Assembly: GCA_049287305.1 (NCBI GenBank)
Contig: JBAQFO010000012.1
Coordinates: 7,113-71,112 of the forward strand
DNA from: Minisyncoccia bacterium
GTDB lineage: Bacteria; Patescibacteriota; Minisyncoccia; Phycocordibacterales; UBA9973
Direction of reading: 5' to 3'
DNA length: 64,000 nucleotides
In this document: piece by piece, positions 1-64,000 of the stretch
Layout: the number at the start of each line of letters is the position of its first letter
Position numbering within the stretch: the first letter of the stretch is position 1
Position numbers and translations under genes: made by a program
The notes under the pieces: model-generated
Told to the model about the DNA's origin: nothing
Seen by the model: only the letters and a program-made list of their open reading frames with translations
The model's database searches: none

Positions 1-776
1 CCAAGAGCTTCTCCCAGGGAGGTGGTGCTTTTTTCATATTGAGCTATGCCTCCCAGCGCAACGATGGGGTCTGCGTCGTAAAGCTGTATATCTTCCAAAT
101 TTTCCACCACTTTTTCTCCCATATTTAACACATCTAAATATAGAAGGGACAGATTCTGTGGGACTTCTATCTTTGACATCGCATTCATTCGTGCTCGAGT
201 TTCCTTTATTATTGGACCAAGTTGAGACAGGTTGCCGCTGTCGGAATCGTTTTCGTCAATTACAAATTTTTGCAATATATCCATCACGCTTCCCTGTATT
301 GGGTATTTAACGTAGATGCCGTTCAGTGTATCGTTGAATTTTTTCGTAGCAGTCACGCTGTTATCAGGCAACACCCTTATGTCAGAAAGTGTATATATTT
401 TTCTTTGAGTAGAATTTTTTATATGCTCGGCGAGGGAACTGCTTATCTGCTCAACTGTGGACTGATCCATAACCCCTGCTTCATTCAAGGCGGCTATTGT
501 AGAGAAAAGTTCTCGGGAGAACTTATCGGTTTCGGTTAGGGTTTCATTGCTATTCCCTAAGTTTCCTTCCTCACCCATACTTGCCTCCTGCTCTACTTTT
601 AGTTTGTTCACCGTTGTAATATCGGGCACCCCTGGAGTGGTTTCTCGGTTGTCGGGGTCTAGCCCCCACAAGACTTCTTCCCAGTCGGGCACACCATCTT
701 GGTCGGTGTCGTTATATACCAGTTCTGCCACAGTATAGTCTCCGTAAAGTAACACGTTTTCACGATTAACTTCCAA
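1..776 (-). CDS. Hypothetical protein, 3' end beyond window start (partial)
   Basis: Own reverse-complement translation of 1..776 gives a stop-free frame running off position 1 (>=258 codons): ...LEVNRENVLLYGDYTVAELVYNDTDQDGVPDWEEVLWGLDPDN.... It is absent from the ORF track because no stop falls inside the window. Start is uncertain: TTG at 776..774 follows AAGGAG with a 6-nt spacer, and alternative GTG/TTG codons lie up to 827. Confidence 0.5.
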   Translation of the reverse strand, partial: MEVNRENVLLYGDYTVAELVYNDTDQDGVPDWEEVLWGLDPDNRETTPGVPDITTVNKLKVEQEASMGEEGNLGNSNETLTETDKFSRELFSTIAALNEAGVMDQSTVEQISSSLAEHIKNSTQRKIYTLSDIRVLPDNSVTATKKFNDTLNGIYVKYPIQGSVMDILQKFVIDENDSDSGNLSQLGPIIKETRARMNAMSKIEVPQNLSLLYLDVLNMGEKVVENLEDIQLYDADPIVALGGIAQYEKSTTSLGEAL

Positions 777-927
777 GCCTCCCTCCTTGTTTTTAAGCGG
801 CAAGCCGTTTTTGATGAAAAAAAGCACAACGAGAAAAACAATTGCGCATACAATTAAAATTACCTTCTTATGTTTTGCCCAAAATAATTTAGTTATGTGC
901 TAATTATAGCATCTTTTTTAAAGTAAA

Positions 928-1752
928 CTAGCTTTTGGCCAACTTTATCCAGTCTAAAAAAGGCAAGTCCTCCGCCCGCGTATTTCCCAACCTCTCCACA
1001 TCATCCGAATGAGGATTTTTAGACAAATTTTTGAGATTTGAGGAGAGTTTTTTTCTTTTGTGGGCAAATCCGGATTTTACCACTTCCCAAAATCTGCTTT
1101 CATCCACCGAATTGCTGGTAAAAAATTGGCGGGATATGTTTTTTATGGAAATTACTGCCGAATCCACCTTTGGAGCGGGAGAAAAATAACGCGCTGGCAC
1201 CTTCATTATCATTTTTGGCTCCCCGTAAGCCTTGACTGAGATTGACAGGATGCTTTCTTTGCCATCTCGGGCTACAATTCTCTGCGCCACTTCCCTCTGG
1301 ACTAGGAGCACCATGCTCTCCGGCTGTTCTTCGGCGGTTAAGAATTTTTTAAGTATTGCACCCGTGATGTTGTAGGGGATGTTTGCGATTATTTTGTATG
1401 GAAGTGGCTCAAAATTTTTCTCATGGTCTGGGGATTTTTTCCGAGGACCTGAGAAAAATTTTGAAGCCACTTCCCCAAAAGTGAAATCTAATATATCTTC
1501 TTGTATTAAGATTAATTTTTTACTATTTATTTCTTTTGCAAATTTAATTTTCAAAAACTCAAAAAGTTCGCGGTCTTTTTCCACCGCAACAACCATCCCC
1601 GCGTGTTCCAGTAATTTTTCCGTGAGAGCTCCCTTCCCCGGCCCGATTTCCAAAACCACGTCATCAGTTTTTATTTCTCCCGTTTCAATAATTTTTCGTA
1701 GAGCCGGTTCCGATTTCAGAAAGTTCTGACCCAAAGATTTCTTGGCTTTCAT
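928..1752 (-). CDS. rsmA: 16S rRNA (adenine1518/1519-N6)-dimethyltransferase RsmA/KsgA
   Basis: SLGQNFL motif plus a SAM-binding region (VLEIGPGKGALT). Start taken at the internal MKAKKS codon, where TAATG overlaps the stop of the upstream gene. The ORF-track start at 1818 is probably an extension. Confidence 0.9.
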   Translation of the reverse strand: MKAKKSLGQNFLKSEPALRKIIETGEIKTDDVVLEIGPGKGALTEKLLEHAGMVVAVEKDRELFEFLKIKFAKEINSKKLILIQEDILDFTFGEVASKFFSGPRKKSPDHEKNFEPLPYKIIANIPYNITGAILKKFLTAEEQPESMVLLVQREVAQRIVARDGKESILSISVKAYGEPKMIMKVPARYFSPAPKVDSAVISIKNISRQFFTSNSVDESRFWEVVKSGFAHKRKKLSSNLKNLSKNPHSDDVERLGNTRAEDLPFLDWIKLAKS

Positions 1753-3347
1753 TAGGTTATAATCATTACTCCAATAATGAAAATAAGATATGCCATGTAG
1801 ACGAAAAATCCTTTCCACTCCTTATAATTTTTCTGGGTGATAAAATACCAAGACAGAAGGCTGGCCACGATAGATGGCATCCAAAGAAAACTCATTTCAA
1901 AATACCAAGGAATCAAAAGAAAGAAAAAACAAATAGTTCCCGCAATTAATTTTTGTGCTCTCCCTAGCCCCAAGAGAACAGGCAAAGTTTTTATGCCGTC
2001 GACCTTATCCCCCTCAAAATCTTTTATGTCGCGAATGTTTGTAACCGCAGTGAAGAAAATAACTATGGCAACAATCAGTCCGAGAGGAAAGGTCACAATG
2101 CTCTTGTCCGGGCTTATCATGAAAAACCCCAGCATTATAACGGATAAACAGGCAAGGCTGACCAAAAAAGAATTTACCAACACAAACCTTTTTAGTCGAA
2201 GGGGAGGATTGGAGTAAATGTAGTAAACGAACAAGAACATGCTGACAAAAAATATTGCGTAATGACTTGAGGCGTAAGCAAAAAGGAAAGTCAAAAGCAG
2301 AAATATTTTTGAGGCTGTCTCCATGTCGCTTCGAGAAAGCTCTTTCGCGATGATGGGCCGGCCGGCGTTGGAGATAGAATCAATCTTCTCGTCGTAGATG
2401 TCGTTTTGGCATACGCTATACATCCAGGCGCAAACTATAGAGAAAAAAGCGAACAAATAACTCGCGACATCTATCCAATTCGCAGGCCAAGCGGTGAAGA
2501 TAAGACTGCTACCGAACACATAAAGCAAAAAGAAATGAAATATTCTTTCCGGGCGGGTATTTTTCATCATCGCCTTAAATTTTTCTCTTGTCCCTACAAA
2601 GAACAAAAGCATTCCGGAGATTACGGCAACTACTAAATTAGCTCCAATCATGAGTTTGTTAAAGGCCAGGTCAACAAGCCCAATGTCGTTAGCGGTAAAG
2701 TTGGGGTGAATGTTGTTGGGCAGGATGTTTGAAGTCATTAATGATTCCATCACTGCAAAAGAAGCGTCAATATTTTGCGGCAGAGCCAAAGCCAAAAGAG
2801 AAGGCAGGGAAAATATAAAAAATATTAAACAGTAAAAAGCAAAACCTGCTCCGAGCGCTCTCCACACGCTTCTCTTTATGGTGTATACGTAAACCAAGCA
2901 AAAAATAATTCCCATAAAAGTTTCAACCTGTATGCCAAGAGTAATTCCCGAGGTTATATTCCAACCAAAAAAAGTAACGAAGCTCCAGAGGAGCTCTTGG
3001 CCAGACATAAAGAAATAACTTATTAATTGACCGCCGATTCCCGCGAAGATAACATCAATAATGGGCGCAATCAGTATGATTAATAATCCAAAAGTGCAAA
3101 CTACCGATACCTCGTGGAGATTGCGTCTGCCAAACAACATTAAAATCAGCATCAGGGAGATGTTTATAGCCAAATAAGATACACCGTAATGAACTATTGT
3201 GGGTGCGTCAATTAGAACAAAATGGCCGGGCTGAAAACTCGGAAACTGCTCAAAAAACGTTCGGATAACCACAACTCCCGCCAGGGAAATAAACCATGAT
3301 TCAAAAGTAATCGGGACAGATCTGGCATATAAGCGAAGTTTTTCCAT
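1752..3347 (-). CDS. Polytopic membrane protein with C-terminal UbiA-family prenyltransferase domain
   Basis: About 13 predicted TM segments. The C-terminal half carries both Asp-rich UbiA motifs (CQNDIYDEKID and DIKDFEGDKVDG). The N-terminal roughly 250 aa form an extra TM domain of unknown function. Confidence 0.75.
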   Translation of the reverse strand: MEKLRLYARSVPITFESWFISLAGVVVIRTFFEQFPSFQPGHFVLIDAPTIVHYGVSYLAINISLMLILMLFGRRNLHEVSVVCTFGLLIILIAPIIDVIFAGIGGQLISYFFMSGQELLWSFVTFFGWNITSGITLGIQVETFMGIIFCLVYVYTIKRSVWRALGAGFAFYCLIFFIFSLPSLLALALPQNIDASFAVMESLMTSNILPNNIHPNFTANDIGLVDLAFNKLMIGANLVVAVISGMLLFFVGTREKFKAMMKNTRPERIFHFFLLYVFGSSLIFTAWPANWIDVASYLFAFFSIVCAWMYSVCQNDIYDEKIDSISNAGRPIIAKELSRSDMETASKIFLLLTFLFAYASSHYAIFFVSMFLFVYYIYSNPPLRLKRFVLVNSFLVSLACLSVIMLGFFMISPDKSIVTFPLGLIVAIVIFFTAVTNIRDIKDFEGDKVDGIKTLPVLLGLGRAQKLIAGTICFFFLLIPWYFEMSFLWMPSIVASLLSWYFITQKNYKEWKGFFVYMAYLIFIIGVMIIT

Positions 3348-3392
3348 AGAAAAATAATAGCACGAAGCTAGATTTTTTGCTCTCTCGTTCTT

Positions 3393-5420
3393 TTATAGAT
3401 ATATTGTTTTTATCCCGCTGTCTTCACCTTCTTTTTCCAATAAATCAGCGGGGAGGTCGCTCAGAAACTCGGATGGAGCATTTATATTACGTGAACCGAA
3501 AATAGTGCGGAAGTTGGCAAACGATAAAAATAATTTTTCTTTGGCTCGGGTGAGAGCGACATAGAAAAGTCGGCGCTCCTCTTCCCTGTCTTCTCCACTT
3601 TGTCCCTCATTTTGTCTTTGGTGTGGGAAGAGTCCGTCTTCAAGTCCGGTAATAAAAACATGCTTGAACTCCAACCCCTTGGACGCGTGCACTGTCATCA
3701 ACTTTACCGCACTTACTTCTTTTTTCTTGTCATCGTTTATTATCAAGCTGTCTTGGTCCGAGGCGAGCGAGGCGTCTTCCAAAAGTTTTTCTATCCCTGT
3801 GCCGTCTTCTAGGGCATCGTATTTGAGTGCCAGGGTGGCAAGCTCCTTTATGTTTTCAAGTCTTTCTGTTTCTTCTTCGCTTCCGTTTGCGAGCTCTTGC
3901 TCAATGCCAGACTTTTTCACCACAAATTTTATTACTTCGCTTGTTTTGGAATTTTGTATTTTTTCTTTTATTTCTTCAAGGACTTGGAAGAAAGTGTCAA
4001 TTTTCACCCTTACTTTAATGGGGAGGGTTTCTTTTTGTCCGGCAAATAGCTTTGTCAGAGTCACCTTGCCTATTCCGCGAGTGGGGAAATTTATAATTCT
4101 TTTTATATCTGATAAGTTGTCAGGGTTTAAGGCCGCGCGCAGATAAGCAAGAGTGTCTTTTATTTCTTTTCTTTCAAAAAACTTAATACCCAAAACTTGA
4201 TAAGGGATGTTATAGCGAAGCATGGCTTCTTCGAGCGCGCGAGATTGGAAATTCGCTCGATACAGAACCGCCATCTCCGACAAAACCAGTCCGGCAGTGC
4301 TTTTGCTCAGGTCCTCGGTTCTCCGGGTCCCTATCCCGGCCAGACCATTCTCAAAAGCAGCGCCGGACTGGTCAAGCACCCCCAAAATTTTTGTCGCCAC
4401 AAAATCCGCTTCGTCGGTTTCGTCCAGCGCCTCGTAAAGTCCTATTTTTTCACCAACAGCGTTGTCGGTGAATAAATTTTTGTCGGGGCGATAAATATTT
4501 TTCTTTATTATTACATTAGCCGCTTCCAGAATGTTTTTTGTTGAACGGTAATTTTGTTCCAGCATTATTATCGTGGCATCGGGATAGTCTTTTTCAAAGC
4601 TTAGAATATTTTTCAAATTAGCTCCGCGCCACGAATATATATTTTGGTCGGCGTCCCCCACCACGCAGATGTTTTTATTGTTTTCGGACAAAAGTTTGGA
4701 CATCAAATACTGCACTTCGTTTGTGTCCTGGTATTCGTCCACGTGGATGTATTCCCATTTTTCCTGATATATTTTTCTAATTTCAGGCTTGTCTTGCAAT
4801 AGTTTTGTAGCCTTTAAAAGCAAATCGTCAAAATCAAGTGCATTTTCTTTCATCTTTCTTTTTTCATACAGATTCCAAACCTGAGACACAATTCTGCCCC
4901 AAGGACTTGCCCCTCCGGCTTCCCTTTCCGCGTAGTCCGCCAAGTGAATGAATTTTCCTTTCTCTCTTGAGATAATACTTTTTATTTTTTTAGGTTCGTA
5001 TTGCTTCGGGTCTACCCCTAATTCTTTCTGGATATCTTTAATGAGCCCGACAGCATCATTTTCGTCCAATATTGTAAAATATTTTGTTAGTCCCAAAATT
5101 CTGGCGTTCTCTTTTATAATAAACACCCCCAAGGAGTGGAAGGTAGATACAAACGGAATTTTATTTTGCCCTTTGGCGTTTTTTTCTATTTCCGCAATCA
5201 CCCGTTCCCGCATTTCTTTGGCGGCTTTATTGGTAAAAGTTACGGCCAGGATTTTTTCGGGAGAAACGCCTTCCTTGATAAGATTTACTATCCTATGAGT
5301 AATTGTTTTAGTCTTTCCGGCTCCCGCGCCCGCAACAATAAGAAGCGGCCCCTTCGTGTGAAGCGCCGCCTGCCGTTGTTCTTTATTTAAACCTCTTAGG
5401 TGTTCTGTGTCCTTGTCCAC
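3393..5420 (-). CDS. uvrD: ATP-dependent DNA helicase UvrD/PcrA family
   Basis: Walker A GAGAGKT close to the N-terminus, 675 aa with the typical UvrD helicase motif order. Confidence 0.9.
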   Translation of the reverse strand: MDKDTEHLRGLNKEQRQAALHTKGPLLIVAGAGAGKTKTITHRIVNLIKEGVSPEKILAVTFTNKAAKEMRERVIAEIEKNAKGQNKIPFVSTFHSLGVFIIKENARILGLTKYFTILDENDAVGLIKDIQKELGVDPKQYEPKKIKSIISREKGKFIHLADYAEREAGGASPWGRIVSQVWNLYEKRKMKENALDFDDLLLKATKLLQDKPEIRKIYQEKWEYIHVDEYQDTNEVQYLMSKLLSENNKNICVVGDADQNIYSWRGANLKNILSFEKDYPDATIIMLEQNYRSTKNILEAANVIIKKNIYRPDKNLFTDNAVGEKIGLYEALDETDEADFVATKILGVLDQSGAAFENGLAGIGTRRTEDLSKSTAGLVLSEMAVLYRANFQSRALEEAMLRYNIPYQVLGIKFFERKEIKDTLAYLRAALNPDNLSDIKRIINFPTRGIGKVTLTKLFAGQKETLPIKVRVKIDTFFQVLEEIKEKIQNSKTSEVIKFVVKKSGIEQELANGSEEETERLENIKELATLALKYDALEDGTGIEKLLEDASLASDQDSLIINDDKKKEVSAVKLMTVHASKGLEFKHVFITGLEDGLFPHQRQNEGQSGEDREEERRLFYVALTRAKEKLFLSFANFRTIFGSRNINAPSEFLSDLPADLLEKEGEDSGIKTIYL

Positions 5421-5445
5421 AACTCCAATATAACACGGATGTTTA

Positions 5446-5742
5446 CTACTGACTTAATTTAGCCCTTAAGTCCTCCACTTTTATTTTATCTTTTAGAACT
5501 TTTTGTGTTTTGTTTATTTTATCAATTGCGTTTAACCCCCTTTTCTGCATTTCGGCTATGCTGCGAACACCACCACCTTCAGCTCGCATTGCTTCCTCAA
5601 AAAACGCAAAAGTTAGCTTGTCTTGAATTTTTTGTGGAAATTTCTGCAGATTATCAAGCAGAAAATTTCTAGCACCCTCCTCATCTTCTTTGTCCACGTA
5701 AACTAGAAATTCTTTATAAAGGTCTGAGAATGTAGCATTCAT
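5446..5742 (-). CDS. Hypothetical protein
   Basis: 98-aa ORF 2 nt downstream of the 5745..6749 gene (operon-like spacing). No recognisable motif. Confidence 0.5.
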   Translation of the reverse strand: MNATFSDLYKEFLVYVDKEDEEGARNFLLDNLQKFPQKIQDKLTFAFFEEAMRAEGGGVRSIAEMQKRGLNAIDKINKTQKVLKDKIKVEDLRAKLSQ

Positions 5743-5744
5743 GG

Positions 5745-6749
5745 TTATTTTAATTGGTCTTTTTTATTGCTAATTTCCTCCTCAAACAAACTGGACAAAA
5801 CGTAATTCCAAAACCCCTTGCTTTCCTTGTTCTTTTCTCGGTATTCCTCCTGCTGGTCTTCAATAAACAAATCTTTTATGGCGTCCTGTCCCATATCATC
5901 TTCGGTAGCATATCCTGATTTAACCTTAAAATCTTCCCATGCTTTTTTAAAATCCTTTTCGTCAAAAGCAGCAGCTGTTTCTTTTTTAGCGTTGATAAAT
6001 CCAACCTTCGGTTCTTCTTCGGGGGCGCTTTCAGAAAGTAGTTCTCTAGCCAGGGACTCTCTCATGTCTTCGTTGCCCCTTACACTATAAAAAAGAGATT
6101 CCCCGATGGTATTTTGATGAGTGTTTAACTGCTCTACCGCTTCCGTCAAAGAAACTTCAGAAGCCTTTAATCCCTCTAGTCTGTCTGAGTAATCTCCATC
6201 AATCCAGTTTATTGCTGCCATAAACCTTCCATGTTGACCCTTCGCCAACTTCTTTAGAGCTTTTTTCTTCTCTTTCGGGTCTTCTATTTCAAGCACCTTT
6301 AAATATTCTTCCGGAGAGATGTCGTTGTCCTTGCAGAACTTTTCCACCTTCTCGTTGGTTTTCTTATACTCTCCGTTTCTGTAACTGTCTAATGCTTCTA
6401 TTGGTTCTGCAATCGCGGCAAACCTTGCCTCGTCGGTGATGCACATTTCTTTCAGCTGGCTTCGGACCACGGCGATGGCTTTCTTTGGACCAATAAGATT
6501 TATTAGCTTTGCAAAACTGGGATGATTGCGTGCAATTGCAACTACGCTGTCTTCTGTCAGCATAGCTTCTATTTTTGCTGATTGGGTTAGTTTTTCTGAA
6601 AATTTTAGTCTTACTTCTTCAAGTGCTTCTATGTCGTCTTCCTCCAGTTTTCCCGAAGCAAGTCTTTTAACTAATTCTTCGTGTCCGTCTTGCTCGAGCA
6701 TTTTTCCAAAAAGATGGCTGTCTTTTTTGTCTTTCAGCACTTCCGCCAA
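5745..6749 (-). CDS. Hypothetical acidic coiled-coil protein
   Basis: 334 aa, Glu/Lys-rich, AT-rich host-like codon usage. No recognisable domain. Confidence 0.55.
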   Translation of the reverse strand: MAEVLKDKKDSHLFGKMLEQDGHEELVKRLASGKLEEDDIEALEEVRLKFSEKLTQSAKIEAMLTEDSVVAIARNHPSFAKLINLIGPKKAIAVVRSQLKEMCITDEARFAAIAEPIEALDSYRNGEYKKTNEKVEKFCKDNDISPEEYLKVLEIEDPKEKKKALKKLAKGQHGRFMAAINWIDGDYSDRLEGLKASEVSLTEAVEQLNTHQNTIGESLFYSVRGNEDMRESLARELLSESAPEEEPKVGFINAKKETAAAFDEKDFKKAWEDFKVKSGYATEDDMGQDAIKDLFIEDQQEEYREKNKESKGFWNYVLSSLFEEEISNKKDQLK

Positions 6750-6950
6750 AGTATGACCTTTCGGTGGGGGGTTTGGTGCTCTACTTTCTTTCCTTCCTCT
6801 TCTTTCTTCTCTTTATTTTTTTTAAACTGGTCTAGGATTCCCATATGTTTATTTAGTATAAAACTTTTAATTTTGATAAGCTAATAAAATTATTTTTTCT
6901 ATTTCATATTTTATAATATTTTTAGAAATTTGTCAAGGTCGTTTAAAGTT

Positions 6951-7538
6951 TTACTTTCCTGCCATCCTCTCTCTTATCTCAGCCATCTTTTTCTCTTTTT
7001 TTATTAAGGGGTCGTTATCCTTGTTTTTTTCTGTGTCCGTAAACGCCGCTATCCTGGCCCTTATCTCGGCTATTTTCTTAACTCTTATTTCTTCCATCTC
7101 TGCTTTTTCGGCGGCGATAGCTTCTGTGTTAATAGGCTCTACTTCACTTTTTAATTCTCTTATTTTATATCCAAGCCGAGCCACTTCTCTTTCCTGTTCT
7201 CTTTTTGTGTGTTCGCCCTCATAGTGGGTATCTTTCAGCCTCTCTAGCAACATTTGGGCATTTTTTATATTAACCTCTGCAGTAGTATACAATCTTTCAT
7301 ATGTGTCGTCTTGTGCGTCGAAAATGGCTTTTTCAACATCACCCACCATGTTATGCAACTCTTCTATGCCGTCAAAATTGTTGACTGGTTTTGTTTCTAG
7401 AGCTCGCCTAGGAGATTTTTGTGAAATTTTAGGTCTCTGGGTAATCTTATTATTTTGTAGATTTATCTTCATTACACCGACTTTTTTTATCGGTTTGCCT
7501 TTAGGAGATTTAGGACTATCCCAAAAATTTAATTTCAT
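6951..7538 (-). CDS. Hypothetical Lys/Glu-rich protein
   Basis: 195-aa ORF with predicted coiled coil and no motif. Confidence 0.5.
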   Translation of the reverse strand: MKLNFWDSPKSPKGKPIKKVGVMKINLQNNKITQRPKISQKSPRRALETKPVNNFDGIEELHNMVGDVEKAIFDAQDDTYERLYTTAEVNIKNAQMLLERLKDTHYEGEHTKREQEREVARLGYKIRELKSEVEPINTEAIAAEKAEMEEIRVKKIAEIRARIAAFTDTEKNKDNDPLIKKEKKMAEIRERMAGK

Positions 7539-7639
7539 ATATATATATATTATATAAGGCTTTTGATTTTTAAGCTAATTCTTTATATACCATCATTAAT
7601 AATATGCCTTTTAAAAGATTTTGTAAAACAAGGGGTATA

Positions 7640-7692
7640 TAAAAAATAAAATAAAAAAGACCCCGCGATAAGCATAGCTTTTCTGCGAGGTC
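7640..7692 (-). terminator. Rho-independent terminator downstream of the GC-rich lytic transglycosylase gene
   Basis: On the minus strand, the hairpin gacctcgc...gcggggtc is followed by TTTTTTATTTTATTTTTT. Two more GC hairpins lie between it and the stop codon (7760-7786 ccgaggcggaga/tctccgcctcgg, and 7695-7710 gcggacc/ggtccgc). Confidence 0.55.
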
Positions 7693-7795
7693 TGGCGGAC
7701 CTCGGTCCGCACTTGATTTTTGATGTGATTTGATGTTCTTCTGCATGCTTCCTCCTTTGCCGAGGCGGAGAATGTCTCCGCCTCGGCTTCCTGTC

Positions 7796-9376
7796 TCACT
7801 TCTTGAAACGCGCCTTTGCTTCGGAGCGCGCGTCCTCGAACACCTGCGAGAAGAATTGACGTGACGACGGTGAAACCGTCACGTGGAACGTTCTGCTCCC
7901 CGTCACCTCCTCTATGAAGCTTAGGTATCCATAGTGCTCGAGGTCTTCCAGGATGAATGTCAGGCACCTCCGCTCTCCTTTCGGGAGGTAGAGATATGAA
8001 ACATCGAAGACTTGGCCACTCGTGTGCGTAGGAAATGCCGTCCGAGCGTTGACGATTTTTCCCTTCTTGAGTAGCTCCTGATACTCAAGGTGTCTGACGA
8101 GAGAAGTCACGTCCAACGGCACGAACTCCTCTTTCGGGTAGAGCTTCACGTGCAGGCGGCGGGTTTCAAACGCCACGGTCAGCAGCGCTCCATGGGCAGC
8201 CGGAGAGTTCTGGAGGTAAAGTTCTTGATTCTCCAGGTCCTTTTCGGCGATTGGCCCATTTCCCGAAGTCCGAAGCTTGAAGCCGAAGTAATCCGGCTCT
8301 TCGAACAAGGGCTCAAGCCCTTTTCCGCCACCGTCGCGCGGGTTTAGGTCACGAAGGTTTTTGTAAATCAAGTCCTTCTTGGTGAGCCAGAACCACATGC
8401 GGCTGGGAACCTCGCCCTTTACGTTGACGTTTTCCCTGTATCTCCGGGCCAGCTTTTTGAATTTAGCTGGTTCGGTCTGGTAAAGGTCGAAGAGCTCTGC
8501 GGCTGCGACGACGCGGAACCAATAAGTCGGAGACCAATCCCTTCCCATGTGATAGCGAATCTTGTGATAGATTTTGCTATTAAATGAGGGGTGGTTGAGG
8601 AAGAAAAGCCTCGGCATTGTAACTGGTTCGCCGAAGGCCTTCTTGCCAAGAGAGACCATCTCTTTGACGCACCCTCTTCCACAGTGGAAAGCAAACACCG
8701 CCAGGTCTTCCCCGCCGAGGTCCGCCTCCAACCGTTTCAGGTAATGCGCCGCCGCGAAGATCGACTTCTTGGCGTTGAGCCTGTCGTCTTTCACCACGAC
8801 GGTGTAAGAGACAGTTCTCCACCCGGTTGCCACCTTGCGCCGCTTCTTTCCCTTCCCTTTGTATTTCCATCCTTTGGGAACTTTTTTCTTGCGAACCTCC
8901 TTATTTACCAATCCCGCATCCACCCCTGTGCCTTCGGTGAACTGCATGACTCCGCGAGGACCGGTCGGGCTTTTCGCCCTTGGGTCTCCGCAGCTTTCAA
9001 TCCAAGCCATACCTTGCAGCATGGTCTGGGAGAAACCGCTCTCACGAGCAGCTTCTCTGAAAATCGGCTGAAGAGCATTAATACGTTCGGCGCATTGCAC
9101 AGCGACCGGGCTGCGCAATATTCCAAACTTCTGCTCTTCTACCACCCTCTCTGTTCGCTCAGAGAGAGCGGTTTCCGACATGTTTTCCCGTCCTACGCCA
9201 ACCGAAAGCTGGTGTTTGGGGACGAAAAACGACGGTTTTGTAAGCGCGTTTGTCGTTGCCGTGCCCAGCGTCCGCTGGAACATGACGAAAAGAGTGATGA
9301 GGCCGGTTACGAGAAGAACCTCGCACACTGCCAACACCACCCACCACATACGAGGAACCTCTCTGCAGCTTTTCAT
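7796..9376 (-). CDS. Membrane-anchored lytic transglycosylase (SLT domain) protein, GC-rich gene
   Basis: N-terminal TM segment, then SLT catalytic signature GMAWIESCGDPRAKSPTGPRGVMQFT. GC content is visibly higher than the flanking genes, and the gene has its own terminator. Confidence 0.8.
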   Translation of the reverse strand: MKSCREVPRMWWVVLAVCEVLLVTGLITLFVMFQRTLGTATTNALTKPSFFVPKHQLSVGVGRENMSETALSERTERVVEEQKFGILRSPVAVQCAERINALQPIFREAARESGFSQTMLQGMAWIESCGDPRAKSPTGPRGVMQFTEGTGVDAGLVNKEVRKKKVPKGWKYKGKGKKRRKVATGWRTVSYTVVVKDDRLNAKKSIFAAAHYLKRLEADLGGEDLAVFAFHCGRGCVKEMVSLGKKAFGEPVTMPRLFFLNHPSFNSKIYHKIRYHMGRDWSPTYWFRVVAAAELFDLYQTEPAKFKKLARRYRENVNVKGEVPSRMWFWLTKKDLIYKNLRDLNPRDGGGKGLEPLFEEPDYFGFKLRTSGNGPIAEKDLENQELYLQNSPAAHGALLTVAFETRRLHVKLYPKEEFVPLDVTSLVRHLEYQELLKKGKIVNARTAFPTHTSGQVFDVSYLYLPKGERRCLTFILEDLEHYGYLSFIEEVTGSRTFHVTVSPSSRQFFSQVFEDARSEAKARFKK

Positions 9377-9895
9377 TTCAGTCTTTCCTTATCTGTGTAT
9401 TTTTCCGTTAGCTGTAAGCCCAAAAGGCCATTTCTTGGGTTTACAGCTAACTTTATTTTCAAGGTAGATTCTTGCGCATTATACACCTTTTAGCCTTATT
9501 TGTCAATAAGCTGGTTTTATTAAAATTGAGTGTAAAATACCCCTTTTTTATCCAACTATAGGTAAGTTTCCGAAAAAGGTGTTAAGTTTTTATTAAAATA
9601 TACACTTTTCAGAAAAAATAGGTTTTCCACATATCTCCCCTTTTAGGTTGACTTGAGGCTTTTCATTGGCTACCCTATAGGTATAGTTCTGATTAGGGGT
9701 CCGGTGCTAGCTGTCCGAATGATAGAGTTGATAGTAATAATCGTGAGAACCTTTGTGAGCAGTGCTATAGGTCGTGCTGTAATTCTACCTTATATTAATT
9801 AACTTAATTGGTAGAATAAGGAAATCTCGCGGTAATTTGTTTAGTTTATTAAACCTCAATTTAAAATATTAAGATCTTCCATTGCCTTTTTCCTC

Positions 9896-10909
9896 TTGTT
9901 CGGGGTCCTTTTTTTCCCCCTCATGGTGGAAGCGGGATTCTTTTCTTATTTGGCTGGAGAAAGCGCCAACGCCCAGGTTGTTCCCGCGGTAGCGCAAAAT
10001 AACAGCAACTCTCAGGTAGCCTTTGCTCTTGAACCTATGGCTACATTTGGGTCAGAAAAGAACGACATGCCAGGCGAGGTTGTTATTTCTGACAATGCCC
10101 TTCATGCCCACATTGGCCCGCTCGGCTCCGGCTCGGCGGGCATTTCTAGTGGAGGAACAGGGTCCGGTGACTTCTCTTTTGATGAAATAAGCTTTTACGA
10201 AGTGAGAAAGGGAGACACCTTGGCGCAGGTAGCCGAACTCTTTGATGTTTCCGAAGACACCATTCTTTCCGCCAACGACATGAAGAAGGGCGACAAGCTA
10301 AAGGTGGGTGAAGTCCTTCTTATTCTTCCTTTCTCGGGAGTGGAATACACCGTGGTTAAAGGAGATACTCCGCAAGGTATAGCCAACAAGCACAAGGTGA
10401 GCTTGAATGACATTTTAATACACAATGACATAGACTTGGATTCTCCGCTTTCTATCGGAGACAAGCTTATGATACCGGGAGCAAGTTTGCCGAGCGAGAC
10501 TAAACCAAAAAACGGGGCGGGCAACGTGGCCAAAGGAAAAGGGTCTTCATCAATGCCAAGCATTGTCGGCTTCTTTAAGAATCCTATTTCCGGAGGTAGA
10601 AAATCAAGAGGCGTAACCTCTACCCATAAAGGGGTTGATATCGCGGCTCCAATAGGCACACCTATTTATGCTTCAGCCGGAGGAAAAGTTTTGACCGCGA
10701 AAATGGGGTGGAACGGAGCTTTCGGAAACATGGTAATCTTGCAACACGAAAACGGTACTAAAACTCTTTACGCCCACATGTCAAAACTTGGCACTACAAC
10801 CGGCTCCCAAATAAACCAAGGAGATGTGATCGGATACGTGGGAAACAGCGGACGTTCAACGGGCCCCCATTTGCACTTCGAAGTTTTAGGAGCTAAAAAT
10901 CCTTTCTAG
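9896..10909 (+). CDS. LysM-domain M23 family metallopeptidase (cell-wall hydrolase)
   Basis: Two LysM repeats (VRKGDTLAQVA..., VVKGDTPQGIA...) and the M23 motifs HKGVDIAAP and GPHLHFEV. A signal-peptide-like N-terminus means the true start may be a non-ATG codon slightly upstream. Confidence 0.85.
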   Translation: MFGVLFFPLMVEAGFFSYLAGESANAQVVPAVAQNNSNSQVAFALEPMATFGSEKNDMPGEVVISDNALHAHIGPLGSGSAGISSGGTGSGDFSFDEISFYEVRKGDTLAQVAELFDVSEDTILSANDMKKGDKLKVGEVLLILPFSGVEYTVVKGDTPQGIANKHKVSLNDILIHNDIDLDSPLSIGDKLMIPGASLPSETKPKNGAGNVAKGKGSSSMPSIVGFFKNPISGGRKSRGVTSTHKGVDIAAPIGTPIYASAGGKVLTAKMGWNGAFGNMVILQHENGTKTLYAHMSKLGTTTGSQINQGDVIGYVGNSGRSTGPHLHFEVLGAKNPF

Positions 10910-10939
10910 TTTTAAATATTTATTTTTCAAACGTTGTAT

Positions 10940-11689
10940 TTACTCCAAGTAAGTTAAAGCTACCATGGCGAAAACTCCTGCCACCACGGCGGCTATTTGT
11001 AGCACTGAGTATGTTACTTTTTTTGTTTTATGAAGTTCCGGGATAAGGTCAGCAACGGCGACGTAAATAAATCCGCCGGCGGCAATCGGCAAAATCCACA
11101 AAGAAAAATTTTCTCCGACGTTACCCAACATTAACGCCACGAAAACACCCAAAAAAGAACAAATAGCTGAAAGAAAATTTAGCCACAGAGCTCGGGTTTT
11201 GGTGTATCCTGAGTGAAGTAAGACGGCAAAGTCCCCTATTTCTTGAGGGATTTCGTGGAGAATAACCGCCACCGTGGTGGCAACCCCCACCGCCGGACTT
11301 ACCAGGAAACTCACGCCGATGATGATACCGTCTATAAAATTGTGCACTCCGTCAGAGAAGAGAATTAATCTTCCTGCCGGATGAATATTGGGCTCGGAAT
11401 GGTCTTCGCCATGATGGTGCCAGTGTAGGAATTTTTCCACTATGAAAAATATTACTACCCCCAGAATTATAAGAATACTTACAGATGCGGAGTTCATCGA
11501 ACTTTCAAAAGCTTCCGGTATCAGATGAATGAATGCATCTCCCAACAAGGCGCCTACGGCCAAAGAAATAAAAATAAAAATATATTTACGCAGAAGTTCT
11601 TCTTTAATGGACAGAGTAAAAACTCCCACAAAAGATACTAAGCTTACTATTGTTACGCTAACCAGGGCGTAGGCGTATGTTATTATCAT
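10940..11689 (-). CDS. zupT: ZIP-family divalent metal (zinc) transporter ZupT-like
   Basis: HWHHHGEDH His-rich loop, HNFIDG and HEIPQEIGDF motifs, 8 TM segments. Confidence 0.85.
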   Translation of the reverse strand: MIITYAYALVSVTIVSLVSFVGVFTLSIKEELLRKYIFIFISLAVGALLGDAFIHLIPEAFESSMNSASVSILIILGVVIFFIVEKFLHWHHHGEDHSEPNIHPAGRLILFSDGVHNFIDGIIIGVSFLVSPAVGVATTVAVILHEIPQEIGDFAVLLHSGYTKTRALWLNFLSAICSFLGVFVALMLGNVGENFSLWILPIAAGGFIYVAVADLIPELHKTKKVTYSVLQIAAVVAGVFAMVALTYLE

Positions 11690-11786
11690 TTGATAATCGT
11701 ATACTAAATAAAACTATTTGCAAAACTTATAAAAAAGCGATGGGCGGGGGTCAGAACGATGATGCCGTTCCGACTACCCCGCCCCT

Positions 11787-11909
11787 TCAGCTGATCCACC
11801 ACAATGCTACCGCGAGGAAGACTATCATGATGGTTGCGAACTGCACGTTGTTGGGAGGGCCTGGTCTTTCCTCCCGCAACTCTGCCCAGTAACGCTCTAG
11901 CAGATTCAT
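11787..11909 (-). CDS. Small single-TM protein (40 aa), GC-rich
   Basis: Own translation: MNLLERYWAELREERPGPPNNVQFATIMIVFLAVALWWIS. SD AAGGAG lies 9 nt upstream, and a GC hairpin (ggcgggg/ccccgcc) plus T-run follows the stop. Not in the ORF track (under 60 aa). Overlapping track ORFs in other frames lack such signals. Confidence 0.35.
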   Translation of the reverse strand: MNLLERYWAELREERPGPPNNVQFATIMIVFLAVALWWIS

Positions 11910-12054
11910 ACGATGGGTCTCCTTCTGCCCCGAATTCTACATATAAAAATTTTTTAGTCAACCAACAGGTTTGGATTAAGTCCGTATAAAAAAACAAGGC
12001 GGGGACGAGGCGATGTTCTGCCTCTTACTCCCCGCCTTGCGGCGATCGTGCGTG

Positions 12055-12204
12055 TTACGAGATCAATGCGATGACGGCGGTCAGGAGCAGTGTTGCTCCG
12101 GTGACCCACCGCAACCAGATTGCCACGTACCACCACGGCTTTTTTTCGGTCTGTTTGACGTCGTCGCCCCAGACCGAAGTGCCTGCCGGTGTCAGAATGG
12201 CCAT
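12055..12204 (-). CDS. Small single-TM protein (49 aa), GC-rich
   Basis: Own translation: MAILTPAGTSVWGDDVKQTEKKPWWYVAIWLRWVTGATLLLTAVIALIS. SD GGAGG lies 6 nt upstream. A perfect 11-bp-stem hairpin (caaggcgggga/tccccgccttg, 11995-12038) followed by TTTTTTT on the minus strand is a classic intrinsic terminator. Confidence 0.4.
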   Translation of the reverse strand: MAILTPAGTSVWGDDVKQTEKKPWWYVAIWLRWVTGATLLLTAVIALIS

Positions 12205-12313
12205 TCGGCACCTCCTTCGTTTTTGATACTACAACTATCTTATAATTAGTCAAATTTATAACTTCAGAGGCTAGAATATTTATCTTCTTTGTGTTAAGAT
12301 AATCCAGTTGAAG

Positions 12314-12384
12314 CGGGCCGTAGTATACCGGTAGTACAAGTGCTTTGGGAGCATTTAGACTGGGTTCAATTCCCAGCGGCCCGA
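12314..12384 (+). tRNA. tRNA-Pro (anticodon TGG)
   Basis: Cloverleaf by hand: acceptor cgggccg/cggcccg, anticodon loop tttggga, T-arm ctggg-ttcaatt-cccag. No encoded CCA. Confidence 0.8.
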
Positions 12385-12388
12385 CATT

Positions 12389-12459
12389 GCGGGATTAGTT
12401 TAATGGTAAAATAACAGTTTTCCAAACTGTGGTTGGGAGTTCGATTCTCCCATCCCGCA
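12389..12459 (+). tRNA. tRNA-Gly (anticodon TCC)
   Basis: Acceptor gcgggat/atcccgc, anticodon stem acagt/actgt with loop tttccaa, T-arm gggag-ttcgatt-ctccc. Sits 4 nt after tRNA-Pro. Confidence 0.85.
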
Positions 12460-12473
12460 CAGAGTAAGGGACA

Positions 12474-12496
12474 AAAAGCAAATTTATTTGCTTTTG
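12474..12496 (+). terminator. Intrinsic terminator after the tRNA-Pro/tRNA-Gly pair
   Basis: aagcaaat-tt-atttgctt hairpin followed by TTTTG. Confidence 0.5.
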
Positions 12497-12568
12497 AGGA
12501 GATTCGAAAGATTTTTTGCTGTAGTGAGCTTGTCGAATCTACCAAAAAATACCTGGCTATGTAATAGC

Positions 12569-12588
12569 CGATTCTCCCATCCCGCACA
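12569..12588 (+). repeat. 20-nt direct repeat of the tRNA-Gly(TCC) 3' end (att-like remnant)
   Basis: cgattctcccatcccgcaca occurs at 12442-12461 (inside the tRNA) and again at 12569-12588, preceded by the small hairpin ggctatgtaatagcc. Confidence 0.6.
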
Positions 12589-12592
12589 ACAT

Positions 12593-13714
12593 TTAAGCAG
12601 CAGCTTTTTTAACTTCTTCAATCGAGTCGCCTTCAGCGACTACTTCCAAATTCTTATTTAATCTTCTAAATTTCCCTCCTTCTTTGCGAGGTTTGAGGAT
12701 GATGTCGTCTGAAACTTTTCCCCCTGTGCTCCAGCTTGAGTGTATACCCCAAGAAACAGATTCTTCAACATAAAAACCCGTTTCATCTTCAAACATAAGT
12801 GTTCCATCTTCTAACAAAATATTGTAGCCGAAGCCTGCTCTTACGACAGCTCGAGTCTTTGTATCATTCGGTACATATTCACCTATTTTGTGTAAAATTA
12901 TTGCATTTTTGTCTAGAATATAAATGTTATTGTCATGTTTTACCATCCATAAATTTCCCACGCTTGGTATTATTGGGTTATCGTATTCCTTAGATAGTTT
13001 CCCTGTTTCTGCGGAGAAAAGTCTATATTTAATGTCACCGAAAAAACCTCCATAAGTCACAATAACCGCGCTATCTTTCCGGACGCTACCTATTGCAGGA
13101 ATTTCTTGTTTAACGACTTCATGCCCCTGCTGATCGACAACAAAGTAACCATCTTGTTTGTTACCGACTATGCTAAAGCGGCCTACCGATTCAAACTTTG
13201 CTCTCATGGCCTCACCTCCCCTATTCTCGTAAATTTCTTTTTGCACAGCTTCTTTAAACTTTTCTTTATCCAAAAATTCTAAATTCGGAAATGTATTATC
13301 TATCTCATAAACTTTTTTACATAAATCAGAAATTGTATTTATGTCGTGCTCCAACAATTCAACGAACTCCTCCTGTGCAATATTAGCTAAAAAAAGCTCA
13401 ACAGCCTGTCGTATTTGGGTTACAAGATCATCGTATTCTTTAAATTTAACTAATTTTTCTGAGCTGTTCTCCTCGTTCTCATGCTTCGCCTGGTAGTTTA
13501 CGACACACTCATCAACTTGAGATAAAAATTGAGGCGCGAGTTCGGCTAACTGTTCTATCTTTTTCCTATTCTGTAATTCTTTTTTTTCTTGTTCTGCTAA
13601 AAAATCAGATCTCGTTACGGGGCCAAAATCAGTCGCACCGCGGATTATCGCTTCCTCTACCTCTTTTATATTCTGGTTACTATTTTCAGTATTCAAAAAG
13701 TTTTCTAAAGGCAT
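12593..13714 (-). CDS. Hypothetical protein
   Basis: 373-aa ORF with an acidic helical N-terminus and a Gly/Trp-containing beta-rich C-terminal half. No recognised motif. Confidence 0.55.
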   Translation of the reverse strand: MPLENFLNTENSNQNIKEVEEAIIRGATDFGPVTRSDFLAEQEKKELQNRKKIEQLAELAPQFLSQVDECVVNYQAKHENEENSSEKLVKFKEYDDLVTQIRQAVELFLANIAQEEFVELLEHDINTISDLCKKVYEIDNTFPNLEFLDKEKFKEAVQKEIYENRGGEAMRAKFESVGRFSIVGNKQDGYFVVDQQGHEVVKQEIPAIGSVRKDSAVIVTYGGFFGDIKYRLFSAETGKLSKEYDNPIIPSVGNLWMVKHDNNIYILDKNAIILHKIGEYVPNDTKTRAVVRAGFGYNILLEDGTLMFEDETGFYVEESVSWGIHSSWSTGGKVSDDIILKPRKEGGKFRRLNKNLEVVAEGDSIEEVKKAAA

Positions 13715-13744
13715 ATCAAGATCATATCACATCTTAAGTCTAAG

Positions 13745-14185
13745 TTACAAAATAACGTCACTGACTACTTTTATCTTTGCTTTTTTGTCTTTTAGGCTCA
13801 AAAATACAACCAATAAATCTACCTGCCACTCTTTTTCGTTAGGCACTTTTTTAGATAAAAGATATGTTTGAATTGTCCGGGACAGCCTCTTTTGTTTCCA
13901 GGGATGCATATTGTCTTCTGGATGATATTGGTCCAGGGTTTCATGCCCGCCTAGACTCGAGTTAGTCGAGGCTGGTGTAACCATTTCCAGGCTTTGTTTT
14001 GAAACTGATTTTACTTCCACAAAATGTATTTTATTGTCTTTCTCAGCAATTACGTCTATTTCACCCCATTTTTCAGTGAAGTTTCTTTCTAAAATTAAAA
14101 AATTATGTTTCATGAGAAACTTTACCGCCACGTTTTCCCCAATCTCTCCCACTTTTTGACTTTCGGAAGTAAATTTTTTAGGCAT
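13745..14185 (-). CDS. yraN: YraN/UPF0102 family putative endonuclease
   Basis: GEIGENVAVKFL...ILERNF...GEIDVIAEKDNKIHFVEVKS matches the UPF0102 core, with a roughly 40-aa insertion. Confidence 0.7.
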   Translation of the reverse strand: MPKKFTSESQKVGEIGENVAVKFLMKHNFLILERNFTEKWGEIDVIAEKDNKIHFVEVKSVSKQSLEMVTPASTNSSLGGHETLDQYHPEDNMHPWKQKRLSRTIQTYLLSKKVPNEKEWQVDLLVVFLSLKDKKAKIKVVSDVIL

Positions 14186-14421
14186 TTGAGTTATATTTCA
14201 CAAAACATCCCCAGTTTCACATGGAACATGTTTCACGTGAAACACTTAACTATATTTTAATGTCTTTTATCAAAATATCCTTATTTTACAATGCGTTTCT
14301 ATAAAAACAGGGGTCTTTTACAGGTTTTCAAAAGTGTCCTTTATAAACATTACCAACAGAGTTATCCACAGTTGTGCATAAAATCCTTATAAAGCTGGAT
14401 TTTTCTAAAGGACATCACTAA

Positions 14422-14495
14422 TGGTGCGGCCAGGGAGAATCGAACTCCCGTCTCATCCTTGGCAAGGACGTGTTCTACCACTAAACCATGACCGC
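14422..14495 (-). tRNA. tRNA-Gly (anticodon GCC), CCA encoded
   Basis: Reverse complement folds into a cloverleaf: gcggtca...tggccgc-acca, anticodon loop ttgccaa, T-arm gggag-ttcgatt-ctccc. Confidence 0.85.
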
Positions 14496-14626
14496 TAAAA
14501 AATAACCTTTTCATTATAGTATGTCTGTATGACTAATGCAATTAGCAAACAAGCTTGTAAAATAAGCCTTATTTGCCAATTTTATTATAATAGTGTAATA
14601 TATACGTATTAGTAAGTGATTAATTA

Positions 14627-14698
14627 GCACCCGTAGTGAAATGGATATCACAACAGTCTTCGGAACTGTCGTTGGGGGTTCGAATCCCTCCGGGTGCA
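14627..14698 (+). tRNA. tRNA-Arg (anticodon TCG)
   Basis: Acceptor gcacccg/cgggtgc, anticodon stem acagt/actgt with loop cttcgga, T-loop ttcgaat. Confidence 0.8.
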
Positions 14699-14708
14699 CA
14701 AAAGTAAA

Positions 14709-16262
14709 ATGGACTCTTCGAAAAACTTAATAGAAAAAATCCCCAAACAAGTTTCACATGTAACCACAACCTTAGAAAAGGCTGGTTTTGAGGCGTTCCT
14801 GGTGGGCGGATGCGTTAGGGACCTAATCATGGACAGGGAACCAAAGGACTGGGATATCACCACCAATGCAAAGCCAGAACAAATAATGGCATTGTTTGAG
14901 AAAACCGTATATGAGAATACTTTTGGGACCGTGGGGGTCTGCGTTCCGCGTGAAACGGAAAAAAGTGTTTCACATGTAACGCGAAAAGAGGAGGTTACTC
15001 ATGAAACATTCGAATATGATATTATTGAGGTGACTCCCTATAGAATTGAGACAAAATATAGCGATTTTAGACATCCGGACGAAGTCCGATTTAGCGATAA
15101 GCTTGAAGATGACCTTAAAAGACGTGACTTCACAGTCAATGCCTTAGCATTAAGAATTAGCGATAATTCTAAAGGACATGTAGTGGACCTATTTGGAGGC
15201 ATAAAGGACATAAAGGACAAAACATTAAAAGCCGTGGGGGAGGCGGATGATAGATTTTCGGAGGATGCGCTCCGAATGTTGCGAGCAGTGCGCTTCGCTT
15301 GCCAACTTGATTTTTCTGTGTCGTATGAAGTAACCCAAAGTATTGTAAAAAATTCGGAATTAATAAAAAAAATATCGGCTGAAAGAATTCGTGACGAGCT
15401 TGTAAAAATAATTATGTCAAAAAATTCCGCGAGTGGAATTACTATGCTCTCTAAATTCGGATTGTTAAAAAATATTATTCCGGAGCTTGAAGAGGGGATA
15501 GGGTGTGACCAATCCGGAGAACATATTTATGATGTGTGGACGCACTTACTTATGGCTATGCAGCATGCCGGGGACAAGAATTGGCCTTTAGAAATAAGGC
15601 TCTCCGCGCTGTTTCACGATATAGGCAAACCCCGAACGAGAAGGCTTGCTGAAGATAAAACCAAAAAAATGTATACGTTTTACGGACACGAAGTGGTGGG
15701 CGCCAGGATGACGAAAAAAATAATGGAGCGATTAAAGTTTCCGAAAAAAGAAATTGATTTCGTGGAAAAAATGGTGCGTAGCCACATGTTCTTTTCCGAT
15801 ACGGAACTCATTACTCTTTCCGCTGTGCGAAGAATTATTGCTAAAGTTGGAAAAGAAAATATCTGGCTCTTGATGAATGTGCGGGAGTGCGACCGAGTTG
15901 GCATGAAGAAAAAAGAAGCGCCGTATCGTCTGCGCAAGTATTTTGCGATGATAGAAGAGGCGCTCCGTGATCCGATATCGGTCAACCAGCTTAAAGTTGA
16001 CGGAGAGTTTATGATAAAAGAGCTTGAAATCAAACCTGGTCCCCGCATGGGCTGGATTTTGCACGCACTTTTAGAAGAAGTGCTGGATGCGCCGGAGAAA
16101 AACACAGTGGAGCATCTGTCCGACCTGGTAAAATCCCTGAACATGCTCGGCGATGCTGAACTAAAAGCCCTAGGGGAACGAGGGAAAGAGAAGAAAGAAG
16201 AATTAGAAGAGAAAGAGGTAGAAAAATTGCATTCCAAGCACGGAGTGAGGAAAAATTCGTAA
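14709..16262 (+). CDS. cca: CCA-adding enzyme / tRNA nucleotidyltransferase with HD domain
   Basis: GGCVRDLIMDREPKDWDITT Pol-beta nucleotidyltransferase head plus HD region (HDIGKP). Start taken at the ATG right after tRNA-Arg; the track's upstream GTG overlaps the tRNA. Contains insertions encoding a VSHVT repeat. Confidence 0.85.
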   Translation: MDSSKNLIEKIPKQVSHVTTTLEKAGFEAFLVGGCVRDLIMDREPKDWDITTNAKPEQIMALFEKTVYENTFGTVGVCVPRETEKSVSHVTRKEEVTHETFEYDIIEVTPYRIETKYSDFRHPDEVRFSDKLEDDLKRRDFTVNALALRISDNSKGHVVDLFGGIKDIKDKTLKAVGEADDRFSEDALRMLRAVRFACQLDFSVSYEVTQSIVKNSELIKKISAERIRDELVKIIMSKNSASGITMLSKFGLLKNIIPELEEGIGCDQSGEHIYDVWTHLLMAMQHAGDKNWPLEIRLSALFHDIGKPRTRRLAEDKTKKMYTFYGHEVVGARMTKKIMERLKFPKKEIDFVEKMVRSHMFFSDTELITLSAVRRIIAKVGKENIWLLMNVRECDRVGMKKKEAPYRLRKYFAMIEEALRDPISVNQLKVDGEFMIKELEIKPGPRMGWILHALLEEVLDAPEKNTVEHLSDLVKSLNMLGDAELKALGERGKEKKEELEEKEVEKLHSKHGVRKNS

Positions 16263-16387
16263 TTATCTTTCCCCTATAAATTGAAAAGCACCAGAGAAGC
16301 TGTGCTTTCCTAGTGCTGATATCTCAGGACATTTTCCCTTTTCGGGCGGAGTCCCCTGAGGTGGACCCCGCCCGCGCCCTCGGTTGT

Positions 16388-16549
16388 TCACTTCGTCGCC
16401 GTTGCCGTTGAGGGCGAAGAGGGTGAAACTTCGTGAGCAGTCAAGTTCGAACAGACCTTGACTACCAACAACATGACCACGATAATCCCCATAATGGTGA
16501 GACGCCTGGCACGCACAATTAGGTCTTCCACACTCTCTCCTTTCAACAT
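16388..16549 (-). CDS. Possible small single-TM protein (53 aa) in a GC-rich intergenic patch
   Basis: Own translation: MLKGESVEDLIVRARRLTIMGIIVVMLLVVKVCSNLTAHEVSPSSPSTATATK. GC-rich hairpins downstream. Speculative; the patch could instead be a structured RNA. Confidence 0.25.
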   Translation of the reverse strand: MLKGESVEDLIVRARRLTIMGIIVVMLLVVKVCSNLTAHEVSPSSPSTATATK

Positions 16550-16654
16550 CTATGTAGATTATAGTATATTATATAGAAAATGTCAATATATTTAGTCATA
16601 ATTTTAATCATTATAGTCAACAATTATATAATATATTTAGAAAATGGCTTATTT

Positions 16655-16694
16655 TTGTCAAAAAATATTGACACAGAATATTTTACGAGTATAA
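16655..16694 (+). promoter_or_regulatory. Sigma70-like promoter with palindromic operator upstream of the TrmB-family regulator gene
   Basis: TTGACA (16667-72), 16 nt, TATAAT (16689-94). The -35 element is the right arm of the palindrome TGTCAA-aaaata-TTGACA (16655-16672). Confidence 0.45.
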
Positions 16695-16701
16695 TAAGGG
16701 A

Positions 16702-17490
16702 GTGAACGAACCCATAAATGAATTAAAAGTTTTGCTTTTAGAAATGGATTTTTCTGCGAAGGAGGCGGATGTGTATTTAGCAATTTTATCTCTGGGTCGA
16801 GGCACAGCATCGAAAATAGCTCGCGAGGCGCATATTCTTCGAACAACTGTCTATGAAATTTTAAGTTCTTTGTTTTCTAAAGGGTTGGTTACACTCTCAG
16901 GAAAAGAACCAAAACAAGAGTATGTTGCCGAGTCTCCGGACAATTTAAAAATTTATATTTCTAAACAGTTAGAGAAGAAACAAACAGATTTGAAACAAGC
17001 AGAGTCAATTTTAATTCCTCAGCTGAAGGCTAGGCACAATTTAGGCAACAGGCCGAAGGTGATGTTCTATGAAGGACGAGAAGGATTAGAAAAAGTTTAC
17101 GAAGATACACTTACCTCAAAAGAAACCATCAGAGTTTACGCGAACTTAGAACCGATGAATGCAGGGTTACCGGGATATTTCCCGGAATATTTCAAAAGAC
17201 GCACCAGACTTGGCATCGGCGTCCGAGCCATAGGGCCCAGAACAGAAGCTAATATTGAATTAGTTAAGAGAGATGCCGAAGAAAAACGTGAGACGGCTTT
17301 AGTGCCGAAAGATAAATATGACTTTTCTCCGGAAATAAATATTTATGACAACAAAGTAATGATAGCGTCATGGAAAGAAAAGCTCGGAATTATAATTGAG
17401 AGCCATGAAATAACTGATGCAATGAAAAAAGTTTTTGAACTGGCGTGGGCAGAGGCGAAAAGGTTGGATAAAGAAATAGAAAGTAATTAA
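16702..17490 (+). CDS. TrmB-family transcriptional regulator
   Basis: N-terminal wHTH ADVYLAILSLGRGTASKIAREAHILRTTVYEILSSLFSKGLV typical of TrmB-like regulators. Its stop overlaps the convergent Cys-rich gene. Confidence 0.75.
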   Translation: MNEPINELKVLLLEMDFSAKEADVYLAILSLGRGTASKIAREAHILRTTVYEILSSLFSKGLVTLSGKEPKQEYVAESPDNLKIYISKQLEKKQTDLKQAESILIPQLKARHNLGNRPKVMFYEGREGLEKVYEDTLTSKETIRVYANLEPMNAGLPGYFPEYFKRRTRLGIGVRAIGPRTEANIELVKRDAEEKRETALVPKDKYDFSPEINIYDNKVMIASWKEKLGIIIESHEITDAMKKVFELAWAEAKRLDKEIESN

Positions 17491-19178
17491 TAAACTTCCT
17501 GCTGATAGCAAGTTTCACAGTAAACTGTCTCCGGTCGGTCAGGGGAGCAAGAGGACATTATTTCTTTTTTACATTTAACGCAACTTCTTTGCCAAAGTTT
17601 CATAGGATTTCGCCTACTCAAACGTTCAAAATGTCGACAGTTCGGACATAAAATCGGCAGAGGAATTTTCATTTTTCTATAAAACTGTAATTCATTTGGA
17701 ATTATCTTAAAAGCCTGTGTACACTGATGGGTGCATTTTTGCTCATGATCGCAAGCTATAACTTCTTCGGTTATTGAATCTTTTACCATGGTTATGTTGT
17801 CGGGAACATCTTTGGTCTGAATAGTAACGTTGTAGGATCGAGCCTCATCATCTCCCCAAAAAAAGCCCATTTTTAAGGATTCCTCTTTGGTAATAGGGAA
17901 GTATTCCTGTGCCGTGCTCTCATTGTAAGGAATAGATGAAAGTTCACTAGGAAAAAATTCTCCGTATCCGTAAGAAAGCCCTCGCTGGTCTTTATATGGA
18001 TTTTTCAACATTCCATCTTTAATAATTTTCACGAGTTCATGAAATTTTTCCTTAGAGTATTTTTTATTGAGTATGCAATATTCTTTTGAGCGTAAACCTA
18101 CACATCCAAACAAAAATCCAGATGATTGGCAAAAAAGCCCGTATTCTATATCGTGCGAAGAATCGGTGTGAATTAAGAATTTACAATTATTTACCTCTTC
18201 TGGGCTTACGCCCTCATATACAAGTTCGCTGCCACCCATTCCAAAAACATCAGAAATATCCTTACTTGAAAAAACCCAAGAGCTATATCTTGCTTTCTCA
18301 AGATTGAATCCATCAAAAACATAGTAGCAATCTTTAGCATTTTCCAAATGATCCCCGACACAATTTACGCAATTTACTTGCTTGGTATTTCTTACTATTG
18401 AATTCTTTTTGATATTTTCGAATTTATCTAACAGATCGTTGCGAGTTTTTCTAGAGCCTAGGTCAAGCTCACCAATTTTTTCTTTATAACTTTCTGGAGA
18501 AAGTTTTTTACCAAAAAAATAATTACTTACAGAACGCAAATTGACTCCTCCGATAGAGTTCGTTATATTTCTGCTCGAAGCAAGGTAATGGCTGTCTACT
18601 ACAGCTTCTCCTTCCTCAATAAATGTACTTCCGTAGGACTTATCTACGTTTAAACATTCATAAAGATTTTCAGAATAATGCGAATAGGTTGAGTCGTAAG
18701 TGTTTTTTAAAGCTACAGCACGAGCTACATATGCCGAATCCTCACTATCTCTAAAACCATACGATAAGTAAGTATTTTTATTTGCGTAAGAAATATTTGT
18801 GTAATCAGAGTTAGTGCATTGCACTATCCATATGCCAAGTCTAGGAACTTTAACCAATAAATCTTTTATTTGCGCAAAGAAAGTTTTAGACTTGTCATAA
18901 TCTATGCCGTAAGCCATAGGGTCCCAAGCATCACTTGTATAGCAGGTATGGCAATATACAGGGAACGATACGTCACTTCGGTATACGGATATAAAATCTT
19001 TTTTACACAAATCACACTGACGTTTGTGCAGACTACGCTCGTTACGCCAGGAAAATCTTCTTTGTGCTCTACAGTCGGGGCAAAAAGTAGGGAATGGCAC
19101 GCTTATTTTCTTGTAGAAATTTAAGTCTTCACTCTTTAGCGTGAAGTCCTTTTTGCAGTTTTGGCAATTCTTTTCCAT
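17487..19178 (-). CDS. Cys-rich protein with N- and C-terminal double zinc-ribbon modules (paralog B)
   Basis: 563 aa with CxxC pairs at both ends (CQNCKKDF...FCPDCRAQRR...CDLCKKDF...YCHTCY and ...LCPNCRHFERL...CVKCKK...VYCETCYQQEVY). Paralogous to 20277..22049. Confidence 0.7.
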   Translation of the reverse strand: MEKNCQNCKKDFTLKSEDLNFYKKISVPFPTFCPDCRAQRRFSWRNERSLHKRQCDLCKKDFISVYRSDVSFPVYCHTCYTSDAWDPMAYGIDYDKSKTFFAQIKDLLVKVPRLGIWIVQCTNSDYTNISYANKNTYLSYGFRDSEDSAYVARAVALKNTYDSTYSHYSENLYECLNVDKSYGSTFIEEGEAVVDSHYLASSRNITNSIGGVNLRSVSNYFFGKKLSPESYKEKIGELDLGSRKTRNDLLDKFENIKKNSIVRNTKQVNCVNCVGDHLENAKDCYYVFDGFNLEKARYSSWVFSSKDISDVFGMGGSELVYEGVSPEEVNNCKFLIHTDSSHDIEYGLFCQSSGFLFGCVGLRSKEYCILNKKYSKEKFHELVKIIKDGMLKNPYKDQRGLSYGYGEFFPSELSSIPYNESTAQEYFPITKEESLKMGFFWGDDEARSYNVTIQTKDVPDNITMVKDSITEEVIACDHEQKCTHQCTQAFKIIPNELQFYRKMKIPLPILCPNCRHFERLSRRNPMKLWQRSCVKCKKEIMSSCSPDRPETVYCETCYQQEVY

Positions 19179-19182
19179 GTCT

Positions 19183-20310
19183 TTATTTATTACTGACTTT
19201 TTTCTCTTTGAAAAATTCTCGAGGGGACAGTTTATACACTTGTTCGTACTTTGTCCTACCAGTGTTTACGATAAGTATCTTTGCGTCTTTTGGGATTTCT
19301 TTTTTCATCTGTAAAAGTATTGCTAACCCCGCTATCCCAGAATATTCGCAGTCAATATTTTCGGACTTGGCTAGATTGTATGCTTGGTCTAAGTATTTTT
19401 CTTCTAAAAGGTAGACTCCTGATTTACTCCCACAAAAACCTGCGTAGCGATAAAACTGAATCCACTGTTCGTCAAAATGCACAAAAGGCAAATGAGGAGA
19501 GTAAAGCTTGTCAGCTTTAGAGCGAGGGTTGTTCGTAGTTGCTCCTATAAAGTTGCAATTTCTAAGTTTCTCAATATTTCCCTGGAAGCGGGGGTCTTGG
19601 ATAGCCGTGGAAACTTCTTTTTTATTAACGTTCAATATGTTTTCGTAAAGATTCCCGGTTCCGAAAGGAATGAAGCAGTAATCAGGAGAGTTGTTAATCG
19701 TTTCGTAGCTTAGCCAATCATAAAAGCGAGTAGCCGGATCTAGCGCTTCATTAGAAGTTATGTCAAAGCCAGAAGGATTGTTAGTTAGCGCTAGGATATC
19801 TCTGAACTGCAGTGGAGCTTTGCTTAAATTTGTCTCGTAAATTTCACAGCCAATAATTCTAATAGCTGTTAAAATATTTTGATCAATATTTGTATCTACA
19901 AGAACTTTTAAGTTAGGTAATCCGTATTTTTTAAGTTGTGTCTGGATAGCAAAGGCTGCAGAACCGGAAGAAATTATAGACATAGCAGGCAGCGGCCCTT
20001 TAATTTGTCCACGTTCTTTTGCCAACAAAAAATCGCGATAGGTAACGATTATTTCCCACGCCATTCTATCTTTATGAGTACCGGTAGGATTTTCACTTTC
20101 ATCTTTTAACCAGACGTTTGAAAATTCGGGAACTCTTATTTTAATAGTAGGAGTAGCTGGAAATTTTGGGTTGTCAGCAGGAAATTCAGGTTTTGCGGGG
20201 TTATTTTCCGAAGCTATGTGTATAGATTCCAATATTTTCTTCTCTTCTTTAGTTAAATATGCCATATACCCATATTCTAATAGACTTCTTGTTGATAGCA
20301 AGTTTCGCAA
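19183..20310 (-). CDS. PLP-dependent fold-type-II enzyme (threonine synthase/cysteine synthase-like)
   Basis: ENPTGTHKDRMAWE equals the xNPTGSFKDR PLP-lysine motif. 375 aa, with Gly-rich loops GTGNL and SGSAAFA. Confidence 0.7.
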   Translation of the reverse strand: MRNLLSTRSLLEYGYMAYLTKEEKKILESIHIASENNPAKPEFPADNPKFPATPTIKIRVPEFSNVWLKDESENPTGTHKDRMAWEIIVTYRDFLLAKERGQIKGPLPAMSIISSGSAAFAIQTQLKKYGLPNLKVLVDTNIDQNILTAIRIIGCEIYETNLSKAPLQFRDILALTNNPSGFDITSNEALDPATRFYDWLSYETINNSPDYCFIPFGTGNLYENILNVNKKEVSTAIQDPRFQGNIEKLRNCNFIGATTNNPRSKADKLYSPHLPFVHFDEQWIQFYRYAGFCGSKSGVYLLEEKYLDQAYNLAKSENIDCEYSGIAGLAILLQMKKEIPKDAKILIVNTGRTKYEQVYKLSPREFFKEKKVSNK

Positions 20311-22049
20311 TAAACAATCTCTTTGCGGTCGGGAGAGTAAGGGGTTTGAAACTCATTTTCGCATGCGGAATATTTATGAGGATGCTCCCTCGTGTTTTTA
20401 TAAATTTTATTTGAGGAATTTGCGCCATCGCATTGGCATTTTCGGCTATATAGTTTTGGTAAATTTCTTTTCTGAATTCTTTCGTAATATCGGCAGTTGT
20501 AGCACAAGCGAGGCAGGGGAATGTTCATTTTTTTGTAAAAATCGAGTTCATTTTGCGTTATTTTATATGCTTTGGTGCATTGATGAGTGCATTGGCCTTT
20601 ATGGCTACAGCCAATTATTTTTTCAGTGATAGAGATGTCTATTTCGCGGAGTGAGTCCGGTAAGTCACCGGAATTTATATCACTTTTATGGTCTTTGTAT
20701 ATTTTTTCCCGCCAAAAGTAACCCTTGGCGGTTGCTTCTTCTTGGGTAAGCGGGAAAAGTTCTTGGGAAACTGTTTCGTTATAGCCAAAAGGGGAAAGGT
20801 CGGTCGGGAAATAATCCCCATATTCATACACCCTTCCATTCTTGTCTTTATAGGGTAAGTCATCCATGAATTTTATCAATTTAGGCACAAGCTCCGCGTA
20901 TTCTTCTTTGGAATATTGCTTATTTAAAATGCAGTAATTTTTATCTCGAAGCCCCACACATCCGAAGAGGTTGGAGCAACCATGGCAATTATATGAATAA
21001 TAAATATCGTGGGAGTTAAATATGAATCTAGAGAAAAAGACCTTATTGCCAGGGTAAACCGTAGAAGTATTGTAGCAGTCTTCGGAATTGGTTCCGCAAT
21101 GGTCACAGTCGTAGGAATTATTGATTTCCGAATAAGCGAGCCAGATATTGCCATAATCTTTTGCGCCGCCGAAAATGCCAAAACAATTACTACAGTTTTT
21201 TGCATTTTCCATGTTGTCACCAGTGGAATTTGTTGATTTTATAATCCGCGCAAACTTGTGAGGGTAGTTTAAAATGAACTCCTCAAATTTCTTTTTGAAT
21301 TTTTCAACTTGAGAAAAAGAAGACAGGTCTAACCCTTTCAGTTTTTCCTCGTAGGTTTCTTTGTCTAGTTGTTCGTTGAAAAAACAGTACGAAGCATTCC
21401 GCAGGTTTACACATCCGAAGCAATTGCTGCAGTTTTTGCAGTTAAAAAGGAAAGCCGAATCCAGGCACGAGTCGCACTCCCTGCTGTATGTAAGGCGAGA
21501 GCAGGAAATACAGTCAGAGCTCTCATAGCTCAAGTCGCTTTTAGAAACCCAATGTAAGTCTACGCTATCTTTGGTGTTGAAAGTGAAAGCCGAATACATT
21601 ACGTTCTCGTTAAAATCTCCACCCACTACGAGGTAACAATTCTTGTTTCCTTCTGTAATGCTGCAGAAATCGCTATTTACCGGATTTATGTTCATGAGAG
21701 CCACATCCGGGACCTTCCTCCATAGCGTTTTCAGCTGTTCAAATAAGGGTTTACCGAAGTCTATGTCTTGTCCGTATTCCATTACGTCCCAAGAGTCTCC
21801 CCACCAAGTTTTGTGGTCATAAACTTTTTGATCCGAGTCGGGAGAAAATATAGAAAATATCTCTTTTTCCTGCCCCGGTGCGTCGGACTTTCGTTTGTAA
21901 AGAGTTCTTTCGTTCCGAAAGAGCATTCTTTCTTGCAGGCGACAATCAAAACACAATTTTGGGGTCGGAACTTTTATTTTTTCATAAAAAACAAGCTCTT
22001 CCTTTTCTACTTCAAAATTATTTTTACAATTTTGACAAACTTTCCGCAT
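20277..22049 (-). CDS. Cys-rich protein with N- and C-terminal double zinc-ribbon modules (paralog A)
   Basis: 590 aa with the same terminal modules as paralog B and an identical C-terminal VYCETCYQQEVY. Central heptad-like Cys/Ser/Asn repeats and the block FGCVGLRDKNYCILNKQYSKEEY. Confidence 0.7.
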   Translation of the reverse strand: MRKVCQNCKNNFEVEKEELVFYEKIKVPTPKLCFDCRLQERMLFRNERTLYKRKSDAPGQEKEIFSIFSPDSDQKVYDHKTWWGDSWDVMEYGQDIDFGKPLFEQLKTLWRKVPDVALMNINPVNSDFCSITEGNKNCYLVVGGDFNENVMYSAFTFNTKDSVDLHWVSKSDLSYESSDCISCSRLTYSRECDSCLDSAFLFNCKNCSNCFGCVNLRNASYCFFNEQLDKETYEEKLKGLDLSSFSQVEKFKKKFEEFILNYPHKFARIIKSTNSTGDNMENAKNCSNCFGIFGGAKDYGNIWLAYSEINNSYDCDHCGTNSEDCYNTSTVYPGNKVFFSRFIFNSHDIYYSYNCHGCSNLFGCVGLRDKNYCILNKQYSKEEYAELVPKLIKFMDDLPYKDKNGRVYEYGDYFPTDLSPFGYNETVSQELFPLTQEEATAKGYFWREKIYKDHKSDINSGDLPDSLREIDISITEKIIGCSHKGQCTHQCTKAYKITQNELDFYKKMNIPLPRLCYNCRYYERIQKRNLPKLYSRKCQCDGANSSNKIYKNTREHPHKYSACENEFQTPYSPDRKEIVYCETCYQQEVY

Positions 22050-22063
22050 GGATTTTTATGAGA

Positions 22064-22723
22064 TTAAAACTTCTTGAAAAATTTGTTGATGATATGCATG
22101 CTCATGTGAGAGAAATTGAAAAGCACGGCGGCGGTGAAAAGCCCCAAGGACAGATTTTTGTTTATAAAAGACAGGAGAATTGCCAGGAAGGCAAAAAATG
22201 CCGGAACAAAAATACGAATTGTGCCACGGTGGATTTCTTGACGGCTCACCTCAATATTTTTAATGTGTTCGGATTTGAAGATGTATCCTCTAATCCAGAA
22301 AAGGCAGAGACCAATGATTATGGTGTGGATGCCGAAAATAATTATTGCGAGCTGGTTGTTGTTGTATCTGCCCAGGAGGGAAGTAGAAAATGGAATGAGG
22401 GTGATGAAGAGAAAGAAAATAGCATTGATGTTCGTCAAATTTCTATCAATATTTTTTGCATAAACTGAAACAAAGAAATGATGCGCCCGCCAATAAGTGA
22501 AGAGGAGAGAAAAAGAAAGCAGATAGGACATGAAAGCAGGAAGCATGTATTTTATTGTGAAGTAAAGTTCGCGAGTGTTGTTGGGGCTTACCAGGTCCGG
22601 TGCTTTGATATCAAAAACAAGGATAGTCATGACGATGGCGAATATGCCGTCTGCGAGCTGTTCTAGTCTTGCTGGTTTCATGCTTAAAATATACCATATA
22701 TTTAAGTATGTTAAAATAAGCAA
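22064..22723 (-). CDS. DUF1211/TMEM175-like putative potassium channel membrane protein
   Basis: RLEQLADGIFAIVMTILVFDI matches the TMEM175-family signature helix. 6 TM segments. Confidence 0.7.
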   Translation of the reverse strand: MLILTYLNIWYILSMKPARLEQLADGIFAIVMTILVFDIKAPDLVSPNNTRELYFTIKYMLPAFMSYLLSFSLLFTYWRAHHFFVSVYAKNIDRNLTNINAIFFLFITLIPFSTSLLGRYNNNQLAIIIFGIHTIIIGLCLFWIRGYIFKSEHIKNIEVSRQEIHRGTIRIFVPAFFAFLAILLSFINKNLSLGLFTAAVLFNFSHMSMHIINKFFKKF

Positions 22724-23497
22724 ATGAAAATCGGGATTTTTGATTCGGGCTTAGGCGGACTTATTGTGGCGAAAGCCATCCGAAAATCTCTGCCGAAATA
22801 CGACTATGTATACTTAGGAGATACCAAGCGGGTGCCCTATGGCAATCGTTCACACGACACCGTGCTTCAATTTACCAGGGAATGTGTGAATTACCTATTT
22901 GAAAAAGAGGCTTGCGGAATTGTCATCCTGGCCTGCAATACGGCCTCGGCTCGAGCCTTAAGGGAACTACAAAAAGAGTTCAAAAACAGAAAAATTTTGG
23001 GAGTTTTAATTCCGGCGGCAGAAAAAGCGGCGCAATTCAATAACATCGGAATTTTGGCTACAGCAGGCACAGTTGCCTCCGGTTCTTTTCCGCGAGAAAT
23101 AAAAAAATTGAACAAGAAAGCAAAAGTTATTCAAGTTGCCGCGCCAATGCTAGTGCCGCTGGCGGAAGCGGGGGAGAGCAAAAATGCAGTTCCTTTTTTA
23201 AAGAAGTATTTAGCTCCGTTTAAAAATAAAAAATTTGAAACACTAGTGCTGGGCTGCACTCACTATCCTTTGTATAAAAAAGAAATCAAAAAACTTTTAC
23301 CCAGGGTAAAAATAATTTCTCAGGATGAAATAGTTCCGGTAAAGTTAAAAAATTATTTGGCTAGGCACGAAGAGATATCAAAAAAGCTCTCCACGAACAA
23401 AACAGCAAAAATTCTAGTCACGGACGAAACCCAAACGGTAGATGTCCTTGCTCGCAAATGGTTTAGGGGTGTGAAAACACGCTTAATTAAGTTGTAA
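22724..23497 (+). CDS. murI: Glutamate racemase
   Basis: IGIFDSGLGGL, ACNTASA and GCTHYP motifs. Confidence 0.9.
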   Translation: MKIGIFDSGLGGLIVAKAIRKSLPKYDYVYLGDTKRVPYGNRSHDTVLQFTRECVNYLFEKEACGIVILACNTASARALRELQKEFKNRKILGVLIPAAEKAAQFNNIGILATAGTVASGSFPREIKKLNKKAKVIQVAAPMLVPLAEAGESKNAVPFLKKYLAPFKNKKFETLVLGCTHYPLYKKEIKKLLPRVKIISQDEIVPVKLKNYLARHEEISKKLSTNKTAKILVTDETQTVDVLARKWFRGVKTRLIKL

Positions 23498-23653
23498 ATT
23501 GTCATTCTTGACTTGTTTTTATTAAAATGTTTATAATAGAAACATGGAAAGGAAGGCGCAAAATATGTATATGGCCAACACAAACCCAATAGTTCGGGGT
23601 TGGTTATTGCGTTGCATTTCTTAACTATCTTTAAAAAAATGAAACTCAAAAAA

Positions 23654-23680
23654 ACAGCCCTGAACAGGGCTGTTTTTCGT
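23654..23680 (+). terminator. Intrinsic terminator at the left border of a GC-rich island
   Basis: acagccct-gaac-agggctgt followed by TTTTT. Confidence 0.6.
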
Positions 23681-23729
23681 TCATTGACAACTGAAGAGAG
23701 AGTCTACCCCAAAAAGAAAGGACCTTACC

Positions 23730-24173
23730 ATGAGCAAAATTACCCTTCTGGAGAAGAAGGAAATTATTGCAGTCACGCCGCATGTTCGCTTCGTGGCTTC
23801 CGATTTCTTTCGTGGTTGGCAAGTTGGTTTGAATTTTGAGAATCTGTTCCTTGGTGTTGTTGAAGAAACAGGTGGACAGTCAGTCGAGATTGAATTGCAC
23901 GACCTTTCCGAGTGGTTGGTAAACGGTCCAATCATTGAGGAGTTGGGTGGGGCGTCAAAGACGGGTATCTCTCTGGCGACCTTCGCCGCAATCGCTGCGA
24001 CCGGATGCTCCTTCGTTGCCCACGTTCTTGACGAGGACAGCAAACCCTGGGCAGTTTTCTATCGCCAAGAAGGGGCGCAGCATGTCGCCGGAGCGGATTC
24101 CACCGACTACAAATATTGGTGGTATGGCGGCGGGCGGTTTGCTTCTCCGCATCTCACCCCGTGTATTCTCTGA
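23730..24173 (+). CDS. Hypothetical protein (GC-rich island gene 1)
   Basis: 147-aa ORF with a GC-rich codon profile and an upstream AAGAAAGGA ribosome-binding site. Confidence 0.5.
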   Translation: MSKITLLEKKEIIAVTPHVRFVASDFFRGWQVGLNFENLFLGVVEETGGQSVEIELHDLSEWLVNGPIIEELGGASKTGISLATFAAIAATGCSFVAHVLDEDSKPWAVFYRQEGAQHVAGADSTDYKYWWYGGGRFASPHLTPCIL

Positions 24174-24287
24174 CAATTGGTTTACTAAATAGAAACACAT
24201 GCGTGTAGTTTGTGTGTTCACCTGACTGAGTGTGGGTTTCCTGCACTTTCCATTAACTCCGGTAACGCCAAAAAAGGAGGTGAAAAC

Positions 24288-24497
24288 ATGAACCGCAACA
24301 ACGAAGAGACGTTCGAACTGGAGTGCCGACATCTCGTCCAATTGCTCCGGCAAGAAGAGGGGTTGTCTCTGCAAGATCTGCAGGATCAGGACAACCCTGT
24401 CGCGCTCGAGCTGGTGGAAGACTTCTGTGAAGAGGCTGGAATCTCTCGAGAGTGGTTCGAGGGGTTCGTGGGTCGGATGATTCTAGCGCTCAATTGA
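24288..24497 (+). CDS. Small acidic protein (GC-rich island gene 2), paralog of gene 3
   Basis: Start at the internal ATG, 5 nt after AAGGAGGTG. Product MNRNNEETFELECRHLVQLLRQ...DNPVALELVEDFCEEAGISREWFEGFV. Confidence 0.5.
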   Translation: MNRNNEETFELECRHLVQLLRQEEGLSLQDLQDQDNPVALELVEDFCEEAGISREWFEGFVGRMILALN

Positions 24498-24698
24498 GCG
24501 TACGGGAGAAGCACCGCTTCCGCCGACAACAATCGCACGCCCGCAGACGCGTAGTTTGCTGGGCATTGCAATTGGATATTGGTTTAACCAATATCTTCCA
24601 TCAACCTGGGTTCTGGCTCAGTTCAAACTGAGCTGCAGTGCGAGTCGCTCTAACAAAGCGACTCGCACTGCCCCAAAACTGCGTGAAAGGAGAAGCAG

Positions 24699-25106
24699 AT
24701 GCACAGCAATTCCACCCTCAACATCCTCAACGAGGAAGCCGCCGAGCGAGAGCTCCGAGGGCGACGGACCAGCAAGCAGTGCGAGTCGCTTGAGTGGCAA
24801 TGCCGGCTACTCGCCAACGTGCTCGCCGCCTGCTGCCTGACCATCAGCGAACTCGAGGATGACCCGACCTCAACCGACCGTGTCGCAGAAATTTTCTGCC
24901 ACGACACTGGTCTCGAGCGGGGAGACTTCGATCGTCTCGTTCAGGACGTGCGCGCCACGCTTGCCTCGGCGAGCCGGAAGCTGAGAGATACGTCTCTCAG
25001 GTTCCGCGGGAGTGGAGGTCGGCACCGAAACCTCGACGAGGTTGAGCGTCAGCCCGACCCCCTGGGACGTACTCGGGCTCAGTATGGCTGGTGGCCGAAA
25101 GACTGA
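24699..25106 (+). CDS. Hypothetical protein (GC-rich island gene 3), paralog of gene 2
   Basis: AAAGGAGAAG ribosome-binding site. The segment ...LEWQCRLLANVL...DDPTSTDRVAEIFCHDTGLERGDFDRLV aligns with gene 2. Confidence 0.5.
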   Translation: MHSNSTLNILNEEAAERELRGRRTSKQCESLEWQCRLLANVLAACCLTISELEDDPTSTDRVAEIFCHDTGLERGDFDRLVQDVRATLASASRKLRDTSLRFRGSGGRHRNLDEVERQPDPLGRTRAQYGWWPKD

Positions 25107-25181
25107 GCTGCAGCACGGGTCGTTGGATGACCAGCGATCCGTGCTGCCCCACTACCACTTCAAATGTAAGGGGCACAAGAC

Positions 25182-25448
25182 ATGACACGCAAAGTAGAAA
25201 ACGACAGCGATGCAGAAAGTCTCCACAAGAGGCTCCAGCAGATCAATGGGGTGCGTAAGCAGCACGGAGAAAACGACAAAACCATCGCTGCGCTGACAGA
25301 ATCTCTCTCGCATGACGGTTTCTCGGACGAGGGAGAAGCTTGGAATACACTGGTAGAGTACTATCAAACTCACCGTCGCGTTGAAAAGATTTACGTGGCA
25401 GATCGACCTCTGTTTCCAGACGGCAGAAAGTCGTGGTATCCGCTGTAG
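25182..25448 (+). CDS. Hypothetical protein (GC-rich island gene 4)
   Basis: 88-aa ORF with an upstream AAGGGG ribosome-binding site. Confidence 0.45.
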   Translation: MTRKVENDSDAESLHKRLQQINGVRKQHGENDKTIAALTESLSHDGFSDEGEAWNTLVEYYQTHRRVEKIYVADRPLFPDGRKSWYPL

Positions 25449-25470
25449 AACTACTCAACAATCATCGAAA

Positions 25471-25519
25471 TGACCGTGCGCAAGGTGTACACACCTACGC
25501 ACGGTCATTCTCTTTTTTG
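25471..25519. terminator. Intrinsic terminator at the right border of the GC-rich island (possibly bidirectional with xth)
   Basis: 10-bp stem tgaccgtgcg/cgcacggtca followed by TTCTCTTTTTTG. Confidence 0.65.
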
Positions 25520-25524
25520 TGAAA

Positions 25525-26313
25525 CTATATCTCTATTGAAACAGGACAGTGGTCGGAACCCATGACTTCGGGCAGAATTTTTGCAGACTTAATTTTTTTT
25601 GCGAGTTTTCCGGAAACAAAAATATAATCAATTCTCCAGCCTACGTTTCGCACGCGAGCATTGGCGAAATGGCTCCACCAGGAATAATGTCCGTTGCCTT
25701 CTGTGAAAATCCGGAAAGTGTCTACAAATCCTGCTTCTATTATTTTATCTATTCCTTCACGCTCTTCGTCGGTGAAGCCTTTGTTGCCGATATTTTCCTT
25801 AGGACGCGCCAAGTCGTCCTCTGTGTGTGCCACATTCAAATCCCCACAGAAAATTACGGGCTTTTTTTTCTCCAAACTAGTAACAAATTCCAAGAATGCC
25901 GGGTCCCATTGTTTGTGCCGGAGCGGGATGCGGGAGAGGTCGTCTTTGGCGTTCGGGGTGTAGACAGTGACCACATAAAAATCTTTAAATTCTGCCGCGA
26001 TTACTCGCCCTTCGGTGTTTGGGTCGCCGTAAGAATCTTCCAACTTGTATTTTTTTTCAATATTTTCGGGAAAGCCTAAAATTACGGATAAAGGCTTTGT
26101 TTTTGTGAATATAGCAGTGCCGCTGTAGCCTTTTCGGGTCGCCGAATTCCAGAACTCTTCGTATTCAGGCAAATCCACAACACTCTGATGTTGTTCAGCT
26201 TTCGTTTCCTGCAGGCACAAAATATCAGGGTTGTGTTTTTTAATGAAGGGCACAAAAAATCCCTTCTTGTGCACCGCCCGTATTCCGTTTACATTCCAGG
26301 AAATTATTTTCAT
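25525..26313 (-). CDS. xth: Exodeoxyribonuclease III (AP endonuclease)
   Basis: MKIISWNVNGIRA...CLQETK plus the C-terminal SDHCPV motif. Confidence 0.9.
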   Translation of the reverse strand: MKIISWNVNGIRAVHKKGFFVPFIKKHNPDILCLQETKAEQHQSVVDLPEYEEFWNSATRKGYSGTAIFTKTKPLSVILGFPENIEKKYKLEDSYGDPNTEGRVIAAEFKDFYVVTVYTPNAKDDLSRIPLRHKQWDPAFLEFVTSLEKKKPVIFCGDLNVAHTEDDLARPKENIGNKGFTDEEREGIDKIIEAGFVDTFRIFTEGNGHYSWWSHFANARVRNVGWRIDYIFVSGKLAKKIKSAKILPEVMGSDHCPVSIEI

Positions 26314-26351
26314 TAACTAATTTTAGCACATGAGGTCTTCTGATTGTAAAT

Positions 26352-27224
26352 ATGGTATTTTCGTGTTTTACTTTAGTAGTGATAACTTTAAATAACAAGA
26401 AAACTTTTCAGGCACTTATTCTAATTTTAATTTTCTCCTTCGCGGGGTTCCTGGTGTGGTATTTTGCCGTGAGTCCCGTAATCGAGGCTTCTTGGCAACA
26501 GCAGTTTGCCGTTCCTTCCGAGGCAATTTTCAATGGCAACATGGTTACTATTAAAAATGTGCGCAATTTTCGCTACTCTCCAACAGAGAAGGACCAGCAC
26601 CCGAATTATTACGATAAAACTTATGATTTAAGCACCGTAAAGGCCGTGTGGTATATATCCGAACCTTTTAACGAAAACAAACTGGCGGCACACACTTTTC
26701 TGTCTTTTGAATTTGAGAATGGGGATTTCTTGGCAATAACTATTGAGGCAAAAAAGAAAATTGGGCAAGAATACAGCACCTGGAAGGGAATCATGCGAAA
26801 TTATCCGCTTATGTATATAGCGACGGATGAACGGGATTCGGTGATGCTCCGAGCGAACGTTCGGCAGGATAAAGTTTACGTATATCCTGTAAAGCTTTCA
26901 AAGCCGGAAAACGCGGAGGCTCTGCTTACCGATATGCTGGTAAAAATGAATAAGCTAAACGAAGAACCTGAGTGGTATAACACTATTTGGCATAATTGCA
27001 CTTCGGAAATTGCCTATCACGTGAATCGCATAAGCGGGGACAGAATTTCATCTTATAGCTGGGAATATTTTATAACAAGCGAAGCGGATAAGTTTGCTTT
27101 AGAGAATGGCTTGCTTGACACCAAACTTACAATAGAGGATGCTCGAGAAAAATATTTAATTACCGAGAAGTCGCTCACTATAGGCGATGTTCTAGAATAT
27201 TCTAAATTAATAAGAGAAGAGTAG
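26352..27224 (+). CDS. Membrane-anchored protein, DUF4105-like
   Basis: N-terminal TM segment. A conserved WHNCTSEIAYHV-like segment is reminiscent of the Lnb N-terminal/DUF4105 family (from memory, moderate confidence). Confidence 0.5.
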   Translation: MVFSCFTLVVITLNNKKTFQALILILIFSFAGFLVWYFAVSPVIEASWQQQFAVPSEAIFNGNMVTIKNVRNFRYSPTEKDQHPNYYDKTYDLSTVKAVWYISEPFNENKLAAHTFLSFEFENGDFLAITIEAKKKIGQEYSTWKGIMRNYPLMYIATDERDSVMLRANVRQDKVYVYPVKLSKPENAEALLTDMLVKMNKLNEEPEWYNTIWHNCTSEIAYHVNRISGDRISSYSWEYFITSEADKFALENGLLDTKLTIEDAREKYLITEKSLTIGDVLEYSKLIREE

Positions 27225-27233
27225 AGAAAAAAT

Positions 27234-28142
27234 TTAAGGTTTGTTGTGAAATTTTTTATGAATGTCCCGTAGGTGCTTATCGGTGACGTGAGTATAAATT
27301 TGCGTGGTGCCAATATTGGCATGTCCAAGTATTGCTTGGACCGAACGCAGGTCAGCGCCGTTGCCGAGCAGGTCGGTGGCAAACATGTGTCTCATGACGT
27401 GCGGAGTAACCTTTTTGGAAATGCCTGCTTTGATTGCATGTTGTTTTACTATACGTTCAACCGATCTTTTGGTCAGAGGACTTGCTTCTCCTTTTTCTTT
27501 ACCCATTTGCACAAAGAGCGCCTCGCTCATATCTTTGCGAGCTCCAAGATATTTTTTTACAGCATCTTTCGCGTCTTCCGATATAAAAACTACCCGCACT
27601 TTTCCTCCCTTCCCGCGTATAGACAGCTCATCTGAATGTAGGTCTATATCCGAGGTTAGGGAACACAATTCGGAGACACGGAGACCAGTAGAAAACAAAA
27701 GTTCAAGAATTGCTTTGTCCCGCAGGTCTTTTAAGTCAGACCCGCTTGGAGACTTTAAAAGTCGGGACAACTCTAAATGAGTAATTAAATCCAGAGACCT
27801 TTCTCCCACTTTAGCGAGCTCTATTCTATCAGGAGACATGGAGCTTATATTTTCTCGCGCCAAGTATTTTAAAAATGCCCTAATAGCGATAAGGTAGTAA
27901 TTTTGAGTTTTTTTAGAAAGCGTATCTCCGGTAGCTTTGTTGTTGCCAGTTGACTGTCGGTTGAGCCATAGGCGGAATTCTCGAACTACGGTGTCGTTTA
28001 TTTTACCGGGGTCATCTAATTTTATATATTGTAGAAATACAGAAAGGTAGTGGTCATAATTTTCTACAGTCTTCAGGGCTCGTCCTTTTTCTATTTCTGT
28101 ATATTCCAAAAATTGGGTTTTTAGTTGCTTTAAGGATGCCAT
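27234..28142 (-). CDS. xerD: Tyrosine site-specific recombinase XerC/XerD
   Basis: Catalytic-domain signature RHMFATDLLGNGADLRSVQAILGHANIGTTQIYTHV. Confidence 0.85.
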   Translation of the reverse strand: MASLKQLKTQFLEYTEIEKGRALKTVENYDHYLSVFLQYIKLDDPGKINDTVVREFRLWLNRQSTGNNKATGDTLSKKTQNYYLIAIRAFLKYLARENISSMSPDRIELAKVGERSLDLITHLELSRLLKSPSGSDLKDLRDKAILELLFSTGLRVSELCSLTSDIDLHSDELSIRGKGGKVRVVFISEDAKDAVKKYLGARKDMSEALFVQMGKEKGEASPLTKRSVERIVKQHAIKAGISKKVTPHVMRHMFATDLLGNGADLRSVQAILGHANIGTTQIYTHVTDKHLRDIHKKFHNKP

Positions 28143-28219
28143 GTGATTATTTTAACACAAATATTGTGCGACACGCCCTCAACTTGCATTTTTAGCTATA
28201 TTATGCTAATATACGAAAC

Positions 28220-28483
28220 ATGTTAGCTACAAAGAAAAAACAAACAGTTATTAAGAAACATCAAATACACGACAAGGACACAGGGTCTCCCGAAGTTCAG
28301 GTGGCCGTTTTGTCTACCCAGATTGATGCTCTCGCGAAACATTTAAAGAAACACAAGAAAGATAACCATTCTCGCCGAGGTCTCATCAAGATGGTGGCCG
28401 ACCGACGCACTCATTTGAAATATTTAGAGCGAAAAGATAAGACTCGTTACAGCGCATTGGTGAAGAAAATGGATCTAGTGTAA
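28220..28483 (+). CDS. rpsO: 30S ribosomal protein S15
   Basis: GSPEVQVAVLSTQI...HKKDNHSRRGL...RRTHLKYL. Confidence 0.9.
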   Translation: MLATKKKQTVIKKHQIHDKDTGSPEVQVAVLSTQIDALAKHLKKHKKDNHSRRGLIKMVADRRTHLKYLERKDKTRYSALVKKMDLV

Positions 28484-28493
28484 TTAACTTATA

Positions 28494-28603
28494 GAAAGGT
28501 TGCGTGATTTTAGAGTACAGATTTTTTGAAGCTTAAAAAATCCTGAAGTTCTCGGCTCGTCAGCCTCGAAACCCTCTAGAATCACGCAACCTTTCTTTTT
28601 TAG
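28494..28603 (+). repeat. Roughly 60-nt conserved core enclosed by a 22-bp inverted repeat (terminator-like), copy 1
   Basis: gaaaggttgcgtgattttagag ... ctctagaatcacgcaacctttc encloses the core tacaGATTTTTTGAAGcTTAAAAAATCCTGAAgTT..CGGCTCG..AAACCC, and a T-run follows. A second copy of the core lies at 40721-40820. Confidence 0.5.
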
Positions 28604-28669
28604 TGCTATAATTTAGAAGGTTGAAACTTTTAATATTTTTATAACTTTTTAGTTTGAATTTTTTTATAT

Positions 28670-29179
28670 ATGACAGTCATAAAACATAAGGAGCAAAGGG
28701 TAGGAGTTTTCATAGATACTCAAAATGTTTATCACTCAGCTCGTAACCTGTATCAGGCACGGGTAAATTTCGGCGCGGTTTTGAAAGAGGCTGTGGCAGG
28801 CAGGAAGCTTGTGCGGGCGGTGGCATATGTTATCACCACGGAAGCAGGGGACGAAAAGAATTTCTTTGAAGCATTATCCAAGCTTGGGATTGAAACCAAA
28901 ACCAAAGATTTGCAAATATTCGCGGGAGGGGCGAAGAAGGCCGACTGGGATGTGGGGCTTGCCGTGGATGCCATTAAAATGTCTCCGCGCTTGGATTCCG
29001 TCGTCATCGTTTCCGGAGACGGGGATTTTATTCCGCTCGTGGAATATCTGCAGACTATCGGCGTGCAGGTTGAAGTCGTTTCCTTTGGCAAATCAACTTC
29101 CGGCAAACTCCGCGAAGCCGTGGATGATTTCGTGGATCTTTCCCTGGATCCGAAAAAATACTTAATGGGCACAAAATAA
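28670..29179 (+). CDS. NYN-domain / LabA-like (DUF88) protein
   Basis: VFIDTQN...DWDVGLAVDAI...VVIVSGDGDFIPLVEYL. Confidence 0.75.
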   Translation: MTVIKHKEQRVGVFIDTQNVYHSARNLYQARVNFGAVLKEAVAGRKLVRAVAYVITTEAGDEKNFFEALSKLGIETKTKDLQIFAGGAKKADWDVGLAVDAIKMSPRLDSVVIVSGDGDFIPLVEYLQTIGVQVEVVSFGKSTSGKLREAVDDFVDLSLDPKKYLMGTK

Positions 29180-29363
29180 TTCTGAAATAATTTCTTGCTT
29201 TTTGAAGGCAAAGTGCTAATCTAGAAAGGTACCTGCCTCGACAGCAAGGCGGGATTACCAGTTAATCAGTTCGCGTTCGGACATATAGTAGTGTTCTCAT
29301 TTTGAGGAACAATACTGCAGTTCGAACACGAACTCTACCCCAGGGGTTCCCTCGGGATAAAAT

Positions 29364-31475
29364 ATGCAAAAGAAAGAATATAGCGTGGAGATAGGAGGCA
29401 AGACAATGACCGCCCTTTTTACCGATTTGGCGGACCAGGCTCACGGTTCGGTGATATTAAAATATGGCGAGACTATAGTTCTGGCTACTGCTTGCATGTC
29501 TAAAGATAGTCAGGCGGGGCTGGGATTTTTTAACCTGACAGTTGATTACGCTGAGAAGTTTTACGCGGCGGGGAAGATTTTAGGCTCTCGTTTCGTTAGG
29601 CGCGAAGGCAAGCCCTCAGAAGAAGCTATTCTTGCCTGCCGAGTTATAGACCGAACTCTTCGCCCGCTTTTTGACCAGTCTATTCGTCACGCAGTGCAAG
29701 TGATTGTGACTGTTTTGTCTGTAGATGACAACGACCCTACTATTCTTGCGGTGAATGCCGCGTCGCTAGCGCTATCTGTTTCTAATATCCCATGGGCGGG
29801 TCCTGTCGGCTGCGTGCGTATCGGAAAATATGACGATGACACATTTAAGATAAATCCTCCGCAGTCTTTGCGCCTGGATGACACTCTTTATAAGTTTGAC
29901 CTGACTGTTTGCGGTAAGAACGGAAACATAAACATGATTGAAGCTTCCGCTCACCAGAGCAATGAGAACGAACTTGAAGAAGCGCTCAAGGTGGCAAGCG
30001 CGGAGATATCAAAAATAGAAGAATTCCAAAAGAAAATCGTTGCGGAAATTGGGAAGGCTAAGAGAGAGATTGAGAAAGAAACAGTCTCCGCCGAGTCGGT
30101 CGCGTTATTTAATGGAAACATTTTACCTAAAATGGAAGACGCTATTTTTGCGGGCGCAGGAAAAGAAAAAATTGATGCCTTACATACCGAATGGAATAAT
30201 CTCGTAAGAGAAAAGTTTCCGGAACAAAAAAGCTTTTCGGAAGAGGATGCTCTTTTTGACGATACTGAAAACGATATTCTTCACCAAAAAGCTGTCAAAG
30301 AAAATAAGCGTGCCGACGGAAGGAAAATGGACGAGGTGCGAGACCTGTATGCGCAAGCTGGCGGACTCTCTAGCCAGTTGCACGGCTCCGGAATATTTTA
30401 TCGCGGAGGAACGCACGTGCTTTCGGTCTTAACACTCGGAGGACCCGAAGACAGAAATCTCGTAGATGGTCTTCAGTTAAAAGTTGAAAAAAGATTTATG
30501 CATCATTACAACTTTCCTCCTTACTCAGCGGGAGAAGTTGGCAGGTCCGGATTTACCAATCGTCGCGAAGTAGGACACGGAGCATTGGCGGAAAAAGCTC
30601 TTTCAATGGTGCTCCCTCCTGTTTCGGAATTCCCTTATACGATGCGCTTGGTTTCCGAATCCATGGCGTCCAACGGCTCAACTTCTCAAGCTTCAATCTG
30701 CGCTTCGTCGCTGGCGCTAATGGACGGCGGGGTGCCAATACTCGCGCCGGTAGCGGGAATTGCAATGGGCCTTATGTATGAAAGCGATAACAAGTATAAA
30801 ATTTTGACAGACATCCAGGGACCAGAAGACCACCATGGGGATATGGATTTTAAAATCGCGGGAACACGAAATGGGGTAACGGCGATTCAGCTAGACGTAA
30901 AAGTTGAGGGCGTGCCGATAAAAATATTAGGAGAAGCGATGAAGCAAGCCAAGACCGCCCGTGCAACTATCCTGGACCGCATAGAAAAAGAAATTCCAAA
31001 ACCGCGCGCAGCAATTTCTCAAAACGCGCCGACAATACTTATTATAAAAATTAATCCAGATAAAATAGGTATGGTTATTGGGGGCGGAGGAAAAACTATC
31101 AAAGAAATCAAGGAAAAAACCGGGGCGGAAATAACAATTGACGACGATGGAACCGTATACCTCACGGGGAAAAATGGCGCGGCGGAAAAGGCTAAGGAAA
31201 TAGTGGAGTCAATGACCCACGAATTTAAAGTAGGCGAAGTGTTGAAAGGTGAAGTCGTGAAGATTGCGGACTTCGGAGCTTTCGTGGCGCTTAATCCATT
31301 TACCGACGGGATGGTTCACATATCTGAGCTTGCCCCGTTTCGTGTAGAGCGAGTTTCAGATATAATAAAGGAAGGAATGATTGTGCCGGTGAAAGTCATA
31401 AGTGTTGACTCGGAAAGAGGAAAGATAGGTTTGTCCATAAAGGAAGCCAATCCGGAATTTTTCAAGAAGGCATAA
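29364..31475 (+). CDS. pnp: Polynucleotide phosphorylase
   Basis: 703 aa with duplicated RNase PH domains and C-terminal KH plus S1 domains. Confidence 0.95.
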   Translation: MQKKEYSVEIGGKTMTALFTDLADQAHGSVILKYGETIVLATACMSKDSQAGLGFFNLTVDYAEKFYAAGKILGSRFVRREGKPSEEAILACRVIDRTLRPLFDQSIRHAVQVIVTVLSVDDNDPTILAVNAASLALSVSNIPWAGPVGCVRIGKYDDDTFKINPPQSLRLDDTLYKFDLTVCGKNGNINMIEASAHQSNENELEEALKVASAEISKIEEFQKKIVAEIGKAKREIEKETVSAESVALFNGNILPKMEDAIFAGAGKEKIDALHTEWNNLVREKFPEQKSFSEEDALFDDTENDILHQKAVKENKRADGRKMDEVRDLYAQAGGLSSQLHGSGIFYRGGTHVLSVLTLGGPEDRNLVDGLQLKVEKRFMHHYNFPPYSAGEVGRSGFTNRREVGHGALAEKALSMVLPPVSEFPYTMRLVSESMASNGSTSQASICASSLALMDGGVPILAPVAGIAMGLMYESDNKYKILTDIQGPEDHHGDMDFKIAGTRNGVTAIQLDVKVEGVPIKILGEAMKQAKTARATILDRIEKEIPKPRAAISQNAPTILIIKINPDKIGMVIGGGGKTIKEIKEKTGAEITIDDDGTVYLTGKNGAAEKAKEIVESMTHEFKVGEVLKGEVVKIADFGAFVALNPFTDGMVHISELAPFRVERVSDIIKEGMIVPVKVISVDSERGKIGLSIKEANPEFFKKA

Positions 31476-31494
31476 AACCAAGCTTTAAACTCAA

Positions 31495-32367
31495 ATGGAA
31501 CCAGATAAAAAATTACCCAAGATGGTTGTAGAAACTTACGCTGAAGACATGGCGGAAGTTCTTGAGAATGACAGAGAGGGGCTGGTGAAAAAAATAATTC
31601 ACGGACAAGAGGAAGAGGAGGCCCGAAAGAAAAATCTGTCTCCAGAATCAAGGCAAAACAAGCTTTTCATGGAGGTCAGCATATTCTTACTTATCCTTGG
31701 GGTAGCAACCTTGGTATATTTTATGTTGAATAGCGGGCCAAAAACCGTTCCGGTAGAAAAGCAGTTCACGCCGATTATCTTCAACGACAAAACTTCATTC
31801 ATTGAAGTTTCTGAATTAAAAAAAGAAGCCCTGGAACAAACGGTTTTAAATCAAATAAATAAAACCTCGGTAAAAACCCGCGGGGTAGAAGGAGTTTATC
31901 TTACTTTTGGCAGTCAAAGGGTTGGGTTGAGGCAATTTTTAACCCTAATAAAAAGCAGCCTGGTCTTGCCAAAGCAGGAAGAACTAGTGAGCGATGATTT
32001 CTTGATGGGTGTTGTGAATGTTGGAGCGGAAGAGGGGAGCACTAATCGCGATGGCTTCTTTATTCTTATAAAAGTTCGCAATGTCATTGACATATTCGAT
32101 TCCATGCGGGCTTGGGAGCCAAAAATGTTTCTGGACCTATACGGATTCCTTGGATACCAATTAAATCCGGATACTTCCTACCTCCTGACAAAAGATTTCG
32201 AAGAGGGAATAGTGGAAAACAAAAACGCTCGGCTTCTCTACGATAAAGACAAAAACTTGGTGCTTATGTATGTATTTGGTGACGACAACTCTGTCATTGT
32301 CACCAACTCCGAAGATGCCGTAAAAGAAATTGTCCTCCGTATAGCTTCAAAGAAAACTAAAGAATAA
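31495..32367 (+). CDS. Hypothetical single-TM protein
   Basis: 290-aa ORF with one TM segment (IFLLILGVATLVYFML) and no motif. Confidence 0.55.
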   Translation: MEPDKKLPKMVVETYAEDMAEVLENDREGLVKKIIHGQEEEEARKKNLSPESRQNKLFMEVSIFLLILGVATLVYFMLNSGPKTVPVEKQFTPIIFNDKTSFIEVSELKKEALEQTVLNQINKTSVKTRGVEGVYLTFGSQRVGLRQFLTLIKSSLVLPKQEELVSDDFLMGVVNVGAEEGSTNRDGFFILIKVRNVIDIFDSMRAWEPKMFLDLYGFLGYQLNPDTSYLLTKDFEEGIVENKNARLLYDKDKNLVLMYVFGDDNSVIVTNSEDAVKEIVLRIASKKTKE

Positions 32368-32379
32368 GAATATAAGAGA

Positions 32380-33996
32380 CTAAACAATAGGTAATTCCAC
32401 GTAGAATTGTGACCCTTTTCCTGCGCCTTCGGACTCGGCCCACACTTTGCCTTTATGGGCTTCTACCACCATTTTCACTGTAAATAGCCCGTATCCCGTA
32501 GAATCCACATTTACTTTTATAGATTCTTTTCCGCGTCCTCCCTCGGTGAAAAGGTTATGCTTGTCTTCCTCTGTTATTCCGAGACCGGTATCTTTCACAG
32601 ACAGCAGAATTTTCCCTCCATCTGACAATGCCACAGAAATTGTTCCTTCCTTGGTGTATTTAATAGAATTTTCAATTAAATTACTAACCACTTCTTTTAG
32701 CCAAAAAGCATCTCCGACAACTTTGTAGGTATCTTTTTCAATATGTAATTCCAGTTTCAAGCCTTTTGCTTCCACCCCAAGCCTTTTTTCATCTACTGTT
32801 TTAAGGACAACTTCTTTGAAATCCAGTTCCCTCATTTCGTATTTTATAAGGCCATTTTGCAAGTTGGCTACGTTCAGCACCAAGTCTACTGTTTGTATTC
32901 CGCCATCGTCAAATTCCAACCCCTGCTCGGCCACTTTTCTAACATCCGGATTTATGTCCCCGAAAGTCCCATCCAAAAGTCCGGCAAAAATAAATTTGGT
33001 GCGGGTGAACGAGCCCTTAACCTTGTGGGTGATGAGGTGAACCAAAGACTCTCTTTGCTTGATTAATATTTGTAAGTTCTCGTTTAGTCTGGCAAGCTCT
33101 TCCTTCTGCCTTACTTCTTTGATTACGGATTTTATCAACAAATCTCCGGAAATAGTCACCAAGATTAAAGTAAGAGCGGTAACTATGCGGACGTTTTCAA
33201 TGTTTCTTATAAAAAGAATACCCAGAACTATTATCCAAATGCTGGCCATCAGCACTTGAGTGGCTATAAGTTTCATTTTGAAAGTTTTAAAGCGGACAAT
33301 CATGTAAGCAATGAAGGCAACAAAAATAGGCATACCGACAAGCCCAGCTTGGGCAATAGTCCAATTTTCGGTGAAGCTTCCAATGATGTTTCCCGAGGAA
33401 AAAGCGATTAAAAATAACACTACACCAATCCCGAAAATAGTTATTTCCGATTTCCGATTTCCGGCCTTTTTATATTGCATAGCCACAAATATTACTATTC
33501 CGAGGATAGAAACAGCTTCAAAAATATAGGTATAGTATTGAGCGATAAATCCTTCTATTGCTGTGCAGTAGCTCAAATCAACCCCTATTAAGTTAAAAGG
33601 AGAGGCCAAAAAAAGTGCGATCGGGGAATATGCCAATAGACCTAACAACTTTGCTTTTAATCCCAAGTCCTGATTCTTAACAAATAAATATGTTATATAG
33701 AAACCAAGCAGATAAATGAGTGGTTCTATCAAAATTTGTAGCGACCAGAAAAACATTACCACATCCGGTCTGTTTGTTGCCCAAAGAATAAGGTCAAATA
33801 TAGCCCAAACAGAGAAAAGCAGGTTTATAATCAGGATTGTTGTGCCGACTCTGGATTTACCGCTTTTAAAAAATACCAACAATCCAACAAAGAGTGCAAC
33901 AATGACGGCGGGGATGTGAGAATAGAAAAAAAGAGTCGGGATGTTGGAGGAATATATAAAATATTGAGGCGCATCCCAGGGGCACAAAAGTTCCAT
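32380..33996 (-). CDS. Sensor histidine kinase with polytopic N-terminal membrane domain
   Basis: HisKA His-box HLITHKVKGSF and a HATPase_c domain with N, G1 and G2 boxes (NLIENSIKYT, DTGLGI, GYGLF). No response regulator gene in the window. Confidence 0.8.
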   Translation of the reverse strand: MELLCPWDAPQYFIYSSNIPTLFFYSHIPAVIVALFVGLLVFFKSGKSRVGTTILIINLLFSVWAIFDLILWATNRPDVVMFFWSLQILIEPLIYLLGFYITYLFVKNQDLGLKAKLLGLLAYSPIALFLASPFNLIGVDLSYCTAIEGFIAQYYTYIFEAVSILGIVIFVAMQYKKAGNRKSEITIFGIGVVLFLIAFSSGNIIGSFTENWTIAQAGLVGMPIFVAFIAYMIVRFKTFKMKLIATQVLMASIWIIVLGILFIRNIENVRIVTALTLILVTISGDLLIKSVIKEVRQKEELARLNENLQILIKQRESLVHLITHKVKGSFTRTKFIFAGLLDGTFGDINPDVRKVAEQGLEFDDGGIQTVDLVLNVANLQNGLIKYEMRELDFKEVVLKTVDEKRLGVEAKGLKLELHIEKDTYKVVGDAFWLKEVVSNLIENSIKYTKEGTISVALSDGGKILLSVKDTGLGITEEDKHNLFTEGGRGKESIKVNVDSTGYGLFTVKMVVEAHKGKVWAESEGAGKGSQFYVELPIV

Positions 33997-34018
33997 GTTT
34001 ATATTCTACACGTAAAGG

Positions 34019-34951
34019 TTAATAATTGGAAGCCGAATACAAGAAATAGCTACCTATGACTATAATCAAGATTGAAACCAGTTTGTGGACCAGATGTTTT
34101 CGCGATATTTTTTCTATTGATATATTCGGAAGGAATACAGTGAGAAATATTCCAATAATAAAGACAAAAAGAGGTTGGTAGCTGCTAACAACCAAAACCA
34201 CAGCCACTGGAGCCAAAAGAGTCGCAAAATTATTAGCCAAATTGCCTATTATGTATAAAACTTCTCCGGCAACATTTAAAGAAAAAATTTTTATTCCTGA
34301 ATGGGAAAACATTTCCGTAAAATCGTTCCTGAATTTTTTAACAAAAATAAATATGAATACTCCCACAATACAAAGACTCACATATTGCCAAAAAACAGCT
34401 ATCCAAAAACTCTCTACCAAGGCCACTTTTTTAAAGAGCGTGTCGTGGAGGGCAAAGAGGAAAGAGGAAATGGTTATGAGAACTAGCACTTTTGTTTTTA
34501 GGCTGACATTATTGTCGGCGTCAATTTCTATGGTTAAGGCGATAATGCCGAACATTATAAGGAGGGAAGCGAAAAGTTGAGAAGTGTTTAACGACTCTCC
34601 CAGAATGAAATAACTCAGGAAGTAGCCAAACACAGGCACCAGCTGAAATAGGGGCACTACGATAGAAGCCTCTTCTTCGTTCATTCCTTCTAGATAAAAA
34701 TACAAAGCTCCGGCACTTAAAAACCCGACAAAAAGCAGGGTCCACAAATCAAGGCTGCTTATATCGAATAGAGTAGAATGGTAAAAATAAACAAGAAAAG
34801 GCAAAACAAGGACAGATGAAAGGGCAGAGAATATAAACAAGGCGCCGACACCTCTGCTTTTTAAGTATTTTGAGAGTAAATATTTATCAAGGTGATTGAC
34901 TATGCTCCAGAGTAGGGGGGCTATTAAGGCAATAAGGAACCAGTTTGACAT
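34019..34951 (-). CDS. EamA/DMT-family transporter
   Basis: 10 TM segments in two EamA-like repeats. Confidence 0.75.
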   Translation of the reverse strand: MSNWFLIALIAPLLWSIVNHLDKYLLSKYLKSRGVGALFIFSALSSVLVLPFLVYFYHSTLFDISSLDLWTLLFVGFLSAGALYFYLEGMNEEEASIVVPLFQLVPVFGYFLSYFILGESLNTSQLFASLLIMFGIIALTIEIDADNNVSLKTKVLVLITISSFLFALHDTLFKKVALVESFWIAVFWQYVSLCIVGVFIFIFVKKFRNDFTEMFSHSGIKIFSLNVAGEVLYIIGNLANNFATLLAPVAVVLVVSSYQPLFVFIIGIFLTVFLPNISIEKISRKHLVHKLVSILIIVIGSYFLYSASNY

Positions 34952-34954
34952 AAA

Positions 34955-35143
34955 TTATTCAGGAAGCTCTTCGGTTATTTCGTCTCCACCAACCGCCTCA
35001 TCTTCTGGAACTTCTTCGGTAATTGTGAAATTTCCGTCTATAAAAGATCTTTTGTAAGTAAAAAAAACAGAGACCAGCACTATTAGTATGAAAATGGCAA
35101 TCAAAGTCTTTGATTTATTGTCCATTTCGTTATTATACCACAA
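34955..35143 (-). CDS. Small membrane protein with acidic C-terminal tail
   Basis: 62 aa with one TM segment; lies 3 nt upstream of the EamA gene. Confidence 0.4.
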   Translation of the reverse strand: MWYNNEMDNKSKTLIAIFILIVLVSVFFTYKRSFIDGNFTITEEVPEDEAVGGDEITEELPE

Positions 35144-35169
35144 AAATTAAAACGTGATATCATGAAGCC

Positions 35170-35730
35170 ATGAATATTGAGGTGGAAATAAAGGTAAAGG
35201 TAGACAACTTAGCCGAAATTAAAGAAAAAGTTTCTAAAATAGGTCATCTTGTAAAAGCGATAAAGCAAATAGATGATTATTATATTCCCATACACAGGAA
35301 TTTTTTTACAAACAAGCCTCATCCTGTAGAATACCTAAGAGTAAGGACCAATCCCGATAAGGTTGTTTTGGAATATACTAAAGCAATAAACAAAAGAGAA
35401 GACGGAGATTATGATTATGCGGAAGAATACGAAACGGAGATTTTAGATAAGGGAGAGCTGGAGAAGATTCTTGGATTTATGGATTTCAAAATGGTTGTGA
35501 CGGTAGAAAAAGACCGGGAATACTGGATGTGCGATAAAGTTGAGATGGCTCTGGATAGTGTTAAAAACTTAGGCACATACATTGAAGCGGAAGCAAAAGG
35601 GGATTTTAGCAACGAGAAAGAAGCTAGGGCAGAGTGTATAAGATTTTTGGAAAATCTTGGAATAAAGGATGCGGAGAATACTCAGGTCAAAAAAGGATAT
35701 CCGGAGTTGCTTTTTGAAAAGCTGGATTAA
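35170..35730 (+). CDS. CYTH-domain protein (CyaB-like class IV adenylate cyclase / triphosphatase fold)
   Basis: N-terminal EVEIKVKV and the alternating acidic/basic beta-strand pattern of CYTH domains. Confidence 0.65.
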   Translation: MNIEVEIKVKVDNLAEIKEKVSKIGHLVKAIKQIDDYYIPIHRNFFTNKPHPVEYLRVRTNPDKVVLEYTKAINKREDGDYDYAEEYETEILDKGELEKILGFMDFKMVVTVEKDREYWMCDKVEMALDSVKNLGTYIEAEAKGDFSNEKEARAECIRFLENLGIKDAENTQVKKGYPELLFEKLD

Positions 35731-36809
35731 TTTATCTTTTCAATTTTTTCCCAAGGCAGATTTTCTTTTCCGAAGTGTCCGTATGTGGCAGTCTGCGTGA
35801 AGATTGGGGCACGGAGATTTAATTTTTTTATTATTTCGCGCGGGCGGAAATCAAAATTCTTTTTAACAATTTCAGACAAATCCTCACCTTTCTCATTTAT
35901 CGCTTCTATCATGAGCGGTTCCGCCATGCCTATGGCATAAGCCACAGACACTAAAACATCTTTTCCATAACCGGCAGCGACTAAATTTTTCGCCACGAAT
36001 CTGGCCATGTATGCGCCGGAGCGGTCCACCTTGGTTGAATCTTTTCCGGAAAAACATCCTCCGCCGTGGGGAATTATGCCTCCGTAAGTATCCACCATTA
36101 TTTTTCTTCCTGTGAGTCCCGTGTCAGCTTCAAATCCGCCCTGGATGAATTGCCCAGTAGGATTTACTAATATTTTCACTGAGCTCTTTTCCTCCTCTGA
36201 CAAAAGAGGGTAGATAATTTTTTCGGTAATTTCTTTTTTTATTTCTTCCTGGCTAACCTCCGAAGAATGCTGAGTGCTGACAAGCACGGTGTTTAATTTC
36301 CCGTTGGTATAGGTAACTTGTGTTTTGCCGTCGGGGTGAAGCCACTCTACTTCTCCCGCCTTTCTGGCTTCTTCCAAGCGCTTAGATAGTTTGTGGGCAA
36401 GCACGACACCTTTAGGCAAGAATTCGGCTGTTTCATCTGTGGCAAATCCATACATTATTCCTTGGTCACCCGCCCCTCCCGTATCTACTCCCATAGCAAT
36501 CTCGGGAGATTGGGCTACTATGTGCGCTGACACCTCTAGTTTATCTGTATAGCCTATGTTTTTATACACATCTTTTGCAATTTGCACATAGTCTACATTT
36601 GCCCTTGAGGTAACTTCACCCCCTATTACAAGTCTACCGTGCCCCCCAAATGTCTCCACCGCCACCCGGGATTCCGGGTCAAGAGCAAGATAGGCGTCTA
36701 GGATGGCGTCCGATATCTGGTCGCAGACTTTGTCCGGGTGTCCGGAAGTAACACTTTCCACGGTATAGTTGTCGTTATGTTTGTAAAACATTAGATATGA
36801 GTATAGCAT
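35727..36809 (-). CDS. metK: S-adenosylmethionine synthetase
   Basis: TVESVTSGHPDKVCDQISDAILDA. The true start is possibly the internal Met (about 36791). Confidence 0.9.
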   Translation of the reverse strand: MLYSYLMFYKHNDNYTVESVTSGHPDKVCDQISDAILDAYLALDPESRVAVETFGGHGRLVIGGEVTSRANVDYVQIAKDVYKNIGYTDKLEVSAHIVAQSPEIAMGVDTGGAGDQGIMYGFATDETAEFLPKGVVLAHKLSKRLEEARKAGEVEWLHPDGKTQVTYTNGKLNTVLVSTQHSSEVSQEEIKKEITEKIIYPLLSEEEKSSVKILVNPTGQFIQGGFEADTGLTGRKIMVDTYGGIIPHGGGCFSGKDSTKVDRSGAYMARFVAKNLVAAGYGKDVLVSVAYAIGMAEPLMIEAINEKGEDLSEIVKKNFDFRPREIIKKLNLRAPIFTQTATYGHFGKENLPWEKIEKIN

Positions 36810-36865
36810 ATTTGTCCTACCAACCCAGGGCTTGCTATGAGAAATGGAAATGGTATTATTGGTGC

Positions 36866-37222
36866 ATGTTGGATAAGAAAAAAATTAAAGAACAATTGGA
36901 AAAAGAGCGGGATATCCTTCTTGAAGAGATGAAAAACATGGGCAAGTTCAACGAAGAAACGGGGGACTGGGAGACAACACCGGAAGAACAGACTTTCCCT
37001 GAAGCTGACCAGAATGACATGGCCGACAGATTTGAAGACTTTGAAGCCAGGAGCTCAATGATGAAAACTTTGGAGCCGAGGCTTCGCAATATTCTCAAAG
37101 CCCTTAAAAATATCAACCGAGAATCATTCGGCAAATGCGAAGTTTGCAAAAAAGATATTGAAATGGCGCGCCTTGAAGCAAACCCTGCAGCCCGAACCTG
37201 CAAGAAACATTTAGAAGAGTAA
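36866..37222 (+). CDS. DksA/TraR-family C4 zinc-finger protein
   Basis: C-terminal CEVCKKDIEMARLEANPAARTCKKH. Start taken at the internal MLDKKK codon, since the track ORF otherwise overlaps the divergent metK start. Confidence 0.7.
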   Translation: MLDKKKIKEQLEKERDILLEEMKNMGKFNEETGDWETTPEEQTFPEADQNDMADRFEDFEARSSMMKTLEPRLRNILKALKNINRESFGKCEVCKKDIEMARLEANPAARTCKKHLEE

Positions 37223-37242
37223 TCTAACTTAAAACAAGCCTG

Positions 37243-38832
37243 ATGTCCTTTGCAAAAGTATATTCAGCGCAAGTAAATCTTCTCTCGGGGAAAATCGTTA
37301 CTATTGAAGTGGACCTTTCCAAGGGTCTGCACACTTTTAGCCTTGTGGGATTGCCGGATAAGGCCGTGGATGAATCTAAAGACAGAGTAAGCGGAGCGAT
37401 AAAAAATTCCGGATACAAATCTCCGAAAGCCAAGAATCAGAAAATCATAGTTTCTCTTTCTCCCGCGGATTTGAAAAAAGAAGGGCCGTTTTTTGACCTC
37501 GGCATCGCAATTTCTTATTTGAAAGCAGCCGGGGACATAAAATTTGAGGCAGAGAAAAAAATATTCCTCGGAGAGCTGGGGCTGGACGGAACATTGCGGC
37601 GAATCCGCGGAGCGCTGCCGCTGGCGCAGGAGGCCAAGAAAGAAGGCTTTGAAGAAATATATTTACCGAAGGAAAATGCGGAAGAAGCGGCACTGGTGGA
37701 AGGGATAAAAATTTTTGGAGCCGAAAGTTTGGCGGAAGTCGTGGAGCATATAGACGAAACTCCTGCCCGCAATGCTTCTAGCATAGCTAGTGCAGGCGGG
37801 AAAAAACCCGAACAAAAAGAAACAAAGAAAATACACACCCAGCCAAAAACGGAGATTGGATATAAGAAAGAAATAAGCGGGGCCGACTTTTCGGACATTC
37901 GCGGACAAGAAGGCGCCAAAAGGGGCCTTGAAATAGCCGCTGCGGGAGGACACAACATAGCCATGTTCGGACCGCCAGGCACCGGCAAGACCATGCTTGC
38001 CCGAGCATTTTCACAACTACTTCCGGATTTGGCTGTTAATGAAGTGCTGGAACTTACAGGAATTCATTCGGTGGCGGGAAGCACTCAAGGCAATCTGGTG
38101 TGCTTCCCGCCGTTCCGTGCTCCGCATCACACTTCGTCTTATGTTTCTATTATCGGGGGAGGAGCGTATCCGAAACCCGGAGAAGTAACTTTGGCGCATA
38201 GAGGGGTTTTGTTTTTGGACGAATTTCCTGAATTTGAAAAAAGAGTAATTGAATCTTTAAGGCAGCCACTTGAGGATAATATTGTTTCCATATCTCGTGC
38301 TCGGGGGACGGCGGTCTTTCCTTCCAATTTTATACTTGTAGCAGCGATGAACCCCTGTCCTTGTGGGAATGCTGGCAATAAGCAAAAAGCCTGCATTTGC
38401 AAACCTTCTGATTTAGATAGATACAAAAGAAAACTCTCGGGTCCGATTGTGGACCGAATTGACCTCTGGGTTTCAGTAGGCAACGTTGACTACAAGAAGC
38501 TCGGAGAAAAGGGGAACGGAGAGCATAGTGAAAAAATAAAAGAAAGAATAGATAAAGCTCGACAGGTCCAAAGTGAGCGATTTAAAAGATTCGGGAAAAA
38601 AATTACAACTAACAGCGAAATGAGTGTTAAGGATTTGGAAAACATGGTGAAGCTGGATTCAAAAGTTAGAGACCTTTTGGACCAAAGCGCCGAGAGCCTA
38701 AGCTTGTCTGCTCGCGCGTATCATAGAGTTATAAAAATCGCCCGCACCATCGCCGACCTGGAAGGAGCGGAAAACGTGGGCGCCAATCATATATTAGAGG
38801 CTATTCAATACAGGCCGAAAGTGAATTCATAG
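37243..38832 (+). CDS. comM: ComM/YifB-family Mg-chelatase-like ATPase
   Basis: N-terminal Lon-protease-like domain, Walker A GPPGTGKT, and a C-terminal ChlI-like region. Confidence 0.85.
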   Translation: MSFAKVYSAQVNLLSGKIVTIEVDLSKGLHTFSLVGLPDKAVDESKDRVSGAIKNSGYKSPKAKNQKIIVSLSPADLKKEGPFFDLGIAISYLKAAGDIKFEAEKKIFLGELGLDGTLRRIRGALPLAQEAKKEGFEEIYLPKENAEEAALVEGIKIFGAESLAEVVEHIDETPARNASSIASAGGKKPEQKETKKIHTQPKTEIGYKKEISGADFSDIRGQEGAKRGLEIAAAGGHNIAMFGPPGTGKTMLARAFSQLLPDLAVNEVLELTGIHSVAGSTQGNLVCFPPFRAPHHTSSYVSIIGGGAYPKPGEVTLAHRGVLFLDEFPEFEKRVIESLRQPLEDNIVSISRARGTAVFPSNFILVAAMNPCPCGNAGNKQKACICKPSDLDRYKRKLSGPIVDRIDLWVSVGNVDYKKLGEKGNGEHSEKIKERIDKARQVQSERFKRFGKKITTNSEMSVKDLENMVKLDSKVRDLLDQSAESLSLSARAYHRVIKIARTIADLEGAENVGANHILEAIQYRPKVNS

Positions 38833-38851
38833 TTATCCACAGGCAAGTTGT

Positions 38852-38881
38852 TGACAAGTGAACGCTCGTTCACTTATACTA
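38852..38881 (+). promoter_or_regulatory. Sigma70-like promoter with embedded perfect LexA (Cheo-type) box
   Basis: TTGACA-[aGTGAACGCTCGTTCACt]-TATACT. The 18-nt spacer is a perfect palindrome containing GAAC-N4-GTTC. Confidence 0.6.
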
Positions 38882-38929
38882 TTTACATGACCAAGTCGCG
38901 GGTCAAATTAGTAAATTAAAGACAAAGTT

Positions 38930-39130
38930 ATGAGCCAATCACAATATTTAAAGATGCTGGAGAGGGAGATACAGAAGATCAATAAGAAAATTGATTTGAA
39001 GATACTCCAAGGAGAGAATTATCTAAAAGAGGCGAGGGAACACAAGCTTCTCTTAAAGAAGGTTCGCTACCACACGAAGGGGAGCTTGCTTAGCAAATTT
39101 TTTCCTACTTTTACAAAATTTTCTTTCTAA
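38930..39130 (+). CDS. Small Lys-rich helical protein co-transcribed with lexA
   Basis: 66-aa ORF ending 1 nt before the lexA start. Lies downstream of the LexA-box promoter. Confidence 0.5.
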   Translation: MSQSQYLKMLEREIQKINKKIDLKILQGENYLKEAREHKLLLKKVRYHTKGSLLSKFFPTFTKFSF

Positions 39131-39697
39131 ATGAAGAATCTTCACCAGATAAAAATAGAATCTTTCTACGGCGAGAATAAGAGGATGCCGACGTATTCCG
39201 AGATGATGAAGCTCTTCGGCTTCAAGTCCAAGAATGCGGTTTTTAAAGTTGTAGAAAAGCTCCTGGATGCTGGACTAGTAGCTAAGGACCACTTGGGCAG
39301 ACTCGTGCCATCCGAAACATTCGGCGAAGTGCCTATGCTTGGGTTCGTGACTGCTGGGTTCCCAGCAACAGTGGAGGAAGAAATGGCAGATACGGTCAAC
39401 CTGGACGATATGCTTATAAAAAACAAACCGCTTACTTATATGCTGGAGGTTGACGGCGACTCAATGATAGAGGCGCACATAGAAAAAGGGGATATGGTTC
39501 TCGTTGAGAAATGCAACAATGCCAAAGATGGGGATATTGTGATTGCGGAAGTTGACGGAGAATTTACGATGAAATATTTTAAAAAAAGGGGCGACAAAGC
39601 ATGGCTTGAACCAGCGAATAAAAATTATAAGCCTATATATCCGGAGCACTCTTTAAATATAAATGCGGTAGTAAAAGCGGTGATTAGGAAATACTGA
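39131..39697 (+). CDS. lexA: LexA repressor
   Basis: N-terminal wHTH plus the S24 peptidase domain VDGDSMIEAHIEKGDMVLV with catalytic Ser/Lys (TMKYF). Confidence 0.85.
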   Translation: MKNLHQIKIESFYGENKRMPTYSEMMKLFGFKSKNAVFKVVEKLLDAGLVAKDHLGRLVPSETFGEVPMLGFVTAGFPATVEEEMADTVNLDDMLIKNKPLTYMLEVDGDSMIEAHIEKGDMVLVEKCNNAKDGDIVIAEVDGEFTMKYFKKRGDKAWLEPANKNYKPIYPEHSLNINAVVKAVIRKY

Positions 39698-40229
39698 GAG
39701 AATCAAAATTGCCAAACATAAAGTCCAAAATACAGCATATAATATAAAACCCTCCTCCAGCAATAACAGTCCACATCAAAGGTCCAGTTAATTTTCCTGT
39801 AATTAAATTCCAGGCACATATGGTGCTCGTTGTAACTCCGGCAAAAAAATATATAAAATGAATAGCACCTATCCAGCTAATCCTACCCGTAGAGGGGAAA
39901 CCCATGTCTGGTTTATGTTTTACTCGAAGACATATTTTTGCAAAAAGCAGGGTACTTACAGCTCCGATGACGAGTGAATAAATCCACTGATATGCACTTA
40001 CATATCCGCTGACTGTTAAATGAGCAAAACCTATGGCTATGGAGGAAATTCCCAAGATGTCTCCGTAAGTCAGGGTGTAAAAATCCTGCATATAAAGAAA
40101 CTTCTGGCGAGTGTTGGTGATAATAGAACGACGCGGTGGTAAGTTTCTGTCTAATCTCTGAGATATGTACATAGTTCCTATATAAAACAAATTTATTGCT
40201 ACCGCGAAAAACTCCCAAAAAAATTTCAT
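39684..40229 (-). CDS. Hypothetical polytopic membrane protein
   Basis: 181 aa with 5 to 6 TM segments. Confidence 0.5.
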   Translation of the reverse strand: MKFFWEFFAVAINLFYIGTMYISQRLDRNLPPRRSIITNTRQKFLYMQDFYTLTYGDILGISSIAIGFAHLTVSGYVSAYQWIYSLVIGAVSTLLFAKICLRVKHKPDMGFPSTGRISWIGAIHFIYFFAGVTTSTICAWNLITGKLTGPLMWTVIAGGGFYIICCILDFMFGNFDSLSIS

Positions 40230-40269
40230 GGCTAGATTATAGCATTTAAGGCTATTTCTGTAATTAAAT

Positions 40270-40296
40270 AAAAAAGTCCCCAGAAGGGACTTTTTT
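40270..40296. terminator. Bidirectional intrinsic terminator
   Basis: agtccc-cagaa-gggact flanked by an A-run upstream and a T-run downstream. Lies between hup and the convergent membrane-protein gene. Confidence 0.6.
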
Positions 40297-40316
40297 ATTT
40301 AATCTCGAGATTAATA

Positions 40317-40589
40317 TTACGCAACCATATCTTTCAAACCTTTTGCAGGTCGGAATTTTGGCACTTTCTTCGCGGCTACTTTAACTTGCTCTCCAGTCTT
40401 TGGATTGCGAGCCATTCTTGCTGCGCGAGCTTTTACTGAGAAGATTCCGAAGCCAGCTATTGATACTTCCTGTCCTTTCTTTAAGGTTCCAATGATAGCA
40501 TCAAACATTCCGTCTACGAGTTCTTCAGCTTGAACCTTCGTTCCTCCTAATTTTCCGTGGACCCATTCAGCTAATGCTTGTTTATTCAT
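40317..40589 (-). CDS. hup: DNA-binding protein HU
   Basis: 90 aa with the characteristic GFGIFSVKARAARMARNPKTGE arm. Confidence 0.9.
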   Translation of the reverse strand: MNKQALAEWVHGKLGGTKVQAEELVDGMFDAIIGTLKKGQEVSIAGFGIFSVKARAARMARNPKTGEQVKVAAKKVPKFRPAKGLKDMVA

Positions 40590-40720
40590 ATTGTTTTAAA
40601 TTATTTTTATAATTCTTTCGACCGGACCCCCTAAACGGGAGCTGTTTTAACCTTATAATTACTCTCTATACATTATATATCAAGGGTTTTTTTAGGCAAG
40701 GGAACGATAAATTTTGTAAA

Positions 40721-40820
40721 ATACCTACTTTTTTCGGGTACGGATTTTTTGAAGATTAAAAAATCCTGAAATTTGCTCGCCGTCGCTCGCAAAACCCCCT
40801 TCAAAAGTAGTATTTTAAGA
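40721..40820 (+). repeat. IR-enclosed conserved core element, copy 2
   Basis: aaaatacctactttt ... aaaagtagtatttt encloses the core tacgGATTTTTTGAAGaTTAAAAAATCCTGAAaTT..GCTCGCCGTCGCTCGCAAAACCCCC, which is about 80% identical to the core at 28517-28573. Confidence 0.45.
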
Positions 40821-40822
40821 AT

Positions 40823-42349
40823 TTATCTAGCGTATTCCACGATTCGGGTCTCACGGATCATGGTCACCTTGATTTCTCCGGGATACTTTAGTTCTTGTTC
40901 AATTTTTATAGCGATATCGCGGGCCATAAGCTTGGCTTCGGCGTCGGAAATTTTCTCCGGAGTAACGAATATTCTGATTTCGCGTCCTGCTTGGAGGGCG
41001 TATGATTTCTCCACAGCAGGGAAGGTGTTTACTAAAGCTTCAAGCTCTTGCAGTCTCTTTAAGTAATTTTCCACCGAGTCTCGTCGGGCGCCCGGACGGC
41101 CTCCCGAAATAGCGTCGGCAGTCTGAACTATTATGGATTCAATTGTTTCGTAAGGATAATCTTCGTGATGGGATTTCATGGCGGTAACAATGCGTTCGTC
41201 TGCTCCGAATTTCTGAAGGATTCTCATACCTATTTCTACGTGGGTGCCCTGAACTTCATGGTCTAGAGCCTTTCCTATGTCGTGAACCAGAGCTCCGGCC
41301 TTGGCGATAGCCACATCCGCGCCCAGTTCTTCGGCAATCATTCCGGCGATGTGAGCCATTTCAATTGAGTGCTGTAGAACATTTTGCCCGTAACTTGTTC
41401 GGAAATATAATCGTCCGATAATAGCTATGATACGAGGGTCAAAATTGAAGATTCCGCATTCGTATACGGCTTGTTCTCCTTTTTCTTTTATTATTTTATT
41501 TATTTCTTCCTTGGCTTTCTCCACCAACTCTTCAATCTTTGCGGGTTGAATGCGTCCGTCCAATATCAGGTTTTCAAGCGCCAAGCGAGCAACTTGTCTC
41601 CTTATCGGGTCAAAGGAGGAAATAACTATTGAGCCAGGAGTATCATCCACAATGAGCTCAACTCCGGCGGCTCTTTCAAAGGCGCGAATGTTTCGTCCCT
41701 CTTTTCCGATAATTTTGCCTTTGATTTCGTTGTTCGGGATGGATACGACGGTGGTCATAAGTTCGGAGGCAGTAGAGGCGGCCAAGCGCTGAATGGATGT
41801 GGCCAAAATGTCTTTTGCTCTCCGGTCCAGTTTTTCTTCGTTGGAATTTTCCAATTTCTGAATTCGGACCATTATGTCTTCTTCGTATTTTTTCTCAACA
41901 TCCCGTAGGAGCTCTTCTTTTGCCTCGTCTTGAGTCAATCTTGCTACTCGCTCAAGTTCCGTCCTTTTCTCATCTTCAATTCTTAATACTTTTTCCTGTA
42001 TCTTCTTTACCTCTTCAATGCGGAGCTTTATCTCTTCCGCTTCCTTGTTTACTTCCACCTGACGCGCGTCCAAAAACTCATCTTTCTTTATGAGTCTTTT
42101 TTCCGTATCTCTCCATTCTTGCTCTTTCTTCTTCTCCTCTGTTTTTAAGTTTCCAAGCAATTCGTCCGACTTTTTCTTCGCTTCGTCCGTGATCCTTTGC
42201 GCCTCTTCCTTGGCGCCAACTATCATCTGCTTGATGTCTATCTCAATAGACCTTTTCTTTCCGAGTGCAACCAATAGGCGCAGATAGTATCCGACTATCA
42301 TACCTAAAAGGAGCACTCCGACTCCGACTAGAATTATTATTATGCTCAT
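40823..42349 (-). CDS. rny: Ribonuclease Y
   Basis: N-terminal TM segment, long coiled coil, KH domain and HD domain (HDIGK). Confidence 0.9.
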   Translation of the reverse strand: MSIIIILVGVGVLLLGMIVGYYLRLLVALGKKRSIEIDIKQMIVGAKEEAQRITDEAKKKSDELLGNLKTEEKKKEQEWRDTEKRLIKKDEFLDARQVEVNKEAEEIKLRIEEVKKIQEKVLRIEDEKRTELERVARLTQDEAKEELLRDVEKKYEEDIMVRIQKLENSNEEKLDRRAKDILATSIQRLAASTASELMTTVVSIPNNEIKGKIIGKEGRNIRAFERAAGVELIVDDTPGSIVISSFDPIRRQVARLALENLILDGRIQPAKIEELVEKAKEEINKIIKEKGEQAVYECGIFNFDPRIIAIIGRLYFRTSYGQNVLQHSIEMAHIAGMIAEELGADVAIAKAGALVHDIGKALDHEVQGTHVEIGMRILQKFGADERIVTAMKSHHEDYPYETIESIIVQTADAISGGRPGARRDSVENYLKRLQELEALVNTFPAVEKSYALQAGREIRIFVTPEKISDAEAKLMARDIAIKIEQELKYPGEIKVTMIRETRIVEYAR

Positions 42350-42539
42350 AAGCTTTGCTTCAGCTTACAAGAACAAGCCACTATATTTGCGGTTTTTCCT
42401 TCGCAACGTTCAAGATTTGAGATTCTCCTGTTATCTTTTCTTTTGAAAACTTCATAATATATGGGATATTCCTGTGAACCAAATGAAATAAATTTTTAAA
42501 ATTCAACAGGATTAGTATACCAAATTAAAAGACTTATGT

Positions 42540-43145
42540 CTAGTTTGGGATTTTTGGAGAGGGAGTTTTGGACTTAGTCACTATTTCATCCACGATTCCG
42601 TATTTTTTCGCTTCTTCCGCGTCCATGAAAAAGTCTCTTTCCACGTCTTTTTCAATCTGGGCGAGAGTCTTGCCCGTATTTTTAGCCAAAAGCTTGTTTA
42701 AGTTATCGCGAGTCTTCAAAATATGCTTGGCGGTGATGGCAATGTCTGTTGCCTGGCCTTCCACGCCTCCGAGAGGCTGATGAATCATTATTTCGGCGTT
42801 CGGTAAAATGAAACGTTTGCCCTTCTTTCCTGAAGACATTATTATCGCGGCGCCTGAAGCAGCGAGGCCGACACAAAAGGTAGAAATGTCCGGACGAACG
42901 TGGTTCATGGTGTCCACTATAGCCATAGTGGAAGTAACGGAACCCCCCGGGGAATTGATGTAAAGGTAAATGTCCTTCTTGGCGTCTTCGGATTCAAGGA
43001 AAAGAAGCTGGGCTATAACTATATTGGCGGTGTGGTCATCTATTGGACCTGCCAAAAATACTATTCGCTCCCGCAAAAGGCGGGAATAAATATCATAAGC
43101 GCGTTCTCCGAATTGAGACTTTTCTATAACTGTTGGGATTAACAT
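42540..43145 (-). CDS. clpP: ATP-dependent Clp protease proteolytic subunit
   Basis: Ser-His-Asp triad context [10 protein letters not shown] and MIHQPLGG. Confidence 0.9.
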
Positions 43146-43396
43146 CCTTCTATAATATACCCATTTGGGGATTTTTCAAGTTTGAGAAAATTCGGTGTTT
43201 TTCCCCAGCTTGCATATACTTTTTAAAGTGATAACATTCTACACAATGCCATTTATGCAAAAAAAGCCGAGCGCCAAACACACCCCGCTAGATTGTATTT
43301 TCACTTTTTATATTTCTATTAACAAAGCCCCTGTCGGGGTTATTTTTTTGCCCGCCTGCAACGTTATGCGTAGCATTTCGGGCAGGCCAAAATTAT

Positions 43397-44626
43397 ATGT
43401 TTAGTATTGAAGGTATTGTCGCGAATACGGGGGAAAGAAGCCGGGTTGAAATAACCAATGGCTTGATTGAAAAAGTTTGCCAACCGACAGGGATGGCGGA
43501 CGTGGTTCTAAAAGATGAATTAATTTTCCCAGGCTTCGTAGACCTGCATGTGCATGCGAGAGAAGACACTACTCATCGGGACGATTACAAAGAAGATTTT
43601 ATTACCGCAGGGGAAGCAGCCGTAAATGGCGGAGTGGTGGCTTTTGCCGAGATGCCAAACAATCCGATGCCTCCGGTGGACGACGCAAGCTACGAAGTAA
43701 AAAAAGAGTTAACGCAAAAATGCATAGTAACCGTTTTGCCGTATGCGCTTATAGAAGAGGGAACAAAGGCTCTTTCAAAAAAAGTTCCATACAAAGCGGT
43801 GTTGGGCACAGGATTTGCTAACCATAGATTTTTTTCCGCTTACGAAGACCTTGATGCCGGTCTTGCGTATTACAGGGGAGAGTTTGTGAGTTTTCATTGT
43901 GAAGACCCGAAAATTTTAACGGAATACGCACATCATCACATGCATGAAGACCAGCGACCGCATGTCTCAGAGACTACGGCGGTAGATGTGGTTTTGCCGT
44001 TAATAAAGAAACACGGACTCCATGGAAAAATTTGTCACTGCTCCACCATGCGTGGAGTGGAAATGGTTTTGGGCGCCAAGCAAGAGGGAGTTGATGTCAC
44101 AATAGAAGTTTCTCCGCACCATCTCTACTTTGATACAAGTATGCTCACCGAAGAAACACGAAAGATGATGCAAGTTAACCCACCCATTCGTCACACCAAG
44201 GAGAATCGCCTCGCTCTTATTGATGCCCTTCGTCGTGGAGATATTGATTACCTCGCCACAGACCATGCGCCACACTCTGTTGAGGATAAGGAAAAAGGAA
44301 TTTCTGGAATGCCCGAGCTTGATACCTATGGACCCTTTGTAACTTGGTTAATTAAAGAACACAACTTTAGCTCGCAACAAGTCATACGAGTGTGCTCATA
44401 TAATCCAGGCAGATTCATGGGAGAATTTTTAGATGAAAAATATGGAGAAATAGAAGGGGGGTATGTGGGTTCGTTTACGATAATAGATATGAATAGGCCG
44501 ACAAAAATTACAAAAAATATTTTGAAAACAAAATGCGGCTGGTCGCCTTTTGAAGGAGTAACTTTTCCGGGGAGCGTGGTGATGACGATTGTAAAAGGTA
44601 AAATTTTAAAAAATGAAATCCAATAA
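43397..44626 (+). CDS. pyrC: Dihydroorotase (amidohydrolase family)
   Basis: GFVDLHVHAREDT metal-binding motif. Sits in a pyr-gene cluster. Confidence 0.8.
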   Translation: MFSIEGIVANTGERSRVEITNGLIEKVCQPTGMADVVLKDELIFPGFVDLHVHAREDTTHRDDYKEDFITAGEAAVNGGVVAFAEMPNNPMPPVDDASYEVKKELTQKCIVTVLPYALIEEGTKALSKKVPYKAVLGTGFANHRFFSAYEDLDAGLAYYRGEFVSFHCEDPKILTEYAHHHMHEDQRPHVSETTAVDVVLPLIKKHGLHGKICHCSTMRGVEMVLGAKQEGVDVTIEVSPHHLYFDTSMLTEETRKMMQVNPPIRHTKENRLALIDALRRGDIDYLATDHAPHSVEDKEKGISGMPELDTYGPFVTWLIKEHNFSSQQVIRVCSYNPGRFMGEFLDEKYGEIEGGYVGSFTIIDMNRPTKITKNILKTKCGWSPFEGVTFPGSVVMTIVKGKILKNEIQ

Positions 44627-45665
44627 TCCAAAATTAATTTTTAAAGACGGGACTATTTTTGAAGGTAAAAGCTTCGGAGCTCCGCAGTCAGTCGCGGGAG
44701 AAGTTGTTTTTGCCACCGGGATGGTGGGATATCCGGAAGCGCTAACCGATCCCTCTTTCCGCGGGCAGATACTAGTAATGACATATCCCTTAATTGGGAA
44801 CTACGGTGTGCCGAAAAAAGAATTATTAGAGTCGGGGGAAATTCAAGTTGCGGGACTGATAGTTTGCAATTATGTAAATACTCCATCGCACCACGCAAAT
44901 GAAATTACTCTGGCGGAATGGTTTAAGCAAGAAGACGTTCCGTTAATTGAAATTAAAGATACCCGGGCGCTCACGGAAAAATTGCGAGATGAAGGCGCAT
45001 CCTTGGGGAAAATAATCATCGGTGGAAAGAACGTAGCCTTTGAAGACCCAAATAAAAGAAATCTGGCGGGAGAGGTGAGCGTCAAAGAAGTTGTTTCTTT
45101 TGGCAAAGGTAAAGAAACCATCGTTCTCATAGATTGTGGAGCGAAGAGAAACATTGTCCGGAGTCTGGTGGCACGCGGGCTTCATGTTGTCGTTGTTCCA
45201 TGGAACACCGATGTTACGAAACTAGACTTTTCTTTTAGCGGAGTTGTTATTTCCAATGGTCCTGGAGACCCGAAAAAAGTTGAAGCTACTATCAAGAATG
45301 TGAAAAAAATTATAAATAAAAAAATTCCGACACTGGGAATTTGTTTGGGAAACCAAATTTTGACTCTTGCGCTGGGTGGAACAACTTACAAAATGAAATT
45401 CGGGCATAGGAGCCAGAATCAGCCGGTGGTGGAAGCGGGGACGAATAAGTGTTATTTAACAACACAAAATCATGGTTTTGCAGTTAAACAGACCCCGAAA
45501 GATTTTGTGGAATGGTTCCACAATGCCAATGACAATACGAATGAAGGGATTATCCACAAGTCACTTCCTTTCATGTCGGTGCAGTTTCATCCCGAGAGTT
45601 CCCCGGGGCCGCTGGATACGGATTGGATTTTTGATTACTTCCTAAAGAAAACAAAAATAAAATGA
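44613..45665 (+). CDS. carA: Carbamoyl-phosphate synthase small subunit
   Basis: Glutamine amidotransferase motifs GICLGNQIL and HPES. Confidence 0.9.
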   Translation: MKSNNPKLIFKDGTIFEGKSFGAPQSVAGEVVFATGMVGYPEALTDPSFRGQILVMTYPLIGNYGVPKKELLESGEIQVAGLIVCNYVNTPSHHANEITLAEWFKQEDVPLIEIKDTRALTEKLRDEGASLGKIIIGGKNVAFEDPNKRNLAGEVSVKEVVSFGKGKETIVLIDCGAKRNIVRSLVARGLHVVVVPWNTDVTKLDFSFSGVVISNGPGDPKKVEATIKNVKKIINKKIPTLGICLGNQILTLALGGTTYKMKFGHRSQNQPVVEAGTNKCYLTTQNHGFAVKQTPKDFVEWFHNANDNTNEGIIHKSLPFMSVQFHPESSPGPLDTDWIFDYFLKKTKIK

Positions 45666-48600
45666 AAAATAGTAAATTAAAAAAAATATTGGTCCTTGGT
45701 TCTGGGGCGCTCAAGATCGGCGAAGCGGGAGAATTTGACTACTCCGGGTCCCAGGCGATAAAAGCTTTAAAGGAAGAAAAAGTAAAAGTGATTTTGGTTA
45801 ATCCGAATATCGCCACATATCAGACATCCAAAACTTTTGCGGATGAAGTTTATTTCTTGCCGATAGACGAATATTTTGTGGAAAAAGTCATACAAAAAGA
45901 AAAGCCGGACGGGATATGCCTGTCGTTTGGTGGGCAGACGGCGCTCAACTGCGGACTTAGGCTTGCCGAAAAAGGAGTATTCAAAAAATACAAGGTAGAA
46001 ATTCTTGGGAGTCCTATTTCTTCCATAGAGCTTACGGAAGACAGAGAAAAATTTGCGGAACATTTAAGGGGAATAAATGTTCCAGTGCCTCCTTCCGGAA
46101 GCGCCACAACTTTCAAAGAAGCAAAAGTGATTGCGGAGAGGGTAGGGTTTCCTCTTATGGTGCGGGCGGCGTTTGCTCTCGGAGGACAGAAGTCGGGAGT
46201 CGCGAACAGCATGAAAGAATTGGAAGAAATAGTGGGAGGGGCGCTATCCATATCACCGCAAGTTTTGATTGAAAAATATCTGCATCACTTTAAAGAAATT
46301 GAATACGAAGTTGTCAGAGATAAATTCGGGAACTGTGTAACTGTTTGTAATATGGAGAACCTGGACCCTCTGGGGATTCATACCGGAGACTCTATTGTGA
46401 TTGCTCCTAGCCAGACCTTGAACAATGAAGAATACCATCGACTACGCGAAGCCAGCATTAAGATTGTGGAGAGTTTAAAAATTGTTGGAGAGTGTAATGT
46501 GCAATATGCCCTTAACCCTTCTTCCAAAAATGGAGAAGTGGATTATTTTGTGATAGAAGTTAATGCGCGTTTGTCCCGCTCAAGTGCTCTAGCGTCCAAA
46601 GCTACCGGATACCCTCTGGCTTACGTGGCGGCTAAGCTTGCGCTTGGTAAAAGTCTTCTTGAGATAGAAAATAAAATAACTAAAGTTACTCAAAGTTTCT
46701 TTGAGCCGGCGATGGATTACGTGGTGGTAAAAATGCCAAGATGGGATTTGTCCAAGTTCGTGGGAGCAGTAGAACACATAGGCAGCGCCATGAAGTCGGT
46801 GGGCGAAGTGATGGCAATAGGGCGGAGTTTTGAGGAAGCCTTCTCCAAGGCTGTCCGGATGGTGAAAGGAGAAGAAGAGGGAATTACCGATAATGTTTTT
46901 AACGGCAGCGCGGAGGTAAATAAATTCTTAAGTGTTCCGACGCCAAAGAGGATTTTTGCGGTTGCCGAAAGTATAAAAAGGGGGGTAAGTTTGGGAAAAA
47001 TTAACAAAATCACGGGGATTGATTTATGGTTTTTATACAGGATACAAAACATTGTAAATTTGGAAAAAGAGTTTTACAAAAACAAATCACTCACCCGGGA
47101 AAATATTTTAGAATTAAAACAAGCAGGCTTTTCAGATAAAAAACTCGGGAGTCTTTGTGGAAAAACCGAGCTTGCGATGCGTAGCTTGAGAAAAAAGCTG
47201 GGCATTGTTCCCTCGGTTTTCGCGATTGATACCCTGGCGGGGGAGTTTCCGGCCAAAACAAATTATTTGTATCTCACTTATCACGGGGCGCATCACGACG
47301 TTAGTCCTTTAGGCAAACAGGCAATTATGGTATTGGGCAGTGGTCCATATCACATCGGGTCGTCCGTAGAATTTGACTGGTCTTCAGTTTATACCGCCCT
47401 TGCCTTAAATAAATATGGCAAACAGTCAATAATAGTAAACTGCAATCCCGAAACGGTTTCCACAGATTATGATATTTCCAACCGGCTTTATTTTGAAAAC
47501 TTATCCTTTGAGACCGTGGCTGATATTTTTGAATTTGAAAACGCTGAAGGTTTGATTATTTCAGTTGGTGGGCAAAGACCCAACAACTTGGCAAATAAGC
47601 TGGGCGAAGCGAAGTTTAAAATTTTAGGCACTACTCCCGAAAATATTGACCGAGCCGAAGACAGGAACGCCTTTTCCGCTCTTTTGGATAAGCTTCATAT
47701 CCTTCAGCCCAAATGGCAGAGCTTTACGTCAAAGAAAGATGCGGAAAAATTTACGGAAATTGAAGGGTTCCCCATTTTGGTGCGGCCTTCGTATGTGCTG
47801 TCGGGCGCGGCGATGAGAGTTTGTTACAACAAAGAACAGCTGCATGACTTTATCGGGAAAGCGGCGATTCTTTCTCCGCTTCATCCTGTTACTATTTCCA
47901 AATATATTGAAAACGCGAAAGAGCTTGAATTTGACGCTGTGGCGCAAAAAGGAGAAATAATGATTTATGGGATTTCCGAACACGTGGAAAATGCGGGAGT
48001 TCATTCGGGAGACGCTACGATAGTTTATCCGACCCAGCGAGTTTACGCTTCCACGGAATTTCAACTGCGGGAAATTTCCAAGAAAATAGCAAAAGAACTT
48101 TCAATAACGGGACCTTTTAATATCCAGTTTTTAGTCAAAGACAATAGACCGTTCGTCATTGAAGTCAATGTAAGGGCGAGCCGAACTTTCCCGCTTTTGT
48201 CCAAGGCTATGGACATAAACTTTCCTGAAATAGCGGTAGACAGCTTTATGGGCAAGGCTAAGGTGCAGAAGGTTCCATACCCGAAGAGTGTGGTGGTGAA
48301 ATCTCCTCAGTTTTCTTTTTCAAGGCTTTTGGGAGCGGACCCCATTTTGCGGGTGGAAATGTCTTCTACCGGAGAGGCGGCGTGCTTTGGAAAGGATTAC
48401 GATGAAGCTCTTTTAAAATCAATTTTATCCACCAACAAATTTGATTTTAAAAATAAAAACGTCCTGCTTTCCCTCGGCGGGGATTTAAACAAAGCTAAAT
48501 TTTTGGAAACTGCCCGAACTCTTCAGGCGCTTGGCTATGTTATTTTTGCCACCGACACGACCGCCAACTTCTTAAAAGACAAAGATGTAAAATGTGTGAT

Positions 48601-48883
48601 GGTGCGAAAAGCCTTTGAGCGGGCGCCCAACGTGCTTGATATAATTTTGGGCAAAAAAGTTTCCTTCGTGGTAAATTTAAGCAAGACGGAGACTTTGACT
48701 GGCGAGAAAAAAGGAGAAGCCAAGCATGTTACTACCGACGGTTTTCGCATCAGGCGCGCCACGGTGGATGGACAGATTCCGCTTTTCACGGACCTGCATC
48801 TGGCGCGAGCCTTCATTAAAGCCTTGTCCAGATATAAGGTTGAGGACTTGGAAATTAAATCTTACAAAGAATATTTAAATTAA
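45662..48883 (+). CDS. carB: Carbamoyl-phosphate synthase large subunit
   Basis: 1073 aa with duplicated ATP-grasp halves and an MGS-like C-terminus. Confidence 0.95.
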   Translation: MKNSKLKKILVLGSGALKIGEAGEFDYSGSQAIKALKEEKVKVILVNPNIATYQTSKTFADEVYFLPIDEYFVEKVIQKEKPDGICLSFGGQTALNCGLRLAEKGVFKKYKVEILGSPISSIELTEDREKFAEHLRGINVPVPPSGSATTFKEAKVIAERVGFPLMVRAAFALGGQKSGVANSMKELEEIVGGALSISPQVLIEKYLHHFKEIEYEVVRDKFGNCVTVCNMENLDPLGIHTGDSIVIAPSQTLNNEEYHRLREASIKIVESLKIVGECNVQYALNPSSKNGEVDYFVIEVNARLSRSSALASKATGYPLAYVAAKLALGKSLLEIENKITKVTQSFFEPAMDYVVVKMPRWDLSKFVGAVEHIGSAMKSVGEVMAIGRSFEEAFSKAVRMVKGEEEGITDNVFNGSAEVNKFLSVPTPKRIFAVAESIKRGVSLGKINKITGIDLWFLYRIQNIVNLEKEFYKNKSLTRENILELKQAGFSDKKLGSLCGKTELAMRSLRKKLGIVPSVFAIDTLAGEFPAKTNYLYLTYHGAHHDVSPLGKQAIMVLGSGPYHIGSSVEFDWSSVYTALALNKYGKQSIIVNCNPETVSTDYDISNRLYFENLSFETVADIFEFENAEGLIISVGGQRPNNLANKLGEAKFKILGTTPENIDRAEDRNAFSALLDKLHILQPKWQSFTSKKDAEKFTEIEGFPILVRPSYVLSGAAMRVCYNKEQLHDFIGKAAILSPLHPVTISKYIENAKELEFDAVAQKGEIMIYGISEHVENAGVHSGDATIVYPTQRVYASTEFQLREISKKIAKELSITGPFNIQFLVKDNRPFVIEVNVRASRTFPLLSKAMDINFPEIAVDSFMGKAKVQKVPYPKSVVVKSPQFSFSRLLGADPILRVEMSSTGEAACFGKDYDEALLKSILSTNKFDFKNKNVLLSLGGDLNKAKFLETARTLQALGYVIFATDTTANFLKDKDVKCVMVRKAFERAPNVLDIILGKKVSFVVNLSKTETLTGEKKGEAKHVTTDGFRIRRATVDGQIPLFTDLHLARAFIKALSRYKVEDLEIKSYKEYLN

Positions 48884-48889
48884 AAATCT

Positions 48890-49807
48890 ATGAAAAATAT
48901 AATTAGTTCCGACCAACTTACAAAAAACGACCTGGAAAACATTTTATCCACGGCAAGCTTGATGGAAGAAAGCTGCAAAGAAGACAAAGTGAAAAAAGTT
49001 TTGGAAGATAAAATTGTGGCCTGTATTTTTTATGAGCCTTCTACCAGGACTCGGTTGTCTTTTGAAACCGCCGCTCTTAAATTGGGGGCAAAAGTAATTT
49101 CTGCCGAAAATGCCATGGAAAATTCTTCTGCTCACAAAGGAGAAAGCATAGAAGATACGACCAAAATACTTTGTTCATACGCGGACGTAATAGTTATTCG
49201 CCATCCCGAGGCGGGGATAATGAATAGGGCCGTAAAAGTCACCACCAAGTCGCTCATAAACGCGGGAGACGGCACTAACCAGCATCCTTCGCAGGGATTG
49301 CTTGATATGTATACGATTAAAAAAGAACATGGCAGGCTAAAAAATTTAAAAATAGGGTTTGGGGGAGACTTATTAAATAGCCGAACCCTGCGCTCGCTTT
49401 TACCATTGCTTCGGCTCTACGAAGGTAATAAATTTTATTTCATTTCTCCGAAAGAATTAGAGCTTTCGCGAGAATTCATAAAAGAATTAAAAGAAAGCGG
49501 TGCGGAATTTGAAGAATTTAGAAGCTTGGAAGAAGCCTTGCCACACTTAGATGTGCTTTATATGACCCGGGTGCAGAAAGAGCGTTTCCGAGATGTCGGA
49601 GAATATGAAAAAGTTAAAGATTTGTTTATTTTAAAAACAGAACACTTAAAAATATTAAAACCTGACGCTATAATAATGCACGCCCTTCCCAAGATAAACG
49701 AGATTGAAGAAGGGGTGGACCAAGACCCTCGCGCCGCCTACTTCCGCCAAGCCGAAAACGGGCTTTATGCCCGGATGGCGTTACTAATTTACGTTTTAGG
49801 GTTATAA
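48890..49807 (+). CDS. pyrB: Aspartate carbamoyltransferase catalytic subunit
   Basis: STRTR and HPSQGLLD motifs. Confidence 0.9.
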   Translation: MKNIISSDQLTKNDLENILSTASLMEESCKEDKVKKVLEDKIVACIFYEPSTRTRLSFETAALKLGAKVISAENAMENSSAHKGESIEDTTKILCSYADVIVIRHPEAGIMNRAVKVTTKSLINAGDGTNQHPSQGLLDMYTIKKEHGRLKNLKIGFGGDLLNSRTLRSLLPLLRLYEGNKFYFISPKELELSREFIKELKESGAEFEEFRSLEEALPHLDVLYMTRVQKERFRDVGEYEKVKDLFILKTEHLKILKPDAIIMHALPKINEIEEGVDQDPRAAYFRQAENGLYARMALLIYVLGL

Positions 49808-49814
49808 TAAAAAT

Positions 49815-50264
49815 ATGGATATGGAACAAGCAGGAAAAGAAATGGCCGGCGCGAACCCAAGAGAGTCATTTCGGCATGCTCTGGAGATACTTGCCGAAGA
49901 AGCCTATGAGGACGTAGCGTATAAATACGGAAACGAGTTTTCAAAAAACCCAAAAGAAATCTATTGGCAGGATGCTTGCCTGCAGTTTTCCGAAAGTTTG
50001 AAAGACATTCTCCAAAGAAAAAACATAAAAAGTAAGTTCAGATATCTCGATATTAAAAGCTTAAAGCCTCGCGCGCCCAAACACGTTATTTTAGAAACGG
50101 CGGATTACCTTATAGATGGGACATGGCAGCAGTTTGAAGACGGGTCTCCTCATCCTGACCACCGTTGCCTTATACTAAGAAAAAATGCCCTGGAAGAAGA
50201 TCTGGAAAAAGCCAGAGTGCCTCGGAGGTTATGGTTCTTGTATTTGGGAGCTAGTCCTAAATAA
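49815..50264 (+). CDS. Hypothetical protein
   Basis: 149-aa ORF starting 8 nt after pyrB. No motif. Confidence 0.5.
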   Translation: MDMEQAGKEMAGANPRESFRHALEILAEEAYEDVAYKYGNEFSKNPKEIYWQDACLQFSESLKDILQRKNIKSKFRYLDIKSLKPRAPKHVILETADYLIDGTWQQFEDGSPHPDHRCLILRKNALEEDLEKARVPRRLWFLYLGASPK

Positions 50265-50273
50265 AATTAACCC

Positions 50274-51347
50274 CTATTGAGACTCTAAAAATCTAAAGAT
50301 TTTTTCATTAGTTAGAACATTTTCGGCATGCATGCGGGCTCGGTCCGGGTCGGCGTCTTTGTAGTGTTCCAGAATTGCGGAGACTTCTTTTGCCACACCT
50401 TCTTCGTCGGGGACTATCTTTTCAACTTTGGCTATTTCGTTTAAGACCAGAGCGAGCTTGGCTTTTTTGTCAGCATCAGTTCGGAAATCTTTTCTTAAAT
50501 CCTCAACTGTTTTGTTCAGGTGTTTGAGATAATCTTCAAACTTCAGTCCCATTTGGGTGATGTCGGACTCCATTCTATATAAAATCTTATCCAACTCAAC
50601 TTCAATTAAAATATCGGGAACTTCAAGGGTACTGTCTTCTATTATTTTTTCAATAATTTGAAGTCTGGTTTTTTCTTTTTGCAAATTTTCTTTTTCAAGC
50701 TTTATGTTTTCCTTGAGTTTGGCCTTAAAGTCCTCTACGTCTTTGAATGGTCCGATAGCTTGCACAAATTCGTCGTTAAATTCAGGCAACTCAACCTTCT
50801 CTGTTTCCTCGTGTTCTTTGGCGTGCGCTTCGGTGTCATCATGCGCGTGTTCGGCCATATGCTTCTTCGGCGCGCGAGATTTCCTTATGTCCATGATGGT
50901 ATTTTCCATGTCTTCATCAGTTACCACGAGATTTTTTTCGGCGTCGGTAATTTTAGAAATTATTTTCTTGGCTAGGACTTTATAGTCCGGAAGTTTTATT
51001 TCAGGCAACACCGCGGTTTTTATTTTAAATCCCAGCGGATTTTTTCGCGCCAGCTTGGTAATAGCTATGTCTGGTCGGCTGATAGCATCTATTTTGTGTT
51101 CTTCCATGATTTTGGGATAGTGTTCTCCCAAGGCCATCTCGGCCATTTCTCCTAGAATTTGCGCTTCGGGGATGTTTGATAACAGGACGTTTTCCGGAGC
51201 TTTACCTTTTCTGAATCCCGGCAGTTCCAACTTGTCTCCGAGTTTTTTTATTGCTTTATTCCAGTATCCTTCAAAAATATCAGCGTCAATTTCTCCCTCT
51301 ATTTCTACTTCGCTTTTTGGTAGTTTCTTTATGTTTATTTTTGGCAT
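50274..51347 (-). CDS. tig: Trigger factor (short form)
   Basis: N-terminal ribosome-binding motif GFRKGKAP. 357 aa, apparently lacking a full PPIase domain. Confidence 0.75.
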   Translation of the reverse strand: MPKINIKKLPKSEVEIEGEIDADIFEGYWNKAIKKLGDKLELPGFRKGKAPENVLLSNIPEAQILGEMAEMALGEHYPKIMEEHKIDAISRPDIAITKLARKNPLGFKIKTAVLPEIKLPDYKVLAKKIISKITDAEKNLVVTDEDMENTIMDIRKSRAPKKHMAEHAHDDTEAHAKEHEETEKVELPEFNDEFVQAIGPFKDVEDFKAKLKENIKLEKENLQKEKTRLQIIEKIIEDSTLEVPDILIEVELDKILYRMESDITQMGLKFEDYLKHLNKTVEDLRKDFRTDADKKAKLALVLNEIAKVEKIVPDEEGVAKEVSAILEHYKDADPDRARMHAENVLTNEKIFRFLESQ

Positions 51348-51437
51348 ACGCTCATACTATATTTATCGTCGTCTTTTGTCAAAAAAACCGCTCTGCCAGA
51401 AGCCAAAGCGGTTTTTCCTTTATATTTTTGAGAGTAA

Positions 51438-51671
51438 TTACTCTACGCTGTTTATTACGTTTGCCTCTATGCTTGTGTCGGCGCTATTTAAATCTTGGTC
51501 CAATGAGTCCAACTCCTGTTCGTCGGAAGGGGACACAACTGTTCCCTCTATTGTTCCTTCGGGAATGGTGTTGTCTTTAGATTGCCAAACATATATTCCG
51601 CCGGCGATGAGTATTATTATTATAATAATTGACCCAATAAGCGCGCCGTTTGATTTTTTTTCTGGTTCCAT
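51438..51671 (-). CDS. Small membrane-anchored acidic protein
   Basis: 77 aa with one TM segment (IIIIIILIAGGIYVW). Confidence 0.4.
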   Translation of the reverse strand: MEPEKKSNGALIGSIIIIIILIAGGIYVWQSKDNTIPEGTIEGTVVSPSDEQELDSLDQDLNSADTSIEANVINSVE

Positions 51672-51711
51672 ATTATTTTTATGAGGTTAAATTTATAATT
51701 TAAAAACAATT

Positions 51712-52389
51712 TTAATCTTTCTCTACCTCTGTTTCATTTTCAGAAGAAACCTTGTCCGCTTTTGCGGCTTCCTTTTTCGCTTTTATCCCTTCTTTTAACG
51801 CTTTCACGGCACTATTTAAAGATGCGCGGGCTTCTTTTAAAAGGGCTTGAGTTTCTTGAGCTAGGGTGCGGAGAGTCGTTTTGTTTTCCGCTGTCAATTC
51901 AGTGATAGAAGTTCCGAGAAGGTTAGTGGCTTCTACTATTTTCGCCTTAGCTGCATCTAATTTTTCTTCAGCTGTGGCAATAAATCCTTCGGCGGCCGTA
52001 GTGTCTACTCCTTTGGCTTTCAGTTTGGTAACTTGTTCCGAGACTCTATCTTTTAAAGCGCTCATTCTTAGAACGGCAACATCAAATCGCTCTAAAGCTT
52101 TCTCCCTTCCGGTAATTCTGGCTTCTTTGGCTTTTGCTTTGACGGCATCCCTCTCCGCTTTCAAGCTTTCCCTCAACGCCTCCATTTTTGCCTTGGCTGC
52201 CTCTCTTTTTGCTTCCAAGTCTTTTTTAAAAGCTTCTCTTTTACTTTCCAATTCTTTCCGCATCTCTTCTCTTTGTTGTTTGTAGCTGTCTCTTGCTGTG
52301 CTATCCGCGCTGTCTTCGGCGCGAACAAAAGAAATGTTCGCAGAAAACACGATTGCTAAAACCACAAACAATCCCAAATATTTTTTCAT
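51712..52389 (-). CDS. Secreted coiled-coil protein
   Basis: Signal peptide MKKYLGLFVVLAIVFSANISFVRA followed by Lys/Glu/Ala-rich helical repeats. Confidence 0.55.
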   Translation of the reverse strand: MKKYLGLFVVLAIVFSANISFVRAEDSADSTARDSYKQQREEMRKELESKREAFKKDLEAKREAAKAKMEALRESLKAERDAVKAKAKEARITGREKALERFDVAVLRMSALKDRVSEQVTKLKAKGVDTTAAEGFIATAEEKLDAAKAKIVEATNLLGTSITELTAENKTTLRTLAQETQALLKEARASLNSAVKALKEGIKAKKEAAKADKVSSENETEVEKD

Positions 52390-52467
52390 AATTTTTTATC
52401 TTAAAACTTATAATAGCGACACTACATCATAAGTATACACCTTTGTCCGATAATTGGCGCAAGCGAG

Positions 52468-53052
52468 TTATTCGAATTTCTTCAGATAGATGCTTTGGTA
52501 TCTGTCTTGGCACTCTTTTATTACCTGTAAGGCTTCTTTTTCGTCAAAAAATCCTTTTGTTATACCAGTGCCCGGTTTTTTTAGATATTTTATGTGTTCC
52601 CAGAAATATATAGTTTCTTTCTGGAATTGTTCACCAAGGTCCTTAATTGATTTTATGTGGTCGCTTCGCCTGTCATCACTTAGCACAGCTATGATTTTAT
52701 CGTCAACTTCTCCAGCATCTTCAAACTTCATTACTCCTATGACTCTTGCCTCTACTAGGCACCCTGGAACCAAAGGTTCAACCATGTTTACTATTACTAT
52801 GTCTAAGGGGTCATTGTCGTAATCCCAGGTTTGGGGTATGGCGCCATAGGCAAATGGGTAAGCAAGCGAAGAGTAACCCACGCGGTCAAGTTTAAGTTGT
52901 CCGGATTCGGTGATTAGTTCGTATTTACTAATGGTTCCCTGATTTATTTCCAGGATTGTGTTAACTATATTTTCTTTTTCTTCTACGAAAGGTGGAAGAA
53001 CATGCAACAGGTTGAGCATGTATTTTGACGGTTTGTGATTTATGTTTGCCAT
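52468..53052 (-). CDS. ppa: Inorganic pyrophosphatase (family I)
   Basis: DNDPLDIVIV and EDAGEVDDKIIAV motifs. Confidence 0.85.
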   Translation of the reverse strand: MANINHKPSKYMLNLLHVLPPFVEEKENIVNTILEINQGTISKYELITESGQLKLDRVGYSSLAYPFAYGAIPQTWDYDNDPLDIVIVNMVEPLVPGCLVEARVIGVMKFEDAGEVDDKIIAVLSDDRRSDHIKSIKDLGEQFQKETIYFWEHIKYLKKPGTGITKGFFDEKEALQVIKECQDRYQSIYLKKFE

Positions 53053-53070
53053 ATATCAACTAGTATAGTT

Positions 53071-54282
53071 CTATTCTTTCTTTTTTTCAACAACTTCGTC
53101 TGGAGTTTCGTCCGAAGTGACTGTTTTGCCGTCGCCCTTGATATCAATTCTCCAGCCCGTAAGCTTGGCTGCCAAGCGCACATTTTGCCCCCCCTTGCCT
53201 ATCGCAAGCGACAGTTGGTCATCGGAAACTTCTACGACAGCTTTGTGCTCAACTTCGTCAACTTCAATGGAAATAACCTTCGCTGGAGAAAGAGCATTGG
53301 AGACAAATTGTTTTGGGTCGGTGGACCAAGGAATAATATCAATTTTTTCACCGGAAAGTTCTCCCGTGATTGTGTTTACCCGAGTTCCTTTTTGTCCAAC
53401 ACAGGAACCAACGGCGTCTATGTGTTCATCGTTTGAGTGAACCGCTATCTTTGTGCGGGCTCCGGCTTCACGCGCTACTGATTTTATTTCCACAACTCCG
53501 TTTTCTATTTCCGGTGCTTCCATGGCAAATAGCTTCTCCACAAATTTAGGATGAGTTCGGGAAAGGCGCAAATTTATTCCTCTTGGCGTGTCTTCAACAC
53601 TGTAAAGGTATGCTCGGACTCTTCGTCCTCGTTCCCAGAATTCTCCCGGAATTTGCTCTTCGGCTGGCAAGATTCCTGTGGCTCTGTTGAAGTCAACATA
53701 TACATTTCCTCTTTCCACTTTTTGCACAATTCCCGAAATTATTTCTCCTTCCTTTGTTCCGTATTCGTCTATGATGGAAGTGCGTTCTGCTTCGCGGATT
53801 TTCTGCACGATTACTTGCTTGGCTGTCTGAGCTGCGATGCGTCCGTAGTCATCCTTGGCTTCCAAGGGAAATATTATTTCATCGTTTACCTCCACTCCCT
53901 TTTTTATTTTTCGCGCGTCTTCAAGAAGCATGTGGTGCTCGGAATTGAAGTGAACGCGCTCATCGCCGTCTTCCTTGATGGAGTATTCGCCTTCATGTTT
54001 GCCTTTGCCGGCTTCTTCTCCGTCCAAAATAGCAATGCTTTCATCCACGACGATTTTTACTTGGAAAAAATCCGTTTTTCCTGTTTCCATGTCGAATTTG
54101 GCGCGGATTATTTGCCCCTTTTTGCCGTAATCTTTCTTGTAGGCCGCCGCCATCGCTTGTTCTATGGCTTCCAGAATTTTTGCTTTGGGAATTTTTCTTT
54201 CTTCTTCGAGCTGTTCTAAGGCTGACCTGAATGTTTTTATGTCTAACATTGATTTTGCGAAATCACGTCGCGCAACCGTCAT
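53071..54282 (-). CDS. nusA: Transcription termination/antitermination factor NusA
   Basis: N-terminal domain, S1 domain and two KH domains in the canonical order. Confidence 0.9.
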   Translation of the reverse strand: MTVARRDFAKSMLDIKTFRSALEQLEEERKIPKAKILEAIEQAMAAAYKKDYGKKGQIIRAKFDMETGKTDFFQVKIVVDESIAILDGEEAGKGKHEGEYSIKEDGDERVHFNSEHHMLLEDARKIKKGVEVNDEIIFPLEAKDDYGRIAAQTAKQVIVQKIREAERTSIIDEYGTKEGEIISGIVQKVERGNVYVDFNRATGILPAEEQIPGEFWERGRRVRAYLYSVEDTPRGINLRLSRTHPKFVEKLFAMEAPEIENGVVEIKSVAREAGARTKIAVHSNDEHIDAVGSCVGQKGTRVNTITGELSGEKIDIIPWSTDPKQFVSNALSPAKVISIEVDEVEHKAVVEVSDDQLSLAIGKGGQNVRLAAKLTGWRIDIKGDGKTVTSDETPDEVVEKKKE

Positions 54283-54445
54283 ATTGGCGCGACGCTCTTT
54301 TATTAAGTTTTTAAAAATAAAAGCCCTGTTCTGGCAGGACTTATACGAGAAAAGTATATCACATTACTACTTTAGAGGCAAGGCTTGAAAAGTTCCTCCA
54401 TTTATCCACAGGCCTAATGATTGTTTTTACTATTGTGTTATAATT

Positions 54446-57400
54446 ATGTGCATGAGTAAAAAATCTATTGTGCGATTTTATTTGCGTCCTGTTTTTTATG
54501 TGTTTTTGGTTACGGTAGCGTTAGTCCTTACTTTTACTATGTTCGTGCCCGCTTCCGCGTCTGCAGCAACGCTTAGCATCCAGCTTAGCGATAGCGCTTG
54601 CGGAGGCACCCGCGCCGGTTCTGCTGCGACTGCCTCTGCCAGCGGGACTGCGAGCGACTGGTCGGGTTATGCCATAGATTCCAATGGCTACGATGCAGAC
54701 TGCGCCAAAGTAGACATGGCGGGAATTACTGAAAGTATGGATTTCCGCGTAGGTATCCAGCTTACTGATGGGGACGCTGGTTGTAGTAGCTCCGAAGCCG
54801 GAACTTCAAGATTGTCTCCTTGGGCTAGCACCGGAGGAGGTTATACAGCTTGGGCTTCGGATTCAAATTCCTATGACCCGGACTGCGCTCAGGTTTATCT
54901 TGAAACCCGGCCCGCTCCTGACGGCGCAGCCATAAAAAACGCAAGCGTACAACTACAGGCCTCCGACAATGCCTGTAGTTCTCAGCTGGGTTCTTCTGTA
55001 GCGGGGGCATGGGTAACAGATTCCAACGGCTACGATTTTGACTGCCTCCGGTTAAAAGTGGTGGCAGACGTTGTTCCGCTCGGCACAGTCACGGTCCAGA
55101 CGCAGGCCTTCGACAAGGATGGCAATCTTATAACCAGCAAACCAGCAGTCAGTTGGACAATAAGTGGACCTCCTGGCGCGCCCAACTGTAACGGTACCAA
55201 TCTTACTGAAAAAACCTGCGAACGCATGCCCTACGGTTCTTACGCTTTTAATCCGGATGGTGTTGATGAAACGATAGGAACAAAAACTTATGAATTTATC
55301 GGTGTGGTTACTCCCCAAACGTTAGGCACGACATCTCCTCCGGCAGGGGCTTGTCCTTCCGGTCAGGCCAATCCTCACCTTGAGTATAACTCAAGCGGTT
55401 CCTGCGGATCTGTAAACAGCTGTGGCGCATCTGAATGCTCCGTTGGCGGCGGTGGCGGCAATGGTGGAGGGATGGACCAACAACTCAATTTTCTGCCGAG
55501 ATCTTCCATATTCTCTGTAATTAAATCTTTTTTCGTAACCAAGAAAGCTTCGGCTCTCCTCGCGGAAGGCGGGTACTGTCAAATTCCTACTGGCAGTGAG
55601 GGGGGTAGTTGTGGAAGTTCCCAGGCTACGTGTTTTAGTCCGTGTACTTGGTATGAACCTGGGGACGGCGGAGGTGATCCTTTGCCGACTCCGCCACCGC
55701 CAAACGACCCGCCACCGACACCCGTCCAGATCTTTTTTACTATCCAATATAAAGAAAAGGCGGTCGTTACCCCTACAGCTTCTTGCACCGTGTCTCCAGC
55801 TTCACCGATGGCAAATGGAACTAACCCAACAATTACTTTTACCACAAATTCGTCTTCAAATTACTGTTATGTTCGTAACGACAATCTCCCAAGCACTGGA
55901 AATCCTGCCCTTCCTGGGTCAAATTTCCCATCAGTAGCAGCACAACCACTTCAATTATCTGGAGGAAGCGATATATACAGCCCCGGAGCTCTATCAGCAG
56001 GGATTCATAATGGTACTATATATTGCCAAACCACATCTGGAACAACGATTACTGAGCCTAATAGCGGGTGGCAGTCTTGTCAATATACTGTTAGCGCTTC
56101 AGCAACTTACGATGTTCTTGGTACCCATAATAGCGGGGGAACAATAACTTCCACCAATCCTAGAACGAATATTGCCGCGGGGGCCTCTACAACTTTTACT
56201 CTTTCTCCAACCGGAACAAACGTAGTAGACAAAACAGATGTTTCCAGCACATCGACTTCATGTGTCTTAAACACAAGTGGATGGTCGGGCAACACCTACA
56301 CCACGGGCGCAATTAATGCCGACTGTACCTACTCTTTTAGTTTTAAATCAGGAGTCGTTTCACCGGTTCCTTACGTTGACCTTACGGCTTCAACTCCAAC
56401 CCCTACTACGGCCGCGATTGGAACACCCGTGACCTTCTCTTCAGCAATTTCCAATGATGGCACAGCTTCTACCGGAGCTTCTTTCTACAACCTGTTCCAA
56501 GTAGCAACGGCAACAAATGGTGGTGGCACAATTACGAGCCTTACTCCGGCTCTTTCCACCACTACTTTGAACGCAGGGACAACTAGGTCTGTTAATTCTC
56601 CTTCATATACATTTACCGGTTCAGCTGGAACGCGTTCAGTTCGCGCTTGCGCTGACAAGAATTCTGTCGCAGGCACGGGAACAATTTCCGAAGCATCTCC
56701 GGGGAGTGAAAACAACAACTGTAGCGCGTGGAGAAACGTGTTAGTAGGCAGTTCTTACGTTGACCTTACGGCTTCAACTCCAACCCCTACTACGGCGACA
56801 GTAGGAGTAGCGCAGACGTTCACTTCTACTATTACAAACAGCGGAACTGTCTCTACTGGAGCAGGTTTTGCAAATCTATTTCAAACATCCACCTTAGCTA
56901 ATGGTGGGGGAATAGTGACCGACTATCTAGTTAGTCCTAATATGAGTTCCTTGTTGGCGGGCACAAATGCTCCAGCTACGAAATCAATTACGTTTTCTTC
57001 AGCGGGAACTATATATATGCGTGCCTGTGCAGATAAAAATTCCGCTACCGGAACCGGAACAATTTCAGAAGTATCTCCGGGGAGTGAAAACAACAACTGT
57101 AGCGCGTGGGTAGCGATAACATTGATTCCTCAGGGAACAATAGCGGGAACGCACGATCAATATAGTGGCACAGTAGCTTCCTCGTCTCAATGTCATGCTG
57201 ATGGGTGGGCTGCTTACTCTACGGATAAAGCTCTTGACCTTAATGTCAGAATTTTAAGTGACGGAGTTTCGGTAGCGACCGGGGTGGCTGGAACTTATAG
57301 GGCAGACTTGCAAGCAGCAGGAGTTTGCACAGGGGGGACGTGTGGCTTTTATATAAATTTGGCTGGGGTGATAACTCCAGGAGTTAATCATGTAATCACA

Positions 57401-58246
57401 GCTCAGGCGCAAAATCCCGCTACTCTTGCTTGGACCTCTCTTGCCTCCACTCCCAAAACACTTAACTGTCCTTCTTCCATAGACTTAACGGCCTCCGCTC
57501 CCACTCAAAATACAGCGACAATAGGCTCAGCTAAAACATTCACTTCCAACATTTCCAACGCTGGCACAAACTCAACAGGAGTTTCTTTCTACAACTCTTT
57601 GCAAGTAGCAACGGCTGCCGGTGGTGTGGGCGCAGTAAATCCTCTTATTGCGTCAACACCTTCTCCTATGACAGCTCTTACTGCCGGGACATCATCCACC
57701 GCGAGTGCTTCTTACACATTTACCGGTTCTGCGGGAACCCGTTCGGTAAGATTCTGCGCAGATAATAATACATCCATGTCGGGAACAATAACAGAGACTC
57801 CTGCTGCCAACGAAAACAACAATTGTAGCTCTTGGACAAATGTTATCGTTAGCGCCGCTTGCTCCGCCAACCAAGGCAACGCTTGCTCTTCTTCTCCTAA
57901 CTCTTGCGGGCAAGTAAGCTCAGGTGTAATTCAATGTAGTGGTAACTGCTCAGCTTCAACCCCTTCGGAAAGTAGTTGTACCGGGGGAGTGTGCACGAAT
58001 GGCTCAACAAATTATCCTACTTGTAATAATGTGTGTGCCAACGGAGCAACTAATCCACCTACCTGCGACATCAATCCTGGCGCTAATGGGGTATGTTCTC
58101 CAAATCACTACAGCTGTTCTTCTCCTACTGCAAGCACAAGCAACGTAAACGCCCCCGACAGGTGGACATGGATATGTCCCGGGATAAGCGGGACAAACGC
58201 TTCGTGTTCCGAACTCAAAAAGAAGCCCATCTTTATTGAAGATTAA
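54446..58246 (+). CDS. Giant secreted Thr/Ser/Gly-rich surface protein with CARDB-like repeats and Cys-rich C-terminus
   Basis: Signal peptide. Three roughly 55-aa Cys-pair repeats (DSNGYDxDC), then three roughly 120-aa CARDB-like repeats (YVDLTASTPTPTTA...ENNNCSAW) that are nearly identical at the DNA level. C-terminal region with about 20 Cys. Confidence 0.8.
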   Translation: MCMSKKSIVRFYLRPVFYVFLVTVALVLTFTMFVPASASAATLSIQLSDSACGGTRAGSAATASASGTASDWSGYAIDSNGYDADCAKVDMAGITESMDFRVGIQLTDGDAGCSSSEAGTSRLSPWASTGGGYTAWASDSNSYDPDCAQVYLETRPAPDGAAIKNASVQLQASDNACSSQLGSSVAGAWVTDSNGYDFDCLRLKVVADVVPLGTVTVQTQAFDKDGNLITSKPAVSWTISGPPGAPNCNGTNLTEKTCERMPYGSYAFNPDGVDETIGTKTYEFIGVVTPQTLGTTSPPAGACPSGQANPHLEYNSSGSCGSVNSCGASECSVGGGGGNGGGMDQQLNFLPRSSIFSVIKSFFVTKKASALLAEGGYCQIPTGSEGGSCGSSQATCFSPCTWYEPGDGGGDPLPTPPPPNDPPPTPVQIFFTIQYKEKAVVTPTASCTVSPASPMANGTNPTITFTTNSSSNYCYVRNDNLPSTGNPALPGSNFPSVAAQPLQLSGGSDIYSPGALSAGIHNGTIYCQTTSGTTITEPNSGWQSCQYTVSASATYDVLGTHNSGGTITSTNPRTNIAAGASTTFTLSPTGTNVVDKTDVSSTSTSCVLNTSGWSGNTYTTGAINADCTYSFSFKSGVVSPVPYVDLTASTPTPTTAAIGTPVTFSSAISNDGTASTGASFYNLFQVATATNGGGTITSLTPALSTTTLNAGTTRSVNSPSYTFTGSAGTRSVRACADKNSVAGTGTISEASPGSENNNCSAWRNVLVGSSYVDLTASTPTPTTATVGVAQTFTSTITNSGTVSTGAGFANLFQTSTLANGGGIVTDYLVSPNMSSLLAGTNAPATKSITFSSAGTIYMRACADKNSATGTGTISEVSPGSENNNCSAWVAITLIPQGTIAGTHDQYSGTVASSSQCHADGWAAYSTDKALDLNVRILSDGVSVATGVAGTYRADLQAAGVCTGGTCGFYINLAGVITPGVNHVITAQAQNPATLAWTSLASTPKTLNCPSSIDLTASAPTQNTATIGSAKTFTSNISNAGTNSTGVSFYNSLQVATAAGGVGAVNPLIASTPSPMTALTAGTSSTASASYTFTGSAGTRSVRFCADNNTSMSGTITETPAANENNNCSSWTNVIVSAACSANQGNACSSSPNSCGQVSSGVIQCSGNCSASTPSESSCTGGVCTNGSTNYPTCNNVCANGATNPPTCDINPGANGVCSPNHYSCSSPTASTSNVNAPDRWTWICPGISGTNASCSELKKKPIFIED

Positions 58247-58470
58247 AAGGATATTAAAGTTATCCACAGCAAAAAACTCGCAATTGCCTTTGCGGGTTTT
58301 TTGTGGTATACTACTAAAGACTATCATAGTTCGCGTTCGCTGTTCCTTGATTTGACTTCTGTCGCATAGTTTTTTGTGCGATGACTATTTACGTGTCGGC
58401 ATAGCTCTCTGTTCGCAAATTCACCTAACTACCCACTTCTTCGAAAGAGTGGTTTGAGGAGGAGGCTGTC

Positions 58471-59229
58471 ATGCGTCGCTTCGTTTTGCTGTTTGTGTTG
58501 TTCTCACTGCTGTCCTCCTCGGTGGAGGCAGCGAGCCGTCGACGGGCCGTGCGGTTTCCGTCTCCGGAACCTGTTGTTCCTCCAGCTCCTGCAGTCACCA
58601 CTGTTCTCACTGTGATCTACGAAGATCCGGATGGGAACGGAGTGACTAATGCATGGGTTGGAGCGCAGACACTTGGTCCGGCTCATAAAGGGGCCAAGTT
58701 TGTCCGGTCGGTCAAGAAACCGGGGGACAACGCGTTCTCTCTGCTCGGCAACACGGTCGTGGAGGCACACCAGGACGGGATGTATCGGACGTTCTGGCTC
58801 TTCTATGGCGAGGAGTTTTACGATCAACTGCCGGATGGCACCAAGCTGCCGTGGCGGCCTGGTATCGCCATCTACAAGGTGGAAGAGACTTCGCCGGAAG
58901 GATTGGTCACGGAGTCCTACACTCAGGTGCAGGTGCCGCTTCGTGCGGAACCGGTTGCCGGGTTTGGGCCGCTTCTCAAAGCTGTTCCCACAGCTGACGG
59001 AAAGCGCATCACTCTGTATGGAGTATTTGCCACCCCGCCAGTGGCCATGCTCTATCACAGAGAGGGTCCGGGGCTCTACCGGAGCCAGGAGGTGAAGGTC
59101 ATCAACAACGAGGTTCAGGTTCCGGAAGGGATGGCGGGGCAGGATTCCCCTCTGGTCGTGTGTGCGGGTTATTCCGCGGCGGATTGCAACACCGTCGAAG
59201 TGGACATCCCGAACCCTCCGAAGTTCTAA
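58471..59229 (+). CDS. Secreted protein encoded in a GC-rich insert
   Basis: GAGGAGGAGG ribosome-binding site, signal peptide MRRFVLLFVLFSLLSSSVEA. Very GC-rich by eye. Confidence 0.6.
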   Translation: MRRFVLLFVLFSLLSSSVEAASRRRAVRFPSPEPVVPPAPAVTTVLTVIYEDPDGNGVTNAWVGAQTLGPAHKGAKFVRSVKKPGDNAFSLLGNTVVEAHQDGMYRTFWLFYGEEFYDQLPDGTKLPWRPGIAIYKVEETSPEGLVTESYTQVQVPLRAEPVAGFGPLLKAVPTADGKRITLYGVFATPPVAMLYHREGPGLYRSQEVKVINNEVQVPEGMAGQDSPLVVCAGYSAADCNTVEVDIPNPPKF

Positions 59230-59322
59230 CGCACAACAATCACAACTTCACTCTGGTTGTTTTCTTGCTGGAGTGACAAGAAGTCAAACAATCATCAACC
59301 GAGTCGCAAGGCTCAATCCCCA

Positions 59323-59370
59323 GTCCTCCTGTCTCGCTTCGGCGCAGACAGGAGGACATAAGGTTTTTTA
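59323..59370 (+). terminator. Intrinsic terminator after the GC-rich secreted-protein gene
   Basis: 12-bp stem gtcctcctgtct/agacaggaggac followed by GGTTTTTT. Confidence 0.65.
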
Positions 59371-59424
59371 ATAAAGCGTTTTAATAACATCCCAAGCGGG
59401 ATTTTTTTTGTTATACTATATAAG

Positions 59425-61185
59425 ATGCAAATAAATGAAGAGCAGGTAAAAAAATTTATTTTGGATTCCGGAATTGTTTCCAAGAAAGATTTAGCGGAAG
59501 CTGTCCTTAAGGCTGAAAAACAGAAACAAAAAATCGGAAACGTTCTCCTTTCCGACGGCAAAATATCGGAAACAGACATGAGGAGGATGGAAGCTTTTGC
59601 CTTAGGTATTCCGTTTATAAATTTAAGCGACCAAAAAATAGATTTTTCGGTGCTATCTCTTATCCCGGAGCCAATTGCCCGCAATTACAATATCGTTGCC
59701 TATAAAAAAACTGAAGAAAAGTTGGAGGTGGCAATGCTAGACGTAGAAGATTTATCAGTTATTGATTTCATAAAAAAACGTTCCGGGCTGAAAATTTTAC
59801 CCCGTTTGACCGACGAAGCCTCTATCAAGGCTGTTCTCGTGCAATACCGCCAAAGCTTGAAGGCAGAGTTTCAAAACATAATACAGAAAGAGGCGAATAC
59901 GCTCAATGCTTCGGCAAAAGAAGACGGAGAAAAGCCCGCGGAAAAATCCGAATCCGAATTGAAAAAAATGGCAGAAGATTTACCAGTGGTGAAAATCGTG
60001 GACTCTCTCATATTCCACGCGATTTTACAAAACGCTTCCGACATCCACATAGAGCCGGGAGAAAAGGAGTTGACGGTGCGATACAGAATTGATGGCATTC
60101 TTCATGACGCTATGGCGCTCGATAAAGCCGCTGGGGCGGGAATAACGGCGCGTATTAAAGTTTTGTCCAACCTGAAGCTGGATGAAAAGCGTCTTCCTCA
60201 GGACGGCAGATTTAAAATAGAACAAAACGGGGAAAAAATTTCTTTTCGTGTTTCAACTCTGCCTACTTTCTTCGGAGAGAAAACGGTTATCAGAATCCTG
60301 AAAGAAACTTCTCACGGGTTTTCTCTGGAAACCCTTGGCTTTCACGGCGAGGGGCTGGAGAGAATTCATAATTCTTTAAAACAAAAAACGGGAATGGTGC
60401 TGGCCACAGGGCCAACCGGTAGCGGGAAAACAACAACGCTTTATACCATGCTTGATATTTTAAACAGGCCGGAAGTTAATATTTCCACCGTTGAAGACCC
60501 TATAGAATACCAAATGCCGCGGGTAAACCAGACCCAAGTTAAGCCTGAAATAGGGCTAACCTTCGCCAACGGCCTCCGGTCGCTTCTCCGACAAGACCCG
60601 GACATAGTCATGGTAGGAGAAATACGCGACGGCGAAACAGCTGGGCTTGCTATTAATGCCTCCCTTACTGGGCATCTGGTGCTTTCTACTATCCACACCA
60701 ACTCAGCAGCGGGTGCAATTCCCAGGATGCGGGATATGGGAGTGGAGCCATTTCTTATAACAGCTACGGTCAAGACAATAATAGCTCAAAGATTGGTGAG
60801 AAGGCTTACCCCGACTAAAGAAAAGTATTTTTTGTCGCCTGCTGAGTTGGCTAATTTGAAAAAAATAGTGGACATGGACCGGGTTCTTGGATTTTTGAAA
60901 GATGAAAAAATAGTGGGAGCCGATGACGGCTGGGATAAAATTCCTTTTTATAAGCCTGTGCCTTCCAGCGAATTTGAGGAAGGATATTCCAGCCGAACGG
61001 GTATGCACGAAGTTCTTAAAGTTACTTCCACTATCAAAGATATGATAATCAAAGGAAGCTCTCAAGACGAAATTGAAGCTCAGGCGAAAAAAGAAGGAAT
61101 GATGACCATGATAGAAGACGGCGTTTACCAATCCGTGCTCGGGGTCACTACCTTGGAAGAAGTGTTTAGGGTTGTTTCCGAATAA
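59425..61185 (+). CDS. pilB: Type IV pilus assembly ATPase PilB (GspE family)
   Basis: Walker A GPTGSGKTTT plus the GspE N-terminal domain. Confidence 0.9.
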   Translation: MQINEEQVKKFILDSGIVSKKDLAEAVLKAEKQKQKIGNVLLSDGKISETDMRRMEAFALGIPFINLSDQKIDFSVLSLIPEPIARNYNIVAYKKTEEKLEVAMLDVEDLSVIDFIKKRSGLKILPRLTDEASIKAVLVQYRQSLKAEFQNIIQKEANTLNASAKEDGEKPAEKSESELKKMAEDLPVVKIVDSLIFHAILQNASDIHIEPGEKELTVRYRIDGILHDAMALDKAAGAGITARIKVLSNLKLDEKRLPQDGRFKIEQNGEKISFRVSTLPTFFGEKTVIRILKETSHGFSLETLGFHGEGLERIHNSLKQKTGMVLATGPTGSGKTTTLYTMLDILNRPEVNISTVEDPIEYQMPRVNQTQVKPEIGLTFANGLRSLLRQDPDIVMVGEIRDGETAGLAINASLTGHLVLSTIHTNSAAGAIPRMRDMGVEPFLITATVKTIIAQRLVRRLTPTKEKYFLSPAELANLKKIVDMDRVLGFLKDEKIVGADDGWDKIPFYKPVPSSEFEEGYSSRTGMHEVLKVTSTIKDMIIKGSSQDEIEAQAKKEGMMTMIEDGVYQSVLGVTTLEEVFRVVSE

Positions 61186-61207
61186 TTTGGCTTTGTTTTT
61201 TATAAAA

Positions 61208-62425
61208 ATGATTTTTTCTTACAGCGCAAAATCAAAAACAGGAGAGATGTTGGAGGGGGTCGTGGATTTTCCGGACCGTTTTTCGGCGATGCGGGATTTG
61301 CGTTCCAAGGGGTATACCCCCATTTCGGTTACCGAGAAGGGGGGAGGCTTGGAGGACAAATTTGCTTTCATGCAGGATATTTTTTCCAAAGTAAGCGTTA
61401 GCGAGCAAATTATTATGACGAAAAACTTAAGCGGAATGATAAAAGCGGGGCTTTCTCTGTCGCGGGCTCTTTCCGTATTAAAAAAACAGACAAAAAATCC
61501 GAAACTTAGTGAAATTTTAGTTTCTGTTTCCAATGATATTAATTCCGGAGAAACTTTTTCTTCAGCTCTTGCGAAGTTTCCAAAAGTTTTTTCAAAACTA
61601 TTTACTTCCATGGTTCGGGCGGGGGAAGAGTCGGGAAATTTGTCTGGCGCGCTTTCGGATATCGGAATAAACTTGGAGAAGTCACACTCTTTAACGAAAA
61701 AAGTCAGAGGCGCCCTTATTTATCCGGGGGTGATAATGTCGGCGATGGTGGTTGTGGGAGTGCTTATGTTCGCTTTCGTTGTCCCAACCCTGGCCGGCAC
61801 ATTTAAAGAGCTTGGTGTTGTCCTGCCTATGTCTACCCGGCTTATAATATTCGTTGGGAACTTTTTCTCCAATAATCTTATTTTGACTTTTGTTATTTTA
61901 ATTGCCGCCGCCTCTTCTCTGTTCTTTTTATTTCGGGCGAAATTTATGGCAAGATACATAGATTTTGTCGTTATGAGAATCCCGGTGATTGGCCGCTTGG
62001 CTCAGGAAATTAACACCGCCCGAACGGCTCGAACTATTTCTTCTCTTTTGTCGTCAGGGGTTTCTATAGTTCGGGCGGTGGAAATTACGGAAGAAGTTGT
62101 CCAAAATGTTTTTTATAAAAAAGTTTTGAGAGACGCCAGGGAGGGGATTGAAAAAGGAGCCCCCTTTTCCAAGGTCTTTGAAGAAAACACCAAGCTCTAC
62201 CCCGTGATGATGGCGGAAATGGTCGCGGTGGGAGAGGAGACGGGAAAGCTCTCAGATATGCTTTTGCAAATTGCTCTTTTTTACGAGGAAGAAATTGAAA
62301 ACAAAACAAAAAATCTTTCTACAATCATTGAGCCAATATTGATGATTTTTATCGGTGCTGGGGTCGGATTCTTCGCCATATCAATGATATCTCCTCTTTA
62401 TTCTATCTTGGGGAATATTAATTAA
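61208..62425 (+). CDS. pilC: Type IV pilus platform protein PilC (GspF family)
   Basis: Two GspF repeats. Start taken at the internal MIFSYSAKSKTGE codon, which matches the usual PilC N-terminus; the track start at 61172 overlaps pilB. Confidence 0.85.
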   Translation: MIFSYSAKSKTGEMLEGVVDFPDRFSAMRDLRSKGYTPISVTEKGGGLEDKFAFMQDIFSKVSVSEQIIMTKNLSGMIKAGLSLSRALSVLKKQTKNPKLSEILVSVSNDINSGETFSSALAKFPKVFSKLFTSMVRAGEESGNLSGALSDIGINLEKSHSLTKKVRGALIYPGVIMSAMVVVGVLMFAFVVPTLAGTFKELGVVLPMSTRLIIFVGNFFSNNLILTFVILIAAASSLFFLFRAKFMARYIDFVVMRIPVIGRLAQEINTARTARTISSLLSSGVSIVRAVEITEEVVQNVFYKKVLRDAREGIEKGAPFSKVFEENTKLYPVMMAEMVAVGEETGKLSDMLLQIALFYEEEIENKTKNLSTIIEPILMIFIGAGVGFFAISMISPLYSILGNIN

Positions 62426-62480
62426 TACTTATCCCCATATCTTATTTTGATGGTTAACCTTAAGTTGTATAATTAAGTTA

Positions 62481-64000
62481 ATGCTTATAACTAAACAATC
62501 CGTCTTCTTTTTTATTATATTTATTTTTGTATCAAGTATTTTTTTACCAACATTTGTTCGTGCAGAAACTTACATAGGTGACATTAGTATAAATAGTACG
62601 GGAGGAGGTAACTGTGCTCTTGTTGGTGTTTGGGATGATTTAGACAAAACCTGCACGCTAACTAAAGATCTTTCAGGACCATTAAATATTGGCTCCACTG
62701 GCATTACTCTTGATGGTGCTGGACATACTGTTTCAAGAAATGTTCAGGCTCCTTTCTTCCAAAGATTGGGAATAACCGTAAGCGGATCTAATGCAGTTAT
62801 CAAAAATATAAACGTTGAAAGTTTTTCCAGCTGTCTAGTTTTTAATGGCGGTACAACAAATAGTCGAGTTGAAAACTCTGCTTTTTCTTATTGTGGTAGT
62901 CACGGAATCTATCTTTTCAGCTCTTCGGGAGGGCACACGTTTTTAAATAATAATTTTACTAAAAATTTTCTTGGAATTTTTGTAAACTCACCGAACAACA
63001 CAATTGAAGGGAATGCATTTTCTGCAAACAATACTTATGGGGTAAGAACATATTTTGTTTCAAATAATACTATTAAAAACAATATTTTCTCTGACAATGG
63101 GTTTGGTTTGCGGATGGAATATGGTATTGGAAATAAAGTTACTGATAACACAATACAAAACAGTCGCTCAAACGGAGTGTACGCATTTTCTTCTACTCAA
63201 AATCAAAATTACATTGTAAATAATAATTTTATTAATAATGGAGATGGGCAAGTTAGCTGGAATGATTTAAATCAGTATTATGATGCGATGCCCGTGGGGG
63301 GTAATTATTGGAGTGATTATGATGCGCCGAGCGAGGGGTGTGCAGATTTAAATTCTGACAGTATTTGTGATGGACCAAGATATTTCAACATTTATAACCA
63401 TACATACGGAGATTTTAATCCATGGGTCAGGCGCGATGGATGGAAAACTTCCCCTCCTACTTGTTTTGATGGAATACAAAACCAAGATGAAACCGACGTT
63501 GATGTGGGCGGAGTATGTAAAATTCTCAGCTCAGAAAAATCAGTCATTTCATTTAGTTTTGAAAGCTTAACACCAAGTGTTGCCGGTGTTGTTAATGAAA
63601 CTGATCACACTATTTCTGCGACTGTTCCATTTGGTACCGATGTCACAGCCCTTATTCCAAGTATAGTTATTTCTACGGGAGCATCTATTGGCCCCAGTGA
63701 TAATTTAGCTCAAGATTTTAGCAGTCCTGTTGCTTATACAGTTACGGCAGAGGATAAATCAACTCAAGCATATACAGTTACAGTAACTCCTTCCTGTGTC
63801 GTGGACTGTTTTTCAAGCGTGCTTTTCTTGCCAGGACTTGAGGCAAGCAGATTATATACACCGAGAACAGATGGAAGCGAAGACCAGCTTTGGGAGCCCA
63901 ATGGCAATAGCGACGTGGAAGACTTATATTTAAATACCGACGGGGGGAGTAGGAATTCCAATATTTATACCCGCGATATTATAAAAGAGACCAATACGCC
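62481..64000 (+). CDS. Secreted right-handed parallel beta-helix repeat protein, 3' end beyond window (partial)
   Basis: Own translation from ATG 62481 is stop-free to the window end (506 codons): MLITKQSVFFFIIFIFVSSIFLPTFVRA signal peptide, then PbH1-type repeats (NNNFTKNFLGIFVNSPNNTIEGNAFSANNTYGVRTYFVSNNTIKNNIFSDNGFGL...). An extended -10 element TGTATAAT lies upstream. Not in the ORF track because there is no stop in the window. Confidence 0.7.
   Translation, partial: MLITKQSVFFFIIFIFVSSIFLPTFVRAETYIGDISINSTGGGNCALVGVWDDLDKTCTLTKDLSGPLNIGSTGITLDGAGHTVSRNVQAPFFQRLGITVSGSNAVIKNINVESFSSCLVFNGGTTNSRVENSAFSYCGSHGIYLFSSSGGHTFLNNNFTKNFLGIFVNSPNNTIEGNAFSANNTYGVRTYFVSNNTIKNNIFSDNGFGLRMEYGIGNKVTDNTIQNSRSNGVYAFSSTQNQNYIVNNNFINNGDGQVSWNDLNQYYDAMPVGGNYWSDYDAPSEGCADLNSDSICDGPRYFNIYNHTYGDFNPWVRRDGWKTSPPTCFDGIQNQDETDVDVGGVCKILSSEKSVISFSFESLTPSVAGVVNETDHTISATVPFGTDVTALIPSIVISTGASIGPSDNLAQDFSSPVAYTVTAEDKSTQAYTVTVTPSCVVDCFSSVLFLPGLEASRLYTPRTDGSEDQLWEPNGNSDVEDLYLNTDGGSRNSNIYTRDIIKETNT

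Follow-up and report, generated by a model that had tools for sequence, protein, structure and literature searches.

The yraN-cca locus and its repeated sites

Within the window, as we call the whole 64-kb stretch of DNA analysed here, a short palindromic motif and its variants recur over 0.9 kb. The cluster reaches from the 5' end of yraN across the intergenic region shared with tRNA-Gly into cca, of which it occupies the first 300 bp. The genes and sites are as follows:

13745-14185, minus strand: yraN (UPF0102; Pfam PF02021, E = 1.8e-16), host of one parS-like site
14107-14120: degenerate parS-like site GTTTCATGAGAAAC within yraN codons 22-27 (K-F-L-M-K-H, minus strand)
14214-14227: degenerate parS-like site GTTTCACATGGAAC, 16 bp left of the primary site
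14229-14244: putative primary parS, TGTTTCACGTGAAACA, a perfect 16-bp palindrome in the yraN/tRNA-Gly intergenic region
14230-14243: core 14-mer of the primary site, GTTTCACGTGAAAC
14422-14495, minus strand: tRNA-Gly(GCC), within the cluster
14573-14601: promoter-like site by tRNA-Arg(TCG)
14627-14699, plus strand: tRNA-Arg(TCG), 10 nt upstream of cca
14709-16262, plus strand: cca, CCA-adding enzyme (Pfam PolyA_pol, PolyA_pol_RNAbd, HD), host of four parS-like sites
14751-14764: parS-like site GTTTCACATGTAAC, cca codons 15-19 (V-S-H-V-T), N-terminal helix
14943-14956: parS-like unit GTTCCGCGTGAAAC (V-P-R-E-T), unit 1 of the Cca hairpin insertion
14967-14980: parS-like unit GTTTCACATGTAAC (V-S-H-V-T), unit 2 of the hairpin insertion
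14994-15007: parS-like unit GTTACTCATGAAAC (V-T-H-E-T), unit 3 of the hairpin insertion, with 3 mismatches

The start codon of yraN is 29 bp from the tandem intergenic sites. An Rfam scan of positions 13500-15500 revealed the two tRNAs only and no other RNA element.

All four 14-mers listed in the first-pass annotation are present in the sequence (14214-14227, 14230-14243, 14751-14764 and 14967-14980), although the first cca copy had been placed one base off, at 14752-14765. The copy at 14230-14243 is a perfect palindrome, as described there, and extends to 16 bp; both cca copies do encode V-S-H-V-T in frame. The inverted partner GTGAAAC at 14950-14956 turned out to be the right half of the further site at 14943-14956, and the cluster as a whole is larger than had been noticed (seven copies, not four).

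In bacteria, parS is a nearly universal centromere sequence, to which ParB, a protein of chromosome partitioning, binds. The palindrome at 14229-14244 is identical to the 16-bp parS consensus TGTTNCACGTGAAACA, and its 14-mer core is the same as that listed for Mycobacterium smegmatis (PMC7022226). The other six of the seven copies differ from the 14-bp core at 2-3 bases. The variant right half ATGKAAC is common to three copies, and GTTTCACAAGAAAC is a candidate degenerate copy, as is the conserved variant GTTTCACATGTAAC. Judging from their sequences, some of the degenerate copies may be weak sites or half-sites.

When up to three mismatches to the core were allowed, 10 matches were found in the 64 kb, seven of them inside 14107-15007; with up to two mismatches, all six matches in the 96.9 kb of source contig covered were located at 14107-14980. 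None of 100 dinucleotide shuffles reached the observed counts, and chance is therefore excluded, which bears out the earlier suspicion of non-random clustering.

Conservation of the cluster in related genomes

The cluster is found at the same positions over yraN, the two tRNA genes and cca in about 40 related species of Candidatus Nomurabacteria, among which the yraN synteny is conserved. In total, 168 of 174 matches in 42 related loci (420 kb) fell in the zone from yraN to the 5' part of cca, and the remaining six lay deeper in cca. A dispersed mini-repeat had also been proposed, but in the window and in these 42 loci the motif is found at the cluster locus only.

Nearly all close relatives have a primary parS sequence, perfect or with one mismatch, in the equivalent position, and in most relatives a second degenerate site is located 16-32 bp from it. 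About 26 relatives have the 5' copy in cca as the identical 14-mer (GTTTCACATGTAAC), at +39 to +48. Canonical parS sequences in or beside cca were also revealed in more distant Paceibacteria, and one relative (L064) contains 12.6 tandem 56-bp repeats with one perfect parS in each.

Alignment of Cca orthologs bore on the suggestion that two short duplications inside cca had created the VSHVT segments. This holds for the second segment only, which is part of a hairpin that is specific to the lineage and inserted between the strands GTVGV and IEVTPYR (about 22 aa, residues 78-103); in the alignment with PDB entry 6ibp, the step from residue 77 to 104 of the query corresponds to that from 110 to 115 of the chain. 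The insertion varies in length, with between one and four V-x-x-E-T parS units in frame. At the first VSHVT nothing has been inserted; it stands in place of ordinary residues of the N-terminal helix (IPKEVKxV... in distant orthologs).

Codon usage at the sites was found to be strongly restricted. At Cca codons 15-18 the relatives have GTT (38/39), TCA (32/35), CAT (23/24) and GTA (32/34); no such restriction is seen in the Val, Ser and Thr codons nearby. Among 55 V-x-x-E-T units, Val is always GTT (55/55, background 0.31), accompanied by GAA (54/55, background 0.69), ACA (47/55, 0.36), TCA (21/27, 0.17) and, for Arg, CGT (19/23, 0.16). The yraN site shows the same in 35 orthologs: AAG for Lys (22/23, background 0.25), CTC for Leu (28/35, 0.12), GTG for Val (17/17, 0.18) and AAA for Lys (35/35). 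Because synonymous positions are frozen to the codon that matches parS, selection acts on the DNA and not on the encoded peptide, and it is visible across the related genomes both in fixed positions and in frozen codons.

Taken with the location of the copies, which are origin-proximal and not dispersed over the 96.9 kb of contig, the sequence data make it highly probable (we would put it at about 88%) that the repeated 14-mers are a cluster of parS sites forming a chromosomal centromere, in which a perfect 16-bp palindrome is joined by six degenerate copies within 0.9 kb. It is a new member of an ordinary kind of element, parS; what is unusual is the overlap with coding sequence.

Origin context and a second motif

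The dnaA-dnaN genes, with an AT-rich, box-bearing intergenic region, are located about 30 kb from the cluster on the same contig. The spacing is 29.7 kb and is the same in a relative. The dnaA-dnaN spacer contains tandem boxes and a trio-like run, is 79-89% AT, and by these features looks more like a canonical origin than the locus of the parS cluster does. Further elements were revealed around the cluster itself:

14260 (plus), 14334 (plus) and 14405 (minus): three copies of the ATGTCCTTTAT motif (span 14260-14415), flanking the DnaA box
14350-14381: DnaA-box group, with TTACCAACA at 14350, perfect TTATCCACA at 14362 and inverted TGTGCATAA at 14373
15169, 15201 and 15210, minus strand: three more copies of the ATGTCCTTTAT motif (span 15169-15220), inside cca in two reading frames

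The perfect DnaA box at 14362 is kept in all 35 relatives having upstream sequence, and the other two boxes are imperfect. The spacer between the tRNAs is 131 bp long and AT-rich. The cumulative GC skew, calculated over 88 kb, has its minimum at 14771. For the GC skew at third codon positions the best breakpoint is 14447, yet the sign also changes at dnaA-dnaN, and the skew averages about zero in the 26 kb between these two points. The skew minimum and the breakpoint at 14447 both fall at the cluster, which may itself be oriC, although the dnaA-dnaN spacer has the more canonical arrangement.

A second motif, TGTCCTTTAT, clusters with parS around the conserved DnaA box, which the ATGTCCTTTAT copies flank as an inverted repeat. 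The cca codons within the ATGTCCTTTAT copies are frozen as well (Lys166 AAG in 37/39, background 0.25; Asp167 GAC in 39/39, 0.35; Gly156 GGA in 28/30, 0.34). One could go further and propose a composite chromosome-organising centre across Paceibacteria, made up of parS, the universally conserved DnaA-box group and the lineage-specific ATGTCCTTTAT motif, whose copies in both cca reading frames would be under selection at the DNA level, with the Cca insert present solely for centromere function; we consider this extension doubtful. If true, it would imply either a DNA-binding factor that links the centromere with DnaA or a second place, 30 kb away from dnaA, where replication starts, and, through the in-frame multiplication of parS, a housekeeping enzyme carrying a variable insert owing to centromere function alone.

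Search for ParB and possible function of the sites

In the search for ParB, the contig was extended in two steps, from a TraC-like protein and then from DnaA, which reached jag-yidC-yidD-rnpA-rpmH, dnaA-dnaN and a further 10 kb. No ParB or ParA gene was revealed in these 96.9 kb of source contig, either by Pfam scans of the ORFs in the window, which gave no DnaA either, or by the Pfam labels of the contig extensions. Tblastn searches of the window and 84 loci with Spo0J, Soj and DnaA gave no ParB or ParA either; the single match was a DnaA adjoining cca in one locus (L077). PDB entry 6sdk served to validate the Spo0J query. The ParB search thus extended over 96.9 kb of source contig, about 15% of the genome, and the cca loci of relatives. 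We infer that ParB is encoded elsewhere in the genome and binds these sites, the degenerate copies included.

If ParB behaves here as in all ParABS systems studied, its dimers, bound to CTP, would nucleate on the parS sites, close into clamps and slide onto the adjoining DNA. The partition complex formed near the origin would load SMC condensin and, where ParA is present, partition complexes would be pulled apart after replication. Several adjacent parS sites could make ParB loading robust. The multiplication of parS units in frame, with 24-27-nt spacing, would have produced the variable-length insertion in the Cca beta-hairpin, and the VSHVT and V-x-x-E-T peptides of Cca and K-F-L-(V/M)-K of YraN would be by-products of parS written into coding sequence.

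Alternative explanations

The first alternative supposes that the lineage is without ParB and that the reader of its parS-like sequences is not a canonical ParB but, for instance, a Noc-like or another ParB paralogue or an unrelated HTH protein. It draws on the lack of ParB/ParA in the 96.9 kb around the cluster and in any related locus, and on the non-consensus right half that three copies have in common. We find it improbable: the primary site matches the canonical palindrome exactly and is kept so in dozens of species, and a ParB missing from about 15% of the genome is weak evidence of absence. A Noc-binding site in particular was rejected, the sites being GTTTCACGTGAAAC and not the Noc palindrome ATTTCCCGGGAAAT; at the specificity positions that tell the two apart, the cluster sites are of the parS type.

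An operator array for LexA or another regulator, controlling yraN and/or the tRNA-Arg-cca transcript, would suit the two sites that precede the yraN start codon by 29-58 bp and the presence in the window of a LexA-like gene (Peptidase_S24) and a TrmB-family regulator. In addition, GGAACATGTTTC is one base off GAAC-N4-GTTC, and the first-pass annotation had read it as a near-LexA box. However, the candidate reads GAACATGTTTC, and the window has just two perfect GAAC-N4-GTTC boxes of this (Cheo) type, one at 40532 and the other at 38860, where the -35 and -10 of the LexA-like gene enclose it. The string GGAACATGTTTC is merely the junction of two parS-like sites; this GGAAC...TTTC junction is specific to the window and is not conserved in the orthologous promoters, where the inter-site spacing varies from 16 to 32 bp. 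TrmB was rejected as the binder, since linkage of its gene to the locus is unstable (just 10 relatives have it near cca, and the distance varies). Moreover, most copies are deep in coding sequence and the consensus is exactly parS. Thus, of the earlier idea of a transcription-factor site array, the array for a DNA-binding protein stands, with ParB as the matching protein in place of a transcription factor, and regulation by LexA or its like is very improbable.

Even less credit can be given to an origin of the repeats in selection for a peptide motif (VSHVT or VSxET) or in neutral tandem duplication within cca, the likeness at the DNA level being secondary. Both cca copies noted at first are indeed in frame and encode the same pentapeptide, and the hairpin insertion is repetitive, but the codons are fixed to the parS-matching synonym far above background, and the same DNA motif is found in yraN, in another frame and strand, and in non-coding DNA. 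Selection at the peptide level is ruled out by the codon counts. Finally, a mobile mini-repeat, attachment site or element remnants integrated next to tRNA genes might be suspected from the two tRNA genes close by and the tyrosine recombinase gene at 27234-28142, but this is hardly credible given that about 40 species share the same fixed positions and synteny and that the 96.9 kb of contig have no further copies; flanking direct repeats and element genes are missing as well.

Significance of the probable parS cluster

If the parS reading is right, it gives the position of the chromosomal centromere in a large uncultivated group, the Nomurabacteria/Paceibacteria of the Candidate Phyla Radiation. 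In a full-text literature search, neither parS nor ParB was found described for this group, and a search on parS, ParB and oriC in Patescibacteria gave nothing directly relevant except a report that the type IV secretion (T4SS) gene cluster sits near dnaA (PMC12102498). The cluster would also be a sequence landmark for the origin domain, helping to orient and check metagenome-assembled genomes. It offers a clean natural case of overlapping codes: the choice of synonymous codons in two housekeeping genes is limited by a DNA-binding site, which, multiplying in frame, probably led to a variable-length insertion in the CCA-adding enzyme. For those who align or model Cca proteins, this insert should then be treated as a feature of the DNA and not of the enzyme.

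Comparison with known centromeres

Individual sites of the known chromosomal parS sets are also found inside genes, for example in spo0J. As in Bacillus subtilis, Corynebacterium glutamicum and M. smegmatis, the palindrome here is TGTTNCACGTGAAACA and is present in several copies in the origin domain; of the parS sites of these species, eight out of 10, 10 out of 10 and three out of three, respectively, belong to this domain (PMC7022226). In contrast to those sets, the seven copies here are packed into 0.9 kb that is not next to parAB, several of them are in frame in two unrelated housekeeping genes, and a single perfect copy is accompanied by conserved degenerate ones.

ParB of Pseudomonas aeruginosa binds half-parS sites, GTTTCAC or GTTCCAC (PMC7022226). 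The degenerate copies described here also keep a perfect GTTTCAC half, with the second half weakened; however, the half-sites of P. aeruginosa are dispersed in hundreds, whereas those in our cluster are confined to it and positionally conserved.

The plasmid centromere sopC of F consists of tandem repeats. The 12.6 tandem 56-bp units of L064, with one perfect palindrome each, resemble it, and the in-frame 24-27-nt Cca units look like a miniature version of the same arrangement. Unlike in sopC, the binding motif here is the chromosomal parS, and the array of the window is located inside an ORF and must encode a tolerated peptide.

A predicted parS cluster spanning yraN and cca

Scanning the 64-kb window with up to three mismatches to the 14-bp core revealed 10 matches, seven of them within 14107–15007. 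One lies inside yraN, two in the spacer upstream of this gene and four within the initial 300 bp of cca, which encodes the CCA-adding enzyme.

Genes and parS-like sites at the locus (window coordinates)
13745–14185, minus strand, yraN (UPF0102)
14422–14495, minus strand, tRNA-Gly(GCC)
14627–14699, plus strand, tRNA-Arg(TCG)
14709–16262, plus strand, cca
14107, 14214, 14230, 14751, 14943, 14967, 14994, parS-like sites (up to three mismatches to the 14-bp core)

All four 14-mers reported in the first-pass annotation are present, the third at 14751–14764, one base further left than annotated. The "inverted partner" placed at 14950 exists as sequence and forms the right-hand part of the site at 14943 rather than a separate element. 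The copies were rightly judged unlikely to arise by chance: no dinucleotide-preserving shuffle reached the observed counts.

The tandem pair, widened by one base on either side, yields a perfect 16-bp palindrome, TGTTTCACGTGAAACA, at 14229–14244. The conserved chromosomal parS bound by the partition protein ParB (Spo0J) is TGTTNCACGTGAAACA, and its Mycobacterium smegmatis form is GTTTCACGTGAAAC (PMC7022226). The primary site matches the parS consensus perfectly; the remaining six retain one good GTTTCAC half and deviate at two to three positions. The motif group is predicted to be a parS centromere cluster, with a probability of about 0.88. An element of a known kind is thereby newly located in a Candidate Phyla Radiation lineage, and its notable trait is the overlap with coding sequence; a companion motif is also present.

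Canonical ParB and ParA were found neither in the 96.9 kb read of the source contig nor in any related locus; the Spo0J query of the tblastn search was validated against PDB entry 6sdk (E = 3e-121). Because the canonical palindrome is strictly conserved, the genome very likely encodes a cognate ParB.

Only 10 nt separate the tRNA-Arg(TCG) 3' end from the cca start (14699–14709), and the sole promoter-like site for cca lies upstream of this tRNA (14573–14601), so that cca is probably co-transcribed with a tRNA. Convergent to cca is the gene of a 563-aa protein (17487–19178, minus strand) with CxxC zinc-ribbon motifs at both termini and no Pfam family above threshold, retained there in 27 relatives.

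Position relative to the replication origin

Pfam scans of ORFs and tblastn revealed no dnaA or parAB within the window. The contig was read beyond it using a TraC-like protein, then DnaA, as handles. The genes jag-yidC-yidD-rnpA-rpmH and divergent dnaA-dnaN are located about 27–31 kb left of the parS cluster, with a type IV secretion (T4SS) gene cluster in between; a T4SS cluster near dnaA has been reported for Paceibacteria (PMC12102498). In the dnaA-dnaN spacer (79–89% AT), conserved boxes in tandem (TTATCCACTTATCCCCA) precede a CTA/ATA/TTA run, an arrangement that reads as a canonical origin signature. In one relative the dnaA-cca spacing is also 29.7 kb. This distance, with its match in the relative, places the parS cluster close to the origin, where such clusters usually lie.

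Evidence on whether the cluster is itself an origin points both ways. The cumulative GC-skew minimum (88 kb) falls at 14771, the best breakpoint of third-codon-position GC skew, with gene orientation controlled, at 14447, and gene orientation switches at the cluster. However, the third-codon-position skew changes sign at dnaA-dnaN too, and its mean is near zero over the 26 kb of minus-strand genes in between. The parS cluster can only be said to mark the right-hand limit of the origin zone.

This solely minus-strand block between rpmH/dnaA-dnaN and the cluster (within about −16.8 kb to +14.2 kb in window coordinates; labels L085, L089) includes the T4SS cluster, ksgA, ubiA and uvrD, genes that would run head-on to a fork from dnaA-dnaN. 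The outer arms beside it have clear opposite skews.

A companion motif and DnaA boxes

The same locus also holds a cluster of a second motif, ATGTCCTTTAT, which reads ATAAAGGACAT on the other strand. With up to one mismatch it has 15 matches against 4.0 expected, a number reached by no shuffle, and all five exact window copies of its 9-bp core TGTCCTTTA lie within 14335–15219. Its copies are at 14260 (+), 14334 (+), 14405 (−), 15169 (−), 15201 (−) and 15210 (−), positions conserved in about 40 relatives. Within cca the motif occupies two reading frames and fixes minority codons (AAG 37/39, GAC 39/39, GGA 28/30), and is thus under DNA-level selection in both.

Plus and minus copies flank, as an inverted repeat, a perfect DnaA box TTATCCACA at 14362, kept in each of the 35 relatives for which upstream sequence exists. 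Distant relatives have a compact composite of the two elements beside parS, just 3' of cca (e.g., TAAAGGACAgtcTGTGGATAActTGTCCTTTA in locus L041). Relative to the cca start it lies at +1669..+1734 in L041, +1780..+1825 in L044 and +1510..+1552 in L045. In distant relatives the motif accompanies parS, and loci that lack parS lack it too.

The window contains five copies of TTATCCACA against about 0.5 expected, all on the plus strand (14362, 38833, 45550, 54402, 58260); four are intergenic, directly upstream of plus-strand genes or promoter-like −35/−10 elements. DnaA, or another reader of this 9-mer, may act here as a general transcription factor.

Selection on DNA within coding sequence

The comparison set comprised 80 loci fetched with Cca, one genome per species; about 40 were close relatives (Cca identity 69–83%), the closest being Candidatus Nomurabacteria/Paceibacterota metagenome-assembled genomes. 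Two VSHVT insertions in Cca had been suggested. The N-terminal one is not an insertion, since distant orthologs have IPKEVKxV... at the equivalent place in the helix. The second region is: between the GTVGV and IEVTPYR strands, a short hairpin is present in distant orthologs and in CCA-adding enzymes of solved structure, and the PDB 6ibp alignment skips from query 77 to 104 against chain 110 to 115. Loops in the Nomurabacteria clade range from 14 residues with one V-S-Q/R-E-T unit to 56 residues with four. Units are in frame 0 throughout, typically spaced by 27 nt, and loop length correlates with site number (r = 0.73); the window Cca has three (VPRET, VSHVT, VTHET).

Among 55 V-x-x-E-T hairpin units, Val is GTT in 55/55 (background 0.31), Glu GAA in 54/55 (0.69), Thr ACA in 47/55 (0.36), Arg CGT in 19/23 (0.16) and Ser TCA in 21/27 (0.17), together spelling GTT TCA CGT GAA ACA. 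Cca codons 15–18 are similarly GTT (38/39), TCA (32/35), CAT (23/24) and GTA (32/34), while nearby Val, Ser and Thr codons use every synonym and the Thr19 third base, directly beyond the 14-mer, is unconstrained. The yraN site, on the opposite strand and in a different frame (peptide K-F-L-V/M-K), fixes minority codons as well: AAG 22/23 (0.25), CTC 28/35 (0.12), GTG 17/17 (0.18). Therefore, selection acts on the DNA, and the encoded peptides are by-products.

Conservation of the locus

Close relatives retain the order yraN(−)/parS/DnaA box/tRNA/AT-rich spacer/tRNA/cca(+). The palindrome, perfect or with one mismatch, lies about 500 bp upstream of cca with a degenerate neighbour 16–32 bp away; one or two sites occur in the 5' part of yraN; within cca, GTTTCACATGTAAC recurs at +42 and a further one to four sites fall between +230 and +370. 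With up to two mismatches, 168 of 174 matches in 420 kb of related loci fall in the yraN-to-cca-5' zone and the other six deeper in cca; in the 96.9 kb of source contig, all six lie within 14107–14980. Since sites recur at fixed places and matches are confined to this zone, the motif is neither a dispersed repeat nor promoter-associated, as had been proposed.

The divergent tRNA pair with its AT-rich spacer (14422–14699) is inverted (Arg minus, Gly plus) in about nine relatives (L006, L009, L015, L017, L022, L028, L033, L034, L038), with flanking parS, DnaA box and cca unmoved.

A LexA box suspected here, GGAACATGTTTC, is a chance junction of two parS-like sites that adjoin at a non-conserved spacing; true perfect Cheo-type boxes lie elsewhere, GAACGCTCGTTC between the −35 and −10 of a LexA-like gene (Peptidase_S24, 39131–39697) and GAACCTTCGTTC at 40532–40543. 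Upstream of the LexA-like gene (38833–38890) the order is TTATCCACA, TTGACA, GAACGCTCGTTC, TATACT. An Rfam scan of 13500–15500 found only the two tRNAs, and a mobile element is ruled out by the fixed synteny.

Paceibacteria with Cca only 44–57% identical have canonical parS in or directly beside cca at other positions (L041, L042, L044, L045, L051, L052, L056, L057), e.g., as GSRET/FSRET at codons 300–325 or flanking both gene ends. Because these distant lineages also have parS at cca, the predicted cca-centromere linkage predates the Nomurabacteria clade. Directly 3' of cca in locus L064 (CAZDVN010000001.1, 7489–8390), a 56-bp unit is repeated 12.6 times in tandem in non-coding DNA; every unit has a perfect TGTTTCACGTGAAACA or a GGAACA variant, and the array holds 15 sites in 0.9 kb. 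Its layout is similar to that of the plasmid centromere sopC, but it is made up of chromosomal parS.

Follow-up and report, generated by a model that had tools for sequence, protein, structure and literature searches.

The Cys-rich genes cysA and cysB, located in a 64-kb window (the whole stretch of 64,000 nucleotides analyzed here) of a Minisyncoccia bacterium, form a tandem pair derived from an ancient duplication and come from a protein family of ultra-small Patescibacteria that is very large and hitherto undescribed. In the explanation that fits best as a whole, to which we assign a probability of about 0.5, these are non-enzymatic solenoid proteins whose recurrent partners are two ATPases, X1a and X1b, and which would act as rigid, zinc-stapled adaptors or clients of an ATPase/Hsp70 unit; the PLP enzyme gene lying between cysA and cysB is excluded from it. 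The first-pass annotation of this DNA, which saw in the three genes a candidate modification or biosynthetic module of metal-binding scaffolds and a PLP enzyme, is partly confirmed in its observations and partly supported in its interpretation.

The family search returned more than 6,452 matches; at 50% identity there are 4,702 clusters with E ≤ 1e-3, or 2,070 when the limit is tightened to E ≤ 1e-30. All matches with an organism name come from Patescibacteria, except for one 2.2-kb contig labelled Gammaproteobacteria (L001); as far as the named matches show, a restriction judged solely from the names of the top matches, the family is confined to Patescibacteria (Minisyncoccia/Paceibacteria). 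In NCBI cysA is named 'hypothetical protein WAV15_02520, Minisyncoccia bacterium'. The earlier statement that the proteins belong to no characterised family agrees with the profile searches: in Pfam, NCBIfam, and PDB there is no match beyond small treble-clef fingers, no curated family spans either protein, and among 35 members Pfam detects zf_Tbcl in 7, zf_Tbcl_2 in 5, and nothing else. The nearest fingers, zf_Tbcl (PF13451), zf_Tbcl_2 (PF23477), and TIGR04272 'CxxC-x17-CxxC', which include those of Methanosarcina mazei A00184 and A01980, share with the ends of the family proteins the Cys spacing and the flanking motif xPxxPxxxxxVYCxxC, and cysB has two canonical CxxC-x17-CxxC fingers as in TIGR04272. 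The known proteins, however, are small free-standing or single fingers, whereas in the family four fingers cap a 590-aa solenoid, and the proteins of the window fall short of the curated finger cut-offs (18.4 versus 27, and 15 versus 24). The Methanosarcina small proteins that have the CxxC-x17-CxxC finger bind Zn, as determined by ICP-MS (PMC12704099). For the solenoid, the Cys-containing narrow β-solenoid ice-binding proteins are near: Tenebrio TmAFP (1ezg), spruce budworm CfAFP (1m8n), and ryegrass IBP (3ult).

The paralogy of cysA and cysB, recognized earlier, is borne out by 40% identity over the full length (BLASTP, E = 3e-139), by the final 12 residues, VYCETCYQQEVY, which are the same in both, and by a DNA likeness still seen at the 3′ ends. 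Cys makes up 5–6% of both proteins, and cysB is 55% identical to the neighbor of the cysA ortholog at locus L090.

Table 1. Features of the cysA/cysB region; positions are those of the window, residues those of the protein.
Feature	Residues	Position	Strand	Description
TMEM175-like channel gene		22064..22723	-	14 nt upstream of cysA
cysA		20277..22049	-	590 aa, 34 Cys; multi-zinc solenoid family
cysA N-terminal basic finger module	1-85	21795..22049	-	zf_Tbcl-like C5-x2-C8-x24-C33-x2-C36
cysA linker	86-140	21630..21794	-	includes start of conserved 113-150 loop
cysA solenoid half A	141-262	21264..21629	-	12-residue rungs, cap FGCVNLRNASYCFFNEQ, helix
cysA solenoid half B	263-398	20856..21263	-	homologous to half A; cap FGCVGLRDKNYCILNKQYSKEEY, helix
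cysA acidic middle domain	399-477	20619..20855	-	highly conserved, PYxDxxGxxYxYGEFFPxELSPFAYNETxAQE
cysA C-terminal basic finger module	478-590	20280..20618	-	homologous to N-terminal module
Fold-type-II PLP enzyme		19183..20265	-	360 aa from ATG 20265; PALP domain
PLP-Lys motif		20059..20094	-	ENPTGTHKDRMA, in the PLP enzyme gene
cysB		17487..19178	-	563 aa, 27 Cys; paralog, conserved Cys-depleted orthogroup
cysB N-terminal double-finger module		18924..19178	-	C5-x2-C8-x24-C33-x2-C36, then canonical C55-x2-C58-x17-C76-x2-C79
cysB solenoid region		18000..18764	-	V193, S202, I205, S208, G211 in place of the family's central Cys cluster
cysB C-terminal double-finger module		17490..17762	-	includes canonical C533-x2-C536-x17-C554-x2-C557
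TrmB-type regulator		16702..17490	+	convergent with cysB, 4-nt overlap

The layout of the family proteins is pseudo-symmetric (Table 1): at either end there is a basic treble-clef double-finger module, composed of a zf_Tbcl-type finger and a CxxC-x17-CxxC finger of the zf_Tbcl_2 type, and the center is made of two homologous narrow β-solenoid halves with 12 residues per turn, followed by an acidic conserved middle domain. In most members the solenoid halves bear stacked CxxC rungs, which in half A of cysA are C180/183, C192/195, C204/207, and C210/213. Comparison by hhalign shows homology between the two terminal modules (probability 99.7%, E = 1.4e-25) and between the solenoid halves (99.9%, E = 3.7e-37), and the previously noticed block FGCVxLRxKxYCIxNxxYSKEE owes its two occurrences to this internal duplication of the central region. 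The double-finger module described at both ends of both proteins stands as far as the homology of the ends is concerned; the N-terminus of cysA has one finger only (Cys 5, 8, 33, and 36, the next Cys being 129), followed by the Arg-rich helix CRxxxRxxxRNER, and its second finger is degenerate, so that of the pair only cysB has the second N-terminal CxxC-x17-CxxC finger. The C-terminal module of cysA contains an expanded first knuckle, C481/H483/C487/C491 with C516-x2-C519, and then a zf_Tbcl_2-like finger (C538, C540, C563, C581-x2-C584). The proposed Cys-rich solenoid is supported, with a corrected repeat: instead of about 7 residues, spectral analysis of 179 members gives a period of 12–12.5, and strands predicted at 184–187, 196–199, 208–211, and 220–223 fit it. 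The models are of the AF2 type, of which metals are not part, and in both of them the conserved 113–150 loop is the lowest-confidence region.

None of the 179 members has a transmembrane segment, and the proteins, of about 545–600 aa, are cytoplasmic judging by their sequences. Basic ends, with pI values of 8.4 and 8.5, enclose an acidic core, the whole protein having a pI of 6.3, and the median number of Cys is 34. A central cluster, C195...C204-x2-C207-x2-C210-x2-C213, is kept by 83–95% of members and is gone from cysB. The conserved positions are mostly Cys, aromatic residues, Asn, or Gly at equivalent repeat sites, together with R37, R41, N46, R520, and R524 on the helix past the second CxxC and the extreme C-terminus VYCExCYQxEV; no catalytic signature is found among them. 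That these are β-helix enzymes, like hexapeptide-repeat acyltransferases or γ-carbonic anhydrases, is barely plausible, given the period of 12 rather than 18 residues, the lack of a match to Hexapep or any other catalytic Pfam family, and conserved residues that belong to structural repeats and form no His/Asp/Glu/Ser constellation.

The middle gene was rightly taken for a fold-type-II PLP enzyme: the PALP domain scores 73.2 bits (cut-off 35), the closest relative of solved structure is the cysteine synthase CysM, and the Schiff-base Lys of its NPTGTHKDRMA motif aligns with that of NPAGSVKDRAA in CysM. Although it has this domain and Lys motif in common with CysM, CysK, and ThrC, all equivalog models score at most 36 bits against cut-offs of 167–421; the NCBI name of its unassigned subfamily, common to CPR and DPANN, is 'PLP-dependent lyase/thiolase'. 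The most likely start codon of the gene is ATG 20265, which gives 360 aa, the same length as NCBI-annotated P0121, and leaves 11 nt past the stop of the 590-aa gene; the 34-nt overlap reported earlier arose because the longest-ORF TTG start was taken, and the other spacings (14 and 4 nt) and the overlapping stop codons of the convergent TrmB gene hold. The four same-strand genes (TMEM175-like, cysA, PLP, cysB) are separated by 14, 11, and 4 nt; no terminator-like site occurs in these gaps on the minus, coding strand, whose only candidates fall inside the 563-aa gene. Such packing is tight enough for co-transcription, as had been presumed. This arrangement, the kinship with CysM, and the Cys-rich flanking proteins would suit a module in which the metal-binding proteins serve as scaffold, carrier, or substrate for β-replacement or elimination, e.g., in cysteine or sulfur chemistry. 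Conserved synteny is absent from relatives, so that a functional three-gene module is unsupported, and we regard it as very improbable. Of 79 genome loci with family members, none has a PLP homolog within 10 kb of them; at L090 and L002 (75% and 76% orthologs) the order is TMEM175-cysA-paralog-CCA, the pair being adjacent and the PLP gene missing. Likewise, no Cys-rich gene lies near PLP homologs of 74–84% identity, those of 80–84% among them, in seven unrelated contexts, and DPANN archaea share the PLP family at 70–75% identity with no family gene in the contexts examined. At L172 TrmB-PLP adjoins CCA, which suggests a joint move of PLP and TrmB into the pair. The PLP gene came to lie between the tandem genes by an insertion specific to this lineage and is not their partner.

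The 79 genome loci hold 197 family copies, on the same strand in 117 of 118 neighboring pairs, the largest array comprising 16 copies in 29 kb of one contig. Among 153 proteins, 141 have their best match in another genome, the best within-genome identity has a median of 45%, and orthogroups are conserved at 55–78% across lineages: the array paralogs are anciently diverged. The recurrent partners of the family are X1a and X1b, two soluble P-loop ATPases resembling TraD/VirD4/TrwB/HerA. X1 is the commonest neighbor: 33 of the 79 loci contain 51 X1 ORFs, of which 29 immediately adjoin a family gene in the same orientation. The gaps are mostly 3–76 nt where the Cys-rich gene is downstream of X1 and 25–132 nt where it is upstream; in 46 loci X1 is missing within 10 kb. 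In the reciprocal test, on 80 metagenome loci chosen for their X1, the gene immediately upstream of X1b is a family member in 46 of the 60 loci with room, dnaJ is the next gene downstream in 53 of 61, and the order is dnaK-X1a-C(0-3)-X1b-dnaJ, a tightly spaced same-strand cassette of a broad Paceibacteria clade (gaps of 71, 10, 24, and 15 nt at L093). X1b is conserved at 83–94%, compared with 81–92% for DnaK. X1a itself matches zf_Tbcl_2 (49.6 bits, cut-off 27), and the CxxC-x17-CxxC finger is found in 39 of 40 complete X1a and in none of 75 X1b. At L107 a 76% ortholog of cysB stands directly upstream of X1b in such a cassette; there is no X1, dnaK, or dnaJ within the 64-kb window, so cysA and cysB are linked to the cassette only through orthology and family membership. 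The 80 loci represent a single clade, with X1b identities of 83% or more, and their gene order is therefore phylogenetically non-independent; the shared order could in part be inherited synteny, and adjacency to chaperone genes fits adaptors, clients needing assisted folding, or unrelated passengers alike.

X1 has Walker A and B motifs, as in coupling ATPases, and passes the Pfam cut-offs for TrwB_AAD_bind, TraG-D_C, T4SS-DNA_transf, and DUF87. Unlike type IV coupling proteins, its representative lacks a hydrophobic N-terminal anchor (read by eye), no T4SS genes are adjacent, and it is placed between dnaK and dnaJ; X1a additionally carries a zinc finger at its C-terminus and a long tail rich in Pro, Ala, and Lys, and falls far below every NCBIfam equivalog cut-off. 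The likeness to the DNA-binding, translocating coupling proteins TrwB, TraD, VirD4, and CedD, the basic finger modules with their conserved Arg, and the reliance of Patescibacteria on scavenged nucleotides would accord with nucleic-acid binders for DNA uptake, segregation, or nucleoid/RNA handling, whose Arg-rich modules clamp DNA or RNA beside FtsK/TraD-like translocases. We consider this unlikely, as the whole protein is acidic and without a recognised DNA-binding domain, the cassettes lack competence and partition genes, the dnaK/dnaJ setting suggests proteins rather than DNA, and the large number of paralogs is left unexplained. There is a slim chance that the arrays are repertoires of secreted effectors for delivery to host cells, recognized by VirD4-like ATPases and kept export-competent by Hsp70; the resemblance to coupling proteins, the conserved extreme C-terminus, and diversified multi-copy arrays in presumed symbionts agree with it. 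Besides the missing hydrophobic N-terminal segment of the X1 representative, the absence of VirB4, VirB6, or other channel genes near it speaks against effectors, as do the age and conservation of the paralogs, unlike fast-evolving effectors, the tight metal stapling, a poor substrate for unfolding-dependent export, and the lack of any association found with phages or mobile elements.

Zinc-Cys4 centers are known in Hsp70-network proteins, namely the Cys-rich zinc-finger domain of DnaJ and the zinc redox switch of Hsp33. The family, whose genes are co-located with dnaK/dnaJ, may be a functional analog; it has neither sequence nor fold similarity to them, no J-domain, and no CxxCxGxG repeats. 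A role in redox or metal homeostasis, as Fe-S or zinc buffers or stores, or as redox-switched holdases of the Hsp33 kind whose Cys-metal centers sense oxidative stress and act with DnaK/DnaJ, draws on the high Cys content, the central cluster, which could bind Fe-S, the position within a chaperone operon, and the CutA1 gene, which adjoins a family gene all 5 times that it occurs, a small sample probably from one lineage. It is quite unlikely: the cysB orthogroup, depleted of Cys, is itself conserved and occupies the same place in the cassette, which means that some of what the family does, at least, can be done without the central cluster; the motif of this cluster is not that of a canonical ferredoxin, and plain storage has no need of 590-aa proteins with conserved non-Cys surfaces.

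Under the preferred reading, adaptors or clients of the X1/Hsp70 unit, the two Arg-rich finger modules may dock onto the ATPase or a polyanionic ligand, and the variable solenoid face might give each paralog a separate specificity, which would explain the arrays of old, diverged copies; this variability may also reflect relaxed constraint rather than diversified specificity. Candidate outputs are client delivery, remodelling, or translocation. As for the flanking genes, the TMEM175-like gene adjoins cysA orthologs at L002, L006, and L090, which indicates local synteny only, and TrmB-like genes occur near family members in 6 of the 79 loci, divergently upstream in 4 of those.

The three ORFs of the locus lie where the first-pass annotation had placed them, and comprise two genes for Cys-rich proteins, cysA (590 aa, 34 Cys; annotated as a protein of a Minisyncoccia MAG) and its paralog cysB (563 aa, 27 Cys), with a gene for a fold-type-II PLP enzyme between them. 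The paralogy is borne out by an end-to-end alignment of the two proteins (40% identity, E=3e-139); their final 12 residues match exactly, and over the last 45 nt of the genes similarity can still be recognised. No other copy of the family was found in the window by tblastn with both proteins. Also correct are the gaps of 14 nt between the flanking TMEM175 gene and cysA and of 4 nt between the PLP gene and cysB, and the 4 nt by which the convergent TrmB gene overlaps. The supposed 34-nt overlap of cysA and the PLP gene is wrong; the spacing is an 11-nt gap, with the PLP gene most likely starting at ATG 20265, since the identical NCBI protein (P0121) is 360 aa long. The alternative start at TTG 20310 is a longest-ORF artefact.

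Positions of the genes and other features discussed in the text
Feature	Sequence	Position	Strand	Remark
cysA	window	20277..22049	-	
cysB	window	17487..19178	-	
PLP enzyme gene	window	19183-20265	-	
Four tRNA genes (Pro-TGG, Gly-TCC, Gly-GCC, Arg-TCG)	window	12314-14699		clustered
CCA-adding enzyme gene	window	14694-16262		four-tRNA cluster just upstream
Candidate TMEM175 starts	window	22681-22724		divergent murI start at 22724
Promoter-like site	window	22714-22686		near TMEM175 start
GC-rich island	window	23700-25450		between murI and xth
Array of family genes	contig JALLOO010000001.1 (loci L014 and L040)	1-29000		16 same-strand copies
Cassette with X1a and X1b	locus L093	2118-10670		gaps 71, 10, 24, 15 nt
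CutA1 gene	locus L044	13270-13578		next to a family gene
TrmB-type regulator and PLP ortholog	locus L172	195-2081		same strand

The middle gene does encode a fold-type-II PLP enzyme, as had been proposed: the protein scores 73.2 bits with PALP (PF00291, cut-off 35), and the Schiff-base Lys lies in a THKDR motif aligned with SVKDR of CysM. All curated equivalogs (cysteine synthase, threonine synthase, the SbnA set) are distant from the protein, the best scores being 36 bits against 421 for the NCBIfam threonine synthase and 30 against 394 for CysM, and its NCBI name is only 'PLP-dependent lyase/thiolase'. Proteins 70-75% identical to it occur in DPANN (Woesearchaeota, Diapherotrites, Norongarragalinales) and in many CPR bacteria. 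This unassigned subfamily is extremely conserved and common to both ultra-small radiations, and its gene context is variable.

That the Cys-rich proteins and the PLP enzyme form a conserved module, as the tight gene order had suggested, is very improbable. A scan limited to a single genome for each species gave 79 family loci with flanks of up to 10 kb, and tblastn detected no PLP homolog in any of them. In two loci that keep the synteny of the window, L090 and L002, the Cys-rich pair is directly adjacent without a PLP gene. L090, a 191-kb Paceibacterota contig, has the order xth, murI, TMEM175, cysA ortholog (75% identity), paralog, CCA, UPF0102, and the paralog there, a 575-aa protein with 55% identity to cysB, begins 24 nt downstream of the cysA ortholog; the cysA ortholog of L002 shows 76% identity. 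Examined from the PLP side, homologs from DPANN (74-75% identity) have unrelated neighbours, and so do those from CPR bacteria (80-84%), with no Cys-rich genes in the contexts examined. The synteny is thus rejected from both sides, and the tight operon-like Cys-rich/PLP/Cys-rich order in one genome is, by comparative synteny, a rearrangement accident. The descriptive core of the family presented here and the exclusion of the PLP enzyme as a partner are held with high confidence.

In locus L172 a TrmB-type regulator lies directly upstream of an 81% PLP ortholog, by the gene for the CCA-adding enzyme. In the window the TrmB and PLP genes flank cysB, and these two may be the real regulatory pair. 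Since L172 has TrmB-PLP beside CCA, the CCA neighbourhood is an apparent rearrangement hotspot, and it looks as if a segment with TrmB and PLP came to lie beside the Cys-rich pair there in the lineage of the window.

The family to which cysA and cysB belong is large. A word-indexed search returned more than 6,452 relatives, all called "hypothetical", and among 1.84 billion cluster representatives, searched exhaustively by HMM, 4,702 clusters match at E<=1e-3, 2,070 of them at E<=1e-30; the data throughout were MAG or metagenome sequences. Lengths are nearly uniform (545-600 aa). Read from the names of the top matches, the family is restricted to Patescibacteria (Minisyncoccia, Paceibacterota, Nomura-, Lipton-, Staskawicz-bacteria and others), with the sole exception of L001. 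This 2.2-kb contig (CAYZAZ010000094.1), labelled 'uncultured Gammaproteobacteria bacterium', carries a 77% cysA ortholog and is probably a mis-binned Patescibacteria contig. Roughly half of the genes of CPR bacteria are without an assigned function, and a family of this size, its sequence clusters running into thousands, leaves a large part of CPR biology unexplained.

The genes are often arrayed. The 79 loci contain 197 copies, with two or more in 44 loci, four or more in 18 and a maximum of 12 within one locus of 21.8 kb; of 118 neighbouring copies 117 share a strand, and in 79 of these 117 cases the gap does not exceed 150 nt. The longest run, in the overlapping loci L014 and L040 of the single-cell genome AH-259-L05, would with at least 16 copies in about 29 kb occupy about 3% of the genome if a genome size of about 1 Mb is assumed. 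A 392-aa protein, a putative P-loop ATPase judged by eye, breaks this run once, and one copy, found by tblastn without an intact ORF, appears to be disrupted. The best match lies in another genome for 141 of 153 family proteins, the median identity of the best paralog within a genome is 45%, and the cysA orthogroup is conserved at 55-78% across candidate phyla. A model of recent duplication or an arms race is ruled out because the paralogs are older than the genomes compared. Neither tblastn against phage genomes nor phage profiles gave a family match, and PADLOC detected no defence system for cysA, cysB or the PLP gene.

A double zinc finger had been described at both termini of each protein. 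This holds fully for CysB, with canonical fingers C55-x2-C58-x17-C76-x2-C79 and C533-x2-C536-x17-C554-x2-C557, whereas CysA has a single N-terminal finger only (Cys 5, 8, 33 and 36), its following Cys being at 129; the finger C5-x2-C8-x24-C33-x2-C36 is common to both. The knuckle spacing of zf_Tbcl, zf_Tbcl_2 and TIGR04272 (CxxC about 17-25 apart) and their flanking motif are present in both proteins, with scores below the curated cut-offs: 18.4 against 27 (PF23477), 15 against 24 (PF13451) and 18.8 against 36 (TIGR04272). Among 35 members, zf_Tbcl and zf_Tbcl_2 matched at E<=1 in seven and five, respectively, and nothing else recurred in Pfam beyond treble-clef fingers. For CysA and CysB themselves, Pfam, NCBIfam, PHROGs and PADLOC gave sub-threshold terminal fingers only. 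Fingers of the CxxC-x17-CxxC type in small Methanosarcina proteins bind zinc (PMC12704099). In profile-profile comparisons on a 179-member alignment, used to find internal duplications, the N-terminal module (residues 1-85) is homologous to the C-terminal one (478-590; probability 99.7%, E=1.4e-25). Both modules are basic in the 179 members (median pI 8.4 and 8.5), none of which has a hydrophobic segment. Arg is conserved along the helix that follows the second knuckle (R37, R41 and R520, R524), and the region between the modules is acidic throughout. Nucleic-acid handling, which the basic modules would suit, is unlikely.

The central part is itself duplicated, residues 141-262 being homologous to 263-398 (probability 99.9%, E=3.7e-37), and both halves end with FGCVxLRxKxYCIxNxQYSKEEY and a helix. 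The repeat of about seven residues proposed earlier was rejected by spectral analysis of conservation and hydrophobicity, which gave a period of 12-12.5 in both halves; predicted strands also recur every 12 residues. In this 12-mer register the CxxC cysteines of CysA occupy positions 4 and 7 in three consecutive rungs (C180/183, C192/195, C204/207), followed by C210/C213. The family thus has the 12-residue coil with in-register Cys of the TmAFP-type antifreeze proteins, but not their secretion or disulfide bonding, nor a significant fold match to them. Comparison with known folds gave 5.6 for spruce-budworm AFP and 4.7 for ryegrass IBP with the first model, and 6.0 for curli CsgA, 5.7 for ryegrass IBP, 5.5 for phi29 gp12, up to 4.6 for left-handed beta-helix acyltransferases and 3.1 for TmAFP with the second; Foldseek, single-sequence and profile searches found no match in the PDB. 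The conserved loop 113-150 has the lowest confidence in both AF2 models. Apart from small treble-clef fingers and a generic solenoid, nothing in the family proteins is recognisable.

Conservation is highest in the fingers, in both cap motifs and over residues 361-440, and lowest in the solenoid rungs. The conserved non-Cys residues, such as N225/N376 and D164/D314, largely occupy equivalent structural repeat positions, and no catalytic constellation was seen among them; that the family is an enzyme is hardly probable. A left-handed beta-helix hexapeptide acyltransferase or gamma-CA was considered and rejected, neither hexapeptide repeats (18-residue turn) nor the catalytic site being present. 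A redox, Fe-S or metal role would suit the central Cys cluster kept by most members; this cluster is absent from CysB, and since the Cys-depleted cysB orthogroup is conserved, it would be non-essential to the core role of the family. A redox or metal role is rather unlikely.

Clustering of all ORFs flanking the family genes revealed one outstanding neighbour, X1, with 51 ORFs in 33 of the 79 loci. In 29 of the 51 it directly adjoins a family gene on the same strand, the gaps being mostly 3-76 nt to a family gene downstream of X1 and 25-132 nt to one upstream. X1 exceeds the Pfam cut-offs for TrwB_AAD_bind, TraG-D_C, T4SS-DNA_transf and DUF87/HerA, matches TraD, VirD4 and CedD models and TrwB structures weakly, and has no PADLOC matches other than weak ones, at superfamily level, with mad8 and HerA. 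Such relatives might suggest that the family proteins are secreted effectors. This is quite unlikely; an X1 representative read from its sequence has no hydrophobic N-terminal segment, and the neighbourhoods yielded neither an anchored coupling ATPase nor VirB-type channel genes, the neighbours of X1 being dnaK, dnaJ, grpE and housekeeping genes.

A reciprocal test started from 80 metagenome loci (L092-L171) selected on X1 alone. It is worth mentioning that in many Paceibacteria among them two genes for TraD/VirD4/HerA-like ATPases are inserted in the dnaK-dnaJ operon. The single-strand arrangement is grpE-(C)-dnaK-X1a-C(0-3)-X1b-dnaJ-(C), C being a family gene, and many of the 80 loci show the complete order from dnaK to dnaJ. 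Among these loci, which are phylogenetically related, a family gene is directly upstream of X1b in 46 of the 60 with room, dnaJ directly downstream in 53 of 61, dnaK was detected in 22 of 80, and 1-3 family genes lie in 30 of the 40 X1a...X1b intervals that are complete. X1b is conserved to a similar degree as DnaK (83-94% against 81-92%), DnaJ reaching 62-80%. X1b has about 500 aa, and X1a about 690-780 aa with a long Pro/Ala/Lys-rich tail. In 39 of 40 complete X1a and in none of 75 X1b there is a C-terminal zf_Tbcl_2 finger (49.6 bits against a cut-off of 27; CSxCxxExTVPFKPExGRPVYCKxC), which is of the same type as that closing the terminal modules of the family. In L107 a 76% cysB ortholog, also Cys-depleted, lies directly upstream of X1b between X1a and X1b; dnaK and dnaJ were not detected in this locus. 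The window contains no X1, dnaK or dnaJ within its 64 kb, and its locus is thus outside the definition of the cassette (dnaK-X1a-C(0-3)-X1b-dnaJ). As for regulation and other neighbours, neither the window nor any of the 80 cassette loci has a CIRCE (HrcA) operator, the gene for a PaaX-like regulator precedes dnaK, TrmB-like regulators occur near family genes in six loci (divergently upstream in four), and the divalent-ion-tolerance gene CutA1 adjoins a family gene in all five of its occurrences, usually as X1-CutA1-C.

The cytoplasmic character of the proteins, their ancient same-strand arrays and the operon-like linkage with X1a/X1b and dnaK/dnaJ in one broad clade are the facts to be explained. 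The best overall explanation, description and mechanism taken together, is given a probability of about one half; the mechanism by itself is possible, though doubtful. In it the family proteins would be rigid scaffolds with about 8-9 inferred zinc sites, four in the fingers and the others in stacked CxxC rungs. Both finger modules, rich in Arg, would serve as docking elements for the X1 ATPases or a polyanion, and the variable solenoid face would give each paralog its own specificity. The ATPase pair and Hsp70 would either use these proteins as adaptors or be required for their folding and loading. It is similarly possible, though doubtful, that Paceibacteria have a cytoplasmic machine built into the Hsp70 operon, a new CPR-specific system of protein remodelling or translocation. 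Two soluble hexameric ATPases of the TraD/VirD4 type, one of them carrying a CxxC-x17-CxxC finger, would make up such a machine together with a varying set of zinc-stapled solenoid proteins of 12 residues per turn. These would act as paralog-specific adaptors or clients, and cysA and cysB in the window would be dispersed members of the adaptor family. The linkage of dnaK-dnaJ with conjugation-type ATPases makes this a concrete testable hypothesis. A cytoplasmic solenoid of 12-residue turns, with CxxC stacked in its rungs and a double zinc finger capping each end, would be a new structural principle, provided that the metal sites are confirmed. The literature search returned nothing on the family, the Pfam names or insertions in the dnaK operon of CPR bacteria, save for the Methanosarcina zinc-finger paper. 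The protein, its arrays and the dnaK-ATPase-C-ATPase-dnaJ cassette are described by none of the curated families, solved structures and papers searched.

Some other features of the window deserve mention. Rfam and tRNA scans detected no RNA genes other than the four tRNAs. The 1.7-kb island has a GC content of 50-62% (genome about 40%) and holds short ORFs only, with no Rfam and no significant Pfam match, the sole Pfam match, Peptidase_M2, being far under the cut-off. As murI and xth are about 100 nt apart in the syntenic L090, the island is interpreted as an insertion of foreign DNA. The TMEM175 ORF as listed begins at TTG 22723, immediately beside the start of the divergent murI. It more plausibly begins 14 codons further on, at an internal ATG (MKPARLEQ..., about 22681), near which there is a promoter-like site.

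Follow-up and report, generated by a model that had tools for sequence, protein, structure and literature searches.

Between murI and xth in an ultra-small CPR bacterium lies a GC-rich operon of four small genes, with hairpin modules set between the genes. The hairpins form a real family that is new, narrowly distributed and not described before, and we can only infer the function of the locus that they punctuate. The features are collected in Table 1, and the window is the whole 64-kb stretch of DNA that was analysed.

Table 1. Features of the small-gene locus, with positions counted from the first letter of the window.
Feature	Position	Strand	Description
Sigma-70-like promoter	23508..23537	+	TTGACT-18-TATAAT, right after the murI stop; 11/12 consensus match
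26-codon ORF (MERKAQNMYMANTNPIVRGWLLRCIS) or structured leader/small RNA	23544..23624	+	stretch between the promoter and the first terminator
Intrinsic terminator, possible attenuator	23650..23680	+	upstream of gene 1; 13-bp perfect stem, T-run
Gene 1	23730..24173	+	147 aa; constant first gene; dN/dS 0.18
Module B	24222..24287	+	CTGAG + hairpin 24230-24236/24240-24246 + leader TTTCCATTAACTCCGGTAACGCC-AAAAAAGGAGGTGA; holds the gene 2 RBS
Gene 2	24288..24497	+	69 aa; truncated gene-3-family paralog, N-terminal helical core only
P0 hairpin	24575..24595	+	GATATTGGTT/AACCAATATC; in the gene 2-gene 3 spacer
Module A copy 1, short form	24615..24675	+	P1 24615-24622/24627-24634; P2 24635-24649/24657-24671; tail CCCA; 81 bits
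Gene 3	24699..25106	+	135 aa; full-length family member; helical core, basic C-terminal tail
Exact 16-nt copy of the copy 1 P2 5' arm	24776..24791	+	in gene 3, at the junction of the N-terminal extension and the family core
Module A copy 2, long form	25076..25151	+	P1 25076-25083/25102-25109; P2 25110-25126/25131-25147; tail CCCA; 83.6 bits
Gene 4	25182..25448	+	88 aa; optional cassette; 55% identical to its L012 homolog; dN/dS 0.18
Terminal intrinsic terminator	25469..25519	+	12-bp outer stem, T-run, fold z = -7.3; convergent with xth

An earlier note had described the region as an island of deviant composition, and on this the calculations of GC, GC3 and tetranucleotide usage all agree. Windowed GC is 0.49-0.63 in 23,700-25,350 against about 0.34-0.44 in the flanks, and GC3 is 0.55, 0.66, 0.72 and 0.55 for genes 1 to 4 against 0.43 +/- 0.07 for the host ORFs (n=46). 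By tetranucleotide distance, 23,701-25,500 ranks first among the 208 windows of the 64 kb (z = 4.3). There is a second compositionally deviant islet in the window at 58,330-59,370. The four same-strand genes are bracketed by two intrinsic terminators as the note had said, with no terminator-like plus-strand site between them, and all four ORFs are real genes by their dN/dS of 0.15-0.28 against orthologs. A strong ribosome-binding site had been claimed for each gene. We scored RBS strength as the number of nucleotides matched to AAGGAGGTGA, taking host starts from the longest ORFs, and found 5, 10, 6 and 4 nt upstream of genes 1 to 4, and 3 nt or fewer in 35 of the 46 host ORFs. By these match lengths only genes 2 and 3 have strong sites; gene 1 is moderate and gene 4 is weak.

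The order murI, gene 1, a variable set of genes and xth is common to at least 5 related Minisyncoccia/Yanofskybacteria-like genomes. Along with the slot, its leader and terminal terminator are shared by at least 5 related CPR genomes, and the divergence of the proteins resembles that of the flanks. These comparisons show what is evidently one lineage-specific operon, which a small clade of Minisyncoccia/Yanofskybacteria-like CPR bacteria has in the fixed slot between murI and xth. Since related genomes share the slot and the proteins diverge as the flanks do, the whole island is not a recent acquisition. The proposal of a horizontally acquired cassette array therefore has to be divided: the foreign-looking composition, the variable content and the likely exchange of parts stand, and recent horizontal insertion of the island as a whole does not.

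Several signals at the ends of the locus are conserved with the slot. The -35 element and the spacing of the promoter are kept in L004, L006 and L008. The stretch between the promoter and the first terminator is more conserved than the neighbouring coding DNA; its 26-codon ORF has identical length and stop position in three distinct sequences, and RNAalifold gives it a long stem with 2 compensatory pairs. It has no Rfam match. We also considered a dif site in this conserved leader and rejected it, as by eye it has about 10/16 positions of the XerD-side consensus. The first terminator is conserved, with one compensatory pair. The terminal terminator is preceded by (G/A)ACTACTCA and is the conserved end of the locus in L004, L008, L011 and L012.

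Gene 1 has orthologs with 76% and 59% identity, always directly after murI, and gene content after it differs among the orthologous loci. Gene 4 occurs in L012 and is missing from L011, L004 and L008, and we found no relatives of it beyond the L012 homolog. What follows gene 1 is shown by these comparisons to be dominated by tandem, partly decayed paralogs of a helical, basic-tailed protein family that is tiny and confined to CPR. Genes 2 and 3 had been called paralogs, and this was borne out through an intermediate homolog rather than by direct BLASTP, where the match falls short of significance (E = 1.5). Gene 2 shares 53% identity with the N-terminal residues 1-65 of L004_112, a protein of 112 aa (E = 9e-19), and L004_112 is in turn 54% identical to gene 3 (E = 4e-35). 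The family profile recovers gene 2 at E = 2.5e-19, and so by homology gene 2 is a truncated paralog of the gene 3 family. The profile also matched a protein of 1068 aa, which we rejected because it is an EF-hand repeat protein and the similarity is probably generic to helix-loop-helix folds.

The larger of the two related module types, module A, consists of an 8-bp helix (P1) that directly abuts a second helix of 15-17 bp with a GCAG/CTGC base (P2), followed by CCCCA. The two long hairpins with shared flanks and different stems that had been noticed are both present. Copy 1 has a 15-bp perfect stem at 24,635-24,671 (fold z = -5.4) and copy 2 has 17 pairs at 25,110-25,147, two of them G.U (fold z = -4.7). 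Both have ACTGAGCT on the 5' side of the stem and CCCCA on the 3' side, and the exact 12-mer ACTGAGCTGCAG occurs at only these two sites in the 64 kb. The compensatory covariation that had been suspected holds up among eight distinct copies: they are 96% paired, 7 pairs have compensatory changes, none of 500 shuffles reaches the observed values and slid controls give 0-2 compensatory pairs, with the caveat that these statistics are inflated by shared ancestry because the copies are only eight and come from closely related loci. All eight copies agree in the P1/P2 junction, the T at -1, the GCAG/CTGC base and the CCCCA tail, and the interior of the P2 stem turns over with compensation while the flanks and base stay. 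In L011 the gene-3 ortholog has no P2 and its P1 complementarity is gone too, so the two helices go together and P1 constrains synonymous sites. We conclude from this pattern of change that the structure of module A is, by all appearances, under selection.

The position of the module differs from what had been proposed. The large hairpin had been described as a pre-gene element, and it is better seen as the 3' end of gene-3-type genes, where it overlaps the stop codon. The P1 of copy 2 encloses the last codons of gene 3, with the stop TGA at 25104-25106; this TGA sits within ACTGAGC, and the 5' half of P1 encodes R-A-Q-Y/F. Copy 1 does lie upstream of gene 3 as had been reported, and it carries the decayed remnant of a paralog C-terminus; the CATCAACCTGGGTTCTGGCTCAG upstream of it is what a deletion has left of the ...ERQPDPLGRTRAQ... 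end of the coding sequence in a gene-3-type gene. Every copy of module A is either between same-strand cistrons or ahead of the terminal terminator, and the genes that it follows are all of the gene-3 type or remnants of such genes; none is found after gene 1, gene 4 or L008 o197. Where a gene follows, the distance to its RBS is 14-35 nt. No gene follows the copy in L008, and merely a 2-codon ORF follows in L004, L007 and L017. The hairpins are not intrinsic terminators: CCCCA and an A/C-rich stretch follow the stem with no T-run and a terminator scan is silent, unlike the canonical T-run terminators at both ends of the locus.

Two smaller elements are found near the modules of type A. The earlier note had listed a third pre-gene element at 24,222-24,246. 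It is real and recurs in every orthologous locus, and it belongs to a different, smaller module which the module A covariance model does not detect. This module B is ACTGAG, a 7-bp hairpin and a conserved A-rich leader with a strong Shine-Dalgarno site. It stands ahead of the second gene in every orthologous locus and, in L008, ahead of three unrelated genes. Its hairpin shows 97.6% pairing, one compensatory pair and 4 G.U pairs. The P0 hairpin is kept in L011 and L012 with one compensatory pair. We also looked at whether the 3' arm of hairpin copy 1 might have a functional alternative partner in the 16-nt arm copy at 24,776-24,791, and set this aside because neither L011 nor L012 keeps the exact copy.

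Module A is restricted to this locus and clade in everything that we scanned. A search with its covariance model picks up no more than the two copies in the window; in 19 other loci, every hit falls inside the locus. Exact-pattern scans of genome, metagenome and viral collections place it in this clade only, with one true locus among 185,579 species genomes, and the only true matches from the genome and metagenome pattern scans are L013, L016 and L017. Matches in Acidobacteriaceae, Spirochaetaceae, human-gut and three Ga01050xx/Ga0335396 contigs are chance pattern matches with no P2 hairpin. Within the clade, the locus has a mixed ancestry. The left part of the island is nearest to L004 and the right part is nearest to L011 and L012. 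The pS is 0.45-0.48 for gene 1 (against L004) and gene 3 (against L011 and L012), and 0.62-0.89 for the flanking genes. This mosaic similarity and heterogeneous synonymous divergence suggest that parts have been exchanged between lineages. There is a half-deleted module A after the 117-aa gene of L008, and deletion junctions are located at GACTGA/ACTACTCA.

Searches against known families returned very little. Nothing was found for the proteins of genes 1-4 in Pfam, PHROGs, NCBIfam or PADLOC, where the sole PADLOC match was of an L008 protein to DpdC (E = 0.028). The AF2 model of gene 1 was unusable (pLDDT 36), and Foldseek with the gene 3 model gave no significant match in PDB or BFVD. Rfam 15 had no plus-strand match in 23,300-25,700 even at E <= 1; in the whole window only four tRNAs reach the gathering score. 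A phage or plasmid affiliation had been raised and found no backing in blastn and tblastn searches of phage and plasmid collections, in IMG/VR pattern and protein scans or in the BFVD fold search.

We also compared the locus with known classes of elements. It is not an integron cassette array, since attC core sites, extrahelical bases and IntI are all missing. The modules have ACTGAGCT and CCCCA as flanks, GCAG/CTGC at the base, and stems that are perfect or wobble-paired with no bulges; RYYYAAC/GTTRRRY is absent. The integron rule of one site per cassette is not followed either, given the genes that have no module A. A tyrosine recombinase at 27,234-28,142 on the minus strand adjoins rpsO in all loci, 1.7 kb from the small-gene locus. 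Models of XerD, XerC and archaeal-type XerA give it 235-243 bits, and the integron-integrase model, with a cutoff of 265, gives it 123 bits. We rejected REP/BIME or MITE repeats on copy number, given the two copies in the 64 kb and the purely in-locus copies elsewhere. Gene 3 is bracketed by two like-oriented hairpins; for an IS200/IS605-type element or PATE, none of the four proteins had a Pfam, NCBIfam or PHROG match, TnpA (HUH) and TnpB included, and the covariance model found no further copies. CRISPR, retron and type III toxin-antitoxin have the wrong repeat geometry or lack their partner genes here. A diversity-generating retroelement was rejected as there is no reverse transcriptase, and the C-terminus beside the hairpin is conserved rather than variable. 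The class that the modules do resemble is that of protective intercistronic hairpins, judging by the missing U-tract, the same-strand cistrons and the covarying conservation.

The reading we prefer, and hold tentatively at somewhat short of an even chance, is that the modules are intercistronic RNA structures that would cap and insulate cistrons and double as homology blocks for cassette turnover. The modules would act within a polycistronic RNA. P1 would be a 3' protective cap for the upstream cistron, and P2 or the module B hairpin would be a 5' cap for the downstream one. Once an endonuclease has cut the RNA at the P1|P2 junction or close to it, each small gene could have a stability and output of its own, and the unstructured A/C-rich spacer with a strong RBS would drive independent translation. 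Being repeated and homologous, the modules could also be the sequences through which the intervening genes are duplicated, deleted, fused and exchanged, which would account for both the varying content and the mosaic ancestry. We infer the operon status, the cleavage and the RNA ends from sequence. Perfect stems of 15-17 bp exceed what a simple exonuclease block needs, which counts against RNA punctuation, and this model leaves unexplained the elevated GC3 and the strong Shine-Dalgarno sites in a genome that rarely uses them. The earlier suggestion of a structured RNA or operator keeps its structure, with covariation, and the choice between the two is favoured toward RNA only weakly. On the plus strand, G.U outnumbers A.C by 7 to 3 over both hairpin types, which is not significant; two A.C mismatches in L012 e1 would be G.U on the minus strand, and two L012 loops are palindromic to their centre, which is more typical of symmetry at the DNA level. 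The wobble statistics thus lean only weakly toward plus-strand RNA.

If the modules act as DNA, they could be recombination sites that fold as single strands or cruciforms in the manner of attC, at which an unlinked or nearby Xer-type recombinase swaps cassettes. We think this is unlikely. Content that varies at a fixed slot, a switch in mosaic ancestry beside hairpin copy 1 and synonymous divergence that is heterogeneous and in places low would all fit, as would flanks and a stem base conserved around a variable interior, wobble counts that significantly favour neither strand, a tyrosine recombinase gene 1.7 kb off in every locus, and contigs of two independent Logan runs that break inside hairpin copy 1. 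However, the stems are perfect and have neither attC core sites nor extrahelical bases, the recombinase is of Xer type in a conserved housekeeping position beside rpsO, and module A does not come after gene 4 or after every L008 gene. The deletion junctions resemble microhomology rather than precise site-specific events, the RBS leaders and the overlap with the stop codon fit expression signals, and no module copy was found outside the locus in the loci and collections scanned. We give only a slim chance to the bolder version, an unrecognised CPR cassette system analogous to integrons that works through folded-DNA hairpins without IntI or attC. Small genes could then be captured, duplicated, fused and exchanged between related episymbiont lineages at the fixed slot, with either the nearby Xer-type enzyme or one encoded elsewhere as a possible recombinase. 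It is also rather improbable that the modules are functionless relics of tandem duplication of the gene-3 unit, in which intrastrand template-switch correction and gene conversion among the copies maintain the palindromes. Copy 1 does rest on a decayed paralog C-terminus, the L012 copies resemble each other more than orthologous copies elsewhere, the 16-nt arm copy in gene 3 is present only in the window genome and suggests recent conversion, and all of the sequences are closely related. Against this, the elements have been retained in lineages where the flanking genes have reached synonymous saturation (pS 0.7-0.8), and every one of the 8 copies keeps the junction, the -1 T, GCAG/CTGC and CCCCA even as compensated changes replace the stem interior. 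Long perfect palindromes are as a rule unstable, and one would not expect them to survive without selection.

The palindromes might instead be double-stranded DNA operators, bound by dimers of the gene 3 family as possibly HTH-like regulators that autoregulate the downstream genes. The basic C-terminal tail of the gene 3 protein, the co-occurrence of palindromes with gene-3-type genes and the invariant outer half-sites GCAG/CTGC are in line with this. We find it quite unlikely, as the fold matches are weak (Foldseek E-values >1), the arms far exceed known half-sites in length and compensatory change in the interior is unexpected where a protein contacts DNA. The conserved flanks are also asymmetric (ACTGAGCT vs CCCCA), no promoter-like site overlaps the palindromes, and distant members of the family in other CPR genomes lack palindromes of this kind. 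The RNA reading also has a variant, a very unlikely one, that takes P2 with the 3' C-CCA as a tRNA-acceptor-like minihelix that RNase P cuts at the invariant T|G junction. Bacterial RNase P acting on minihelix substrates uses a U at -1, a G1-C pair and C-CCA as determinants, and 8/8 copies have the U at -1, G1-C at the stem base and a single-stranded C-CCA after the stem. With a cut at the junction, the upstream product would end flush in the P1 hairpin and the downstream one would begin with the P2 hairpin, much as tRNAs punctuate mitochondrial transcripts. The stems, however, are 15-17 bp rather than 12 bp and lack a loop resembling the T-loop, in RNAalifold the CCC tail is instead paired to a GGG upstream, and the tRNA genes in the window do not encode CCA, so its recognition may not matter for the RNase P of this organism. 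The last possibility is an assembly chimera, with DNA of a GC-richer organism joined into a CPR contig. The composition does shift sharply at both borders, and short-read contigs do break at hairpin copy 1. The junctions of murI with gene 1 and of the last gene, the terminator and xth are nevertheless found in independent assemblies (NCBI MAGs, ENA, JGI, Logan) from different samples and different assemblers, and the broken Logan contigs end and start in complementary arms of one hairpin. With orthologous loci having the same junctions, we regard a chimera as effectively refuted and its probability as close to nil.

CPR bacteria, or Patescibacteria, have tiny genomes and almost no experimentally characterised regulatory-RNA or mobile-DNA biology. 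Here an uncultivated lineage has a compact, conserved two-helix motif with real covariation, tied to a small-protein family found only in CPR. If the modules act as RNA, they would be operon punctuation that tunes single small genes in a genome where Shine-Dalgarno sites are otherwise rare. If they act as DNA, they would be an integron-like means of shuffling accessory genes in episymbionts. Either way, the slot is shared vertically while its contents are foreign in composition and mosaic in ancestry.

Integron arrays share with the locus small same-strand genes that are mostly without function by annotation, atypical composition and content that varies between strains, and attC sites, hairpin-forming elements that accompany each gene, likewise conserve structure and flanks while the stem sequence varies. 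The locus differs from integrons, including integrase-less attC clusters, in having no R''/R' core sites, extrahelical bases, IntI or attI. Some of its genes also have no 3' hairpin, its elements carry translation signals, and its position is fixed and vertically shared. REP/BIME, Correia, BOX/RUP and MITE elements are, like the modules, GC-rich extragenic palindromes with a conserved 5' motif, and they are often intercistronic and can stabilise mRNA; the modules, confined to one locus in each genome scanned, are not dispersed and have no RAYT or transposase nearby. Phage morons and genomic islets have the deviant composition, a promoter-like site and terminators of their own, the strong RBS and the setting amid housekeeping genes that we see here, and this locus differs in being outside a prophage and in a slot conserved across related genomes. 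In the early genes of phage T7, RNase III processing sites between cistrons leave hairpin-capped products. These are also conserved hairpins that separate the cistrons of one long transcript, although they have internal loops and another architecture, and the locus has no phage affiliation. Protective 3' and 5' hairpins are known to reshape operon stoichiometry, some of them lying in coding ends and being conserved (PMC5927463), and documented cases include the malE-malF REP, the papBA 5' hairpin and the consecutive hairpins after menB and menC (Dar & Sorek 2018, PMC5927463). Module A is set apart from these by two helices that abut without a spacer, by unusually long and perfect stems, and by being a sequence family known from sequence and confined to one locus in one CPR clade. 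Protective hairpins can cap a 3' or 5' end after endonuclease cleavage (PMC5927463), which for the modules is a predicted role. Like the modules, they are stable, have no U-tracts, lie between or overlap the ends of same-strand cistrons, and are evolutionarily conserved with constrained wobble positions (PMC5927463).

The window matches contig JBAQNI010000003.1 of GCA_049303715.1, a MAG of a Minisyncoccia bacterium (CPR/Patescibacteria). Its region between the murI-type and xth-type genes differs strongly in composition from its surroundings, as the earlier note had judged by eye. GC content is 0.49-0.63 across 23,700-25,350 and about 0.34-0.44 in either flank, and in a tetranucleotide check 23,701-25,500 ranked first for deviance (z = 4.3) among 208 windows, each 1.8 kb long. 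GC3 of genes 1-4 was 0.55, 0.66, 0.72 and 0.55, compared with 0.43 +/- 0.07 for 46 host ORFs. We recovered the four ORFs at the sizes given in the note, together with both bounding intrinsic terminators; the four genes are a single same-strand unit between these terminators. We consider them to be genuine genes because their differences from orthologs in other samples fall mostly at third positions, with a dN/dS of 0.15-0.28. The note had also given every gene a strong ribosome-binding site. This holds for genes 2 and 3, which match AAGGAGGTGA over 10 and 6 nt, but gene 1 has a moderate match (5 nt) and gene 4 a weak one (4 nt); with host start codons being approximate, 35 of the 46 host ORFs match by 3 nt or less.

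Features of the window, and content of the orthologous loci downstream of gene 1 (L handles denote comparison loci)
Feature or locus	Window position	Description	Basis
Glutamate-racemase-type gene (murI)	22,724-23,497	left neighbour of island	Pfam Asp_Glu_race
Leader region	23508-23680	promoter-like site, small ORF, terminator	
Gene 1	23,730-24,173 (+)	147 aa	
Module B	24,222-24,287	small hairpin and leader	
Gene 2	24,288-24,497 (+)	69 aa	
Module A, copy 1	24,615-24,675	upstream of gene 3	
Gene 3	24,699-25,106 (+)	135 aa	
Module A, copy 2	25,076-25,151	at end of gene 3	
Gene 4	25,182-25,448 (+)	88 aa	
Exonuclease III-type gene (xth)	25,525-26,313	right neighbour, convergent	Pfam Exo_endo_phos
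Second GC-rich islet	58330-59370	GC 0.59, GC3 0.66	
Third compositional outlier	7796-9376 (-)	GC3 0.65; 526-aa protein	lytic transglycosylase (SLT) domain
L004/L006/L007/L017		after gene 1: one 112-aa gene-3-type gene	
L005		after gene 1: 112-aa gene-3-type gene fused to methyltransferase fragment	
L008		after gene 1: 197-aa gene, 117-aa gene-3-type gene, 114-aa gene	
L011		after gene 1: 68-aa gene and gene 3	
L012		after gene 1: 67-aa gene, gene 3 and gene 4	

Orthologous loci with the order murI, gene 1 and, further on, xth rule out an assembly chimera. Orthologs of gene 1 (76% and 59% identity) occur in several assemblies, from groundwater and elsewhere, and in Candidatus Yanofskybacteria GW2011_GWA1_48, always directly after murI and ahead of xth, a xerC-like gene, rpsO, NYN and pnp. 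The flanking proteins are 74% (murI), 79-86% (xth) and 69-77% (xerC-like) identical, and gene 1 has diverged to a similar degree. Given this conserved position and flank-like divergence, we believe that the slot, its leader and the terminal terminator are old in the clade, and therefore that the island is neither a recent insertion nor a chimera. A phage or plasmid origin found no backing either, as there was no affiliation in the phage, plasmid and viral collections. In L005, the Candidatus Yanofskybacteria locus, the gene-3-type gene (6044-6499) is joined past residue ~71 to a C-terminal N6/N4 DNA methyltransferase fragment.

None of the four proteins had a match in Pfam, PHROGs, NCBIfam or PADLOC. 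The gene 1 structure model was unusable. The AlphaFold model of gene 3 has a confident helical core (residues ~31-100, pLDDT ~89) and a disordered basic tail, and Foldseek returned no significant fold match for it. The gene-3 family is tiny, with 12 matches at E <= 1e-3 in a profile search of 1.84 billion representatives. In other CPR genomes its distant members stand as single genes (contigs L027-L029, 6001-6357; L026, 383-739; L030, 276-1040). One lies directly after nusA in at least 24 contigs, another directly 3' of a tRNA gene, and a third in another GC-rich two-gene islet of an AT-rich contig; the hairpin modules were absent at all of the distant members examined. The proposed paralogy of genes 2 and 3 is sound, although it runs through an intermediate and not through direct BLASTP, which gave no significant match between the two. 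Gene 2 matches residues 1-65 of the 112-aa L004 protein (53% identity, E = 9e-19), this protein matches gene 3 (54% identity, E = 4e-35), and the gene-3-family profile retrieves gene 2 at E = 2.5e-19. The intermediate and the profile match show gene 2 to be a truncated paralog that has retained the helical core alone.

Both long hairpins of the earlier note exist, with a 15-bp perfect stem (fold z = -5.4) and a 17-bp stem with two G.U pairs (z = -4.7), and within the 64 kb the shared 12-mer ACTGAGCTGCAG is limited to these two sites. The form described for them, ACTGAGCTGCAG followed by a hairpin and CTGCCCC, is there, but the alignment of all copies places it in a larger two-helix element, module A. 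P1 is an 8-bp helix (GGCTCAGT/ACTGAGCT); P2 abuts it with zero spacer, is 15-17 bp long with an invariant GCAG/CTGC base, and is followed by CCCCA. There are eight distinct copies: two each in the window and L012 and one each in L004, L017, L008 and L011. Pairing is kept in 96% of their cells, and at seven pairs both sides have changed, bearing out the suggested compensatory covariation; 0 of 500 shuffles attained the observed values, and sliding the partner columns abolished the signal. Pairing in these intercistronic hairpins is under selection; they have no U-tracts and occur nowhere but in the murI-xth locus. A covariance model found no further copies in the window or 19 other loci, and when the species-genome, metagenome and viral collections were scanned with strict patterns, true copies turned up in this clade alone. 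On three unrelated metagenome contigs (L018, L021 and L022, e.g. L021 975-1051) the flanks GGCTCAGG...CTGAGCTGCAG...CTGCCCC occur without a long hairpin and score 18-21 bits against the module A model; this resemblance is probably due to chance.

The note had read the hairpin as a pre-gene element. Instead, module A is part of the 3' end of gene-3-type genes. In its long form (window copy 2, L004 and L017) ACTGAGC contains the TGA stop, R-A-Q-Y/F is encoded by the 5' strand of P1, and the P1 loop codes for the final protein residues. In the window, L011 and L012 the short form lies 5' of gene 3, and in L008 it lies 3' of the last gene. Before it stands CATCAACC(T)GGGTTC, which aligns, with internal deletions, to the end of the coding sequence of an intact paralog (...ERQPDPLGRTRAQ...); the short form is therefore the relic of a decayed upstream paralog. 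In L008 and in L004/L007/L017 no functional gene lies downstream of the module. Gene 3 of L011 has no module A of its own, with the P1 complementarity gone too, and the 117-aa gene of L008 has a half-deleted copy 3' of it. Module A is also missing from L005, a rearranged version of the locus.

The third, "related" element of the note (24,222-24,246) is real, but it is a separate second module, B. It consists of (A/T)CTGAG, a 7-bp hairpin of the GTGCAGG/CCTGCAC type and a conserved leader, TTTCCAYTAAYTCCGGTAACGCY-AAAAAGAAAGGAGGTGA; strong ribosome-binding leaders are built into the modules. In every orthologous locus module B stands ahead of the second gene, and in L008 it stands ahead of three unrelated genes. 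Paired positions make up 97.6% of the hairpin, which has one compensatory and four G.U pairs and is too small for significance. To judge from its sequence, it looks like a miniature module A, having ACTGAG and the TGCAG...CTGCA stem base in common with it.

Hairpin copy 1 has some peculiarities. Logan contigs from two runs (L002, L003, L032 and L033; SRR28062879 and SRR28062869) break within it in both runs, at window 24622-24666, and one contig pair ends and starts precisely at the arm/loop boundary, 24650. This could come from coverage or sequencing trouble at the hairpin or from population variation there. In this genome alone, an exact 16-nt copy of its P2 5' arm lies within gene 3 (24776-24791), and the 3' arm (24656-24671) could pair with its own 5' arm or with this copy. 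The corresponding codons of L011 and L012 are merely arm-like (GCAGCGTGA...GAGTCGTT) and 6 nt longer. Since the copy sits at the junction of the N-terminal extension of gene 3, where short family members start, it suggests a past fusion across a module or a recent gene conversion.

By nucleotide identity, the island is a mosaic. The L004 lineage is the closest for the leader, gene 1, module B and gene 2 (0.70-0.85), L011/L012 are the closest for hairpin copy 1 and gene 3 (0.80-0.85), and the housekeeping flanks reach just 0.70-0.76. The flanks are synonymously saturated (pS 0.62-0.89). Inside the island pS is low for gene 1 against L004 (0.475) and for gene 3 against L011/L012 (0.45), and high for gene 1 against L011 (0.68) and gene 4 against L012 (0.675). 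This heterogeneity suggests that parts of the array were exchanged among related lineages after their split, although constraint on synonymous sites may account in part for the low values. The description in the earlier note stands overall, and its "horizontally acquired cassette array" is half correct: the array varies in content, is a mosaic and has a foreign composition, but the locus is ancient and is no integron.

The leader region has a strong promoter-like site, a conserved 26-codon ORF (MERKAQNMYMANTNPIVRGWLLRCIS) starting ~7 nt past the -10 box, and an intrinsic terminator. Its conservation against L004, L006 and L008 exceeds that of the adjacent genes, its fold is a long stem in which two pairs are compensatory, and it has no Rfam match. 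It may encode a leaderless small protein, yield a small RNA, or work as an attenuator of the operon in the manner of a leader peptide or a riboswitch. The second islet has its own extended -10 promoter (TGgTATACT), a 130-nt leader, the ribosome-binding sequence GAGGAGGAGG and its own terminator (59323-59357); its product, 252 aa long, carries a signal peptide at the N-terminus and has no Pfam match. Its pre-terminator AACAATCATC...CGCAAGG is similar to the end of the main island (25458-25490). The tRNA genes at 12314-12460 and 14627-14699 do not encode the 3' CCA, tRNA-Pro and tRNA-Gly are 3 nt apart, and upstream, at L001 11-1564, the same contig carries a gene for a CCA-adding enzyme.

The function of the modules and of the locus we can only infer. 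Our tentative preference, held with less than even confidence, is that the modules work within the polycistronic RNA. The upstream cistron would be capped at its 3' end by P1 and the downstream cistron at its 5' end by P2 or the B hairpin, and an A/C-rich spacer with a Shine-Dalgarno sequence would allow independent translation. The zero-nt junction of P1 and P2 and the invariant T/GCAG...CTGC/CCCA would fit a defined cleavage site, and the repeated modules could serve as homology blocks by which the intervening genes were duplicated, decayed, fused and exchanged. Cleavage at this junction by an RNase P-type recognition of a minihelix is possible but weak, as the tRNA genes here have no encoded CCA.

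The wobble count is just 7 G.U to 3 A.C, and for this reason we weigh three readings besides the RNA caps. One module copy has minus-strand-type mismatches and palindromic loops. That the hairpins are DNA recombination sites seems unlikely to us; if cassette exchange at them on the DNA level were demonstrated, the locus would be considerably more interesting. Slightly less probable still, and about equal to each other, are that the palindromes are DNA operators for the HTH-like proteins and that they are functionless relics kept palindromic through correction.

Among known elements, we rejected a terminator identity for the hairpins, as no U-tract follows the stems, and a dispersed REP/MITE family, as module A copies are confined to one locus. 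The modules had no match in Rfam. An integron array is alike in outline only, with none of the attC/IntI features tested here found. We regard the modules and the small proteins as a real, previously undescribed and narrowly distributed structured-element family and small-protein family in a variable, positionally fixed CPR operon. It is documented that protective structures at 3' and 5' ends reshape the stoichiometry of operons, some of these structures being conserved and embedded in coding ends (PMC5927463), and the proposed RNA caps match their logic. Such protective or processing operon hairpins are the closest to how the modules would work.
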